Below are positions 1-64,000 of a stretch of DNA of 64,000 bases, piece by piece (the first letter of the stretch is position 1; every line of letters begins with the position of its first letter). This stretch comes from Heteronotia binoei (Eukaryota): assembly GCF_032191835.1 (NCBI RefSeq), contig NC_083243.1, positions 143,220,001 through 143,284,000 on the forward strand, read 5' to 3'. A program made the position numbers and the translations under genes. The notes below the pieces were generated by a model. The model did not search any database and was not told where the DNA came from. It worked only from the letters and a program-made list of their open reading frames with translations.

Positions 1-937
1 AGCAGCAACTAAGGGGTAGGGGATACAAAAGCGGAAGCTTAAAAAAAAAATTAAACACTATTCACAACCCAGGCATCCAGCTCATTGCAGGTTGTGCTGC
101 CCTCTCCCACTGCTCACATGGAGCTTTTGGTTGGTGGACACTACTGTGCAGTTGGACACTGCCACCACCCCACATGTCACAACTGACAGCCTACACCAAT
201 TTTTAAAAGTGCCATTTTTAAATTGTAGCAGCAGCAATATAAATACTCAAAATGATGTAAGACTGGTGCAGGTGGCAGGCACAGAAATCCAAAGTCAAAT
301 TTAAAGGCTTGACTGCTCAGATACTCTGCAGTAAATTGTAAGTGTGGAAAGGGCCTAAGAAAGTTTAATGAGGCTAATGAGAATGTGTGCCATTTTGCTT
401 TCAAACTGGAAGAGGTGAGAGAAGAGGTTTCTGTTGGCTGGTGAATTAAATGACCTGACCAAAAAGGACAGCTATGTTATTTAATTCAGATTTTTCATGC
501 ATGAATGATGAAGCACACTTGCCAGTAAATCATTACTAATAATGAATTTGCATAAACTCTAAGTAGAAAGTTAAATGATATTGGAAATCTAGAAAACCAG
601 CTCCTCTTAGATATGGAAAACTGTATGCAATAGAGATGGGCATGAACTGGAGAAATGGTGGTTATCTTGGTTTGTGGTTTGACAGCCCAAACTGATGAGC
701 TGTGTTGGTTCATGGTTCATTTGATATCCTGAACTGTTTTATGTTTCTTTGGGTTCAGGAGGGTTCAGCCCCCTTTCAAGTTAGAGACACCAAACTCACT
801 TGATGTCTTCAGTAGGCTCTCCTTCACCTGCCCTCCAAGTCTGGCAAAGACTGGATTTGGAATGTCTGAGTTACAGCCCCCCAAAGCAGGTAGCCCTCAG
901 GAAAGCTCAGCTTCACCTCACTCAGGACAACTAAGAC

Positions 938-1212
938 CATTTCCTCAGTAGTGAAATTCCCCACTTTAAATTTTTTAAAACCACATGTTAATGTGAAATT
1001 TTTCACAGCAGATTTTTCCTCACCAGGTGCAAATCCAAAGTTTTCTTCTTACCCTGCATTTTTGGAACTTGCTAAAACTGGGAATTGCAAAAATGTGAGG
1101 TAAGGAGAAAACTTCAGGTTTGTGCCTGGTGAGAAAAAATCTACTGTGGAAAATTTCACATAATACACAGTTTTGAAAATGTAAATGTGGGGAATTTCAC
1201 TTCTGTGAAAAT
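938..1212. mobile_element. Old foldback MITE-like element
   Basis: Imperfect inverted arms of about 120 bp (cagtagtgaaattccccac... / ...gtggggaatttcacttctg) around a short loop. Confidence 0.65.
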
Positions 1213-3226
1213 GATCTAACCCCTCTCTTTGTGTCACAAAATGAAAGCAGCTGAGTAAGGGTGTCGGTTCCCATAGACCACAATGAAGGCTCTACTGCTG
1301 GCTCCTAGAGCTGTCTATCAAGCTATGGACAAGTTCTATAGGTGTTTCTAGGGTTCCCAGAAGTCCACCCCCAGCGTTGCCTAGGAATTGGTTGAATCGG
1401 TGGCAGGCAGCCTTGCAAACAAACTGCAAAAACAAAACAATACATGGGGGGCAATATGTTGCATTTTTTGATTGGCATGACAATTCCACAAATTGGTTCA
1501 AAACAAAGCACGAATTCATTTATTGGTTCGTGCCCATCCCTAGTATGCAACAAGCTTTTCAAAATAAACCCTGAGATTAATCATTCCTGCTGTTTTCTTT
1601 CACAGACAGAATATGCACATATAATGCTCCTGAACACTATTGCTCCTGACAAGGTCCTCAGATTCCTTCCCAGGGTGAATTCCCAAGTTGTTTTCTTGCT
1701 GACCTTTATTACAGTGATGGTTTATCACTTGAATTATCTAAGTTACCACTTATCAGTGTTTGTTTTAGAATTTTAAAATTGGCTTCAAACCCTGTTTTCA
1801 GTTTCATAGCAAACACTGGTTAGTGTTAACCATGGTAAAGATCAGTGCCATTGTGGTCAAAGCCGGTGGTAGCAAGCAATTCATAACATATGGACAGGGC
1901 TAAAAGGGAGCTCATAAAGGGCACTTCTTTGAAAAGTCTCCCATGTTAAGGATGATGCCACCTCCAGTTTAACGGGTAACACCTTTTAACGTATTTCCTG
2001 CCTTTGTCTGACTGAATTATGTGAAACAATTATATTGATCCAAGTTTAATTGCTTAGGGTAAGTTAACTTGATTCATGGAGAAAAGATTTGCTGTTGCAA
2101 AATCTGTAATCATACTTCTGAGACAAAGATAAGATTGCACAGTCTTGTAGCATCAGTGCGGTGTCTTTGTAATGTCAAAAGAATCAAAGGAATCATGGCT
2201 AAAAGCATTTCAATATTAGGGTTTGTTTCTCTCTTTCAAGTGCAATATTTAAATTATTTGGCTTTTAAAGACACTTTGTTTCTCATGCACAACACTGATA
2301 TTTTCAAATAGGAAGAAGTCAAAGGGGCACCATTTTGTGTATCCTATTTAAATTTGTTAAGACTGTAAAACTCTGCACAGGTGTGCTAGTATTGTATAGC
2401 ATCACTTACTTGAGTTTTGAAAATAAAAAAGGATTGTTTTAGAGTCCTCTGTGTTGCTCTCATATGATTTATTTATGCAATGCAATAACTGCGACCTTCT
2501 ATGGGCACTTTGTTCTTAAAGGAAACGCCATCTTTTACAGAGAAGCCAAATTGCCGTTATCAGTGGCTCTTAAATTTTGTAGTTCATGGACCACTAGGCT
2601 TTCAGGACAAAAATCATGATGGCATTCTTTCCACATTCTGATGCAACTGTAGTGAGTACACTTCTAGGTAGTGATATTTATTTCCAGTGAGAATTTTGTC
2701 AGCCAGGATCCTAAGTTGTAGCATGTTGACTCCAAAGCAACATGGTGAAATGGAGTATGTGAAAATTCAGAAATACTTCCTTTCTTTCTGCTGTGCAATA
2801 CTTGCAAAGAAAAAGTTGAATTCTTATTTGGAAACATTCCAAATGAGCCCATCTATACAGTAATGAAATTTCTTTAAAAATATGATAGCTTCCAAGTGCA
2901 ATGATTATGCACCCCAAAGCAGAGAGGTGTGGATTTTTTTTTTTAATCACAGGTGCAAAACTTGGTAAGGCTTTTCTCAGCCTCTGATTGTTTTGTAACA
3001 AGGGAAATGGGGAAAAAATCTGAAGGGGGAAACTTTTCTGATTCAAATGTTGATATTCATTACATCTTTCATCAATGCATCCAATTAATAAAACAACTAA
3101 GAATGAAAAGCAAAAAAACCCTAAAATAAATCCCAATTTCTGCTTTGCTTTACATGAAAAGCAAGTAATTCTTTTCTAGTTTACAATCGAATAGGTTGCA
3201 TGAATGATGAGTGAATCACATTTTAC

Positions 3227-3350
3227 TAAACAGGAACTGTCATAGAATGAGCACCCCAGGGGTATGGGAGAAATCTTCCCGCTGTTTATAGGACTAGCAA
3301 TATAACATTGTGTTATCTCACTTCCTCAGAAGGGTGTTTTCTGAGTCAGC
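3227..3350 (+). promoter_or_regulatory. Putative LYVE1 proximal promoter motifs (FOX:ETS-like, GATA, ETS, AP-1)
   Basis: TAAACAGGAACT at 3227-3238, TTATCT at 3313-3318, ACTTCCT at 3320-3326 and TGAGTCA near 3343, all 260-380 bp upstream of the ATG. Motif matches only. Confidence 0.4.
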
Positions 3351-3604
3351 ACTAGTTGTATTTTCCACACTGCCTCTGATGACTTTGGGGGCATCATGTG
3401 TTTCCAGTCAGTGACCTTGGCCAAAGAATGGCTTATGAACTAAGCAATGTTGATGCTGCTGTTCCTGTGAAACTGCACAGTGTCTCTTCAACAGCTTTCA
3501 AGGAAAGACCTCACTCAAAGCTCACAAGGTGTGGATTAGCATCCCATTGTTCTATAGGCTGAGAAACAACCTGGCCTGAGTCTCTGCTTACAGCGGTGTT
3601 GGCC

Positions 3605-3689
3605 ATGTCATCTCTTTCAGGACTTTCCATCTTTTTCATTTCAATTTGGATTCTAAGGGCCATGACACAGCTTGCTCCTGATTCAGTAG
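3605..3689 (+). CDS. LYVE1: LYVE1 coding exon 1 (signal peptide)
   Basis: ATG at 3605 gives MSSLSGLSIFFISIWILRAMTQLAPDSV-G, a hydrophobic leader resembling human LTSIWTTR. Donor G|GTATGT; 85 bp, phase 1, joins exon 2 in frame. Confidence 0.88.
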
Positions 3690-4479
3690 GTATGTGATGG
3701 GTTGTTGGTTTTTAATTAATCTGATTAATTAGAATGTGTAGGTCTGATTAAGGTAAAACACTGTAGATGACCTTGTTCCTTAATAGGATAAAATCATCTA
3801 CAGTGCCTTACTTTAAAATCAGAATTGCATGTTGCAGCCACTGTGTTTGGAAAGGTGTACCTTGTGTTAGAATTCCACTGTAAATATATTTCACTGTAAA
3901 TATATTTTATTATTATTGATACATTCTAGAATGTTATGTACTCTTGAACTGCCCTGTAGAGTTCCAGTACTTCTCTCCCCAATTGGGATCCAAAATATTG
4001 ATTTTTAGACCTGTGTGTTTTTCCAGAATTTCTGCATGTGTTTAACATTGTTTAACTCCGGGTGGCACTCTACAGGCAGCTCAGGAGTACATAACATACT
4101 AAAATTTATGACCAAATAAGAGGCTGTTTAATTCAGACTTTAGGGCTATGGGTTTCTTTCACACTACAGGTTTTAAATTAGCATAGCTGGAAAGATGAAT
4201 GCTATTGTGAACACTCACTATAAATATTTCAGTTTTGACCCTGTTGTTCACAATTTGTTCTTTATATATTAATATACATAGTTGCTACATAGGGATAACT
4301 ATGCATCTTGACAAAGTATGCTGCGTAGTACACCAAAATTGTAGTTTTATTCTACCAAAATAGATATTCATAATTTATTTATTTTTATTTGTTTGGTTAA
4401 CTTATATCCCACCCTACCCCACAAATGGGCTCAGGGCAGATGACAACATAATAAGATAATAAAACCAAGAAAATCCAAC

Positions 4480-4644
4480 NNNNNNNNNNNNNNNNNNNNN
4501 NNNNNNNNNNNNNNNNNNNNNNNNNNNNNNNNNNNNNNNNNNNNNNNNNNNNNNNNNNNNNNNNNNNNNNNNNNNNNNNNNNNNNNNNNNNNNNNNNNNN
4601 NNNNNNNNNNNNNNNNNNNNNNNNNNNNNNNNNNNNNNNNNNNN
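4480..4644. other. Assembly gap (165 N)
   Basis: Run of N. Confidence 1.
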
Positions 4645-4709
4645 CCGCCCTCCCCGCCGAAGCAGGCTCAGGGCGGCTAAGCAGGCTCAGGGCGGAAGTT
4701 ACTATAACC

Positions 4710-5031
4710 CAAGGGTAGCCAAACTTGTTTAATGTAAGAACCACATAGAATAAATGTCAGGTGTTTGAGAGCCATGAGACATGACCATCAGATAAGATTT
4801 GAGAGCAGGCAGGAAAGAAGGCAGGAAGGCAGATAGATGGGGGAAGGAGAAGTGGAAAGAAATCAGCTTTAAATGCATTCTCCACACTGCTGACTGGCTT
4901 GGCTTGGAGAAGTGGTTTAAGAGAGAAATGCCTTCTCCAAGCTGGCCAACAGGGTGGTGGGGCTTTGAGAGCCACACAATATGTGTGAAAGAGCCACATG
5001 TGGCTCCCGAGCCGCAGTTTGGCCACCTGTG
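4710..5031. mobile_element. Non-autonomous hAT element, family A (CAGGGGTGGCCAAACT termini)
   Basis: TIR caagggtagccaaact / agtttggccacctgtg; perfect 8-bp TSD CTATAACC at 4702-4709 and 5032-5039. Confidence 0.85.
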
Positions 5032-5743
5032 CTATAACCTAATGCTTCTGCAACATTTCATAGACCCATACATACATTCCATACATACATACAAACATGC
5101 CATCAAGTTGCAATCAACATGCCATCAAGTTGTTGAGAGGTTCGTTATTAATCTTAGATTCCCACCTCTAAAAGAGCAATAACAGATCTCTTCCTCCAAT
5201 TTGTTCTGATAATAAAACATACTCCAAAATGTCCTTTGCAATTTTAAAAGGCTTTTAAGTATTTGTTTAATTTAAATAATTGTATTCCACTTTTCTCTCC
5301 AAATGGACCCAAACTGACTTACAATTTTTTAAAAGTATGTAAATAATCCAGTAAAAAGAAAACAAACCAAACAATAAATCCAGCTTGGGCTGGGTCTTGG
5401 AATCATTGGCTAGCTTATTCAAAGACATAGTCTACAAGCCACAGGTTAAGAGCCAAAAGACCATGGTCCTTTTGGTTGTAGCCCTTTGACTCAGGCATTA
5501 TATAATGTGGGAAGTGGGAAAGTGAAAAACAATCCTCATAAACAATGTTATACAGCTGGCAAAGATGGTCCACCTTAATCCTTTCCTCCCTTCCCTCTTT
5601 ATATAGTCAGTTCTTAATATTTTATTGCACATTATCTGGAAGTACTGAAAAGATAGCTCTCCCTGATAATTTCTTTATTTACAAAATTTAAATCCCATCT
5701 TTCTGCCCTTACGAAGGCTGCCAAAGTGACTAACAATTTAAAG

Positions 5744-6629
5744 CAGGGGTGTCGAACTCATTTGTTATGAGGCCCGCATCTGATATAAATGGGACTTTGT
5801 GGGGCTGGGCCATGTATGTCATAACTTGTAATGCCAGGTAACGAGAGATATAAACTTCATAAAAGATACAGACAAATACAATTTTAAAAAATGTGTTGCT
5901 TACAATACAAACATGCTTGAGATATTTTGTTTAAAATGGAAAGGTGGGGGGAATACTGGGATTTGGCAATGCAATTTTAAGCATAAAACATCAAGAAAAA
6001 GTGCAAGGATCACATCAGAAACTTAAAAAGTAAAATGCTCTGATCCTAGGAAAATGTTAAAAGGCAAGGCACTGCAAGCTTCTCCCCCCGCCCTGGGTCT
6101 ACTCAGATTGGCAATGGCTCTCCAGTGTAATATCCCTCTTTGGCTATGGGATCCCAGGTTAGAGTACACACTAGGCACTAGTTCTCAGGTCCATACAGCA
6201 GAGACAATCTGGCTCAAAGCATCAAACCTTTATTTGCAAGGTGATAACTCCAGGAAGCAACAGCTTCAACTGGCCATACAAATGCTGGAAAGTGAAGCTA
6301 CTTCAGCTCCACTCCATTGAAATACATTGCACCACAGACAAAGTTGCAAGGAAAATGTGGAATGGATTTTCTATTAGGTCCTGGGCCCAGATAGATTACT
6401 GCCAGAGTAGGCTATCTGGGCACAGAGACCTTAATGGAAAATCCATTCTGCATTTTCTTTGCAGCTTTGAAAGCCCAGAAGAGCTTCCTGCTGAAGCCAG
6501 CAAAGAAAAGGCATAGGGATCTGGGAGCTCCAAAGGGTGAGGACAGAAGGGGGACGGAAGAGCCATGGGCCTGATTAAAAGCCTGGGTGGGCTGTGTGTG
6601 GTCCATGGGTCATAAGTTTGGCACCCTTG
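5744..6629. mobile_element. Non-autonomous hAT element (CAGGGGTGTC termini), long copy
   Basis: TIR caggggtgtcgaact / agtttggcacccttg; partial TSD ATTTAAAG/ATTTAAGC; left end matches the copy at 50845. Confidence 0.7.
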
Positions 6630-6779
6630 ATTTAAGCATATATGGTAAAATTACCTAATAATTAATTTTAAAAACCCCCGAACATACACCTTTAAAAACA
6701 ACTCTTTAAAAAATAAAAAAACCTGAGTTAAAATACATATTATGTAAAACATAAAGACATTAGTTAATAAGGACGGATC

Positions 6780-8035
6780 CCTGTGGGAATGCCAGATAAA
6801 ACAAAAAAACTCTTCACTACCAACAGAAAAGAGTAACAGAATGGGACAAACAAATCTCCCTGGGGAGCAAGTTTCAGAGCTTTGGTGCCATGACCAAGAA
6901 TGACCTCTCCTGGATTGCCATGTCCCTAATCTCAGAAGGCAGGGACACCTGAAACAGGGCCTCTAAGGAGGACTGTAATGGTCAGGTGAGTTCATAAAGG
7001 ATTAGGCAGTTCTTCAGGTATGTTGGTTCTAAACCATTTAGGGCTTTGAAGATAAAGACCAGCACCCTGAATTGTACCCAGAAATAAATTGGAAGTCAGT
7101 GTAGGTGGGCCAAGACTGGAGTGATATGATCTCTACAACTCACTCCAGTCAGCATCCTGCACCACTTGAACTTTCAAGGACAGCTCCATGTATATCGCAT
7201 GACAACACTGCAATAATTTAATTTAGATGTAACCAGGGCATGTTTTTATTTTTATTTTTTTATTTTATCATATTTATATCCTGCCCTCCCCGGCGGGCTC
7301 AAGTGCTTGGTGTAGAGCCAGTTTGGTGTAGTGGTTAAGAGTGGCGTACTCTAATCTGGAGAATCAGGTTTGATTCCCCACTCCTCCACATGCAGCCAGC
7401 TGGGTGACCTTGAGTCAGTCACAGTTCTCTCAGAGCTCTCTTAGCCTCATCTACTTCACAGGGTATCTGCTGTGGGGAGAGGGAGGGAAGGAGATTGTAA
7501 ACCACCCTGAGACTCCTTTGGGTAGTGAAGGCCAGGGTATAAATCCAGTCTCCTCCTCCTCTTCTTCCAGATCTTTTCCATCCAGAAAAAGCTAACCAAT
7601 CAAAGCTGGTAAAAGGGACTCTTGGCCACAGCTGCCATCTGTCTATCCAGCAGTAAGTTGCAAATGATGGACCTGTTCCTTCAAGGGGAGTGCAACCCCA
7701 TCAAGAATGGGTGATGTCTTAAATCCTGGGTCAGGTTCTGTCCACCAGTAGCACTTCCACATTGTCAGAATTAAGCTTCACTTTATCAGCCCACATCTGC
7801 TCCAAAACTGCCTCCATGTACTGGTTCAGAGTTTCTACAGCCTCCCTACGATCAGCTGGAAGTACACAGTAGAACTGAGAGTCATCCACATATTAGTGAC
7901 AACCCAGCGCAAATCTCTGGATGACCTTACCCAGCAGTTTAATGTTAAAGAGCATGGGGACAATAAAGAACCTCTTGGGAGCTCATAGGCCAAAGGCCAA
8001 GGGGCTGAACAACAGTCTCCCAACATGACCTTCTG
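6780..8035 (-). mobile_element. Degenerate L2-clade LINE (RT region), interrupted by a SINE
   Basis: Minus strand reads GDCCSAPWPLAYELPRGSLLSP, a decayed form of the L2 RT motif GVPQGSILSP, followed by L2 C-terminal remnants. Confidence 0.7.
7314..7568 (+). mobile_element. tRNA-derived SINE with an L2-like 3' tail
   Basis: A box TGGTGTAGTGG and B box GTTTGATTCCC; ends ...ggtataaatccagtc(tcc)n. Related pieces at 34700-34830(-), 37575-37810(-), 43290-43410 and 44226-44410. Confidence 0.8.
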
Positions 8036-8064
8036 AAACCTACCCTCCAGGTAAGACTATAACC

Positions 8065-9165
8065 AGCACAGAACAATATGCAGATGACACCCAGTTCTAT
8101 CTGTTGATGGGTGGCCAGTCCAACTGTACCCCGGAAAATCTAGACCTAGCTCTTCAAGCCGTAGCATCTTGGCTCAGGCTGAGCCAGCTGAAGCTGAATC
8201 CGACGAAGACGGAGGTTCTCTAACTGAGCCGGGGTGGTCCGGGGGGGGGGGGGGGAGAGCCTTCTGCCGGCTCTTGCCGGGGTGTCACTAATACCGGCCC
8301 CTAAGGTCAAGAGCTTGGGTATGCTCCTTGAGTCCTCTCTTACAATGGAGGCCCAGGTAGCAGCCACTACTAGATCTGCCTTTTTTCATCTTCGGCGGGT
8401 GCAGCAGTTGGCCCCTTTCCTGGAGCATGATGACTTAGCAATGGTGATTCATGCCACAGTCACCTCAAGAATAGATCACTGTAATGCTCTCTACAAGGGG
8501 CTATCCTTGACGCTGACTCGGAAACTACAGCTAGTGCAGAACGCTGCAGCACAGCTGTTAATGGGACTCCCCCGATGGGAACACATTCGGCCAGTGCTGA
8601 AATAGTTGCACTGCCTACCTATTGTGTTCCCAGTCCATTTCAAGGTGTTGGTATTGACCTTTAAAGCCCTTTATGGTCAGGGGCCTGTCTATTTGCAGAA
8701 CCACCTTTCTCCACATGTTCTCCAGAGAGCACTGCGTTCAGGGACAAAAAATCTATTGTCCATCCCTGGACCAAAGGAGGTTAGGTTGCGTTCGATGCAA
8801 ACTAGGGCCTTCTCGGTGGCAGCACCAGAATTGTGAAAGGCTCTCCCAGAGGCCATAAGGGCCCTGCGGGATCTTTCCACTTTCCGCAGGGCCTGTAAGA
8901 CCGAATTGTTCCGACAGGCCTTTGATATCTAACCAGAAGAGAACTGGCACCTGACATCATATAGAGTACTAGGTGATCACCGTCAGAAAAGAAGAACTCA
9001 CTTATATTGTAGTGATACAGCACCACAAAATGTTTTTAAAATCTTAAATTGTAATTATGTTTTATTGGGTTTTATTGGTTTTAACTGTGAATATGAATGT
9101 TGTCAGCCGCCCTGAGTCCGCTTGCGGAGAGGGCAGGATAGAAATTTAAAGTAATAATAATAATA
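8065..9165 (+). mobile_element. 5'-truncated L2-clade LINE
   Basis: YADDTQFY at about 8077; ORF 8234-8605 (AFFHLRRVQQLAP...VTSRIDHCNALY...KLQLVQNAAA) continues as FKVLVLTFKAL; 3' end gccgccctgag...gagagggcagg followed by a (TAA)n tail. Confidence 0.9.
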
Positions 9166-9299
9166 AGAAGAACAGCGCCTCCTAATTCCAGTCCAGATAC
9201 TTGGACCAGGATACCATGATTATTACCTTCTGAAAAAATCCTATTATTGTTTGTTCTTGACTGGAGATGTCACAGTTGTTGAAAAGAGAGCTTAAATTA

Positions 9300-9880
9300 T
9301 GTCTTAGGCCTGAAATGAATAAAGTGGATGCAGTTGTGGAGTGGCCCATCCCCACCACTAAATACCAAGTGTGATCCTTTGGGGGTTTTGTGGAGTATTA
9401 TCTAAGGTTTATACCTGGATTCCATGGAATCGCTGCTTCGTTAGCTGACCAGAAAATCTCTGCTCAGTGATATGAACTGGATGCCTGAATGTCAGGTAGC
9501 CTTCAACAAGCTAAAGGAGTTATTGGTCACAGCTCTGAGCTTTTCACTGCCATTTACTGTGGCCACTGATGCTTAAAATGTGGATTTGGCTGCAGTACTC
9601 TGCCAAAATGTCCCTGATAGCCAAATTTAACCCATCTTGCTCCTCAACTGCAAGTTGCGGGATTGGGAATAAGATTTGTCTGCCATTGAAAAGGAGTGCC
9701 TGGCCATACCTATGAGGCAGGAAATTTACTCTGTGGATGAACCATTTACCTTTCTGTTGGCTGCACAATACCAAAAGGGTTAAAATAAAGCTGCTAAGGT
9801 GGAGTCTCATACTCCAAGACTTTGACTGACATTTTCACATAAAAGGACATAAAATGTGGTGGTGGTTGCCTTACTAAGTA
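9300..9880 (+). mobile_element. Ty3/Gypsy pol relic (RT connection and RNase H)
   Basis: Interrupted frames read KVDAVVEWPIPTT..QV*SFGGFVEYYLRFIPGF, WMPECQVAFNKLKELL, FTVATDA, SAIEKECLAI and LLRWSLILQDFD. Confidence 0.85.
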
Positions 9881-11608
9881 CATGTGGAATGTTTAACATG
9901 CTGGTTTGTATATATGCTTGATGTAACTGAAATCCTTGCAGGAAATGTTTTAAAGTAATATATATCTGGTTTGTGTATTTCTTGGCTATGAATGCCTCCG
10001 ATATTATGCTAGTAATTAAAGTACTACCCATAGTCCAGAAGAGACCTGAGTTGAGTCTCATCTTAGACAATGAGTTATTAAAAGATGGGCATGTGACTGA
10101 TGGGCAGAAGTCCTGCCATTTCTATCAGTCACCAGTCTCCTGTATGCCTGGTTGGAGTACGTGTGTACTGTACAGATGACAACCAATCAGGATTCATGGA
10201 TGGCTGAGGAAGCCAGATTTTGGAGGGGGGTTTTAGGGAGAAAAGGCTGTCACACTGTCAACTCAGTTCAGATAGAGTCTGAATCTTCAGAGAGAGAGGC
10301 TGGCAGGCTTCTGTCTCAGAATTTACCTTGTGTGTAAGCAGTCTAAAACCAATAAATGTGTGGAGATAGGGTTTGTGTTTCCAGAGTGTTAAGTGGTAGA
10401 GCACCTGTCTCAGGAAACTATGTAAGGCTTGAAGCCTGATTTTTTTTGGAAAAGCAGGCTGACATAGTCAGTGCTTTGGGAAGAGACTGGCTATCTCAGG
10501 TCCCAGTTTTTGAGGGAAATTGGCTAATGGCTTGTAGTTTTGGGAGGAGATCATATTTATATTGGGAGACTCTTAGGTTGAGGTAAGACCAGTCTTTACC
10601 ACAAGAATGAAAGTTTGCCTGTTAACTATTCTGTGCATCCAAGGGTTAACTTTGAAAGTGCTATCGTTTAATGTGCCCAGCAAAAGCTATGCATTATCTG
10701 TAAATAGTTTTAAGCCTCATTACTGAACCTTCTTATTTATATTTATCTTAAACCATGACCTGAACATTGGCACATATTTGGAGGCTGCATGCATTTTCTC
10801 AGACTGTTTTCATACATGACACTGTACAGCTCATCTGAGCTCCTGTTCTAGACTCTGCCACATGTGATCAATGCTAATATGATATAGAATTCAGTCAAGA
10901 ATCCATATATGCATTCTATCAAAGATAGGTTCAATATTTTGAGCATAGACTAATTTTAAGCCTCATGCGTGAAAATATCTAGCCTAAAAAAAAATTTCAC
11001 TCATATTTGTATGGGGGTATTTTTAACCACAAGTTCTAATGGAGAACATCATCCAAACATGATGCTTTTTGAAATATGACCAAATGTTTACCTAAATACA
11101 TTACTCTGTTGAGATGTAAATTGGAAGCTGGACTATAGGAATTTGGACTATTCTTTTATATTGTTCTCCAGAAATGGCCTTTTCCAAATGCCATGATTTA
11201 AAGATGTTTATGAGAATCCAGCTATTTTTGCACAGCATAGTCCTTGTGAGAATATATTTTATTCATAATTTTTGATTGGTGACCCACATAGGAAGGTCAA
11301 TTAATTCTCTCTCATAGAGAAGTTATAACTCAGTGGAACATTGACATTTTGAACAATGGATATACAGTTTAATCCCAGATGAGTCTGGTTAAAGCATCTT
11401 GGATGTCACAGGTGGCCATGATGACTGGCTGTAATCCTGGAGAAACCTTGCCAAGCCATAAACAGCACTGAGCCAGACTCAGCATAAGGAAGTCCCACCC
11501 TGAGAATTGTTCCTGTGCTGCAAAGTACAGGATGAAATATTATAAACAATATTAAGGATGAAAAAAAATTGTAGGTAATAATTTGACATATTTCTACTTA
11601 ATTTGCAG

Positions 11609-11783
11609 GTGTTGTAACAACGGACTGCAGAATTAGTGGAATAGCTCTCTTTACTGGAAAACGTCTCAATCAACCACCTTTTAATTTCTATGAGGCACAA
11701 GAAGTATGCAAGCAGCTAGGGCTAGTCCTGGCACATAAATACCAGGTTGAAAATGCTTTAAAGCATGGCTTTGAAACTTGCAG
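11609..11783 (+). CDS. LYVE1: LYVE1 exon 2 (Link module, N-terminal half)
   Basis: Acceptor atttgcAG; reads VVTTDCRISGIALFTGKRLNQPPFNFYEAQEVCKQLGLVLAHKYQVENALKHGFETC; donor AG|GTACAT. Matches the LYVE1 CRI..EA..C..LGL.LA...QVE.AL...FETC pattern. Confidence 0.96.
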
Positions 11784-12594
11784 GTACATCTTGTTTCAAC
11801 ATAATTTCATATTGTCTTACTGATTTTATTTTATTCTGTATTTTAATTGGAATATTTCTTCAGGCAGCTTTTTTTTTGCAAGTGTGGTAAATAAAGACAT
11901 AAATAAATAAGCATTTAAAAAAAAAAAGCATTTATATAAAATCCCCACTATTCTGGTTTAGATTCAATTACTTGTTTTCTCTGAGAAGTTTTCTTTCAGC
12001 GGAAGACATCTTTCCTCAACTATTCTCTTAGGTGTCATTTATGTCAGATTCGGCCCTCATAACAAATGAGTTCAACACCCCTGAGTATGCCGCTCTGAAA
12101 CTTCAACTGAAGGGTTGGTTATAAATCCAGGGCTTTTTTTCCTGCTGGAGCCCAAAGGAGCGGCCATGTGCTCCCAGGCCAGACAGTGTGGCTTAATATG
12201 CAAATGAGCTCCTGCTGGACTTTTTCTACAAAAAAAGCACTAACTCCTCCTACTCCTCTTCTTTTTCATAAACTGGCAATTAAAAAAACTGTCAAGAGCA
12301 AACAACATCATCTTTCTTTCTGTGAATGAAATAACTATCAAAGAACTTCTATGCATGCTTGAGTTATTCCTGATTTTCTTGGAAGTTGATCTACAAGTGC
12401 TAAAATTGGTTTGGGCAGAGTTGTTCCACACATCTGCCCCCTGTACATTTTTACAGCTGTAGAGTTAATTTATTTTCTTCCACATGTGGCTCGAATAATG
12501 AGGCTTTACAAGGGAGAGTGCTGTCATCATTGGGGTCATAATATTTTTTTAAACAGCCCTGCTGGGATTCCTCTGTGTGTGTGTGTGTGTGTTC

Positions 12595-13450
12595 AACGAT
12601 TCCTAGCATCATTGTCTGTTCCAGTGACTCCTGTGTTCTCATGATATGACCAAAGTACAATAGCTTCAGTTTGGTCATTTTTACTTCTAGGGAGAATTCA
12701 GGCTTTATTTGCTCTAGAACCCATTTATTTGTCTTTTTGGTGATCCATGGTATCTGTAAAACTCTTCTCCAACACATTTCAAATTAGTCAACTTTCTTCC
12801 TGTCAGCCAGTGCTTTTTTTGTAGACAAAGCCCAGCATGAACTAATTTACATATTAGACCACACCCCCTGATATAATCATTGTTTCACACAGGGCTTTTT
12901 GTATTAAAAGTCCAGCAGGAACTCATTTGCATATTAGGCCATACACCCCTGATGCCAAGCCAGCCGGAACTCTGTTCCTATGTGTTCCTGCTCAAAAAAA
13001 GCCCTGTCAGCTTTCTTCATTCTCCAACTTTCACATCCATACATAGTAATAGGGAATAGTATGACATGAGTTAACTCGATCTTAGTCCCCAGTAACACAT
13101 CCCTACACTTAAGAATCTTTTCAAGCTCCTTCCCAGTCTTAGGCTCCTTCTGATTTCTTGGCTGCAGCTTCCTTTTAGATGATAGTGGAGCCAAAGAACA
13201 GAAAATCTTGAACAATTTATGAAATACAAGCTGATTTTCTTCTGATTTTCTCTCTCATATGTTTAAGTAACCAATGTAAATTTGCAATATGAACTCTAGT
13301 GCCTCTTCATTTTCTGAATCCAGATTGAACATCTGGCATTTCTTGCTCCATACATGGTAACAGTCTGTTTTTGTAAGATTCTGAGTATCACTTATACACA
13401 TGAGAGATTAATGTGATTGTCTAATAGTTGCTTCAGTCTTTGATGTCTCC
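12595..13450 (-). mobile_element. BovB/RTE LINE fragment, interrupted by a hAT MITE
   Basis: Reads CWRRVLQIPWITKKTNKWVLEQIKPEFSLEVKMTKLKLLYFGHIMR and FPITMYGCESW, typical of the RTE-BovB ORF C-terminus. The high-coordinate boundary is approximate. Confidence 0.85.
12808..13006. mobile_element. hAT MITE, family B (CAGGGCTTTTTTT termini, core gcatattaggccacaccc)
   Basis: TIR cagtgctttttt / aaaaaagccctg inside BovB. Other copies at 12128-12241, 23488-23692 (perfect TSD GTTATGCC), 29198-29309 and 50537-50615 (truncated). Confidence 0.8.
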
Positions 13451-14141
13451 TTTTTTGGAATTGGAATGTAAATTAAGCATTTTGAGTCTATATACCATTG
13501 TTTTATTTTCCATATTTGTTGACACAAACTTATTAAGATTTCGATGGGCTCTGTTTCTGTGGCTCAGAATAACTCTATGGATATCCTGTCTACTCCATCT
13601 ACAGCTAGTGATTTATTTATTCCAATTTATTCCAGTTGCTTTTACTTCACTTTCTAAAACTGTAGGTTTTTGTTCAAAATATTTTTTTTTAATGAATCAG
13701 TCATCCTTTCATCTCTTCTGTATATTTCTTCATGACTGGATTTATTCCCCACCCTTCACTTGGAGTCTCAAACTGAAGTGAAAACTGAAGACACAAAAAT
13801 GCATGTGGAAATCAGCGCATAAACTGAAGCAGTATGTGGTCAAAACTGACCAAAAATACATGGAAAAGCCTTATAGCTCTGTGCAGTGTAAAAGGGATTT
13901 TCTATTTAATTGTTTTCCATGCCAACTTTGTAGGCTAGAAGAAACTGACATACAGGCTGACTAATGAGCTTCAGGTCTGAATAATGAAATGGGTCTTTAC
14001 ATAGCCAACACAGTCTATCCATTATCCCCAATTAACAAGTGTATATCAGCTTTAATAACATTATTTCATAACACCATAGAACTTAACTTGGGCACATGCT
14101 TAATCAGAAAATGATGCTTTTCAATTTTTTTTCCATTAAAG

Positions 14142-14281
14142 CTTTGGCTGGATAGCAGAAGGATACACTGTTATTTCCCGGCAAACTTCCAACAATAAAT
14201 GTGGTCAGGGCAAAACTGGAGTAGTCGAATGGAAACTCTCTCCTACCAAGAAATCTAATGCCTACTGTTACAATTCTTCGG
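14142..14281 (+). CDS. LYVE1: LYVE1 exon 3 (Link module, C-terminal half)
   Basis: Acceptor ttccattaaAG; reads S-FGWIAEGYTVISRQTSNNKCGQGKTGVVEWKLSPTKKSNAYCYNSS; donor G|GTGAGT; 140 bp. Confidence 0.97.
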
Positions 14282-15131
14282 GTGAGTGAGCATGACGTAG
14301 ATTTATAAAATAATATTTTGTATCAAATCCCTTTCTGGAGTGGATATGGAAGAAATACTTTTTAAAGCTAAATAGTAGCTATAATTTTGTTATAAGCACA
14401 CTTTACTGCATTAATAGGCAACCATATAAATCTTACAAATAAGTAAGTTAAGGGTGTTTCCAGATGACAGACCCTCTTGTATGGGGAGCATCTACACGAA
14501 AAAGTGGTTCAAGAGGTATTCAAAGAGAACTTCTCAATATGCAAGTTTGCAGCAGTGGTAGCTGAGTTCAGTTCTGCCCTAGTTATGCGATTCATACAAT
14601 ATGCAAGTGGAACCGGCACTGGCACAACTCCCATCTGGCTTTCATATGTTAGGTGTACTGTCATGAGTCAAGTGCCCAAGCAGAAGGAAAGGATTTACAG
14701 AAATTGATACAGTCCAAAGTCTGTAATTTTCTGAAATCATGTTGGTGTTGGAAATTTTCATGAATGTTGGGAAGTGTAGGGCAGTGCAGCCTACAGTGAG
14801 CAGTGTTGGGCAAAAGCCTATCATCACTGCTTCATAGTATCTTAACATCAGTGATAGCTGCTATCACTGGTAGAGGAAGGAGCAAAACATCACATCATGA
14901 TGTCAGAACACAAGTAAATTCCTAAGTGTTTCTGAAGAGGAGCATAAATTAAATAGGCAGTGTTCCATCTTGGCAGCAACACACTCAATATAATGACGAG
15001 TTATACCATTTATTAATAACCTGTTTAAAAAACAACAGCACTGAGTAAACACTTGAGTGCATTGAGTGTACCAGATAAACATTTTAAATGCTCATAACAT
15101 TGACATGGGTTTGAATATCATTCACCACCAC

Positions 15132-15301
15132 CAGGGGTTATTTTGTAGCAAAATAGGTGGTGGAGCTCATCCAGAGATTGTTATGCAGCTACACATACTA
15201 TTCAATGGACAAGGAGGCGGATCTCTCAGAAGGAGGAGGAGGAACTCTCAGAAAGGTTCAGGAGCTGTGCTCCTGTGAGCTCCCACTGAATCTGAGGCCT
15301 G
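15132..15301. mobile_element. hAT MITE, family C (CAGGGGTCATTTTGTAG / GAATTCAAGCCTG termini)
   Basis: TSD ACCACCAC/ATCACCAC. Other copies at 16724-16890 (TSD GATGGGGG), 19902-20068 (TSD CTAGGAAT), and partial at about 16107 and 22505-22625. Confidence 0.8.
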
Positions 15302-16723
15302 ATCACCACTATTGTCAAAGTCACTTTCCAATAAATTTGTGCACAACTTTCAGAATTATGGTGCATAATACCACTCACAACAAGATATATTTGTTGAGGT
15401 AGAACTGTAGTCTATAAATGGCAAAATAAATGGCTTCAGTACTGGGAGATCAGAAATCCTACCCTGCAAGGGCCATCTTGTGAAAAGGCAACTAGATCCT
15501 GGACAAGAAATAATATAGCAATTGTGAACATTACACAAAAAAGTTGTATCATACTGGATATTTTATTTATTATAGATCTATTGATGATCTATGCAGTTCT
15601 AATAGCTTGAAAAATAAATGTAAGCAAAGCACTGGGGAGACATTTAAAATGTATCAGAACTATTAGCAGCAGCACCCTCAATATAAAATGTACTTGGTTG
15701 AAACCTGATGTAACTGTTGGCAGTCTAGCTATGGTACATAGCATTGTTTAAAGATTCAAATGAGGAAAGTCATTCAGCATCCTTTTTGGCAAAGGAAAAT
15801 GCGTCATCAGGCTTTCCACAAGGGATTCCTATTAAGAACTGTAAAGATGCCATTTCCTTTCATTATTTGACCATGTTTTCACTTATTTCAAACTACATAA
15901 GGTATATATACATCCTCTTAAAAATAAGGGATCACTTTTGCAATCCAGAGCTCTCCTCCTACATTTGCTATAATTAGAGATGTAAAATTTCTGGAATTTA
16001 AAGCTATGGGAAAAAATTGGAACTTTTTTGTTTATGGGGTTTTTTTTCTGGGAGAAAATGGAAAATTGGAATATACGTAGCAATTTTTCTTGTCATATGT
16101 AAATACAGGGGTTGTTTTGTAAAAAATAGGTGGTGGAGCTCATTAGCATAACTCATTAGCATATGCCAGCCAAAAGCAACCCAGCCAAAAGCAAGAAGAG
16201 AGAGCCCTGGGCAAGTGAGACCTGCTTGGGCTGGCCTCGCTTGCCTGGGACTCTTCTGGGCTGCCCTCCGCCACAGTCAAAAGGCCAGCAAGTAGGGTTG
16301 CAAAGTCCAGCTCAACAAATATCTGGGGACTTTTGGGGTGGAGCCAGGAGACTTCTGTGATGTCATTTTCTGTGATGTCACTTCCAGGTCAAAGATCAAG
16401 TGATGTCACTTCCACTCATTCGATGATGTCACTTCCAGCACACTCCACTAAAACCCCACATCTTCCTTTGACATCACTTTCTGGGCACTCTCCCAAACCT
16501 GCCTTTTCCTCTGAAGAAACTTCTTCCCACCCCTAAACTTCAAACATACTGTTGTATATAACTTCCCACCCCCACCTTTTCCCCATTTTACATTACCTCT
16601 AGGCCAGGGGTGGTCAAAATTGCTTAATGCTAAGAATCACATAGAATAAACATCAGCTGTTTGAGAGCCACAAGACATGAACATCAGCTGTTTGAAACAG
16701 GCACGTAGGCAAATAGATGGGGG

Positions 16724-16890
16724 CAGGGCTTGAATTTGGTAGGAGCTCACAGGAGCACAGCACCTGAACCTCCAGCCAGGGTCTGTATGCAGTGGGCAGT
16801 TCTCTCCCCACTGCACACAGATTCTGGGGCACACACAAATGAGATATGCTATTGAGCTCCCACACCTTCTTTTCTACAAAATGACCCCTG
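16724..16890. mobile_element. hAT MITE family C, nested in family A
   Basis: Perfect TSD GATGGGGG at 16716-16723 and 16891-16898. Confidence 0.85.
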
Positions 16891-17048
16891 GATGGGGGAG
16901 GAGGGAGGGAGAGGTGGGAAGAAAGCAACTTTAACTTTAAATGCATTCTCCAAGCTGCCAGCTGGCTTGGAAAAATGATTTAGAGAGAGAAATGCCTTCT
17001 CCAAGCTGGCCAATGGGGCAGCAGTGGGGGCTTCGGGAGCCACACAGT

Positions 17049-17335
17049 GGGTGTTTTCGCACTCACCTTCAGCCGGCGCCGCGACCCTCTTGACGACGGA
17101 GGATCTGTGCTGATTTCCCACACGAAGCGCTGGAGCAACCAGAAGAGCCGCCAATTTCCGGCGCGAAGCCCGCTCAAGCGTTTTCCTGCTTCTTGGCGAT
17201 TTACGTTTGAGCGGGCTTCGCGCCGGAAATTGGCGGCTCTTCTGGTTGCTCCAGCGCTTCGTGTGGGAAATCAGCACAGATCCTCCGTCGTCAAGAGGGT
17301 CGCGGCGCCGGCTGAAGGTGAGTGCGAAAACACCC
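17049..17335. mobile_element. 287-bp foldback MITE, probably PIF/Harbinger (copy 1)
   Basis: 129-bp perfect inverted arms starting GGGTGTTTTCGCAC, 29-bp spacer, 3-bp TSD AGT at 17046-17048 and 17336-17338. Confidence 0.9.
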
Positions 17336-17841
17336 AGTATGTGTGAAAGAGCCACATGTGACTCCTGAGCCTCAGTTTGGCCACCCTTGCTCTAGACTTT
17401 TAGGCCTCCTGCCTGTGCAAAAATAACAAAAGAAATTGCATAAAGCATCAAGGATGCTGTAGAATCTTACTGATGGGGAGAGTTATAGACAATATAGCAA
17501 AACATATTTACTTGTACCAAAATAAATAACCTAACCAAAGAACTCTGGATTGGTTTGTTTTTAAAGAAGGTCAAATTTCAGCAGAAAACAAAGCAGGCCA
17601 AAAGAAGAGAATTTGACTTAAGCAGCAATAGGGAACTCCAGCAGATACATTTCACTCAGCACACATACCAAGCATAATTCATAGCTTCAAAACAGACCAA
17701 AAAAAACCCTCACCACCACAAAAATGCAGTGTTAATTTGAAAATTATACTGTCATCAGATTGTGCTTTAACAATAAAAAATAATGCCAACAGAATACTTT
17801 CTGCATATACTCCACAACTAATTTAAGAAGAAGAAGATATA

Positions 17842-18503
17842 TTTGCAATAAAAAAGGCCAACGCCATGCTGGGAATTATTAGGAAGGGAATTGAAAACAA
17901 ATCAGCCAGTATCATAATGCCCCTGTATAAATCGATGGTGCGGTCTCATTTGGAGTACTGTGTGCAGTTCTGGTCGCCGCACCTCAAAAAGGATATTATG
18001 GCATTAGAGAAGGTGCAGAGAAGGGCAACTAGAATGATTAAAGGGCTGGAGCACTTTCCCTATGAAGAAAGGTTGAAACGCTTGGGACTCTTTAGCTTGG
18101 AGAAACGTCGACTGCGGGGTGACATGATAGAGGTTTACAAGATAATGCATGGAATGGAGAAAGTAGAGAAAGAAGTACTTTTCTCCCTTTCTCACAATAC
18201 AAGAACTCGTGGGCATTCGATGAAATTGCTGAGCAGACAGGTTAAAACGGATAAAAGGAAGTACTTCTTCACCCAAAGGGTGATTAACATGTGGAATTCA
18301 CTGCCACAGGAGGTGGTGGCGGCCACAAGTATAGCCACCTTCAAGAGGGGTTTAGATAAAAATATGGAGCACAGGTCCATCAGTGGCTATTAGCCACAGT
18401 GTATGTGTGTATATAACATGTGTGTATATAACATTTTGTGACACAGAGTGTTGGACTTGATGGGCCGTTGGCCTGATCCAACATGGCTTCTCTTATGTTC
18501 TTA
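17842..18503 (+). mobile_element. Young 5'-truncated CR1 LINE
   Basis: Open ORF2 C-terminus ([56 protein letters not shown]) and (TTCTTATG)-type 3' tail. Confidence 0.95.
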
Positions 18504-18730
18504 TATACAACACACAGGTAGAGGCTATCCAACATATAACATTAGTATTGTTATCAGCTTCGTTTATAGCCCACCTTCCTCACTGAGACTCAGGACAGAA
18601 TATAAAAAATGAAAAGAAATTCAATCAGACAGCAAGAGCCTTTAAAAAACAATGTATTAGGACTACAATTACTGAAGTGGAGAACAATGCAAATGAATTA
18701 CTTGGAAAAATATTCAAAAGCAGTATAGTG

Positions 18731-19005
18731 CAGGGGTGGCTAAACTGTGGCTCAGGAGCCACATGTAGCTCTTTCACACATATTGTGTGGCTGTCAAAGC
18801 CCACACCACCCTGTCAGCTGACTTGGAGAAGGCATTTCTCTCTTTAAATCAAGCCTAGTCAACCAGTGGTTTGAAGAATGCATTTAAAGTTGCTTTCTTT
18901 CCACCTCTCCCTCCCCTCAGCTATTTGCCTGCCTGCCTTCCTGCTCTCAAACATCTGACATCTATTCTATGTGGCTCTTACATTACACAAGTTTGGCCAC
19001 CCCTT
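18731..19005. mobile_element. hAT family A copy, opposite orientation
   Basis: TIR caggggtggctaaact / agtttggccacccct; degenerate TSD GTATAGTG/GTCTAGAG. Confidence 0.75.
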
Positions 19006-19654
19006 GTCTAGAGCATGGCATAAAAGTTCTGCCAAAAATGAAGCCCTTTACACCGACTTTAGTAGGAAAGAAAAGCATGCAATGTTGATTCTGTTAACTT
19101 CTTCGTGAATTTCCTGCATTGTGTAGGGGGTTGGACTAGGTGACCGTGGAGGCCCTTCCAGCTCTAAGGTTCAATTATTCTATGCACTGAACTGCACACT
19201 TCACACTATGCAAAATGCACAACAGAAAACTGTAGGAACCTAGGGATGCCAGCCTCCAGGTGGGACCTGGGGAATCCCCTGGAATTACAGCTCATTTTTA
19301 GACTACACACTGGAGAAAACTGCTGCTTCAGAGGGGGAACTGTATGACATTATACCCTGCTGAGGTGCCTTTCCTCTCCAGGTTATGTCCCCAAATCTCC
19401 ACAAGTTTCTCATCTGGATATGGCAACCCAACTCCCCCATTCCCTGCCAGTGACCAGGAGCTCTTATATTTCTTTTCTGTGGAAGGTAGCCTTTTGATAC
19501 TTTTATTCTCCTAGCAGAAACTGCCTGCATCTTAACTATGATATATAACTAAAAGTACTACTGAATTTGTTTACTTTGCAAATTAAGTTTGTCAACTGAA
19601 AACTTAAGGAAGGATATAACTGTGTTTCACACATCTCCTTCCCTGAGTCATAGG

Positions 19655-19790
19655 CAGGAGTGGCCAACAGTAGCTCTCCAGGTGTTTTTGCCTACAACTC
19701 CCATCAGCCCCAGTCATTGGCTTTGCTGGCTGGGGCTGATGGGAGTTGTAGGCAAAAAAAACATCTAGAGAGCTACCGTTTGCCACTCCT
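19655..19790. mobile_element. Palindromic hAT-type MITE (ctacaactcccatcagcc family)
   Basis: Arms of about 60 bp; TSD GTCATAGG on both sides. Confidence 0.85.
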
Positions 19791-20329
19791 GTCATAGGGC
19801 ATTCCAGCCCCTCTTCTTTACAGTGCCAGTTGCTGGTTTGAACAACTAGCATCCACTGGATGTTATTTTGCTTTGTAATCAGTTCACAAATGTCTAGGAA
19901 TCAAGCCTTGAATTCAGCAGGAGCTCACAGGAGCACAGCTCTTGAACCTTTCTGAGGGTTCCCCTTCCTCCTCCCCACCTACATTCCTAGTCCATTGAAT
20001 AGTAGTTGCAGCTACATAACAATCCCTGGATGAGCTCCATCACCTATTTTTCTACAAAATGACCCCTACTAGGAATTATTACAGGCTGCCAAAGAAGGAA
20101 GGCACAACTAGATTCACAGCAACAACAGTCCCAAAGCAATTCCATAACTGGCATAAAGAAATCTCTTAGCACCTCCGTCAGCCAAATCCAAGATGAAAAA
20201 CTATTTCTTTGCATATGTCTCATGTCCACTTTTTAAACAGGCTTGTGGGCCATCAAGGACCAAACTCTGACGTATTTGCATAGCTGGAAAATATTCTTCA
20301 CAACAGGCTGTTTTTAAACATTTGTAACT

Positions 20330-20585
20330 ATCATCATCATCGTTTTATTTATATCCCGCCCTCCCCGCCGAAGCAGGCTCAGGGCGGCTAACAACAATCA
20401 ATACATTCATTATACAGTAATTGACAAAACTAATTTAACAATTTAATTAAAATTCTATAAAATTCTAAAACGATAAAATTAATATTAGTATGCTGGTGCT
20501 ATTATACAGATGGTAAGTTTACTTAGCAGTCTCTCTCTTTAGTCGGTGAAGGCCATTCGAAAAAGGATGGTCTTGCAGGCTCTGC
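20330..20585 (-). mobile_element. L2 3'-end fragment
   Basis: (ATC)n tail plus atcccgccctccccgccgaagcaggctcagggcggct, the reverse complement of the 9105-9150 L2 terminus. Shorter tail copies at about 4403, 4645, 7277, 49505, 55330 and 63630. Confidence 0.75.
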
Positions 20586-23487
20586 ATGGCTCTGATATGT
20601 TGCATGACTGTACATAGCAAACTGGTTCTAAAACAGAGAAATAACTTATCCTTTCAGTTCCCCTGGAGATTAGCACAGAATAGCTCTTGTCCCCTTCTGA
20701 TCTTTGTAAATTGGAGATGACCTGTAATTTTAGGGGAACCCCAGCTCCCACCTGGAGGCTGGCATCCTTCCAGGATATGCTGCAGAAAGGCTTCTGTTCT
20801 TGGTTTTTTAGCTCTTTGCTTTTCTGCCTTCTTTCTATTCTCCACCCCTCCACTGTGCAAGACGTTTCCCCTGGAAAATCCTCTTCTGTGCCCTTTATTT
20901 TATTTTATTTTTAAATTCAAAACTGGCCCTGAAATCCTGTTGCTGGAGCCCTGTTTTGTCCAGGTCCAAACCTCTCCCCCACGCCCACCTTTACACTGAG
21001 AAAAAAAAATTACAATTTACAATGCAGTTGGGAGAGAAGAAGCAAAAGTTTGTTTGGGAGACCACGTGGAAGGAAGCTGGGGAAGGAAGAGGAAAAGCTG
21101 AGTCTGGGAGGAGCAAGAGAGACTTCGGGAAGGAAGGAAGGTGCCGAAGTGGAACTGAGTTGGGAGGGGAGGAGCCAAGGTGGGGGGGGGAAGCTAGGGA
21201 ACCTGTTTAAAGGAGCAGGGGAAATTTCTTGCTCCAAATGCTACACTAAGCAGGAAAGTCCCAACTCTTCCCGATTTACTTAGCCACCCACGAGTGAGCA
21301 CATGGCTCTAAATAAAAGCTTCCAAGCCTCCCAGCCTCAGTGAAGCAACGAGCCCGATAGTATCCTCCACCCCCAAGCTTCGACAGCAAAGTGAAGCCTG
21401 CCCAGAGAGCCTGCATGCCATGGTGACCAAGTCCCAACTCTTCCCGGTAGTGCCAACGGGCCACCCGTGCACTCACCCACCCCCAAGCACATGACTCCTT
21501 GCTCCCAGTCCCCCAGACTAAGCCACAGCAGCACCAAGCAAAGGGTTAAATTGCATTTTCCTCTGCCCCCAGCTCCAACAGCAAATCGAGGCAAATCAAA
21601 TATAAATAAAAAAAATTAAAACCCCTCTTAACTGCAGCAGAGCTTGCATTGCTATTGCAGACTCCAGCTTTTCCCAGCAGCAGCAGCAACCCGGCAAGGA
21701 TCCTCCCACACTCTCCCACCTTGCTGGAGCACATGGCTCCAAAGATCCGAAGCCTCTTGGAGTCCCAACTAATCTGCTCTGCTGCAACAGCCAACGGCAA
21801 GGGACCCTAATACATTCTCCCCCACCCTTGGTCTCAATGGCAGAAGCACGGTGGCCAGCAAGGGCCTGCTGGCCACTTAGGAACTCAACAGCAGCCCGGC
21901 CTGTCTGCCCCAACTAAAGAAAGAGAATGCTTTACCTCCTTGAACCTTCAGCTCAGTGGTGCAGCAGCATGGCTGCTACTCACCTAAGCTACTCTTGTGG
22001 GTTTGGGAAAGGGACGCAGGTGACCAGTAAGGAAGTGCCCAGCACCAAATGAGAGCTGCTGTGAATGGGTGGAGCTAAGAAGGTGGGGCGAGCCCATTCC
22101 TTTCTCCAGTCAATGCCTGCAGATGGGCAATTGGAGATTTGTGTTCTGGCTGGGGGCGTCACTGGTGAAGGCAATCAACACAAAAGGGAACTTGGAGCGT
22201 TGCTCCTTGGAGGACTCCTGCTGAGCTGCTCTGGGATTCATCTCTATGGTTTCCATAGAATTCAGTTCTAGAGCGTCACACATGGCAGCCATTTTGTCCC
22301 CCGCCGAGGGTGGGGTCCTCAGATTGGGGGATCCCCCGCTCCCTGCGGGGGGGGCGGGTTGGCAAGCCTACCAGCAAGCCATCCACCTCCCAAAATCACA
22401 TAAGAAGTGGAGAAAGGGTGGTGCGGGCTTCTCCAGGGGTTAATGAGGGCTTCAGGGGGTGGGGCAAAGCTCCTGGTGGCTGGCTGGCTGCCCACTCTCC
22501 TTATCCAGGGATTGTTATGCAGCTGCATCTACTATTGTATGGACAGCATAGGTGGGGAGGAGGAGGGGGGGCATCAGAAAGGTCCAGGAGCTGCACTCCT
22601 GTGAGCTCCTACTGAATGAGCTCCTCCTGTTGGCACCTACCTGTAATGAAAGAGGAACAGTGTTAGTGCCTTCAGGGCATACATCACCTGGACAGAGAAG
22701 GGTGTGGCCATCATGCAGAATCTGCCAGTACACAGATTGGTGCTTGCCAGCTGCCACAGGATTTTGGCTGGGGGGTGGTGTTGCCACCTGGCTAGGCAAG
22801 CAGCCTAGTCCACAGCTGTCCCAGTGACCCCTCTCTCCCAGCAGCGGCCTCATGTGGGCTGCAATGCACCTGGCTGCCTGGTGTGCAGCATCCATGTGGT
22901 TCTGGGGGTCCTCTGCTCATCCCCCATGGTTGCTGGGTTTGGGAGGGAGTGACACCATGTCCAGTGTGGCTTAGTGCCACTAAGGTAGGCCCAGGGGAGG
23001 TATGGGGTGAAGGACTGGAAGCCTTGCTTACTTGTTCACACTTGGCTGCCCTTTGGGATCCCAGTGAAGGGCCTGCTGTACCTGTGCGGTTCAAAAACAG
23101 AGAGATCAGCCAAGAAGTGTGGACTTCACTCTCTCCATGGTGTCTTCCCCCCAGGTGCTCACCTAGCGGTGGTCATTACCCTATCTGCCCCCACTGGGGT
23201 GCATGCATGCTTGGAGCAATTTACACAGGATAGGAATAATCAATAATTATGTTAAAAATTTAAAATACAATAAAGCAATTCATTTCCTGAGATGGTGGGA
23301 AAATATTTCCAAAAGCTGACTGGGGGGAAGGGTTGCAGAAGGTGGGGAAGTGAGAGTGCCAGATTGTATACTGTATCATTGCTGTTCTCAACCAGTGGAA
23401 CATCTCTGCCTTACTGTCAGGATCCATATTCTGTCTCCTGTCAAGTTTTGTTTTGTGTCATTATCTTGCTATGTTGAATGTTATGCC

Positions 23488-23692
23488 CAGGGCTTTTTTG
23501 GTAGAAAAAGCCCAGCAGGAACTATTCTGCATATTAGGCCACACCCTCCTGATGTCACTGTTGTTTCACATAGCAGTTTTTAATAGAAAAGGCTCAACAG
23601 GAATTCATTTGCATATAAAGCCACACCGCCTGATACCAAGCCAGCTGCAGCGGTATTCCTGTGCGTTCCTGCTAAAAAAAAAAAAAGCCTGG
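23488..23692. mobile_element. hAT MITE, family B
   Basis: Perfect 8-bp TSD GTTATGCC at 23480-23487 and 23693-23700. Confidence 0.85.
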
Positions 23693-23737
23693 GTTATGCC
23701 TATGTGCTGGTCTGGTGAAGGTTATTAATCCTCCCCC

Positions 23738-24969
23738 CAGGGATGTCTTTATGGGCCAGCATTATGGGCCCCAGGCAAAGCAGTGTACTGGGCTCCTATA
23801 ACAACTACTCACAGGAATAAAAATGTAAATGGTCGATAAAATTAAATCTATATTTATTTTATTGGCACTTCCATTAAAAACATTCTGTGCAGCAACAACT
23901 AATCAACATTTGAACAATACACCAGGCTTAAAAAACACAATAATACTCAGTAAGCCATACAGATTAGATGTCACAGTATGAAATTACTACGAATTTCTTA
24001 TTATAACAAGCATTTGCAGCATTTCTTAGCAGAAAATTGCTTTATTATTGGCTTGAAGTCATTGGTCTTCAGGATGTCATTTTCCATGCACATGAGTGAA
24101 AGCCAGTTCAAATGATGCTGCCCCATTGTGTTACGAAGCTGATTTTTTATAAGTTTCAGTCTTGAAAAATAACATTCTCCTGTATTGTTGGTCACCATCA
24201 TGCACATGAATACTCTGAGTGCAATTTCAACATTCGGGAATACAGATTTCAAATTGTCAGAAATTATTTTTCTGTACAATGCAGGGAGAGTCTCACAATT
24301 TTCATCAAGAGCCATTTAGTGCTTGAGATGTTCACATTCATTTAAAAGGTCATCGTAATTAATGTCTTTGTGATACATATTAGCCACATGTTCACACTTT
24401 TTCTTCAGTGCATCAGAAGCGATGGTTTTCAATTCACTGAAGAAAGAAAACAGATTTCCATTCTGTGAATAAGTTTCTGCACGTTTTGTCAGTTCAAAGA
24501 TTAAAGTGTCCAGAATAGGGAGGAAAGTTGCTACCTTGAACTTTTCGCTTTTACTGAGAAGTACCTCTTCTGCTGCTGATGATCCATCATATCTAGTAAG
24601 ACACACACTTCGTTTTCGTTCCCATTTTTTCTCATCACTGTAATCTTATCTGGACACATACTCCTGGCTTTGAATTCATATTCACTAAATTTATCTCTAG
24701 TTTCCCAAAGATAGGTTTTCATAGACTCAAGATTTGTGGCAACAAGGATGTTAACATCCTTTGACTGCAGGATCTTGCTTGTTTTGTTCATTCTTTCTAG
24801 CATGTCATTCCAAAGAATTGTGAAAAAGACTGTTTCCAGGTTTTCCATTTTCACAAACTATCAATACCTGGTTATTAGTACTGCATCATACACAGATTAG
24901 TATGGGACCCCTATTCTTGTGGGGCCCATGGGCAAGTGCCCATCAGGCCCATGCATTAAGACAGCCCTG
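23738..24969 (-). mobile_element. Internally deleted hAT transposon with broken transposase C-terminus (Tip100/ZMYM1-like)
   Basis: TIR cagggatgtctttatg / cattaagacagccctg; perfect TSD CCTCCCCC at 23730-23737 and 24970-24977. Frames 24531-24854, 24316-24606 and 24001-24315 end in the hAT dimerisation motif VFPNVEIALRVFMCMMVTNNTGECYFSRLKLIKNQLRNTMGQ. Confidence 0.9.
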
Positions 24970-25819
24970 CCTCCCCCCTCCCAAGCTCACCTGTGGAGAT
25001 GTTACAATGCCTGGGAATGTGGGGGCTATCTGGGAGAGGATGACTTTCATTTTTCAGATTGGAATCTCTGTGAAATGTGTTGTAAATAGTTAGACCTTCA
25101 AAGGTCTTGGAGGTGGGGAGGAAGCCTGTGCTTTTTTGAATTACTTAACATTGTCCATGCTTATTGCGCTCACTTCAGGTGAAGTTTCCCAAGGGAGAAG
25201 TATGCACTTGTAACATATCAATAAAGTTTCCCTATGTCTTCATAGTCGAAGTCTATCTGAGAGTTAGTTGGCAAAACCTCACAGTTTTGCCCTGCAGAAG
25301 GATAGTAAATTCTGCAGGGCATGAACATCCTCCAGCAGAACATTCCATCAGGCAGGGGTCAGACCTGAAAAGGCCCTGGCCCTAGTTGAGAACAGCCAGA
25401 TCTCTCTCGGGAGGTTCTTATTCCCAGATCATTTTCATTCCCAGGACCAGGAGGTTCTTATTCCCTGAATGTAATAGTCTTCCAGAGGCATACTGAGAAT
25501 CCTGAAAAGTATCTGCAGAGATCCATATTCTGACACAAGAGATAAAGAGTACACTTTCTTTTCAGATACTGCGATACTGCAAAGAATATGCTTCTTTTAC
25601 TAGCATTATGTGACCATACAGATTCAAGCACTTTTAAAAAAAAATCTTAAATTTAAAAAAGAAATTCACACCAAGTTGGAAGCGGTACACTCCTCTCAAA
25701 CAGTATCCAGTAGGTGTCTATGACACACAATTTCATTCTATACACCAACCACTATACATTATTTGGGGAAATGTCATTTTCTGTTAATTGGTCAGTTGAG
25801 GATGTTGTCAATGTTCCAA

Positions 25820-26120
25820 ACAAATGCATGAAATCAGAAATGGGCTGGATAAAGGTGAACAAGTTGAAACCTAATCCTGACAAGATAGAGACTCTATGAG
25901 TTAGTAGAAAAGCAGATCAGGGACTAGCGATATCTGCTGTCTTGAATGGGGCTACACTCCCCTTCAAAAGCCAGGTTTGCAGCTTAGGAGTGTAGCCTGA
26001 CTCAGACATCCCCTTAAAAAAGCAGATGGCTGTGGTGACTCACAGTGTTTTTGTCCTGCTTCAGCGACCTTTCAGCTATGCCCATTCCTGGTTCAGTCAG
26101 GTCTAGAAACAGTGATACAT
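25820..26120 (+). mobile_element. Degenerate L2 RT fragment
   Basis: Reads WIKVNKLKPNPDKIETL, a variant of the L2 WMxxNxLKLNPDKTEVL motif. Confidence 0.7.
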
Positions 26121-26951
26121 GCTTTTTTATTTTCAAATGTATTTTATTTTGGTTGCAAGTTGCTTTGAGCTCCATAAGAAAGAAACATGGCTAATAAATG
26201 TTTTGAATAAATGAAGTCCTCTGTGCCTCTCTGGATCAAGCAATTGAGTCAAATGGAGTCTCTAGCACTTAAGTGGAGGATGAGTAACCAACTATTGGGA
26301 CCTTTTTAATACTTCGGTTGAAAGATGTATAGATACGTAATACATAACTTTAACCCTCCTATTCCATAATACTTCATTATAGGAAGAAAAATGCAGGACT
26401 TTTACATTTGGCACATTAAAATTTCAGAATGAATTACAATATTTTGGCTATTTCCTGATGCTTCCTTTTCCACATTTGTGGCTACCAAAACTGAATGTAA
26501 AGTCTGCTGAGGTTTGGATTTTGTAAGACTGGAAGTTATTGGTAAGCATCAATCCACATGTTGGTAATGCAAACATAGATTTGGCCATAATTATTAAAGT
26601 TATTAATTGGAATTCATTACATCCCTGGTAGGGAATATAATATTATTTGCTCTTTCAGCAGCAAGACTATAACACACCTATATGGATACACATGTGGTAC
26701 ATTATTTTAAGATGCCTGTTCACTTCAATTATTTTCACTGCTCTGTATTTGATTATTGTTATGGCCTATGGTTAAACAATAAACTATTACAATGATAAAA
26801 GATGCTCTGAAATATGTTTAAAATATCAACTGATTCATTTTGGTACACTTAGAAAACATATCCACAGCATTAAAATTTTAACTGACATTAGCTGCATGGC
26901 AAATAACATCAGTACAACTTATTACACTGCTTCCTCTCCACTCCTTTTCAG

Positions 26952-27224
26952 ATATATGGATTAATTCCTGCATTCCGGAAGCTAGTACAGTTACATTGCC
27001 AGATGTCTCTACAGAAATGAACTCCACTTCAGCTCTCTCATATCAGGAAACTTCTAAGGAAGCTGGAACATCTAAGGAAAAACAAACCAAAAGACTTCCT
27101 CCATTGCTTCGTGTTATCTGTGTAACTCAAACCATGTTACCAACAGAAACAATAAGATACGAAGAGGAAATCACACTATCCCCAAACCGCGCAGCCTTTA
27201 AAAGTGATGGTGTCATATTTGGCG
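26952..27224 (+). CDS. LYVE1: LYVE1 exon 4 (Link extension and membrane-proximal stalk)
   Basis: Acceptor ccttttcAG; reads D-IWINSCIPE...RVICVTQ...NRAAFKSDGVIFG; donor G|GTAAAA; 273 bp, phase 1-1. WxNSCIP, ICVT and AAFK motifs match LYVE1. Confidence 0.95.
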
Positions 27225-28850
27225 GTAAAAGCTACACCCTATAACTTTGCTTATATGGTTTAGATTTATGAGAGTATTAGTATTTTTCATCATGGGTTCT
27301 GGTTTGTTTGTTTGCCTCACTGAAAGATGTGTAGATGGAAGTGAGGGAAAACCGGAAATAAGTGTGAGGTTTTTATAAAGTGGGTAAAGAAGCAAAGGAA
27401 AACATCAGCTGCAGAGGCAAAGACCTATTCCTTATTCCATATGCATTTTAAGAGAGATTCTTTTTCAAATCTAACAATTAAAATAGCAAGGGGGGAAAGC
27501 TACTAACTGGATGCATTGGTAAGAGCTACCATGTTAAAACAGAATGAGGAGTCAAATTTTCATATTGAAAAGTAATATCGACCAAGCTGAAAGATGTACC
27601 ACTAGGAAGGAATTTTTTTGAAAAGGAATGGTAACATATAAACTAATCATAGTAGGTTCTTCAAACCTCACCATGAAGCGCTAGCCCATCACGAGTAAAA
27701 AATATTAGCCCTGATCTCCTTGTTGTCTCCACATTTCTATTCATACAAAGTCCAGACATAACCTGATTGGGAGGAGCTGCATCAAAACTGAAAACAGCAA
27801 AATGTTTACCACTGACCCAATCTGGAGCAGGGTGTATAAATGATGTTTGAGAACTCAGCAAGTATTTTGCCCTGCAGCCCACCAGTTGAGTGCATTAGAT
27901 TGTTTGCATTTTTTTCTAATGAAGAACCTTTGTCGCTTAAGACATGGGACACTTTTGTCATATTTTCATATAGCATAGAGGCACTTCTTGTTGCTAGTGG
28001 GTTTCTACTATGACTTTTGGTCATTGGAAGTATGTATGGGGAGGGAGACAATGTGGCCAACCAGTTTATTGGTTGACGGACTAACAGTTACTGCTTCAGG
28101 GGAAGGAAAATAGATCCAAGCTAAATAATTATGATCCTAGCTGTAAGGAATAGAGTTTAATTTCAGTATAAAGATAATGAGTTCAACAAGTGTTTTTAAA
28201 GTCTTGTATTGAGAATTGATGATGATATTTCCTGTGCCCAGCCTGCTAACCTTCTCTAGCTGTTATTCTCCCCTCCCCCCTTCTACTTCCAACTTGAAGG
28301 GATGAAGCAGGAACAGAAAGAAATGCCAACAAAAGTGTTTTTTTGTGCCATGGGTGAAGACAGTTCTGTTTCTGCAGATTTATAGGATTTGTTAAGAAAA
28401 TAACAGCGGCTGGGTCCAATTTTGGGGTGGAGTGAGGTTTCTGGTACTGTTCCTGTTTGCTATTTTGATCCTTTTTGTTAGGTTTTATAGAATTATTGTT
28501 TCAGACACTTGGGAAGCCAATATCTAGATTGCATGGTTTTAAAAAGTGGGAAATAAATGTTTTAAATAAATAAATAAATAGCAGTAAGGCACCACTTTAA
28601 AATGGTAGCTTCTCACTGAGAGAGCAATCACAGCTAAAGCCTCATCTGCTGGCCCAAGATGGTGCAAGGGTTTCTTCTGGGAGAGGTAATTCCTCAAAAA
28701 GAAGGTCAATGTGGATTGGCATCTATTAGTCAGGGATGAATGCTGGCCAGTCTGGGAAATACCAGAAATGATGGGTACTCCTTTAAAGTCTCTGTTTCTA
28801 AAAAGTCTCTGATTCTAAAATCAGGTATCTTTTTTTGTTGTTGTCTCTAG

Positions 28851-28929
28851 GTATACCAACTGCTCTCCTGGTTCTAGCACTTATCTTCTTTGTAGCTACA
28901 GTTATTTTAGCTGTCTGCTATATTAAAAA
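28851..28929 (+). CDS. LYVE1: LYVE1 exon 5 (transmembrane helix)
   Basis: Acceptor tgtctctAG; reads G-IPTALLVLALIFFVATVILAVCYIK; donor AA|GTGAGT; 79 bp. Confidence 0.96.
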
Positions 28930-30243
28930 GTGAGTTTGTTTTGGTTTTTTGTATTTGGTGCAAACACATTTGTGCTGATCCAATTAGTTGGCAATATATT
29001 TTTCAAGTTTATATTTATGATACATCACTAGTGCGTGCTGTGCCTTGATGTATATTCTTGGATGTATTTGCCTGTCCTATTGCATGCAATCTTGGAGTAA
29101 TGTCTGGGCATATACATTCATTGGCAAAAAATACCCTCCTACCACAACCTATCCACTCCTTTTATGCAGCAGATATACAATACAGATAAAGTGTATTCAG
29201 GGCTTCTTTTGAGCAGGAACACAGTTCCAGCTGGCTTGATGTCAGGGGGTGTGGCCCAGTACGCAAATGAGTTCCTCCTGGGCTTTTTCTATTTATAAAA
29301 AAAGCCCTGGGTGTACTCATATATGAATTTACATGCATTGGTATCTGTTCAATATAAAATGTTCACCACACAGTGAGGTACCCTAGTAGCCTGATGTCCA
29401 TCCATGTGTCTCACCACATGTGCATTCTACATATGGAAGAAGAGTGTTAATCAACCCATAATCTTACAACAAATTTTCTTTTAAAACAACTTTTTGGCTT
29501 TCTTGATTAACTTAGCACAACTTAGTGTACAGTCATTCAAAGCAAAAGTTCTTAAATTCTTATACAGTACTCCTTAATACTTGACCTTTTAAATAATTTA
29601 AATAATCATAAGTGAACCAAGCACTAAGAGTTTTGAAGCTGGTAGCATTGCAGTACTCCAGTACCAAACCAGAATATTGGAGCCACAGCAACAGTCATTA
29701 GTTTTGCCATTCCAATGGTAAACCTATGACTCTACGCAATTGTGATGCTTTTTAGTATTTATGTGACACATGTGAGGGCAGAAAGAAGGCAGAGCTAGCA
29801 GTGCAGCATCCTAATGATAATTTAAGTTGTTTTTGCATCCATTTATATTTTTACTTTCATCCTTCCTCCTTAAACCACAAGAAATTCCAGGGACAGTGTT
29901 ACAGGTTTAATTTTCTTTGGATGAGGGAACACTGGAAGTTTTTTGTGACCTACTAATCTTTGTTTTATTTAAAAATATACACAATGAGCATAATGAAGGC
30001 AAATATATTTCTATAAGCAGACAGCACAGAGGGTAATACTGTTATAGCTCCATCCATTTTACAGTTCTGGATCTCTTTAAATTTGAAGTACAAACTGGCT
30101 TTCTTCATACAGATCAAAGCTCAAGACATAAATTGCCCATTCAAGAATACATCCCATTAATTAAATAATGTTCTTTTGTTAAATGTTCTGGAATTCATGT
30201 TCTTTAGCTCCAGGGGTTCTTGGAAGAGACTGATTTTCCGGAC

Positions 30244-31218
30244 CAGGGGTGGCCAAACTTGCTTAACATAAGAGCCACATAGAATAAACGTGAGATGTTT
30301 GAGAACCACAAGACATGAACAAATATTGCATACATGTCTTTATTAAAATTCTTAATATAGTCTTTGCACAGAGAGATAAAATACATATGTATGCACTTTA
30401 CAACACAACTATGCTAGGAGACTTTTTAAAAATTGGGAATAACAGTCCCCATAAAACAAGCATAAGGAAAGGCTAGGGAATTATTTTTTGGCACCAGTGG
30501 GAGAAGGAAACACACATGTACCATAGAAATCACTGACCACCATTTGCATCATTATGTGTTTCTCTATGGGTGTTTTCGCACTCACCTTCAGCCGGCGCCG
30601 CGACCCTCTTGACGACGGAGGATCTGTGCTGATTTCCCACACGAAGCGCTGGAGCAACCAGAAGAGCCGCCAATTTCCGTCGCGAAGCCCGCTCAAGCGT
30701 TTTCCTGCTTCTTGGCGATTTACGTTTGAGCGGGCTTCGCGCCGGAAATTGGCGGCTCTTCTGGTTGCTCCAGCGCTTCGTGTGGGAAATCAGCACAGAT
30801 CCTCCGTCGTCAAGAGGGTCGCGGCGCCGGCTGAAGGTGAGTGCGAAAACACCCTATGCCTTGACACCAAGGTTAGTAAATACAGCTCCTACAAGAGCTA
30901 TAAAACTAAAGGAGACTTGGTGCCACCCTCTTTAATTTCGTCCCTCCTTCCAGTGGCTCTCTGGGTTCTTGTGCTCTTTCTTCACTCCAGGTCTCCAGGC
31001 AACCTCTGTGGTGCAGGAGAAGAGCTTGCAAGCCTGCCAGTTTCCCCCTGCTTTCCCACTTCACACATGGCAGAAATAGTCGCCTACCTATGGGTCAGCA
31101 CTGATACTAAGCACACATACTTCAGAGTAAGCCTGCATTCCTCCTCAGCCTCTGGGAGCCAAACAATGTGTGTGAAAGAGCCACATGTGGCTTCCAAGTT
31201 GCAGTTTGGCCACCCCTG
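30244..31218. mobile_element. Long hAT family A member in LYVE1 intron 5, hosting foldback MITE copy 2
   Basis: TIR caggggtggccaaact / agtttggccacccctg with family A subterminal sequence at both ends. Flanks do not form a clean TSD. Confidence 0.7.
30568..30854. mobile_element. 287-bp foldback MITE, probably PIF/Harbinger (copy 2)
   Basis: Same length and spacer as copy 1; I found one G>T difference (30680); 3-bp TSD TAT at 30565-30567 and 30855-30857. Confidence 0.9.
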
Positions 31219-31406
31219 CTATAGAATGTTCAAAATCTAAGCTCTGCACAGTTGCATAGCCTATTAGTGCGACTGAACAGATGACCTTCTGAAGAAAATC
31301 TGGTACAGGGAAGCAACTTGCCCCCCCCCCACACACACACACTCATCCATTATTTGTAAAGAGGGCAGTTTTCGTTAATCTAATTTGCATTCATGTTTTG
31401 TTCAAG

Positions 31407-31590
31407 ATACAAGCAAACATTTCCATTTTCTGGAAAGGAAGAGAAAAGGGAAGTAATTGAAACCAAGGACATCAAAGAAACAAAGCCAAATAGCAAAATT
31501 CTAGAGGAGAATCCAAAGAATGGAAAAAAGGCTGAAGAACTTCAAGTGAAACCTGAACCATCAGTAAAATGTATGGAAGCAGAAGTTTAA
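31407..31590 (+). CDS. LYVE1: LYVE1 exon 6 coding part (cytoplasmic tail, stop)
   Basis: Acceptor gttcaAG; reads K-YKQTFPFSGKEEKREVIETK...SVKCMEAEV*. The C-terminal C(M/L)EAEV is characteristic. Six exons total 936 bp (311 aa plus stop). Confidence 0.96.
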
Positions 31591-31694
31591 AGAAATAAAT
31601 ACAAGGACAATTAAAACTGACTGATTTTAAATGAACAAGAAGAAATAGGAAATGTTTTAAAAATGATTTAATTGGATAGCCATGTTGATGTGAA

Positions 31695-31790
31695 GCAGCA
31701 GAACAAAGTCTGAGTCCAGTGGCACCTTTAAGACCAACAAAGTTTTGTTCAAGGTATAAGGAAATGAAAGCTTATACCTTCAATAAAGGT
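31695..31790. mobile_element. Penelope-like terminus relic in the LYVE1 3' UTR
   Basis: cagtggcacctttaagaccaacaaagttttgttcaaggtataag...cttataccttcaataaa; same family as 36872-37025. Confidence 0.7.
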
Positions 31791-32539
31791 TTATAGGTAA
31801 CTGTAGATAATGCCAAAATGAATATTACGTCTGTTTCTGTACAATTTTTTTTCCACATTAGCTCTACCATCTTTGAATAATACCTGATTTTACAAGGAGG
31901 AACAGTTGTCCTCACAATAATGTCTACACCATTCTCAAGTGTGTTCTTTATGGACAATTGATGCCAGATCTTGGGTTGACCCCAACCGAACTAAACAAGG
32001 CCTTCTATCTAGGTCATATATGTGACTGGTCACTTCCATTCCTGTGTGGAACCCTGATTGCACAGACAGTCCTCAGTGTATAAAGTTTGGTGTATCAAGA
32101 AGCAATGCCCAAGGATTTTCTAAAAGGATGAAATAAAATAGAAGATGCAGACACAAGTTGTTTTTTTTCTAGTTATTTAACGTATTTTTTCCAAAACAGT
32201 CTTACTTTGAGCAAGCTACTTTATCTTCACTTCCTTGAGATTTTCCAATAATATAACAAAACACACATTGTAGTGAAACCCTGAAAAAGGACAAGAACTT
32301 CTCCTTAACAACTGTTTTTTTAAACAAGACATTGTCATATTTACCACCATTTTAAATTAATTATATATAACATAATGTATTAAAAACTGATGGTTGCCCA
32401 GTTCCTGTTCATCTTGCCATAATAGACCATGTTATTTTATTTACTATATTAACTACATAATTTTCTGTAGCAGGCAGAAGTATCTGTAAAACAAATCTGG
32501 ATCCCAATTGTTATGGATGCTTGTCTCACTGTACAATTC

Positions 32540-32545
32540 AATAAA
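32540..32545 (+). terminator. Candidate distal LYVE1 poly(A) signal
   Basis: AATAAA about 950 bp after the stop, followed by T/GT-rich sequence. Other AATAAA at 31594 and 31782. Confidence 0.45.
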
Positions 32546-33404
32546 CAATTATGGAAAATTATTTGTCATGTAATCTGGGGATCATCTTTAAAAACCCAAA
32601 GAGGACAAAAAAATAAGCTTCTCATGCCACGGTAAAGTCCACATGCCAAGATACAATAATAGGGTTGCTAGGACTTACCTGGCTGCCAGTGGGGAGTTTA
32701 TTCCTCTCTTCTGGACAGAAGTGACATCATCGCACCAGACACATTGCACAGGGCAATCTATAATTTGGGAGGGGACTCTATAGTCATCAGAGAGTTTTTA
32801 CCCCAAACTGATAGAGTGACCCCCACATGTTGTGCCCAGCGTGATGACATCATCACACCGGGCATGTTGGGCTTGACAGAGCTCTTTGGGAGCAGGGCTC
32901 CCCACACAAGCCAGCTCCATGCTGGTGGATTGGAGGTCCTGAAAGTAGGGGGAAACCCACCCCTATCAGGGGAATGGGGACCCTATACAGTAACTAGTTC
33001 AATAGTGATAATTCTGGTTTTTTCAGTAGCTATATCTACTCCAAAGTAAACTATATTTAGAAAGCAAAATATCCCAAATATGGGGCCTAATGGGACTCCA
33101 TTAAGTATGTATAAGATTTCAGCCTTAAAAACTCTCTTTTAATAATACTACTTTATTTTAATTGGGAAACATTTATGCAACTAAAGTATATAAGGCAGGA
33201 ATCTACTTAAGTGTATTATTGGTGCTACAAATAGCAACATTAAGCTGAAATAAAGTAATGGCACTGTGCTTAAAGCTGATAAATGAAATCATACAACAGA
33301 CTTCTTTAAAAAGTAAAAGATTATACCAGAGAACATACCTCTAGAATTCACCAGAAATTAGTTTATGCTTTGATGTCTAAGTCTGTGCAATGTTAATCAC
33401 TATG

Positions 33405-34411
33405 TTTAGACTTGCCAATCCCCAGGTCCCAGTGGGGGTTCTCCCGCTTCCCAGGCTTCTTCCCCCTCTCAGTCAGCTGGCTGGTGGGGGGAAGCCCCGC
33501 CCCACAGCCACCATGTGCTGTTCCACCTCCAGAGGCTTCAGACTCCACTTGGAAAGGCTTCCTCTTGGGATGGTGTGTCTGTGTCTTTAAGGCTGAATGG
33601 GGGTGGGGGGAGCAGGCAAAACAATATGGTTGCTCCCAGTGGCTGTGAAAGCAGCCCAGACCCTCTGTTTTTTGCACAATCTTTTCAGAGATCGTTTGCA
33701 TAGGAAAGGTAAACTTGAACCTTTTGTTGCTTTGTGTTACTTTGAAGAAATTGGAAATTCAGCAACTCTTGAGTAGAGAAGCCAATCCCCAGGTGGAAAC
33801 AGACCCTACCCCGCTTCAGAGTTGTCAGAAATGGGGGGTGGGGGGAGGGAAATGTCTGCTGGGCACTTCATTATTTCCTATGGAGATCAATTCCATAGGG
33901 TATAATGGAGAATTGAACTGGGGGTATCTGGGGCTCTGGAGGGGCTGTTTTTTTGAGGTAGAGGCACCAAAGTTTCAGCATAGCATCTGATCACTCTTCT
34001 CAGAATGCTGTCCAAATTTCAAAAAGATTGGACCAGGGGGTCCAATTCTATGAGCCCCAAAAGAAGGTGCCCCTATCCTTCATTATTTTTAATCTAGGCA
34101 AGGCCTTTAAAAGGTGTGTAGTTCCTTTGAATGTGATCACCCAGCAAGCTTTGTTTCAGTACATTCTTAGTTATTCAGTCACTATAACTTCGGTTGTGCT
34201 GTCTTTAACCTTCAGGTGATGGCTGAAAATCTCTTGCTATCACAACTGACCTCCAGGCAAGAGAGATCAGTTCACCTGGAGAAAAGGGCTACTTTCGAAT
34301 GTGAACTCTATGGCATTACACCCCATTACCTTCCCTTCCCCAAACCCCACCCTCTTCAGACTTCACTCCCAAAATCTCCAGGTATTTCCCAACCTGGGGC
34401 TGGCAACCCTA
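33405..34411. mobile_element. Composite of AGGGTTGCCA-terminated non-autonomous repeats
   Basis: Degenerate tagacttgccaatcccc start and ...ctggcaacccta end. Related pieces at about 16290-16540, 19230-19440, 22290-22400 and 32660-32990. Confidence 0.55.
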
Positions 34412-34505
34412 TCCCTTGGTAAGATCTGATTCTAAGTTAGAATTTATATATTTACTTTATAACCCACCTTTATCTCCAAGGAATCTGAAAGCAACTTTCA
34501 TCATT

Positions 34506-34687
34506 NNNNNNNNNNNNNNNNNNNNNNNNNNNNNNNNNNNNNNNNNNNNNNNNNNNNNNNNNNNNNNNNNNNNNNNNNNNNNNNNNNNNNNNNNNNNNNN
34601 NNNNNNNNNNNNNNNNNNNNNNNNNNNNNNNNNNNNNNNNNNNNNNNNNNNNNNNNNNNNNNNNNNNNNNNNNNNNNNNNNNNNNNN
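34506..34687. other. Assembly gap (182 N)
   Basis: Run of N. Confidence 1.
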
Positions 34688-34959
34688 CAAAAAGAGAGCA
34701 ACGAAATGAGCTGCTCTTCCACAAACATACAGGCCCAAGATCACCCAGCAAGCTTCCATGGCATCAGTTGGGATTTGAACCTGGGTTTCCCAGATCCTAG
34801 TCCAAGACTTTAACCGCTGCACAACCTTTATTTCCACTGCAGGTAGCACAGGGGTCTAGAGAGAACCTGGGCCAAGATATTCCAGTTCCCTTCAGTTTTT
34901 GTCCCATAATCTGCCTGAGGCTGGTGGCCCAGTTTTGACATGCCACAAATGTTCAGATG

Positions 34960-36065
34960 GACATGTGGTTGTTGTTGTTCAGTCGCACAGTCCGACTCTT
35001 TGTTACCTTATGGACGTCACACCATGCCCTCCTGTCTTCCACCATCCTCCGAAGTCTGTTCAAATTCGTGTTAGTTACATCAGTAACACTGTCCAGCCGT
35101 CTCATCTCATCAAGGAGTGATGGGGCTGTTTGCCATGATCTTAGTTTTTTGATGTTGAGTTTCAAGCCTATTTTTGCATTCTCATCTTTCACCCTTAACA
35201 AGAGGTTCTTTAGGTCCTCTTCACTTTCTGCCATTAGACTAGTGTCATCTGCATATCTGAGATTGTTGATGTTTTTCCCAACAATATTAATTCTGCCTTG
35301 TGCTTCATCCAGGCCAGCATTCCACATTATGTACTCTGCATATAAATGAAATAAGCAGGGTGACAATATACATCCTTGTCGAACTCCTTTTCCTATTCTA
35401 AACCAATTAGTTGTTCCATATCCCATTCTGACAGATGCTTCTTGACCCTTATACAGGTTTCTCAGGAGACAGGTGAGGTGGTCTGGTACTGCCATCCAAT
35501 GTTCCCTCTAAGCTGCAGAGTCTTGTGAGCAAAAATTCTACTTTGTGAGCTACTGGTATTAAAGTTGTGAGCTACTGCATAAATTAGTTTGCTCTGGGGC
35601 CATTTTTCCTGACAAAAATGTGTGAGCTGGAGCCTGAAGGCTAAAAATCTGTGAGCTAGCTCACACTAACTCATCTTAGAGGGAACACTGCTCCCATCTC
35701 TTTAAGGACTTGCCACAGTTTGTTATGATCCACACAGTCAAAGGCTTTAGTGTAGTCAATAAAGCAGAAACAGACTTTTTTCTGATACTCCATTGCTTTC
35801 TCCATAAACCAGAAAATGTTGGCAATTTGAGCTCTAGTTCCTCTATCTCTTCAAAACCCAGCTTGAACTTTTGGTAGTTCCCGATCTACATACTGCTGAA
35901 GCCTAGCTTGCAGGATCTTTTAACATGACCCTGGTGGCATGTGAAATGAGTGCAATGGTGCGATAGTTTGAACATTCCTTGGCATTACCCTTCTTTGGGA
36001 TTGGAATATAAACTGACCTTTTCCAATCTTTTGGCCGCTGTTGCGTTTTCCAAATTTACTGTGGA
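34960..36065 (-). mobile_element. BovB/RTE LINE with internal deletion and nested hAT MITE
   Basis: Reads PDHLTCLLRNLYKGQEASVR..GKGVRQGCILSPCLF..NINNLRYADDT..GLKLNIKK, then jumps to the 3' end (LDSVTDVTNTNL..VEDRRAW) and a (CAA)n tail. Confidence 0.92.
35497..35690. mobile_element. hAT MITE (CARTGTTCCCTCTAAG termini) inside BovB
   Basis: 16-bp TIR; TSD CTGCCATC/CTCCCATC. Confidence 0.85.
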
Positions 36066-36871
36066 CATGTGGACCCTTTTATTATTATAGATACATGCTA
36101 ACAGCCAGCCAAGTAATTTATTTTGTTACAATATTTAGTTTTGATCAAGATCATTTGAGATGGAGCAGCTAGAATCTTTACCAAGGAATCGAGGTGGCTC
36201 TCAGCAGCCCTGCAGGATGGCTAAACATGTAGCTTAAAAAACCCAGACTTAACTGAAAACACCCAAATGCAATTTAAACAAGCATATAAAGCAGGACAGA
36301 ACACTACTGTTGAAATAATGCAACAGTATTCCAATATCAGCAAAAAGCAGCAAGGTTTTAAATCAAGGAGGCCAAATGCTCTTCTGCATAAAGTGCTTTG
36401 GCCCAATAGAAAAATGCCACCTTTGCATCACTTCTTAGATAATAAAGCACTTCTGCAGCCTCTGTGTCCATCCAAAAAGTAAATCTAGTTTAATTTACCC
36501 CTTGAAACCATCATCTACAGGAAATACCTGAAATGACTATACAAATAATTATTGGTTCCATCCTCAGGACATGACAGTTGCTGACATTCATTAATAACAA
36601 TATCAGTTGTATTCCCACACTTAGGCTACAGATGTTTGTTGACCTTTATGAAAAGGGGGAGGTTGGACTGTGTACTTTCTTCAGGAAATACGTAAGAATG
36701 AAGCTGAAATATTAAGCCAAGTTTTGTCTCAAATACAGTATTTTGAATGTAACTCTATAAAATTGCTATAATTACATCTTCAAGATAGTCTTACCATGCT
36801 TCAGTATGATTATTTAATAAACTTCTGTCAGCTCATGACTAAAATCAGAACAACGTACTATATCTCACTCT

Positions 36872-37025
36872 GAACAAAGTTTGAGCACAGTGGCACCTTT
36901 AAGACCAACAAAGTTTTGTTCAGGGTATGAGCTTTTGTGTGAGAATGTGTGCATGCACACAAAACCTCATGCCTTGAATAAAACTTTGTTGGTCTTAAAA
37001 GTGTCACTGGACTAAAACTCTGTTC
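36872..37025. mobile_element. Palindromic Penelope-like terminus (inverted pseudo-LTR pieces)
   Basis: Arms of about 70 bp (..gtggcacctttaagaccaacaaagtttt.. / ..aaaactttgttggtcttaaaagtgtcac..) around a residual gtgtgcatgcacac stem. Confidence 0.7.
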
Positions 37026-37959
37026 TACTGCTTCAGACCAACATTGGTACCCACCTGAATCTATGTGTCACTCTGTTGGTTTAAGAAAAAAATTGTTTGG
37101 ATAAATGGCTGAACCACCCATCAAACCATTTTTGTACTATTTTTCTGGCAAGTAAAAATTGCTAGGGTCTGGGGAAGTTCTGTGGAGCATGGGCAGAACG
37201 CAATGTGGTCCATTTGCATTGCATGTTGCTACAGTCACTGGCTGGCGGGAGGAGGCCTTCTAAAACAGAGGGGGATGTTTCCAGACACCGCAGTTCTGGC
37301 CCTACATTTTCTCCAAATTAAATCCTCTACAGGAAATAAGTCTTCCTGTTATGACAGTGAAGGTGAAAGTTTAAGTAAGGACTACAGGGAGGGGAGAAAA
37401 GGGCTGCATCTACTAGAGAGAATCCCTGTCAGTGGCCTCTCTTACCCCCAAATGCAACGCTGCACTTTCCCTCCTGGTGGAAAAGCTGATGGGAGGGGAA
37501 CTTGAACAGAAGCAAGCAAATAAACACAGCAGACAAGGTTTATGTTCATCCTGTCCCCATGCCTGGCCTTCTCTCATCCCCACCTGCACTGCCTAGGAAA
37601 TGTGGGAGAAGAATGGGTTAAAAAAAAGCAGGAGGGTAGGGAATCCGTCCCCCTTTTTCTTGTATTCTGCCCTGCCTCTGAAAAGGACCTCAGGGTGTTG
37701 TAAAAGGCTGCACCCACTTCCCCCACTTTATCCTCACAGCAAGCCTGTGTGGTAGGTAAAATTGACAGAAAGAGACACTTGTCAAAGATCACTCAGCATG
37801 CTTTAGGAGTTATTTTTTTCCATGTACAAGTCAATACAATTATATTTCGTTTCATATGGTTTCATATGGTTGGCGAACGGTCAATTGTTTCTCAAATTAG
37901 TTTAGTAAATGCAAACAAGCACCCCCCCCACACACACACACAAAACACCCAAAGGTCAA

Positions 37960-38490
37960 TTTCGGTTTCCTGGCAACAACGAAGGTGCACGAGAAGGGGC
38001 GGGAAGAAGACGTAAACGGTACGCGACGGGAACTGAGTTGGTCCAGATGTCGTATGTTCGCGGCGTTCGCCCTTTTGTGTGGGAGTGGACGGGCGAAGGA
38101 AAAGAGGGAGGCCTGGAGCCCGTAGGGAGGAAAAGGAGGGGCCTCTGGCTCGGAGCAGGATGTCGGGGCGTTGGGGTGAGGCCGCTGGCGGAGCTTCCTC
38201 CTGTCATGTCCCTTTGGCAGCGGCGCAGCACTCTCAAGCCGCCCCCCCCCCTTCCCCAGAGGCTTGGAGTTCCAGGCGCTGGCGGGAGCCTCTCCTCACG
38301 CTCAGTTTCGACCTCGCTCTTAGGGCCTTCCAGCCCCCCTCTGGTGCTTGCGAGGCGGCACCTCTTTTTCGCCCACCTTCTGTCCAGCTTGCTTGAACTA
38401 AGGGGTGCTGCTGTGTGCGGGGAGGGGGGTGTCGTTCAGGGTAGGTTGGGATGCGTGACACTGTCAGGCTGATGGCGGAGTACAGAAGCC
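37960..38490 (+). promoter_or_regulatory. RNF141: CpG island, RNF141 promoter and non-coding first exon
   Basis: Abrupt GC/CpG-rich stretch about 3 kb upstream of the ATG exon. Candidate donor GG|GTGAGG at 38175/38176. Exact start site not determinable. Confidence 0.75.
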
Positions 38491-39267
38491 GCCAGATGGA
38501 GGACCAGGATCCTCTTTGAATGTAGCACTTGGCTACGTTTTTCTGAAGCAGCCAACAGGCTCACGGACTCCAGATCACTAGTGTTAGAAGTAACGGTTTT
38601 CTGTGCATGTAACGGTTTTCTGTTCACTGTTCCTGTATGTTTATCTATACGAACATAAATCAACCGAGCTGTATGAATGGGGCAGTTATGCCCACTTTGG
38701 GACCTAGATAATTCGATGTTAAAATGTGTTTTTTTTTCCCCAGGCAGTAAGAAAATGACTCCAAAGAGTACATCTAATCTAAGCCCTTGCTCCAAAATGG
38801 GTTTATAGCACGTGCATTCTGTACTGTTTTAAAGTGCTGTGCTCTTGTGTGCAAACCAGGTGGGCTTCTATTATGTTGATGTCTTCTCACTTCTCCATAT
38901 ATGGCTAGAATGTGAGTGCATCTCCCTTATATATTGGAAAGTGGAGTGATTTCAGATGCCAAATGGCATCAGCATAAGAACAATAGAGGATACACAGTAA
39001 GATATGGTGCAAAAGGAGAAATCCCTGTGTAGCACAAAAACTGCTCTTTTACATTCAAGTAAACATATTTTATCGGTGTTCATTAAAGCTACAGAAATCA
39101 TTAAGTAATCACAAAATTCACTTGTAAAGAAAGCCACTATGTAAGTGGTGATAAAGCATTCATACTATAGTCCTTAACCGATGTTTGGACATAAAGTGCA
39201 AAGTTTCCAAATGCAATCTTGCAAGGTAGTCCTCACAGTGCATCAGTCACCGGAGAGAAAAAGCCTC

Positions 39268-39318
39268 AGACGTATCGGAGACCGGTTTCGGCTTTACGCC
39301 TTTATCAATCACTCATCT
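39268..39318 (-). ncRNA. Putative minimal type I hammerhead ribozyme, U3-A8 variant (left arm)
   Basis: Minus strand: agatgagtga-TTGATAA-a-GGC gtaaa GCC-GAAA-CCGG-TC-tccgatacgtct. Core box, stem II, GAAA, palindromic stem III ACCGGT and a GUC triplet are all present. Confidence 0.55.
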
Positions 39319-39542
39319 TTTAGCACTTTACTGCTTGACGGCTTCTCCTAGAATATTTTTAAGTCAACAGGGACACCAGTACAGTTATTTACATTGGAAA
39401 ATTCTTGCCGAAGTTTATCCACTGGGATGCTTCCAGTGGATAAACTTAGGTGAAAATTTTCCAATGTAAATAATTGTACTGGTGTCTCCGTTGACTTAAA
39501 AATATTGTTCTAGGAGGTGCTGTCAAGCAGTAAAGTGCTAAA

Positions 39543-39593
39543 AGATGAGTGATTGATAAAGGCGTGAAGCCGAAACCAGTCTCCGATACGTCT
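39543..39593 (+). ncRNA. Putative minimal hammerhead, U3-A8 variant (right arm, stem III mutated)
   Basis: agatgagtga-TTGATAA-a-GGC gtgaa GCC-GAAA-CCAG-TC-tccgatacgtct. The stem III palindrome is ACCAGT rather than ACCGGT. Confidence 0.45.
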
Positions 39594-40046
39594 GAGGCTT
39601 TTCCTCTCCGGTGACTGACACACTGTGAGAACTACCTTGCAAGATTGCATTTGGAAACTTTGCACTTTATGTCCAAACATTGATTAAGGTCTATAGTATG
39701 AATGCTTTATCACTGCTTAAATAGTGGCTTTCTTTACAAGTGAATTTTGTGATTACTTAATGATTTCTGTACCTTTAATGAACACCGATAAAATGTGATG
39801 TTTATCTGAATGTAAAAGAGCAGTTTTTGTGCTACACAGGGATTTATCTTTTTGTTCCAAATGACATCAGCAGGCAAACAACAGTAGCAGGTGTGATTGG
39901 ATTAGGTGTGATATGCAGAGAGGTAGTAGGCTTGGACACACCTAATCCAATCACACCTGCTATTGTCGTTTGCCTGCTGCTGTCATTTGACACCTGAAAT
40001 CATTCAACTTTCCAGTATGTAGGACAGATGGGCTCACATTCTTGCT

Positions 40047-40086
40047 GTATCTGAAGAAATGAGCAGAGACTCATAAAAGCTCATAC
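40047..40086 (+). ncRNA. Decayed PLE minimal hammerhead
   Basis: gtat-CTGAAGA-a-atgag cagaga ctcat-AAAA-gctc-atac. Stems I and II pair, but catalytic G12 is mutated to A. Confidence 0.5.
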
Positions 40087-41367
40087 TCTTCCATTCGTTT
40101 TGTTAGTCTTTAAGGTGCTACTTTACTCTCTTTTTTCCCTTTTCCTGCTTTGGACAGACTAACAAAGCTTCATCCTACGCATAGCTACAACCTTCTCACC
40201 CAGTGGCCTTCAATAGTAACTCTGCTTAAGATAGCAATCTGTTTCAGCAAAAATAAATAGTATTGTGGTACATCAGAGAGAAGGTACAGATGTAGCTGAT
40301 GTGATTTTACCTAGAAATGAATGCTTACATGTGATCACAGGATCATTTCCCACAGATTAGTAGCATCTTACTAAAAAGGTACATTGTATGAGATTTCTAT
40401 CAGCTGAAATAAGAATTTTGCCTCAGGTAATAAGCTGTACACCCAGTGTTCAGTCACTGTTGAACCTCAGTTGTTCCAGGTAACTTTCAACTGTTGACAT
40501 GCATAGACAGCAATAAAGGTAAGATTTTGTCAGGTTATCAAAATAAATTTAAGAAATTATGCAAAGTGAGTGCCTACAATGAGCACTGCTACTATAAACA
40601 GCCTTCTACTGCAATTGTGAAATCCAGGAAGTGGTGCATTGTTGTATGGTTTATAAACTTAATCCTCAAAGATTCGTGGCTTTATTGACTTGGCAGTTAC
40701 AAAATGCAATTTTGCTGCAGAATCGTATCTGGAGTTCCTGAGATCAAATGCCATCGTCATTAGATAAAATTTAAGTAATGAAAACTCAAGAGTCTAGGTT
40801 TAGTTACAGTATAAATTACAGTGTATTCTGAATCACACATAACATTAAGAGGCATTTTCCATGTCCAAGTAGTGCTCTTCCATTCTAATCATCCACCATC
40901 AGGCCTTGCTGTGTACTGTTATTTTCTAGATGGCTTACCTTGAATGATAATGAAAATTCCCTTTCTGTTAAAGGATTTCAGCCTACAGGAGTTCTAAAAG
41001 ACAAATTGCTGTGAATTATAGTAATTGATGTTGCATGTTGCAGTTTTTATGTACATAATGGGGACAAAGGATTTGTGGGTGTGTTTTTAAAAACCCAGCA
41101 TATTTTCTCAGGTTAACTAAACTTGCCAGGTTGTTAAGGTTGCACTGCCATGGTGTACCTGTAGAATCAACTGTAATTTGAAATAGGGTATCTCACTATT
41201 AGGATGCAGATGTTAGTGTGTGGCTAGTTAGAGATTTTAAAATATGTGGGAGATAAGTGATCTGATGACTGTTTATACTAATGTGGTTTTAAAAATGTAT
41301 TTATTAGAAATTTCCCAACTGAACGAAGTTGCCTTTCTTCCTGAACGCTGAGCTGAAGAATTTTATC

Positions 41368-41510
41368 ATGGGCCAGCAACTTTCAAGCCAGACACACGCA
41401 GTTATTAATAAGCTACCAGAAAAAGTAGTCAAACATGTATCTCTCGTCCGAGAAAGTGGCTTCCTGACGTATGAGGAGTTTTTGGGCAGAGTTGCTGAAC
41501 TTAATGATGT
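41368..41510 (+). CDS. RNF141: RNF141 first coding exon
   Basis: Reads [48 protein letters not shown]; donor GT|GTAAGA; acceptor at 41306-41307. MGxxxS fits an N-myristoylation motif. Confidence 0.97.
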
Positions 41511-41962
41511 GTAAGATTTCTGTTTCTTTGCTACAAAAAGTGATACATTCTTTGATACATTAATGTTTCAGGTTGAGCAAAGTGCTGCTTGAACTTCTGC
41601 TGTTTGTTTAACCTGCGTACCCCTTGTTGAAGAATTAAGCACTCTGTTATAGAACCTCTGCAGGATCTATGCCTTAATATTAAACCCTATGCTTGATACA
41701 AACCCCTGTCAGCTCATTTACTTCACACACTTAAAGTTTATTCAGCCATTAATATTCATCTAGCAAATGTACATATTTATAGAATTTTGAAATATTAATG
41801 CTTGTAAAATTCCATCAGGGTATTTGTGGTAGTGTGGTCCAGTAGTATTTTAGAGACCAAAAGGTTTTTTGAGGTATAAGCTTTCAGGAGTCAAAGCTCC
41901 CTTCATCAGACCTTTGCTTGTCAAAGCTCCCTTTGTCAGTTCTTCTACAGAAGACCAACGTG

Positions 41963-43002
41963 CAGGGTTGCCACTTTCTGGAAAGTCAGGGAAATGGAAA
42001 TTGGTCAGGGAAATTGGTCTGAAGTCAGAAAGCCAGGGAAATTGTGATTAAAATATATTCAAGCAGTGGATTTTTGACCTGCTGCTCCAAGAGCATGCTC
42101 TGTTCTTGTGGCAACTGGAATAGAAAAGTAACAGAATACAAGTAAAGCTTAATGATGCCATTTCCCAGCTCCACCTTTTTCTCAACTCCACCCCCAGCAA
42201 CCAGCCTAATATGTTTGTTGAGGTCTGTCCCTGCATGATTTCCAAGGTCTGCCTGTAGCATTTGCAAAGCAAGGCTAGTTTAAACATTTAGCAGTATATA
42301 AACTTTAAACATCTGTTTTCATCCTTACCTGCTAGTACTGCATTTAACTTATATATAAAGATCAACATGTTTTTGAGTCATGCTTGTGTATGTAATGGAT
42401 GTTTTGTCTCCTGCTAAATCCAGCACAGAGTTGCAAATGAGTTTTGCCGATGTTGGATTTCACAGACAACTAGCACTTTCTGCTCTGCACCATGCAAAGT
42501 AAATTTTGCAAATGTGATTGCTCGTTCCTTCTGGAGTTTACAGAGTACCAGCTTTCTCACCCGCTTTCCTGACTTCTCCCATGCATAAAGATTGCAAATG
42601 AGGGTTGTCTGCTTCTCTAGATTGCAGAAACTCCACCTCCTTTCTTGCTGCTGATCTGCTCATTACTTTCCCAGCCTTGGGAAGTTCCTACTTGTTAGTA
42701 TTCAGAGTTTACTTGAATTGAAGTTTGTAACTTGGTGTAATTTTTGGTGCAATTGCAAAACAGATGTAGCTGCAGTTAATGTTGAAATAAGCTGATATTA
42801 AATCTCTTACTTTGACAAATATGTTTTCAGTTGAGACTTGTGTAGTTGTAGAGTGGAACATTTCATTAAGTCTTGCATTAATGCAACACAATTTATTCAT
42901 TTTTTAATTTGTGCTTATATTTGAATGGTGGTCAAGGAAATTGACAAATGTTGGTCAGGGAAAGTCAGGGAAATGAAAAATAAAATGTTAGTGGCAACCC
43001 TG
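41963..43002. mobile_element. 1040-bp non-autonomous DNA element with CAGGGTTGCCAC TIRs and GTCAGGGAAA subterminal repeats
   Basis: 12-bp TIR; several gtcagggaaa copies near each end; flanks ACGTG/ACATG may be a decayed 5-bp TSD. Confidence 0.7.
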
Positions 43003-44046
43003 ACATGGCTACCCTGTGAAACACCAAGAGTGTTATATTTTTAGATGTTTATTGTTTGTAACATTTTTAGAACCCAGCTAACAGGAATCCTTCTCAATCA
43101 GTTAAATGAAATTAACAAGTCATTAATGCTGCAATATATACACAAAGGAAGGAATAGCACAACTGCCTACTTTGTAATGGGTTAAAACTTCCTGAATGGC
43201 AACTAAACTAGTAAGTGGAAATAGCAGATAATTTATAGCACTGTTCTAGGAATGTTTATTCAGAAGTAACATTGAGCTGGTGTGTTTAGTATAGCACACA
43301 CAGGGTATCTGTTGTGGGGAGGGGAAGAGAAAGGAGATTGTATGCCACTCTGTACTTCAAGTGAAGGGTGGGGTATAAATCCAGTCTCCTCCTCTCTTCT
43401 TCTTTTATTTGCTGGTGCAAGTATGTTTAGTATAGCAGCCTTGGTCAACAAGGACATTTAGAGTGGGGTAGCTTGAGGTATGAATGTAGCATAAAAATAT
43501 AGCAGGAAACCTTTTTATCCTATATTCATTATAATCACTTTTTAAAAATGTTCAGAAATTACCTTATTCAAGATAATGGATATAGTTTTCCAGTGTGTGT
43601 TTTGAGGAAAACCCATAAGAATAAAGCCACTAAAGAATAGTGCAACTGATCAAGACTAGAAGAAATAGACATTGGCAGAAAAGCATCCTTGATTCATGTT
43701 GAAAGCTTAATTATCACATTTTTCTGTTAGTATATTGAGAGTTTAAAATTGTCCCTTATGAGCAAGATTAAGATGAGAGTGACACAAGTCATGATCATTC
43801 TAGGAATCCAAACTCTCCTTGAAATTTATATTAATTTTAGTAACAGTTTGTTGAAATGTGATTAGCAATTGTACACCCTGAAAAACTCAACATAATATGC
43901 CAGAAAGGGTCTGGGTTTCAGTACACAAGTGATAACATAGATATCCAAAGAAAAGGTAAATAAAGATTGTTCCAATTTGTAAGCCAACCTGATACGTGTT
44001 TGGTATGTTTCCTGCATTGTGTTAAATGAATATTAAATTATTTCAG

Positions 44047-44155
44047 AACTGCTAAATTAGCTTCTGGTCAGGACAAGCATCTGTTATTTGAGGTACAGCC
44101 AGGCTCTGACTCTTCTGCGCTCTGGAAGGTGGCCGTTCGAGTTGTGTGTACCAAA
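44047..44155 (+). CDS. RNF141: RNF141 coding exon 2
   Basis: Acceptor tttcAG; reads [36 protein letters not shown]; donor AAA|GTAAGT; 109 bp. Confidence 0.97.
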
Positions 44156-44890
44156 GTAAGTTTATCAAAGCCATTACTTGTATTTTATACTTTTATTTAT
44201 TTATACTTTTACTCCTCTACATTCAGCTGCTGGAGAGACCTTGGGTCAGTCATAACTCTCTCAGAACTGTTCTGCTTAAGAGCTTGGAGAGTTCTCTCAG
44301 TCCCACCTATCTCACAGGGTAACTGTCGTGGGGAGGGAAAGAGAAAGGAGATTGTAAGCCACACTGGACTCTTAAGTGAAGGGTGAGGTATAAATCCAAT
44401 CTCCTCTTTTTATTTATTTATCAATTTAAAACATTTATTAGCCACCTTTTTACTTTATAGGAACTCATGTTGGCTTACAAATAAACTATAAAAATACATT
44501 TAAAACACTACTTAAAATCAATAATTTAAAACTGTTGGTAAAACTTTGATTCTATTACTTGACAAAATTCAACTAAAATTTGGAATTTGTGCCTAATCCA
44601 GCTAAGAAAAAAAACTGTAAAAAACCTCTTAAGATGCATTTTTGTGAAAGAAGCAGTATCAGTCTTGCTGTCTTCATAATTCTTTGCAAATGTTATGAAA
44701 GAACTATAAAGTTATCGAAAGGAAAACTAAATGACTGAATTATAAGGTAATTCTAAAATCATGATGTGCTTTGTGCATCAGTCTTTTAGGATTGTTAGTT
44801 CATGTTGTCTTTGTGTATATTCATATTATTAATATTGGGAACAAATGAAACAATTTAAAAAATTGCTAAGACAATATTTTGTATATTTAG

Positions 44891-45072
44891 ATAAACAAGA
44901 CAAGTGGCATGGTTGAAGCATCAAGAATCATGAATCTGTATCAATTCATTCAGCTTTATAAAGATATCACAAGTCAAGCAACGGGTGTTCTTTCTCAGAA
45001 CACTGACTCAGAAGGAGCTGCAGAGGATCTGTCATCTGTTTCATCTTGTCAGGCCAGCATTTGGATGGGAAG
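44891..45072 (+). CDS. RNF141: RNF141 coding exon 3
   Basis: Acceptor atatttAG; reads [60 protein letters not shown]; donor AG|GTATCT; 182 bp. Confidence 0.97.
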
Positions 45073-46313
45073 GTATCTCAGTACGAGGGGGAAATTTCTG
45101 TTGGAACTTTTCTGTTTGCTTCAACTTTGTATATTTATTGAAATGTTGTGTATAAACAGAGTTTTGGTGTTTCACAATTTTCTTGATTGCAAAACTTATC
45201 AGCCATTTAGAATTATGAAGGGTCACAGTCACTTTTCTTCTAGACATGACCTGTTCTTCCGCTTATTCTCCTGAATAAGACATATGATATACATATATTG
45301 TATTGGAAATCTTCTGTAGTTAATTTGTAAACTAATGAAGGAGAAATGCACTCATAAAGACTAAGGCAGCTGCAGACAGAGTGAAAGCTTGTACATTCAT
45401 ACTTATTATCCAGGTAACTTCTTGGTTTCCATGACTGCAAAATCTGCATCCTCCTAATGGTGCATTGCTGTATCTCTGAGAGGTACACGGGTGGCTTGAG
45501 CAGCAGGAGATCTCTGTGGTACCAAAATCATGATGGAGTAAAATAATTTCTCTGCAATGCAACTTAAGTATGACAACTTTTCCAATGCTTGTTATGGTAA
45601 TGGGTATGGGCTTGACTTTTGCATCTATTGCCTTAGTTTTTAGTTAACACAAACATCTTCATTGAATCAGAGAGATTTCAGCTTCAACTATATGAGTGCC
45701 ATGGTTACTAATCTTTAATTAAACAAGTCAGTTTGAAACTCTGACACTGACTCAGAGTGGCCACTAGCAGGAAAATGGAAAATAAAGACACCAGTTGCTG
45801 GAAACTGACTCTTCTCCCCCCCCACCCCCTCCAAGCTAAGCCAGTATTTTGTTCTGCACTGTGTGATTATGCCTTCCTGAATCTTGAGTTCACTTACAGA
45901 TTGTGGAAAACAGACCTTATAACATTGAAAACATCAAACTCTTTAGTAGTGTATTACCATATGCATTCTATTAACTGTGGACAAATTATTCACATTTAAA
46001 TAATAAACATGTCCTTGAAAATGCTGTATTTGTCTACAGTGTATACAGGAATTCTCATTGTTTAACATTGTAGATTTCCTGTGTTAATTTCTTCATATTG
46101 TACATTTTGATTGAGTAAAACCTTGTCTTAAGCATTTCATTCATTCCATAAATGAACTAGCTTCTACATATCCTGTTTTGCAAATAAGGGGGAAACAAGA
46201 CTGACATTAACATCCAGCATGTATAAACTTTTCTGTTGAAAAATGCTTAAATATTATTTTGTCTGAGTTCTGATTTCCCATGTTTGTGAGTAATAGCGCT
46301 CTCTGTATTGTAG

Positions 46314-46421
46314 GGTGAAACAACTGACTGATGAGGAAGAATGTTGCATCTGTATGGATGGACGTGCTGATCTGATCTTGCCATGTGCTCACAGCTTTTG
46401 CCAGAAATGCATTGATAAATG
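46314..46421 (+). CDS. RNF141: RNF141 coding exon 4 (RING finger, N-terminal part)
   Basis: Acceptor gtattgtAG; reads [36 protein letters not shown]; donor TG|GTAAAA; 108 bp. C3HC4 RING ligands present. Confidence 0.97.
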
Positions 46422-46569
46422 GTAAAATGCCTGAAACAGGCTGTGTGACTGCTTTATGTTTGAAATGATCCTTTGATTTGTTTGGCTCAGTTCCCCATAA
46501 TAAAAGAACTGGTGGAAATAAAAATTGTCCTACCTTCCACTGAAATGAAAAGAGAATGCATCCTAGCCT

Positions 46570-47724
46570 TGTCAATGGGAGAGAGAGTGAGTATAAATCA
46601 GCAGTTTTCACAGTGGTGAGCAGTGGGGTACGGCAGGGCTTGGTACTATGTCTGATGCTTTTTAACTTGTTCATGAATGATTTGGAGCTGGGAGTAAGCA
46701 GTGAAGTGGCTAAGTTTGCAGATGACACTAAATTGTGCAGGGTGGTGAGAACCAAAGGGGATTGTGAGACACTCCAAAGGGATGTCGAGGATGGGTGAGT
46801 GGGTGTCAGTGTGGCAAATGAGGTTCAGTGTGACCAAGTGCAAAGTAATGCACATTGGGACCAAAAATCCTAAATATAAATACATGTTGATGGGGTCCAA
46901 ACTGGTGGAGATTGACCAAGAGAGAGGTTTTGGAGTTGTGATGGATAACTCACTGAAAATGTCAAGACAGTGTGTGACTGCAATAAAAAAGGCCAACACT
47001 CTGCTGGGGATTATTAGGAAGGGGATTGAAAACAAATCAGCCAGTATCATAATGCCCCTGTATAAATCGATGGTGCAGCCTCATTTGGAGTACTGTGTAC
47101 AATTCTGGTCACTGCACCTCAAAAAAGATATAGCATTGAAAAAGTACAGAAAAGGGCAATTAGAATGATTAAAGGGTTGGAACACTTTCCCTATGAAGAA
47201 AGGTTAAAGCACTTGGGGCTCTTTAGCTTGGAGAAACGTTAACTGAGGGGTGACATGATAGAGGCTTACAAGATTATGCATGGGATAGAGAAGGTAGAGA
47301 AGGAAGTACTTTCCTCCCTTTCTCACAATACAAAAACTTGTGGACACTCAGTGAAATTGCTGAGCAGTCAGGTTAGAGCAGATAAAAGGAAGTACTTCTT
47401 CACCCAAAGGGTGATTAACACATGGAATTTACTGCCACAAGACGTGGTGGCAGCTACATGCATAGGTGGCTTCAAGAGGGGATTGGATAGACATATGGAG
47501 CAAAGGTCCATCAGTGGCTGTTAGCCACAGGGTATAGATGGAACTCTGTCTGGGGAAAGTGATGCTCTCTATTCTTGGTGCTTGTGGGGACTTCAGTTGG
47601 AGGGCTTCTAGTATCCTGTCCCCACTAGTGGGGTACCTAGTGTTGTTGTTTTTTGCCACTGTGTGACAGAGTGTTGGACTGGATGGGTCATTGGTCTGAT
47701 CCAGCATGGCTTCTCTTATGTTCT
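46570..47724 (+). mobile_element. CR1 LINE fragment (RT to 3' tail) in the last RNF141 intron
   Basis: Reads SGVRQGLVLCLMLFNLFMNDLE..KFADDTKL, FSVTKCKVMHIG and [10 protein letters not shown] with frameshifts; ends ttctcttatgttctta. Confidence 0.95.
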
Positions 47725-48428
47725 TAATGGGTAGATATTGATTGTGGCGTATATGTGGGCTACCTGGTATATTTTGTAGGGGCAGCAAGCACACTGAATA
47801 CATTCTAGCTGTATCTGAAGAAGTGAACAGTGACTCACAAATGGTCATACCCTGCCATAAATTTTTTTGACCCAACTGCTTGCCAGTTCGGATTATAAAA
47901 ATAAACAATATTGCCAATTGCACTTGAAAACAGAATGGAATCCAGGCAATCTCTGGCTTTTGGGGAGACAAAAAGCACTAATGGAATTTTGTTCTGTTAG
48001 AAATTGGGTGTTGTTGGGATTTGCAAGATGAATGTGATTCATGAGTATGCTGGGGTAGAACAGCATTGTATTGTGTTAAGTTCTCTTTCAAGAATAATGG
48101 TTCAGGCTATAAAAGAGTACTAGTATATTGAGTACTGCTGAAGACTTCATATTGGCGGCACTGTGTTCAGTTGTTAGAACTACAGTATAAGAAAGATGTT
48201 ATCCTGGGAAGGATTCATAGTGCTGCAGTTGTGATTGGAGGTCTAAAAGTAAAGCCATGAGGCTGAAGGAACAAAGATGGGTTCAGGATGAATGCGTTGA
48301 CAGTTGTCTACCTTATTGACTGAAGGTGGAATCAGTTTTAGTTTGTAGGATAGTAGGTTTAAGTTAAATAGTGAAAAGGTTTGCAGTTATAAGAGCAGAA
48401 GAGCATTCTTCTCTGTCAGTACTACTAG

Positions 48429-48810
48429 TAGGGATGGGCACAAACCAGCATATGAACCATAGTTCATAATGATGCTGGGTTGGTTTGTTGGTTCGTGAAC
48501 TGTGATTCAGGCAAGCACATTGTTTGTGAACAAAACTGCCATGTTTGTTGCAGTGGTTTGTTCTGTCTGTAGGTCTCTTTAAATGCCTTCCCTTCACTTG
48601 CTGAGGTGCGCCACAACCGCAGCACTCCTTAGTGAGCGAAGGGAAGGCATTTAAAAATGTGTCGTCCCCCCCCCCCCGGTCATAAACTCTCCCCCAACTC
48701 ATGAAGCAACAATCCATGAACCGGTTGAGGAAACCGAAAAGTTTGTCATGCACCATGGTTACTCATGAACCACCACAAACCTCCATTTTCCGAATTCATG
48801 CCCATCCTTA
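48429..48810. mobile_element. TAGGGATGGGC-terminated non-autonomous element (hAT/Ac-like)
   Basis: TIR tagggatgggcac / catgcccatcctta; repeated gaacc/ggttc motifs. A related right end is at about 1490-1542. Confidence 0.7.
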
Positions 48811-49034
48811 GTACGGAGTTCTTCTCCTTGCTGCCTTTTCAAGAAATTGCTTATAAAGACATGTGAGGCATTATGACTTGCCTTTAGGATAATGCAGATG
48901 TAGTCCATCTATTCCAACTATTCACCCAAGCTTCCATTACTCTTGTAGTATATCTTGAAAGATAAGGTGGTCTTGATAGCTTCAATACAAACAGCAGTGT
49001 TGATCCTGCTCCCTTTTCTGGCTTCCTTATACAG

Positions 49035-49185
49035 GAGCGGTCGTCACAGAAATTGCCCTATATGTCGACTGCAGGTGACAGCAGTAAATGATTCTTGGGT
49101 GGTATCAGATGCACCTACAGAAGAAGATATTGCTACCTACATACTCAACATGGTAGATGAGGCAGGCCAGCCTCATAGGCCATGA
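49035..49185 (+). CDS. RNF141: RNF141 last coding exon (RING end, stop)
   Basis: Acceptor ttatacAG; reads [50 protein letters not shown]. Total CDS 693 bp (230 aa). Confidence 0.97.
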
Positions 49186-50844
49186 TCCTAGTAATGTCCA
49201 TAATCATGAAATGTCCTTAAGATTTCTCTTTCGTTGTTCTTTGTTTGGTCATTGTATTGATTTAAATAAGCTAAATTCTTTATAAATGAACACTTGTGTA
49301 TGAGCCAGTTTACATGCATTTATATATTTAATGTCCATTTTTCTGTGTTGCGAAGGATACATTAAGAATTTACTGGTATTTTATTTTTTCCATTGCTTTT
49401 CTGAGATGGCTTGCGCTGAAATTGCCCTTCATTTTAGGAACTGTAACACTAATCTGAATAATTACTTTAGGGCCTGTTGTTTAATTTTTATTTTTTCAGA
49501 TTTATATTCCGCCCTCCCATGACGGGCTCAGGGCAGCTAACATCCACACTAAGAAGTAATCCTTTATGCAAGTGTGTGTGGGCCTGCTTGCATGAATAGG
49601 AATGACTAGAATTGCAGTTTGAAACTTCAGTCACATCTGTTTCCCCCTAGTGGTAAACTTTAACCACTTCTAGTGTTTACATGTTGCTTAAATCACTACT
49701 TGTTGCTGTGTTCTAGCAAAGGCTGTTCTGATTATTAGCTTTTCACATATTTCAAAAGAAATAAACCTTCTAGTCAGCTCTAAATAACTGAAAGGTCTCC
49801 TTTAAAATCCATGTCCATGGTCAGTTTTTTACATTTGTTTAGCATTGTGTGATATATTTGGTTAAAACTATTTTGTGGTATTAAGAGTCTGGCTTCTTTT
49901 AGCAGCAGCACAATTTTAAAGATGGAGATTTAAAGCAAACAGATGGTGCTTGATTCCCTTCTACAGTATGTTTTCCTGTAACAGGAATATCTACATTGAT
50001 TTGTATATCTATTTCTTAAATGTTGGCAGATCTGCAGATACCTAAATCTGTGCATTGGGCCCACAACGAGAGAAAGATTTTTCTCCACTTGGGAGACCCC
50101 TGCCTCAGGTTTGCAGAAAAATCTTGAAAACTTACAGAAATTAGATTGGGGGCATTAATTCCTCCCCCAGTGAAGCTGTCAGTGCTTGTGCAGAACCTCT
50201 GCTTCTCCCATCCCTCAGCAGCTCCTGGGGAAGCTGTGGGGTGGGGGAGGGAGGAGAGAAGCTGGTTAGGGAGGCACACAGGGCTGAGAGACAACTGCAA
50301 CTGGGAGCTGAGTTAGGCCAAGCAGTGGTGACAGACCCCAGAAGCTGTAACAGGCTTGGCTGTAGCAATGGACCCTGGAAGTTGTACTGACTTCCACCAC
50401 AGCAGCTGCAGACTCCACAAGGTCAGTAGGCCCAGCCATAGTGACGGACTTCATACTTTTAAAGGTCTGTGTGCAGTGTGGGAAAAATGGCTTGAAATCT
50501 TGTTTTGTGGTGCAAGAATCTAGTAATAATTATTTCCAGGGCTTTTTTTGAGCAGGAATGCAGTTCTGGCTGGCTTGGTGTCAAGAGGATGTGGCCTAAT
50601 ATGCAAATGAGTTCCTTATTTCTAGTTACAATTATTTCCAGAGGTGGTTGCTGTTAACATTTATGACTGCCTAATATGTATGGATCATCATTCTCATGAA
50701 AGTCTGGTAGACTGCATTAAGCCTGCTCATTCCAGAACCACATTTGCAGAGGTTATTGAATTCAAGTGGTACTGAGTTAAAATATGGCAGAGATATTTCT
50801 GTTCTTCCCCATATGATTTGGCTTGCCAAGGTGAAGATTTAGAC

Positions 50845-51310
50845 CAGAGGTGTCAAATTTGTTTGTTATGAAGGCCAGATCTGACATAAAAATAACTGTT
50901 GGGCTAGGCCAACTCTACTGTAAAATTTAATACCAAGTACTGGAGATATAAAACACAGGCAAACCCAATTTATGATATTATTTTATCATCAAAATACAAA
51001 CAAAATTGATTGATTCTTTTAATTTAGCTGCAATTAATTTAGCAATTAATTTAGCTGGGAATCCACAAAAGTGCTAATAAATGCATTTAATCATATGCAA
51101 TACTAGATTTTTTCCAAGGAATGCCATATCCACCCTTTAGCCATTTTCTTTCATTTCTTGAGTTTGGCCACACATACCTCACTGTGTGTGCCCACATGTG
51201 CCCCCCCCCCCCAGTCTCCTGCCTTTCCTCTCTTGCATCACTTGCTCATGGGCCAGGTAAGAGCCCTGGACAGGCTAGTTCTGGTCCCAGCGACATGTTT
51301 GACACCCCTG
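50845..51310. mobile_element. hAT MITE (CAGRGGTGTC termini)
   Basis: Perfect TSD ATTTAGAC at 50837-50844 and 51311-51318. Confidence 0.85.
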
Positions 51311-51835
51311 ATTTAGACAGCAGATTGTACTGACAAACACCATGAGAGCTCATGTTATCTACCTGCTGCAATTTGACTTCAAAGGATACAGTAACATGAA
51401 AGTTTTTTAGATTTCCCGATGATGTGTCTTGGGAATTAGTATTTTTGTCAAGTGCCTCTTAGCACTAGGCATTTTAAACAAAATAAATTGGTTTTTTTCC
51501 ATGCAAGGGTGATTTTTGGATCCAGTTAAAGAAGCTTATCACTCCATTTTATATGTAAGTAAGACAGGAAATTAAATCTGCAAACTGTTTCATGACAAGT
51601 CATGCTAAACATCCTGTATGTGTCCTGAGTTGATACAGAGAAATGAGAATTTTAAAATTATGGTGTGTATGTATATGCACATGCATAAGCAGTTGTATAG
51701 CAGTAACATGAAAACTTGTAAATATTTGTAAAGTGAATGTGGATGTAAACTTTCTATTGTGAATAGCTTTTTAAATCTAATAAATGCACCTAGTGGTGTA
51801 AGTAATGTGTGCCTTGTAAAGTATATCCTGTAGCT

Positions 51836-52358
51836 CAGGGGTCCCCAACCCCCAGGCAGCTGACTGGTACCGGTCCGCAGCCTGTTAGCAACCGGGCCAC
51901 GAAGCCTGGCTGTCCCATGACGCTTTGCAGCCTCGCTGCCCCACCTCCCTTGCGGTGCCTCCTCCACCCTCCGTTTCTATAATTTTAAGGCCGGGGTTGG
52001 GGCGGTGAAGCGCCGCCTTTCCCAGCTCTTTAAGAGCAGACCCCCTGGAGACAAGGGCAGCGCTGCTTCTTCAGCAGGTTGCTCGCTGCGGTTTCCCCCA
52101 CCGATTGGCAGTGGTGTCAGCCCTTTAAAAGCTGGGGAAGGCAGCGCTTCACCGCCCCTTCTCTGGCCTTAAAATTGTAAAAATGGAGGGTGGAGGAGGC
52201 ACCACGAAGAGAGACAGGATGGCGAGGCTGCATGATCACAGGGGGCGGGAGGCTGCATGGTGCCAAATTTGGTGCCCTCACCCTGCTGGCCCTGGGGCCA
52301 TGGTGAGCGGGCTGGCCCTGGTGCCGGTCCCCGGTGCCACAAATGTTGGGGACCACTG
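51836..52358. mobile_element. hAT-Charlie non-autonomous element with MER1/Charlie3-like ends
   Basis: Starts caggggtccccaacccccaggc..ggtaccggtccgcagcctgttag and ends ccggtccccggtgccacaaatgttggggaccactg; perfect TSD CTGTAGCT; internal ~75-bp inverted repeat. MER1 similarity is from memory. Confidence 0.8.
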
Positions 52359-52884
52359 CTGTAGCTCACCTTGCAAATTATTTAGGGGGTCATGCCAGTG
52401 TTTGACTCATCATGTCATGTCTCCCCTCCCCTCACAACACATTGCAGCTATGCCTTTTTTTTTGTGGGATTAAAGATGTTTCCCTTTGAGGCTGCAAGAG
52501 AAAAGTAATACTTCTGAGCAAGTGAGACAAAATAGATGTTAACATGTAGGTGTTTGCTTATTGGTTGTTGACACACAGGATAATTGCAAAGCTGCTCTAG
52601 CTTTAAAGGATGTATATGAAATGCCAATGGAAACTTGTGAATGGTTTAAAACACCATGTACTTGTGTAAAATGGCCACGTTACAGTGTTGGAAAATTAGA
52701 TCATGATGTTGTGTTTTAAAACTAACTTCTAAAAATCTTCAGACTGTTGTATTGCTGCTGTTCAGAGCAGAAGAAATTTGCATCTAAAAGTTTATTTTAG
52801 CACTAGTGAAATATTTCAAAAATTAATGATAAAGACTGTTAATAGCTACAGGCCTTCCAATGTATATTGTTATTATAATTGTGC

Positions 52885-52890
52885 AATAAA
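52885..52890 (+). terminator. Candidate RNF141 distal poly(A) signal
   Basis: AATAAA at the end of a long AT-rich, UTR-like tract downstream of the stop; no transcript evidence. Confidence 0.35.
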
Positions 52891-54699
52891 CACATGGAGT
52901 TCTATCCTTCCTTGTTGATTCTTGTAACAAGAACCAAGATTCAGCTCTAGCTACAGGAGCTTCAGTGCCTATACAGGAAACTGTTCCACTAATTTTAATA
53001 AAACCAGTGTGTAGCAAACAAGTCTTAAATTATAATCCAGTTAATTTTTACAGTTGTATATGGATTAAAATTTACCAAATTACCCACAAATTAAATGGGA
53101 TTGCCTGAGCCTGTGATGATGTAAAACCCAATAAGCTTTGGTGCCCAAATAACCAGACAGCTCACCTTAGGATATTTCCTGTTTGTGCTGAGATCCTTTG
53201 TGTATCTTGTTGCTTAGAAAATACATGCTATTTTGTTACTGAGAGGGAATATGAACCATGTTCTTCCTGTTCCTGCTCTAACATCTTAATTTTCTGTATG
53301 CTTAGAATTTTCTGTTATCCTATCTAAACTTCATGGTAATCATCTGAACAATATTTTCCTTTGGAACCTAAAATTATAACATCATTGGAACTGTGTTATA
53401 TTGTCTAGTCTTGTTTAAAAGCATTTCAGATGTGGATTTTAGCAGGAACAGCTGTCCATTATAGGTATACAAAGGAAATCAAGGCAGTATATTTCTGAAG
53501 ACATTTTAATGTGCTTTATGTATCATTCCTGATTGTATAGTATGGATTTTACATGCAATATATTTTCAATATTTTGTCAGGAAGAAATGCATACATATTC
53601 AACATCTTTCATTTCTAAATAAGGAGACAAGCTTTGTATTTTGCTTTTGAAATAACATTTTAGTCAGAAAAAGAATTAGCCTAAGGAGTATCAGAGAGCC
53701 AGTGTATATTGTCTTCAAAAGTAGGAAATATTAAAACATCATACAAATAAGTGAACTTTTTCTATTACATATTAGCAATCTGTCTACAGCCTCAGAATAA
53801 TCCAGCTGGATAAAGATCTCACTCTCTTCTCTCCCACCCAACCAATAAAAGTAGCTTTTTAATGGTTGTCCATAGAACATGCTATGCCTCTGAAGTAGCT
53901 ACTGTTGCTGCCTCTTAACATAACCACAGGAATACTTCTTTAACATTATTCATCAAATCACAGAAATCAAAATTAATGTTTAGCCATTAGGGGGCATGTT
54001 TGTTTTAAGTGATCACATAAAAGTAATCAAGCAGGAAGTATACATTTTTAGGATACAGTATACTGACCCCTCAAAACAGTAAACTGCTATGGAGTTGCTA
54101 AGGTCTGTTGGTGTCATTATACTTTACCACATGTTCAAAATAAAAATTTCTCTTAGATTCTGGAAAAGGTACAGTAAGCAGATGTTAACTAGGCACTAGA
54201 AATTTCTCTGTAGTAACAGCTACAGTGACAGGTTTATTTACCTAATATGTTGGGTGTACGCTTGTGGGCTGCTACAGAGGAACTTCTGATAAGCTTGTGG
54301 AAGAGAAAAATCCTTTTGAATACAAAATGTGTGAAAAGGCCCTTTCTACGGGTTCATAAGGACAGAATATAGTTAATCCTGAGAACTTCAGTCTAAATAG
54401 CACAAGAAATCAAATGATTACATTTCATAATAAAACAGTTACAATATATTTCCCATTTAAAACCCATATAACTGGGATAAAGTGCACAATTCCTGAACAT
54501 GTTTATATGTACCATATGATAGGGAACTAAGATACTGAGCTGGATTTATCTGCATATGCTAATTTTATAATATCATATTTCTAATAACTTAAAAGCAAAT
54601 CCATTTCAAACAAAAACAAATACGACTCAAAATTCCTTATAACTATGGATTTTTGCAATAATGTTAAACTAGTTTGACATCAACACATGCCTTTTCCAT

Positions 54700-55955
54700 A
54701 CTCACAATGGAGGAAAGTAGGCAGCGGGGTCCCATAAGAATTGGTATTGGAGCTGGTGCTATTTAATTTGTTCATAAATGATCTAGAATGGGAAGGAGGG
54801 TGACAACTGTAGCCATCACATTTGAGATTACAGAAAATTATTCAGGATGGTGAAAACCAAGGCCAATGGTGAAGAACTCCAGGAAGATCTCCACAAATGG
54901 TGAGTGAGGTACAATATGGTGAATGAAGTTCAGTGCAGGTAAATGAAAGCATGATGTACACTGGAACAAAAAAATTGCAACTTCAAGTATATGCTAATAT
55001 GGTCTGAACTGAGGGAGGTAACTCAATGAAAATGTCAACCTAGTGTGCTGCATCAGTGAAAAAGAAACCTCTGTGCTGGGGATTATAAGGAAAGGGATGG
55101 AAAATAAAAACCAATACTATTCTCCCCACCCCAAATAGATCTCTGGTATGAAATCATTTGGAATACTGTGTGCAGTTCTGGTCATCATATCTATAAAGGG
55201 CATTGCAGAATTGAAGAAGGATGGCAACCAAAGGAGGTTGAAGCACTTTTCTTACAAGGAAAGGCTGAAGGGTCCGGAACTTTTTCAGTTTGTTTGTTTA
55301 TTTATTTATTTATTTATTTTATGACTTCTATCCCCGCCCTTCCCAACAAGTGGCTCAGGGCGGCTTACAACACAGGAATCTAACATAAATAGGCGTTAAA
55401 CATAGAGCATTTAAATTTAAACATTAAACCATTTAAAACATTGAACCATTTAAAACATTGGGGGCAGCAGACATCCAGAAAAGAGATGACTAATTGGAAT
55501 TATAAGAGGTTTATAAAATTATGCACAGGGTAGGAAGAGTGGATAGAACTTTTTCTCCCTTTCCAACAATTCTAGATCTTTGGACAACCAATGAAACTGG
55601 CAGTTGATTTAGGAGGGAAAATAGAAATACTTCTTTACTCAATTAAAATGTATAAGCTGTTACTCAATGATGTAGTGATGGTCACAGGCACAGATGGCTT
55701 TTGAAGAGGATTAGACATTGGAGGATAGGCCTATCAGTAGCTACATAGCTGCTACTAGTCATGGTGACTAAAGGGAACCTCCATTCAGAGGTAGTAAAAA
55801 CCTCTGAATAGCAAACCAGGAGGCAACATAAGGTGACCTGAACCTCTATGTCCTGTTGATGGACAGCCAGAGTTACTGGTTGGCCACTGTGAGAAAGGCT
55901 GCTGGACTATTTGGACCACTGGTCTGACCTGGCAGGGGTTGTCTTATGTTCTTAA
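54700..55955 (+). mobile_element. Old degenerate CR1 LINE
   Basis: Eroded RT motifs (tttaatttgttcataaatgatcta; catttggaatactgtgtgcagttctgg) and tail gtcttatgttctta; interrupted by an L2-tail piece at about 55290-55460. Confidence 0.75.
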
Positions 55956-55994
55956 CAAAAGAATATTACTGCTTGTGCAGAGTGATTAATGAAT

Positions 55995-56767
55995 AAGAAT
56001 CCCAGCTACAAATACAAGTTGATGGGGTGTGAACTGGCAGAGACTGACCCCAAGAGAGAGATCTTGGGGTCGTGGTAGATAACTCACTGAAAATGTCAAG
56101 ACAGTGTGCGTTTGCAATAAAAAAGGCCAATGCCATGCTGGGAATTATTAGGAAGGGAATTGAAAACAAATCAGCCAGTATCATAATGCCCCTGTATAAA
56201 TCGATGGTGCGGTCTCATTTGGAGTACTGTGTGCAGTTCTGGTCGCCGCACCTCAAAAAGGATATTATAGCATTGGAGAAAGTCCAGAGAAGGGCAACTA
56301 GAATGATTAAAGGGCTGGAGCACTTTCCCTATGAAGAAAGGTTGAAACGCTTGGGACTCTTTAGCTTGGAGAAACGTCGACTGCGGTGTGACATGATAGA
56401 GGTTTACAAGATAATGCATGGGATGGAGAAAGTAGAGAAAGAAGTACTTTTCTCCCTTTCTCACAATACAAGAACTCGTGGGCATTCGATGAAATTGCTG
56501 AGCAGACAGCTTAAAACGGATAAAAGGAAGTACTTCTTCACCCAAAGGGTGATTAACATGTGGAATTCACTGCCACAGGAGGTGGTGGCGGCCACAAGTA
56601 TAGCCACCTTCAAGAGGGGTTTAGATAAAAATATGGAGCACAGGTCCATCAGTGGCTATTAGCCACAGTGTATGTGTGTATATAAAATTTTTTGCCACTG
56701 TGTGACACAGAGTGTTGGACTGGATGGGCCGTTGGCCTGATCCAACATGGCTTCTCTTATGTTCTTA
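55995..56767 (+). mobile_element. Young 5'-truncated CR1 LINE, near-identical to 17842-18503
   Basis: Open ORF 56072-56662 differs from the 17866 ORF at 3 of 175 shared residues; same 3' UTR and tail. Confidence 0.95.
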
Positions 56768-57912
56768 CACCAAACTGGCTCTCTCAGCACAGATGTCTTC
56801 AATCGGTACGCCCCTGGAGAAAGCCAAGGACGTAAATGTCCTGTTGAAGCTGCTCTTGGGATTGAGCCACAATGAGCCAGTTGTCTAAGTACGGGTATAT
56901 GGAAATTTTCCGTTGACGTAGTGACGCTGCCACCACCGCCATACACTTGGTGAAGACCCTTGGTGCTGTTGATAGGCCGAGGGGAAGAGCCCGGAACTGA
57001 TAGTGATTGTTCCCAACAGCGAACCTTGGGAATATTCTGTGGCAATGAGTGATGGTAAGAAGGAAATAGGCATCTTAGAGGTCTATGAGTGCCATCCAAG
57101 TGTTTCTGGGAATTAGAGGGAGAACAGACTGCAGGGTGATCATGCGGAATTTTTTGTATCGGATGTGATGGTTGAGTTCGCGAAGGTCCAGTATTGGACG
57201 TTGCCCTCCATCCTTCTTTGGGACCAGAAAGTATTGGGAGTAAAACCCTGTGTGATGGTATTGAGGTGGTACTGGTTCTATGGCTTCCTTGGCCAGCAAG
57301 GTAGCGATCTCTTCCTGAAGAGGTAGAGAAGGAGGGGTAGGTATGAAGCGATGGTGCTTCGGGGGCAAAGCAAACTCTATGGTGTAACCCCTGTGGATGA
57401 TCGCCAGGACCCATGAATCCGTTGTTATTGATTCCCACATGAGGTAAAAGGGAAGCAGCCTTGTTGTACGGGAATGAAGATGATGTATCGGTGGTGGTGG
57501 CGGTGGCATCAGCAAGTCAAAGAGACTGTTTCGTGGCCATAGCCGCTTTTTTGGTCGACTGTGGTCGTGGATGCTGATGGAATGGTTGCTTTGCCGGAGG
57601 AGCTTTTCGTTTCCAATAATCAGCTTGCCTGGGGGAAAAGGGACGCTTGCAGAAGGGTGTTTTCCATCCTCTTTGCCTGTTAGTTTGAGGTTGTTGCTGG
57701 TTAACCCCTAATCTCTTGGCTCTCTTTCTGATGTCATCAGTGGTTGAGTTAAATAAACCTTGGCCATCAAAAGGCAAATCTTCTATCTTAAACTTTATAT
57801 CAGGTTGAAGTGATGATGAACGAAGCCAAGCATGTCTGCGTAAGGCAATGGAAGTAGCCATGGTTCTTGAAGAACAAGCCACCGCATGCCGTACTGAGTT
57901 GATTTGTTGCTT

Positions 57913-59196
57913 TGTTACACCTCAAACAACTTTTTATTGGGGAATATTAATATTTCTTAGCTCAAAATGGTAGGCCTACGAGAGGTGAGGTGTATAGGAT
58001 CTATGTCTTTGTCTACGGAGATAGACCACTGAAAATCCTTTGGTTAATAATGGATTTTATTATAGCATAGGGTTTCAAATAGTTACATCTCAATCAAACA
58101 ATTTCAAGCATACAAGAGGAATTACAAAAGAGGTTAGCTGAATAAGCAGGATGGGGGAAGGTGATACAATACCTAGATCTTTGCAGGGCAGGCTCAGTCA
58201 GAGGAAATGCAAGGCTTCTGAAGGGAGATTTCTCTTGAGAGGAAGGGGGGTGAGGGTAGGAAGGGGTGGAGGAAGGAGAGGGTGAAGGGATTCCCTTTTT
58301 CCTTCCTTTTTCTTCTTCTGCAACCAGCTTTCCTGAACCCTACGCTGCGCTCTTCCCTTTCTTCCCACGCTTCCCTAACCTGACAGGTTGGGTTGTCTGT
58401 TTTCTAGGGTAAATTACGTCACATCACTCAATTCCACTACCCAATGAGGGGACAGAGTGTCACACCAATGGAAAATCAGGGTGTCATATGTGTAATATCC
58501 AATCAGACCATTCGTATCATAGATCCATACCCCAACATAGGCATTTTAATTAACACTGGCCAAATGACTTTATGGCCTTGTTTTTCCCAAAACTGGTTCC
58601 TTTGAAGCTCCCCAAAAGTGATAGATTTCTCTCTTAGTGTCAACCATGGGTGGCCATCCATCAAGTGGTCAGGGGACTGAATGACTTTGATGGCCTTAGC
58701 AATTAATTAAAGAAAAATAGAAACTTCGTTAAGAGTCAAAATTGTGAGATCAGTTTACGTTATACCACACATCCTGAGGAGTAACAGACACAAGCCATTT
58801 ATTTTTGTTGGAGGTTTCCTGGGTCATTCTTATTTCCTAATGCTTTGATAACAGGACTTTTAAAGGTTGCCAAAAGAGTGGAGGAATTTTTATGGCACTG
58901 CCCACACCACCTCTCTGTGCCTGAAACTTTTTTTTCATTCCCAGGAGCAGAAAGATGGACGCTTCTCAACCTTTCAGCTGGCATCATGTTGTTCTGGCTT
59001 GTGAACCAGAATCACATTACAGACCTGCTTTGGGGTTAAGAAGGAACTGGATTTGTCTCCCTTATGTGCAAGAAAGACCATTCCAATTCAAATGGGCATT
59101 GCTGTATCCAATTAATATTCTAGGGTTACATTGCAATATCACATTCCAGGGGTGCATGGCTTGGGAATAAGTACAGGGGTGTCTTCCTGGGTATCA
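57913..59196 (-). mobile_element. Solo LTR (Ty3/Gypsy or class I ERV) inserted in DIRS gag
   Basis: Minus strand TGATACC...GTGTAACA; 4-bp TSD GCTT at 57909-57912 and 59197-59200; AATAAA 20 nt before the 3' end; CCAAT and TTACGTCA motifs inside. Confidence 0.85.
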
Positions 59197-61072
59197 GCTT
59201 ACTCACACGGTTAAGTTCTTGTAGTATCTTTGAAGCTTGCTTTTGTGAGGTTTCAGGTAAGGATGGAACTAGTGCATGCAATTGGGATGATAAATTGAAA
59301 GAATAGGCAGCAAAATAGGCTAAATAATTATGAATTTTGGATGTAGCGGTGGAAAGGGAGTAGAGCTTTCTGCCCAATGTATCCAACCTCTTTCCTTCTT
59401 TCTCTGGCGGAACAGGGTGACGTGTCTGCTTTGACTTTAAAGAAGAATGGACAATCATCGAATTTGGAGCAGGGTGACTAAACAAAAATTTCGAATGTGG
59501 TGCATGTATTTTGTATAAGGATTCAATACGTTTGGACGTTGGTGGAACTGATGCCAGCTTATCCCAAGCTTCTTTCAATGCTTCTAAATGGACAGGTAAC
59601 ATGGGTAAGAAGGATCCTGCAGGCAAGTCAGCATGGACCAGGTCATGGACCACGTCCAATACCCTCGGCAAGTCTGTGGTTAGTTTTATGTTGAGTGTGT
59701 TTGCCATGTTCGTGAGTAGATCCAGATAAGCCTTGGATCCCTCAGATGGAGATAGGTCAACTGGTTTTGTAATGTCAGATGCCGGTGATGTTGGAGACTG
59801 AATGTGATGACTCAAGAGTTTTCGGCTGAATGTGATGACTCAAGAGTTTTCGGCTTCGGAGTCCTCTTGGACTTCTACTGGTCAAGGGTCTGTCAAGTGC
59901 CGGTGTTGTTACAGTTAGAGGTTTTGTCACCATGGTAGCTTGGTCTGAATGCATGGTATGTTTGGATGTCGAGGGAGCCAGCGATGTCTGCTTCAGTTCC
60001 TGTCGGTGTCGATAGTGGGCTTCTTCCTGGTACCGGTGATGAGGGTCTCCAACGTGTTTGTAACGATGAGCTTCTTGATGGCAAGGTTGATAAGATTCCT
60101 CACGGTACCGAGGTTGGTCACGGTACCTATGTCGGTATTCAATGGATGGAGATCTAGAAGGCCTGTAATAGTAATGCCGGTATGGAGATGGCGACCGAGA
60201 TCTGGACTGGCTGTAATAGTATCGATCTCTACGTCAACTCGGAGACCTTTCTCGGTACCGACGGGCCGGAGATTCCCGATGGAGTGCGGAGACAGCAGAA
60301 TCCTTAAATGCTCTTGGCGCCAACACCTCACGGAATGAATGCACCTCGAGAAGATTGGCTCTTTGTTGGATTCGAGGTGATGGTTCCATAGACTCCGTGG
60401 GTAAGATGTCTTCAGGCAGAGACTCGTGAATGGATGGTGACCGGGATCGAATCCGTATAATCTCATCAGCAATCACATCAGTGGGCATCGAAAGTTCTGG
60501 TGGAACAATCGGTGCCGTAGATTTAGGTACCGAGGTTTTCGATACCGAGGTTGTAGTCATGGTGTCAGAAGCTCTAGGATCCAGCTGGGTCCTCAAAGTC
60601 GACTTCGATGTTTTCGACTCCTGCTGTCACTTTCACGACGGTTCCAAGTGATGCTTTTTCTTGGAGTCGTCTGACTTTTAGTATGCTTGCCGGACTTAAG
60701 CTTACTGGGAGCCGATGCCACTGAAGCTGCCGGTTTCGCCATGTCCCTTTGCGGGGTCAGGGAAGGCGGCGAACTTTGGGACCCAGAAGAGTGGGACATC
60801 ACAGGCTGCAATGAAGATTCTAAAAGGTGACTCTTCAGCCTCGTGGCGCGGTTTTTTCTTGCCTGTTTCCCAAACTGGCTGCAATGGATACAGGCGTCTG
60901 TTCTGTGGGCCTCCCCCAAACAAAACAAGCACTGAGAATGACCGTCTGTCGAGGGGATTTTTGACCCGCAGCGAGTACACTTTTTAAAAGTGGTTTTTGG
61001 ATCCTTTCCTTCCATAGACCCGGGGGGGGGGGGGTAGAGGGAAAGAAGGTGAGGCGACAGTAAAGTGGGTTT

Positions 61073-61073
<1 letters not shown>

Positions 61074-61122
<49 letters not shown>
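61074..61122. repeat. Compound (TA)n(CA)n microsatellite
   Basis: Directly visible within the DIRS 5' leader. Shorter (GT)n/(CA)n runs at about 12574, 31330 and 37929. Confidence 0.95.
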
Positions 61123-61123
<1 letters not shown>

Positions 61124-64000
61124 GATACCAATAGAAGAACGAAGAGTAAGATGAAGGTGAAGACGAACGAGGAAGGATGATGGTAAAAGGTAAGAAGGCT
61201 AGCAAAGTTGAGGAGACGCAACAAGGAAGGACTATCCCGGGCGGCGGTTAGAAAGAAACTGGGTGGGTGGAGCACCTTCCCTTCACTCCAGGCATGTGTA
61301 GTGGATGCCTGCTCCTTAGAGCGGGAGGGAATGCGCGCCAAAATAAACACCTAGGCTAGCTTTAAATTCTCCGAGGTCGGGTTCGTTCCAGCAGGAAAAC
61401 CCATGTGTGTGACTGCACAGAGACCACGATGAAGATACGTGTTTTACCACATGCTGCCAACAAGTGCCCTAGTACAAAGTTTGTAAGGAATATGAATTCA
61501 AGGTGCCAAAGTGACACATGAAATGCATTTTGCATGGTTCATTTTAAAAGTACTCTTTGGGAACAGCACTTATACCATAAATAAATGACAAGGGGGGGAT
61601 TTCCAATTCACAATAGGAAAATTAGCCACTATATTTTACAAACTCATTTGTTTGGAGGAATAAAATGGTCTGACACACAGTATTTCAAAATCCCAGGCAC
61701 TGGCACTGCAAGTTTTAGAAATGGTTAGTCTAGAGAATACCACAGTTGAAGAATAAGCAGGCTTTAGGTCCAATTGCTCTACTCTGGATCAATGCCTGAT
61801 TTTATATAATCTGGAAATGAAATACAGTATTAGGCCCCATGGGGCTCTATATATCTTTTGTAGATTACAAAATAATCACTTGGAACAGAGTATGGACTAA
61901 ATTAGAGGCATCCTCAGTAGATCACAGACTACTTTTTCTTATGGGTATCCTGCACACAAACAACTAGTTGACCATAATGATGCAGTCAACAGGGCCAACA
62001 GGTCTCTGTCAAGAGGGAAGTCAAGCAAGGCTATATTATGGCCTTTTTGGTATTATTTATATCTATTCAGTGGTTCAAGCTCTGTTGAATCCAGACTTTC
62101 CACCCTTTAGCAAACAGAACAATACCTGCCTTACTCTATGCAGATAATGCACCAAATTATCCTTTAGGCTCTTGCAGCATATTCCAGAGAGGAATAACTA
62201 ACAATAAACCTGAAGACCAAGATTTCAGTCTTTACCAGGAGATATGTCAAACATAAATGGCCATTCAATAGACACAACATAGAACAGGTGAAGACCTTGG
62301 AAGCAGTGCTACCTAAATTCCTTAGAAGGATATTTGGTGTTTCTTGTTGCATGCAATTCTTTGAACAGAATCAGGGCCAGGTGTCAGTTGAAGCCCACAG
62401 TTGGTACTAGGTAATATGTTTCTGGCTCAAGCTAAATCTTAACCCAACTGGGATTAACCCCCTTAATTATTTTGGACAGCTACTGCTCAGACTAGGTGGA
62501 TGTGGCTGAAAATAAATTACAACTTAATGGTTTCTTCCCCTCAGCAATATGCCACACCATGTTATCAGGAACTAAAGAAATGCTTAAACAACAAATCTGG
62601 AACACAGCTCTTCAAGTTGATAGAGCTTTGGCACATCTCTATCCAATGGCAGGAAATCACAGTGAAAAATTTGTGCCAGCAAAGTATCTTTATGCTCTAG
62701 AATTCCCCAAATACTGCAGAACATTCACCTGCTTTAATTGCCTGCCCTCAGCACTAGTGGAAGGGAGATAGCTATACTTTCTCTGTTCCCAAAATCTGTG
62801 TTCCTGCCAAATGGAAGCAGTCAAAACAGTGGAATATGTGATGTTAAACTGCCTATTTTACAAGGGCATTTATTCCACATATCTCACCCCGTTCTATGCA
62901 AGTTCCCAGGGAGATCTGATAAATTCTATACATATTTCTTCTTGGAGACCAATCTAAACAGACCATCTCTAAAGTGGCCAAATTCTATGCTGAGGCTTTG
63001 ACCATAAGAAAGCAGATATCCCAAACCTTTTAATAACTTTTATGTATAATTAATTACACCGATATGGCTACACATTTTAATCCTTATGTATTAATTTTAT
63101 ATTTGTACATAAACTGTGCTGCTAAACTGCTGTTGGCTGATCTTTTGATTGTAATAATTATTGATAAAAGTGAATGTATTTCAAAATCTATTCCAGAAAA
63201 AATGTACTTTCTGGTCAGTACAAATTTGAACTGTATATGGTTCTGACTTTACTACTGTTCATGTAAAATGTACTTCAGCTCAACTACATTAAACTTTGTT
63301 GCTCTTAAAGGTGCCACTGGGATCAAACATTGTTCTACATTCACTTCTGTTTTACTTGTGCAACTACTAAAAATATGAGAAGCCATACAATCCTACTATC
63401 CCAACCAAGGACAGTTAAGAATATCACACCAGCCTGCCTGGCTGGAAGCTAACACAGGCTTCACTTCTGACCTGAAAAAGAAGATAGGCAGTTTTGAATC
63501 TGTGCAAACGAGCAGTCTAATTTTTTAACTGGCTTACAAGAAGCAGCTTAGGGGCTTACAAGGAAGTCCTTGTGCTTTTGGGAACTAATGTTACTTTTCA
63601 TATTTATTTATTTTAAATATTCATTTGACACCTTTCTTCAGTGGAGCTTAAGGCGGCTTACAACAGTAATAAAATACATAAAACAGATAACATAAAAACA
63701 TAAAATCAATTTTTTCTCTGCTTGATCCCACACCTAGCTCAACTTGTATATTTTTAAACAAACCAATACTCTTGTAATATCACAGATCTCCAGTACTCAC
63801 TCTTCTCAATGGAACTGACCCATACTTACCACTACACAAGAGAAATGTGAAACAATATCTTCATTTTCAGTGCTGCTTATTCAAAATCAACCCAAAATAC
63901 AGTCCTCAAGACTTGTTATAGCATTAGTTAAAAGGATATGGATAAGGTGCCCCCAATATCACCACAAATGTGACTAAATCAGCACAAACATACATTCAGG

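Follow-up and report, generated by a model that had tools for sequence, protein, structure and literature searches.

Hammerhead-like motifs with a U3-A8 pair in inverted Penelope-like element tails near RNF141 of Heteronotia binoei

The window analysed here, a stretch of 64,000 nt from Heteronotia binoei (RefSeq assembly GCF_032191835.1, contig NC_083243.1, positions 143,220,001 to 143,284,000 of the forward strand), contains a large palindrome upstream of the coding exons of RNF141, and each arm of this palindrome bears a string that resembles the hammerhead ribozyme with both C3 and G8 changed. This arrangement raises the question whether the strings represent a ribozyme, which element brought them here, and whether they have any bearing on the gene. 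The explanation we prefer, to which we assign a probability of roughly 0.78, is that the palindrome is a pair of tails of a Penelope-like element (PLE) with a minimal hammerhead (min-HHR) of the U3-A8 form, which was selected in the master elements and is represented at RNF141 by relics.

Hammerhead-like motifs in the two arms

The palindrome arms (39002–39425 and 39433–39862) are 92.7% identical, differing by 31 mismatches, 23 of which are transitions, and by 7 gap columns. The right arm corresponds to a copy of about 433 nt of a PLE 3' tail (part of the pLTR; 39430–39862, + strand, sense to RNF141) with its 3' end pointing outward, and the left arm is an inverted copy of the same tail (39002–39429, - strand, antisense to RNF141). 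Short peptide matches place the coding exons of RNF141 on the + strand at 41368 (the exon with the ATG), 44084, 44933, 46342 and 49054, and the palindrome plausibly lies within intron 1 of this gene.

A search with a hammerhead-like pattern gave two matches in the 64-kb window and none in 100 shuffles, in agreement with the earlier note on this DNA, which had reported the motif in both arms. The + strand match, TTGATAA-A-GGC-GTGAA-GCC-GAAA-CCAG-TC, spans 39543–39593 (71.8 bits with covariance model R1) and comprises the 5' strand of helix I (39543–39552), the core from U3 to A9 (39553–39559, with U3 at 39553 and A8 at 39558), an unpaired A (39560), helix II GGC/GCC with the loop GUGAA (39561–39571), the segment from G12 to A15.1 (39572–39575), the broken palindrome CCAG (39576–39579), U16.1 and C17 (39580–39581) and the 3' strand of helix I (39582–39593), the predicted cleavage site lying between C17 at 39581 and position 39582. 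Its - strand counterpart, TTGATAA-A-GGC-GTAAA-GCC-GAAA-CCGG-TC, spans 39268–39318 (72.5 bits with R1), with U3 at 39308, A8 at 39303, the unpaired A at 39301, helix II with the loop GUAAA at 39300–39290, GAAA at 39289–39286, an intact CCGG palindrome at 39285–39282, U16.1 and C17 at 39281–39280, and the predicted cleavage site between C17 at 39280 and position 39279. Since the coding exons of RNF141 are on the + strand, the CCAG copy has the orientation of the gene and the intact CCGG copy is antisense to it, in agreement with the earlier note.

In both window copies the invariant hammerhead core (U4, G5, A6, A9, G12, A13, A14, the A15.1-U16.1 pair and an H17 that is not G) is complete, and positions 3 and 8 form a Watson-Crick pair, U3-A8, which is an isosteric replacement of C3-G8 and not the canonical bases. 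Helix II consists of GGC/GCC following the extra A, and across aligned copies 95.9% of its cells are paired. The flanks form the weak helix I that the earlier note had described, namely 2 bp (GA/UC), an internal loop (AGU vs CGAUA) and 5 bp (AGAUG/CGUCU). The helix III palindrome is ACCGGU in the antisense copy and ACCAGU in the sense copy, where the change from CCGG to CCAG is a transition at a CpG that leaves two mismatches at the centre of a dimer helix. The minimum free energy (MFE) fold predicted for the window monomer retains helix II and the distal part of helix I, while U3 and U4 are paired in a shifted register; its energy is -11.1 kcal/mol, compared with -6.8 kcal/mol for a fold compatible with the hammerhead.

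The min-HHRs of PLEs have been described as type I hammerheads with a short helix I, a helix II preceded on its 5' side by one unpaired base, and a palindrome in place of helix III, two motifs acting together as a dimer (PMC4209133). Pairs on opposite strands, 100–700 bp apart, are frequent in this class (PMC4209133), and opposite-strand pairs also occur genome-wide among the matches listed by our covariance-model search. U3-A8 itself is a documented natural covariation in PLE min-HHRs, reported for the Cercyon-type PLEs of Schistosoma mansoni (Cervera & De la Peña 2014, PMC4209133). The extra A, the lack of a true helix III and the U3/A8 bases are therefore established min-HHR traits and not defects with respect to the textbook core. 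It follows that, although the variant pointed out in the earlier note is present, the novelty implied there was overstated: U3-A8, the additional unpaired base and the opposite-strand pairs can all be found in PMC4209133, the only paper in the literature searched that has the term for the U3-A8 variant.

Rfam scans of the window at the gathering thresholds and at E≤10 gave no hammerhead match, and the only hits were sub-threshold "miRNA" assignments caused by the palindrome. We regard this negative result as uninformative, because the hammerhead models also missed the canonical C3-G8 min-HHRs of sister families in a control scan. Altogether the assignment of the motif to the type I hammerheads of the PLE min-HHR subclass is supported, with self-cleavage expected by analogy to published work on the class.

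Conservation and covariation across PLE families

Tails of related PLEs were gathered by homology of the EN domain (51–80% protein identity to the window lineage) and not by the motif, and in most of the divergent families a motif of the same architecture is found about 350–500 nt downstream of the ORF stop. Most copies of the window family read UUGAUAA (28 of 33 arm copies) and not CUGAUGA, the family consensus that would have spoken against the reading in the earlier note. When each family is represented by a single sequence, the two core blocks show mean pairwise identities of 0.82 and 0.87, vs 0.4–0.5 for the flanks. In an alignment of 57 distinct motif instances (A2), there is no variation at U4, G5, A6, A9, the unpaired A, A13, A14 or U16.1 and almost none at A15.1; G12 is replaced by A only in scattered copies, the step from 11.1 to G12 being a CpG. 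N7 can be any of the four bases, loop II varies in sequence as well as in length, and H17 is C, A or U but never G.

The paired positions of the same 57 copies vary in a concerted manner. The 3-8 pair is UA in 42, CG in 8, UG in 1 and C.A in 6 copies, UA and CG together accounting for 50/57. The first proximal pair of helix I is AU in 52 copies and GC in 3, the second is GC in 46 and AU in 7, and the third pair of helix II is CG in 38, UA in 8 and UG in 6. The covariation score of 0.233 was higher than that of any of 500 shuffles or of any slid register. Helix I of other families is built of 8–10 contiguous bp or of 3+5 bp with unrelated sequences, e.g. GUCUACAA/UUGUGGAC (8 contiguous bp), GGA/UCC with AAGAA/UUCUU, or GG/CC with GCC/GGC. 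An independent search with a pattern that allowed any Y at position 3 and any R at position 8 gave at least 40 matches vs 0 in the reversed control, and the 40 matches listed comprise 28 U-A, 6 C-G, 6 C.A and 0 U.G (the genome-wide tallies from pattern and covariance-model searches are lower bounds, and their counts of the 3/8 states are not unbiased).

U3-A8 recurs in several divergent PLE families, while sister families have C3-G8 in a motif that is otherwise identical; in one such pair the exact double change separates CUGAGGA-A-GGCGUGGCC-GAAA-CCGG-UC from UUGAGAA-A-GGCGUGGCC-GAAA-CCGG-UC. In a maximum-likelihood tree of EN nucleotide sequences the U-A and C-G families are interleaved, with 5 parsimony changes, and a grouping of all C-G families in one clade is rejected by the AU test (p 0.0006, for a group defined after the tree had been seen). 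Independent contrasts yielded 3 joint changes, 0 opposite ones and 3 changes of position 3 only, which is not significant (p 0.25), and exchange of tails between families could be a source of the apparent repeated switches. The copies with the C3.A8 mismatch include about 5/33 of the window's own family, in which a star-like and thus uninformative tree revealed no C3.A8 subfamily; they may reflect either recurrent change or a mobile mismatched source copy. Two U3 families have the triplet GUA, and in their predicted folds a U3-A17 pair extends helix I, which could hinder activity by analogy to the C3-G17 trap discussed in PMC3884650. A scenario in which, in a single PLE clade of a vertebrate, the 3-8 pair has switched repeatedly between C-G and U-A, with the possible intermediates U.G and C.A seen only in scattered copies, and in which the GUA triplet of the two U3 families could trap U3 in the U3-A17 pair, is tentative, and we consider it rather unlikely.

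According to the mechanism we propose, each arm bears what would be the minimal type I hammerhead of its lineage, with U3-A8 in place of the C3-G8 tertiary pair, an unpaired A, a helix II of 3 bp, and a helix III formed by A15.1-U16.1 closing the CCGG palindrome. In the source elements two RNAs would be expected to pair via ACCGGU/ACCGGU, and judging by published work on the class the dimer would cleave after GUC, thereby processing multimeric PLE transcripts. Helices I and II as well as the intermolecular ACCGGU/ACCGGU helix are present in the two-strand MFE structures predicted for family copies, and the dimer energies are -30.3 kcal/mol vs -25.8 kcal/mol for two monomers in the window family and -31.9 vs -28.0 kcal/mol in family A, which has a contiguous helix I. 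These values are consistent with a dimer-dependent ribozyme, albeit as predictions of an energy model and not as evidence of catalysis.

The tails share a second conserved block, AGGAGRAG with a small GCA..UGC hairpin, 22–51 nt upstream of the motif, which suggests that they harbor other functional elements as well. The motif itself could likewise have been kept for a role other than cleavage, e.g. in RT binding or initiation or as a part of the pLTR promoter, with U3-A8 as a catalytically dead descendant. Such a role would fit the finding that in an Anolis PLE hammerhead cleavage is dispensable for insertion in vitro, with no reads ending at the site (PMC11167929), the slow cleavage of published PLE min-HHRs in vitro, poor even as dimers (PMC4209133), and the C3.A8 mismatch in 6/57 distinct sequences. 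Nonetheless we find it distinctly unlikely, as the constraint is the one predicted for a hammerhead: the bases of the catalytic core are fixed but N7 and loop II can vary, helices I and II show covariation, and positions 3 and 8 switch together between sister families. A Watson-Crick relation between these two positions is not what one would expect to be kept in a promoter or in an element bound by a protein. The island of core conservation, the covariation of the helices and the joint changes of the 3-8 pair also support the suggestion in the earlier note that the core has been under selection in the parent element.

The parent element and the neighboring repeat

The arm unit (39430–39862) has 1331 first-look candidates in the 2.63-Gb assembly, and more than 40 scored copies are 87–93% identical. 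About half of 29 sampled loci have a single arm, and an inverted, head-to-head partner arm is present in 14/29; the partner mostly lacks a stretch of variable length at its inner end, and both 3' ends point outward. Copies of a longer subfamily (L021, L022, L026 and L029) extend about 700 nt upstream of the unit and contain an ORF, which in better-preserved relatives reads ..FPCG.CSVC..VYLLKC.CSKLYVGS.IRT.R.RI.EH...FSFLVLEK...E.YWIH.LKT..P.GLNQ.. and in the alignment retains the Y..YVG, R, E and N positions of the GIY-YIG type. An ESM Atlas feature search with this EN-like domain found clusters of GIY-YIG (PF01541) as the nearest ones (score 0.97, 45/100 hits). Pfam called no family, GIY-YIG included, in three EN-like ORFs, a PDB profile search with the domain gave no match, and a word-index protein search with the ORF returned two uninformative fragments only; an AF2 model from a shallow alignment was too poor for a fold search (pLDDT 32). 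On the basis of its sequence, the C-terminal domain of the ORF is probably a GIY-YIG domain, with 6332 first-look candidates for the EN-like domain in the genome.

In two relatives whose EN-like domain belongs to the same clade as that of the window lineage, RVT_1 was detected directly upstream of this domain: L069 (E 2.3e-9, 37.7 bits, above the Pfam cutoff of 29.6) and L071 (E 6.4e-6, 26.5 bits, below that cutoff). The order of an RT, a GIY-YIG-type domain and a hammerhead-bearing tail, accompanied by inverted or tandem partial copies, is the layout described for PLEs (PMC4209133, PMC6765202, PMC11167929). Because the longer copies continue upstream into an ORF with RT and GIY-YIG-like parts, the arms are 3' tails of a Penelope-like element in the usual head-to-head layout, and the PLE parentage that the earlier note had put forward as a possibility is thereby supported.

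Before the long copies ran into RT and EN coding sequence, we had considered a DNA transposon or MITE. A chance hammerhead-like string in the terminal inverted repeats of such a transposon or of a foldback element might seem to be suggested by the near-perfect palindrome of 860 bp, by the lack of any Rfam hammerhead even at the relaxed threshold, and by the need to accept three deviations from the textbook core, namely U3, A8 and the extra A, in order to read a hammerhead. However, the repeat occurs most often as a single arm and the partner arms end at variable inner points, the motif is an island of conservation across families whose flanks are poorly alignable, all three deviations are on record for PLE min-HHRs, and Rfam misses the canonical sisters too, so that we give this reading hardly any weight.

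The palindrome is bordered by a second PLE-type repeat, which we call repeat X. Its copy at 39858–40120 consists of a hairpin (arms 39858–39910 and 39937–39989) and a unit in which a canonical CUGAAGA min-HHR begins at about 40048 (+ strand), with G12 changed to A in this copy; other copies, among 2101 first-look candidates in the genome, read CUGAAGA-A-GUGAG...CUCAU-GAAA-GC-UC. The adjacent "CTGAAGA family" that the earlier note had set apart from the palindrome is indeed a separate PLE-type repeat. A partial copy of repeat X on the far side (38871–38990, + strand) shows about 78% identity to the reverse complement of 39937–40067, and this inverted placement, together with the hairpin at 39858–39989, accounts for an outer and weaker level of a 1.2-kb palindrome. 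The direct repeats that flank the palindrome (38958–38990 and 39856–39891) are about 80% alike with indels, compared with 92.7% for the arms; they are too diverged for a target-site duplication and are better explained by the two copies of repeat X. Insertion of PLEs within or next to existing PLE copies has been reported (PMC6765202), and the locus would have received two copies of a PLE 3' tail, inserted head-to-head beside older copies of a PLE-type repeat.

Relics at RNF141 and relation to known hammerheads

The suggestion that the two copies at this locus are active, cleaving RNF141 pre-mRNA or an antisense transcript and so regulating the gene, is very improbable: although the antisense copy has every core base and the CCGG palindrome and the site is located about 1.5 kb upstream of the ATG exon, i.e. 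the first coding exon, the CCAG of the sense copy would introduce two mismatches into the middle of the dimer helix, transcription of either strand yields a single motif in active orientation accompanied by its complement, all of the motif is base-paired in the hairpin of 407 mirror pairs predicted for the 861-nt palindrome RNA (MFE -674 kcal/mol), the arm divergence of 7.3%, mostly transitions, is neutral-looking, and there are more than 1,000 equivalent copies across the genome. Selection would have acted in the master elements of the PLE, and we read the copies at RNF141 as relics, old and neutral-looking, because the sense palindrome is lost, each transcript offers a single sense motif, and a hairpin of about 860 nt buries it; nothing suggests an effect on RNF141. 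For the annotation of such loci, the lesson is that a large palindrome can be an ordinary product of PLE insertion.

What is new here is that U3-A8 is the dominant form in a large vertebrate PLE clade, and that families with C-G and U-A are interleaved within one clade; in the literature searched the U3-A8 core had been reported for fluke PLEs only. The C3-G8 tertiary pair is seen in crystal structures of the hammerhead, and sister families separated by an exact compensating double change provide natural comparative support for it. The same observations argue for selection on the hammerheads of PLEs. Motifs of this kind escape descriptors and Rfam models in which C3 and G8 are fixed or a helix III is required. 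If the U3-A8 forms are active with altered cleavage or ligation, the genome would offer a natural mutational series for the 3-8 pair, which could be used to probe the role of the ribozyme in PLE replication.

Several known hammerheads share individual features with the motif described here. In the newt satellite 2 and ASBVd hammerheads (Forster et al. 1988, as cited in PMC4209133 and PMC6765202) an unstable helix III is likewise completed only in a double-hammerhead dimer, and viroid hammerheads (De la Peña & Flores 2001, as cited in PMC4209133) also tolerate an extra unpaired base between A9 and helix II; as presented in these citing papers, however, all of them differ from our motif in having the canonical C3-G8, tertiary loop-loop contacts and a helix III of 2 bp, and they occur in satellite or viroid RNAs and not in the tail of a retrotransposon. 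The Poseidon-type PLE of Anolis carolinensis (PAc; PMC11167929) resembles our case in that the biological need for cleavage is unclear, but its motif is a canonical C3-G8 one that overlaps the start of the ORF and is cut 26 bp after the ATG, whereas in the PLEs analysed here the motif follows the ORF stop at the distance given above and no ORF start was seen near it. The closest relative is the min-HHR of the Cercyon-type PLEs from Schistosoma mansoni, which is also a type I hammerhead at a flanking repeat or tail site, with a short, ill-defined helix I, a helix III that is only a palindrome permitting dimers, opposite-strand pairs at the published spacing of 100–700 bp, and U3-A8. The fluke families differ in their host, which is not a vertebrate, and in a helix II of 7–8 bp vs 3 bp here; the window family has in turn its interrupted helix I of 2 bp, a loop and 5 bp, and in contrast to the flukes the C3-G8 and U3-A8 families are interleaved here in one PLE clade of a single genome.

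A second conserved block and the neighbours of PLE tails

Alignment of the tails of Penelope-like elements (PLEs) revealed a second block common to divergent families, in which the motif AGGAGRAG precedes a small hairpin, GCA(N5-6)UGC. The block lies 22-51 nt 5' of the hammerhead core (approximately 39502-39531 on the + strand of the window), and its mean pairwise identity is 0.60-0.64 vs 0.4-0.5 in the flanks. At one of the sampled loci, L021, a tail copy is adjoined by a 183-aa open frame (985-1536, - strand), which we take to be RTE/BovB-like reverse-transcriptase sequence; BovB-type LINEs are presumably also present in the genome of Heteronotia binoei. At another locus, a few hundred nt downstream of the tail, Rfam reports a sub-threshold match to 5S rRNA (L086:709-824, - strand; 31.7 bits vs the gathering score of 38, E-value 0.0015), which may represent a 5S-derived SINE or a pseudogene.

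Hammerhead-like sequences around the palindrome

The palindrome formed by the two inverted PLE tail copies is bordered on both sides by a PLE-type short repeat, here termed repeat X (38871-38990 and 39858-40120), for which a genome search returned 2101 first-look candidates. Its copies usually comprise an inverted piece of ~53-70 nt and a unit of ~184 nt. Other copies carry a canonical minimal hammerhead, CUGAAGA-A-GUGAG..CUCAU-GAAA-GC-UC; in the window version (+ strand, starting at ~40048) both G12 and the first base of helix II are replaced by A. A further string resembling a minimal hammerhead, CUGAUGA-A-GGGAGC..CUCCU-GAAA-GC-UU (41871-41909, - strand), is antisense to RNF141 and sits shortly after the first coding exon of that gene, with a partial duplicate, CUGACAAAGGGAGCUUUGAC, ~25 nt upstream of the string. 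Its helix I looks poor, and Rfam gave no match for this string. Several miRNA families are matched in Rfam at the palindrome centre (39364-39494; E-values down to 3e-8), but with scores far below gathering, and we rejected miRNA genes there as generic long-hairpin matches.

Possible alternative pairings of the U3-A8 hammerheads

In the window-family hammerheads, the 5' strand and loop of helix II (AGGCGUG/A) show complementarity to UACGUCU, which forms the distal 3' strand of helix I, as exemplified by 39560-39566 and 39587-39593 on the + strand. Since the partner of UACGUCU within helix I is the distal 5' strand (AGACG/AGAUG), alternative pairing is possible, and it dominates the minimum-free-energy structure predicted by cofolding of the left-arm copy; the complementarity may nonetheless be due to chance. 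The related U3-A8 families A and B (L043, L052, L056, L058, L044, L055 and L077) have a predicted GUA cleavage triplet and a contiguous 8-bp helix I. There U3 could pair with A17, which would lengthen helix I and, by analogy to the C3-G17 pair, may correspond to a trapped conformation.
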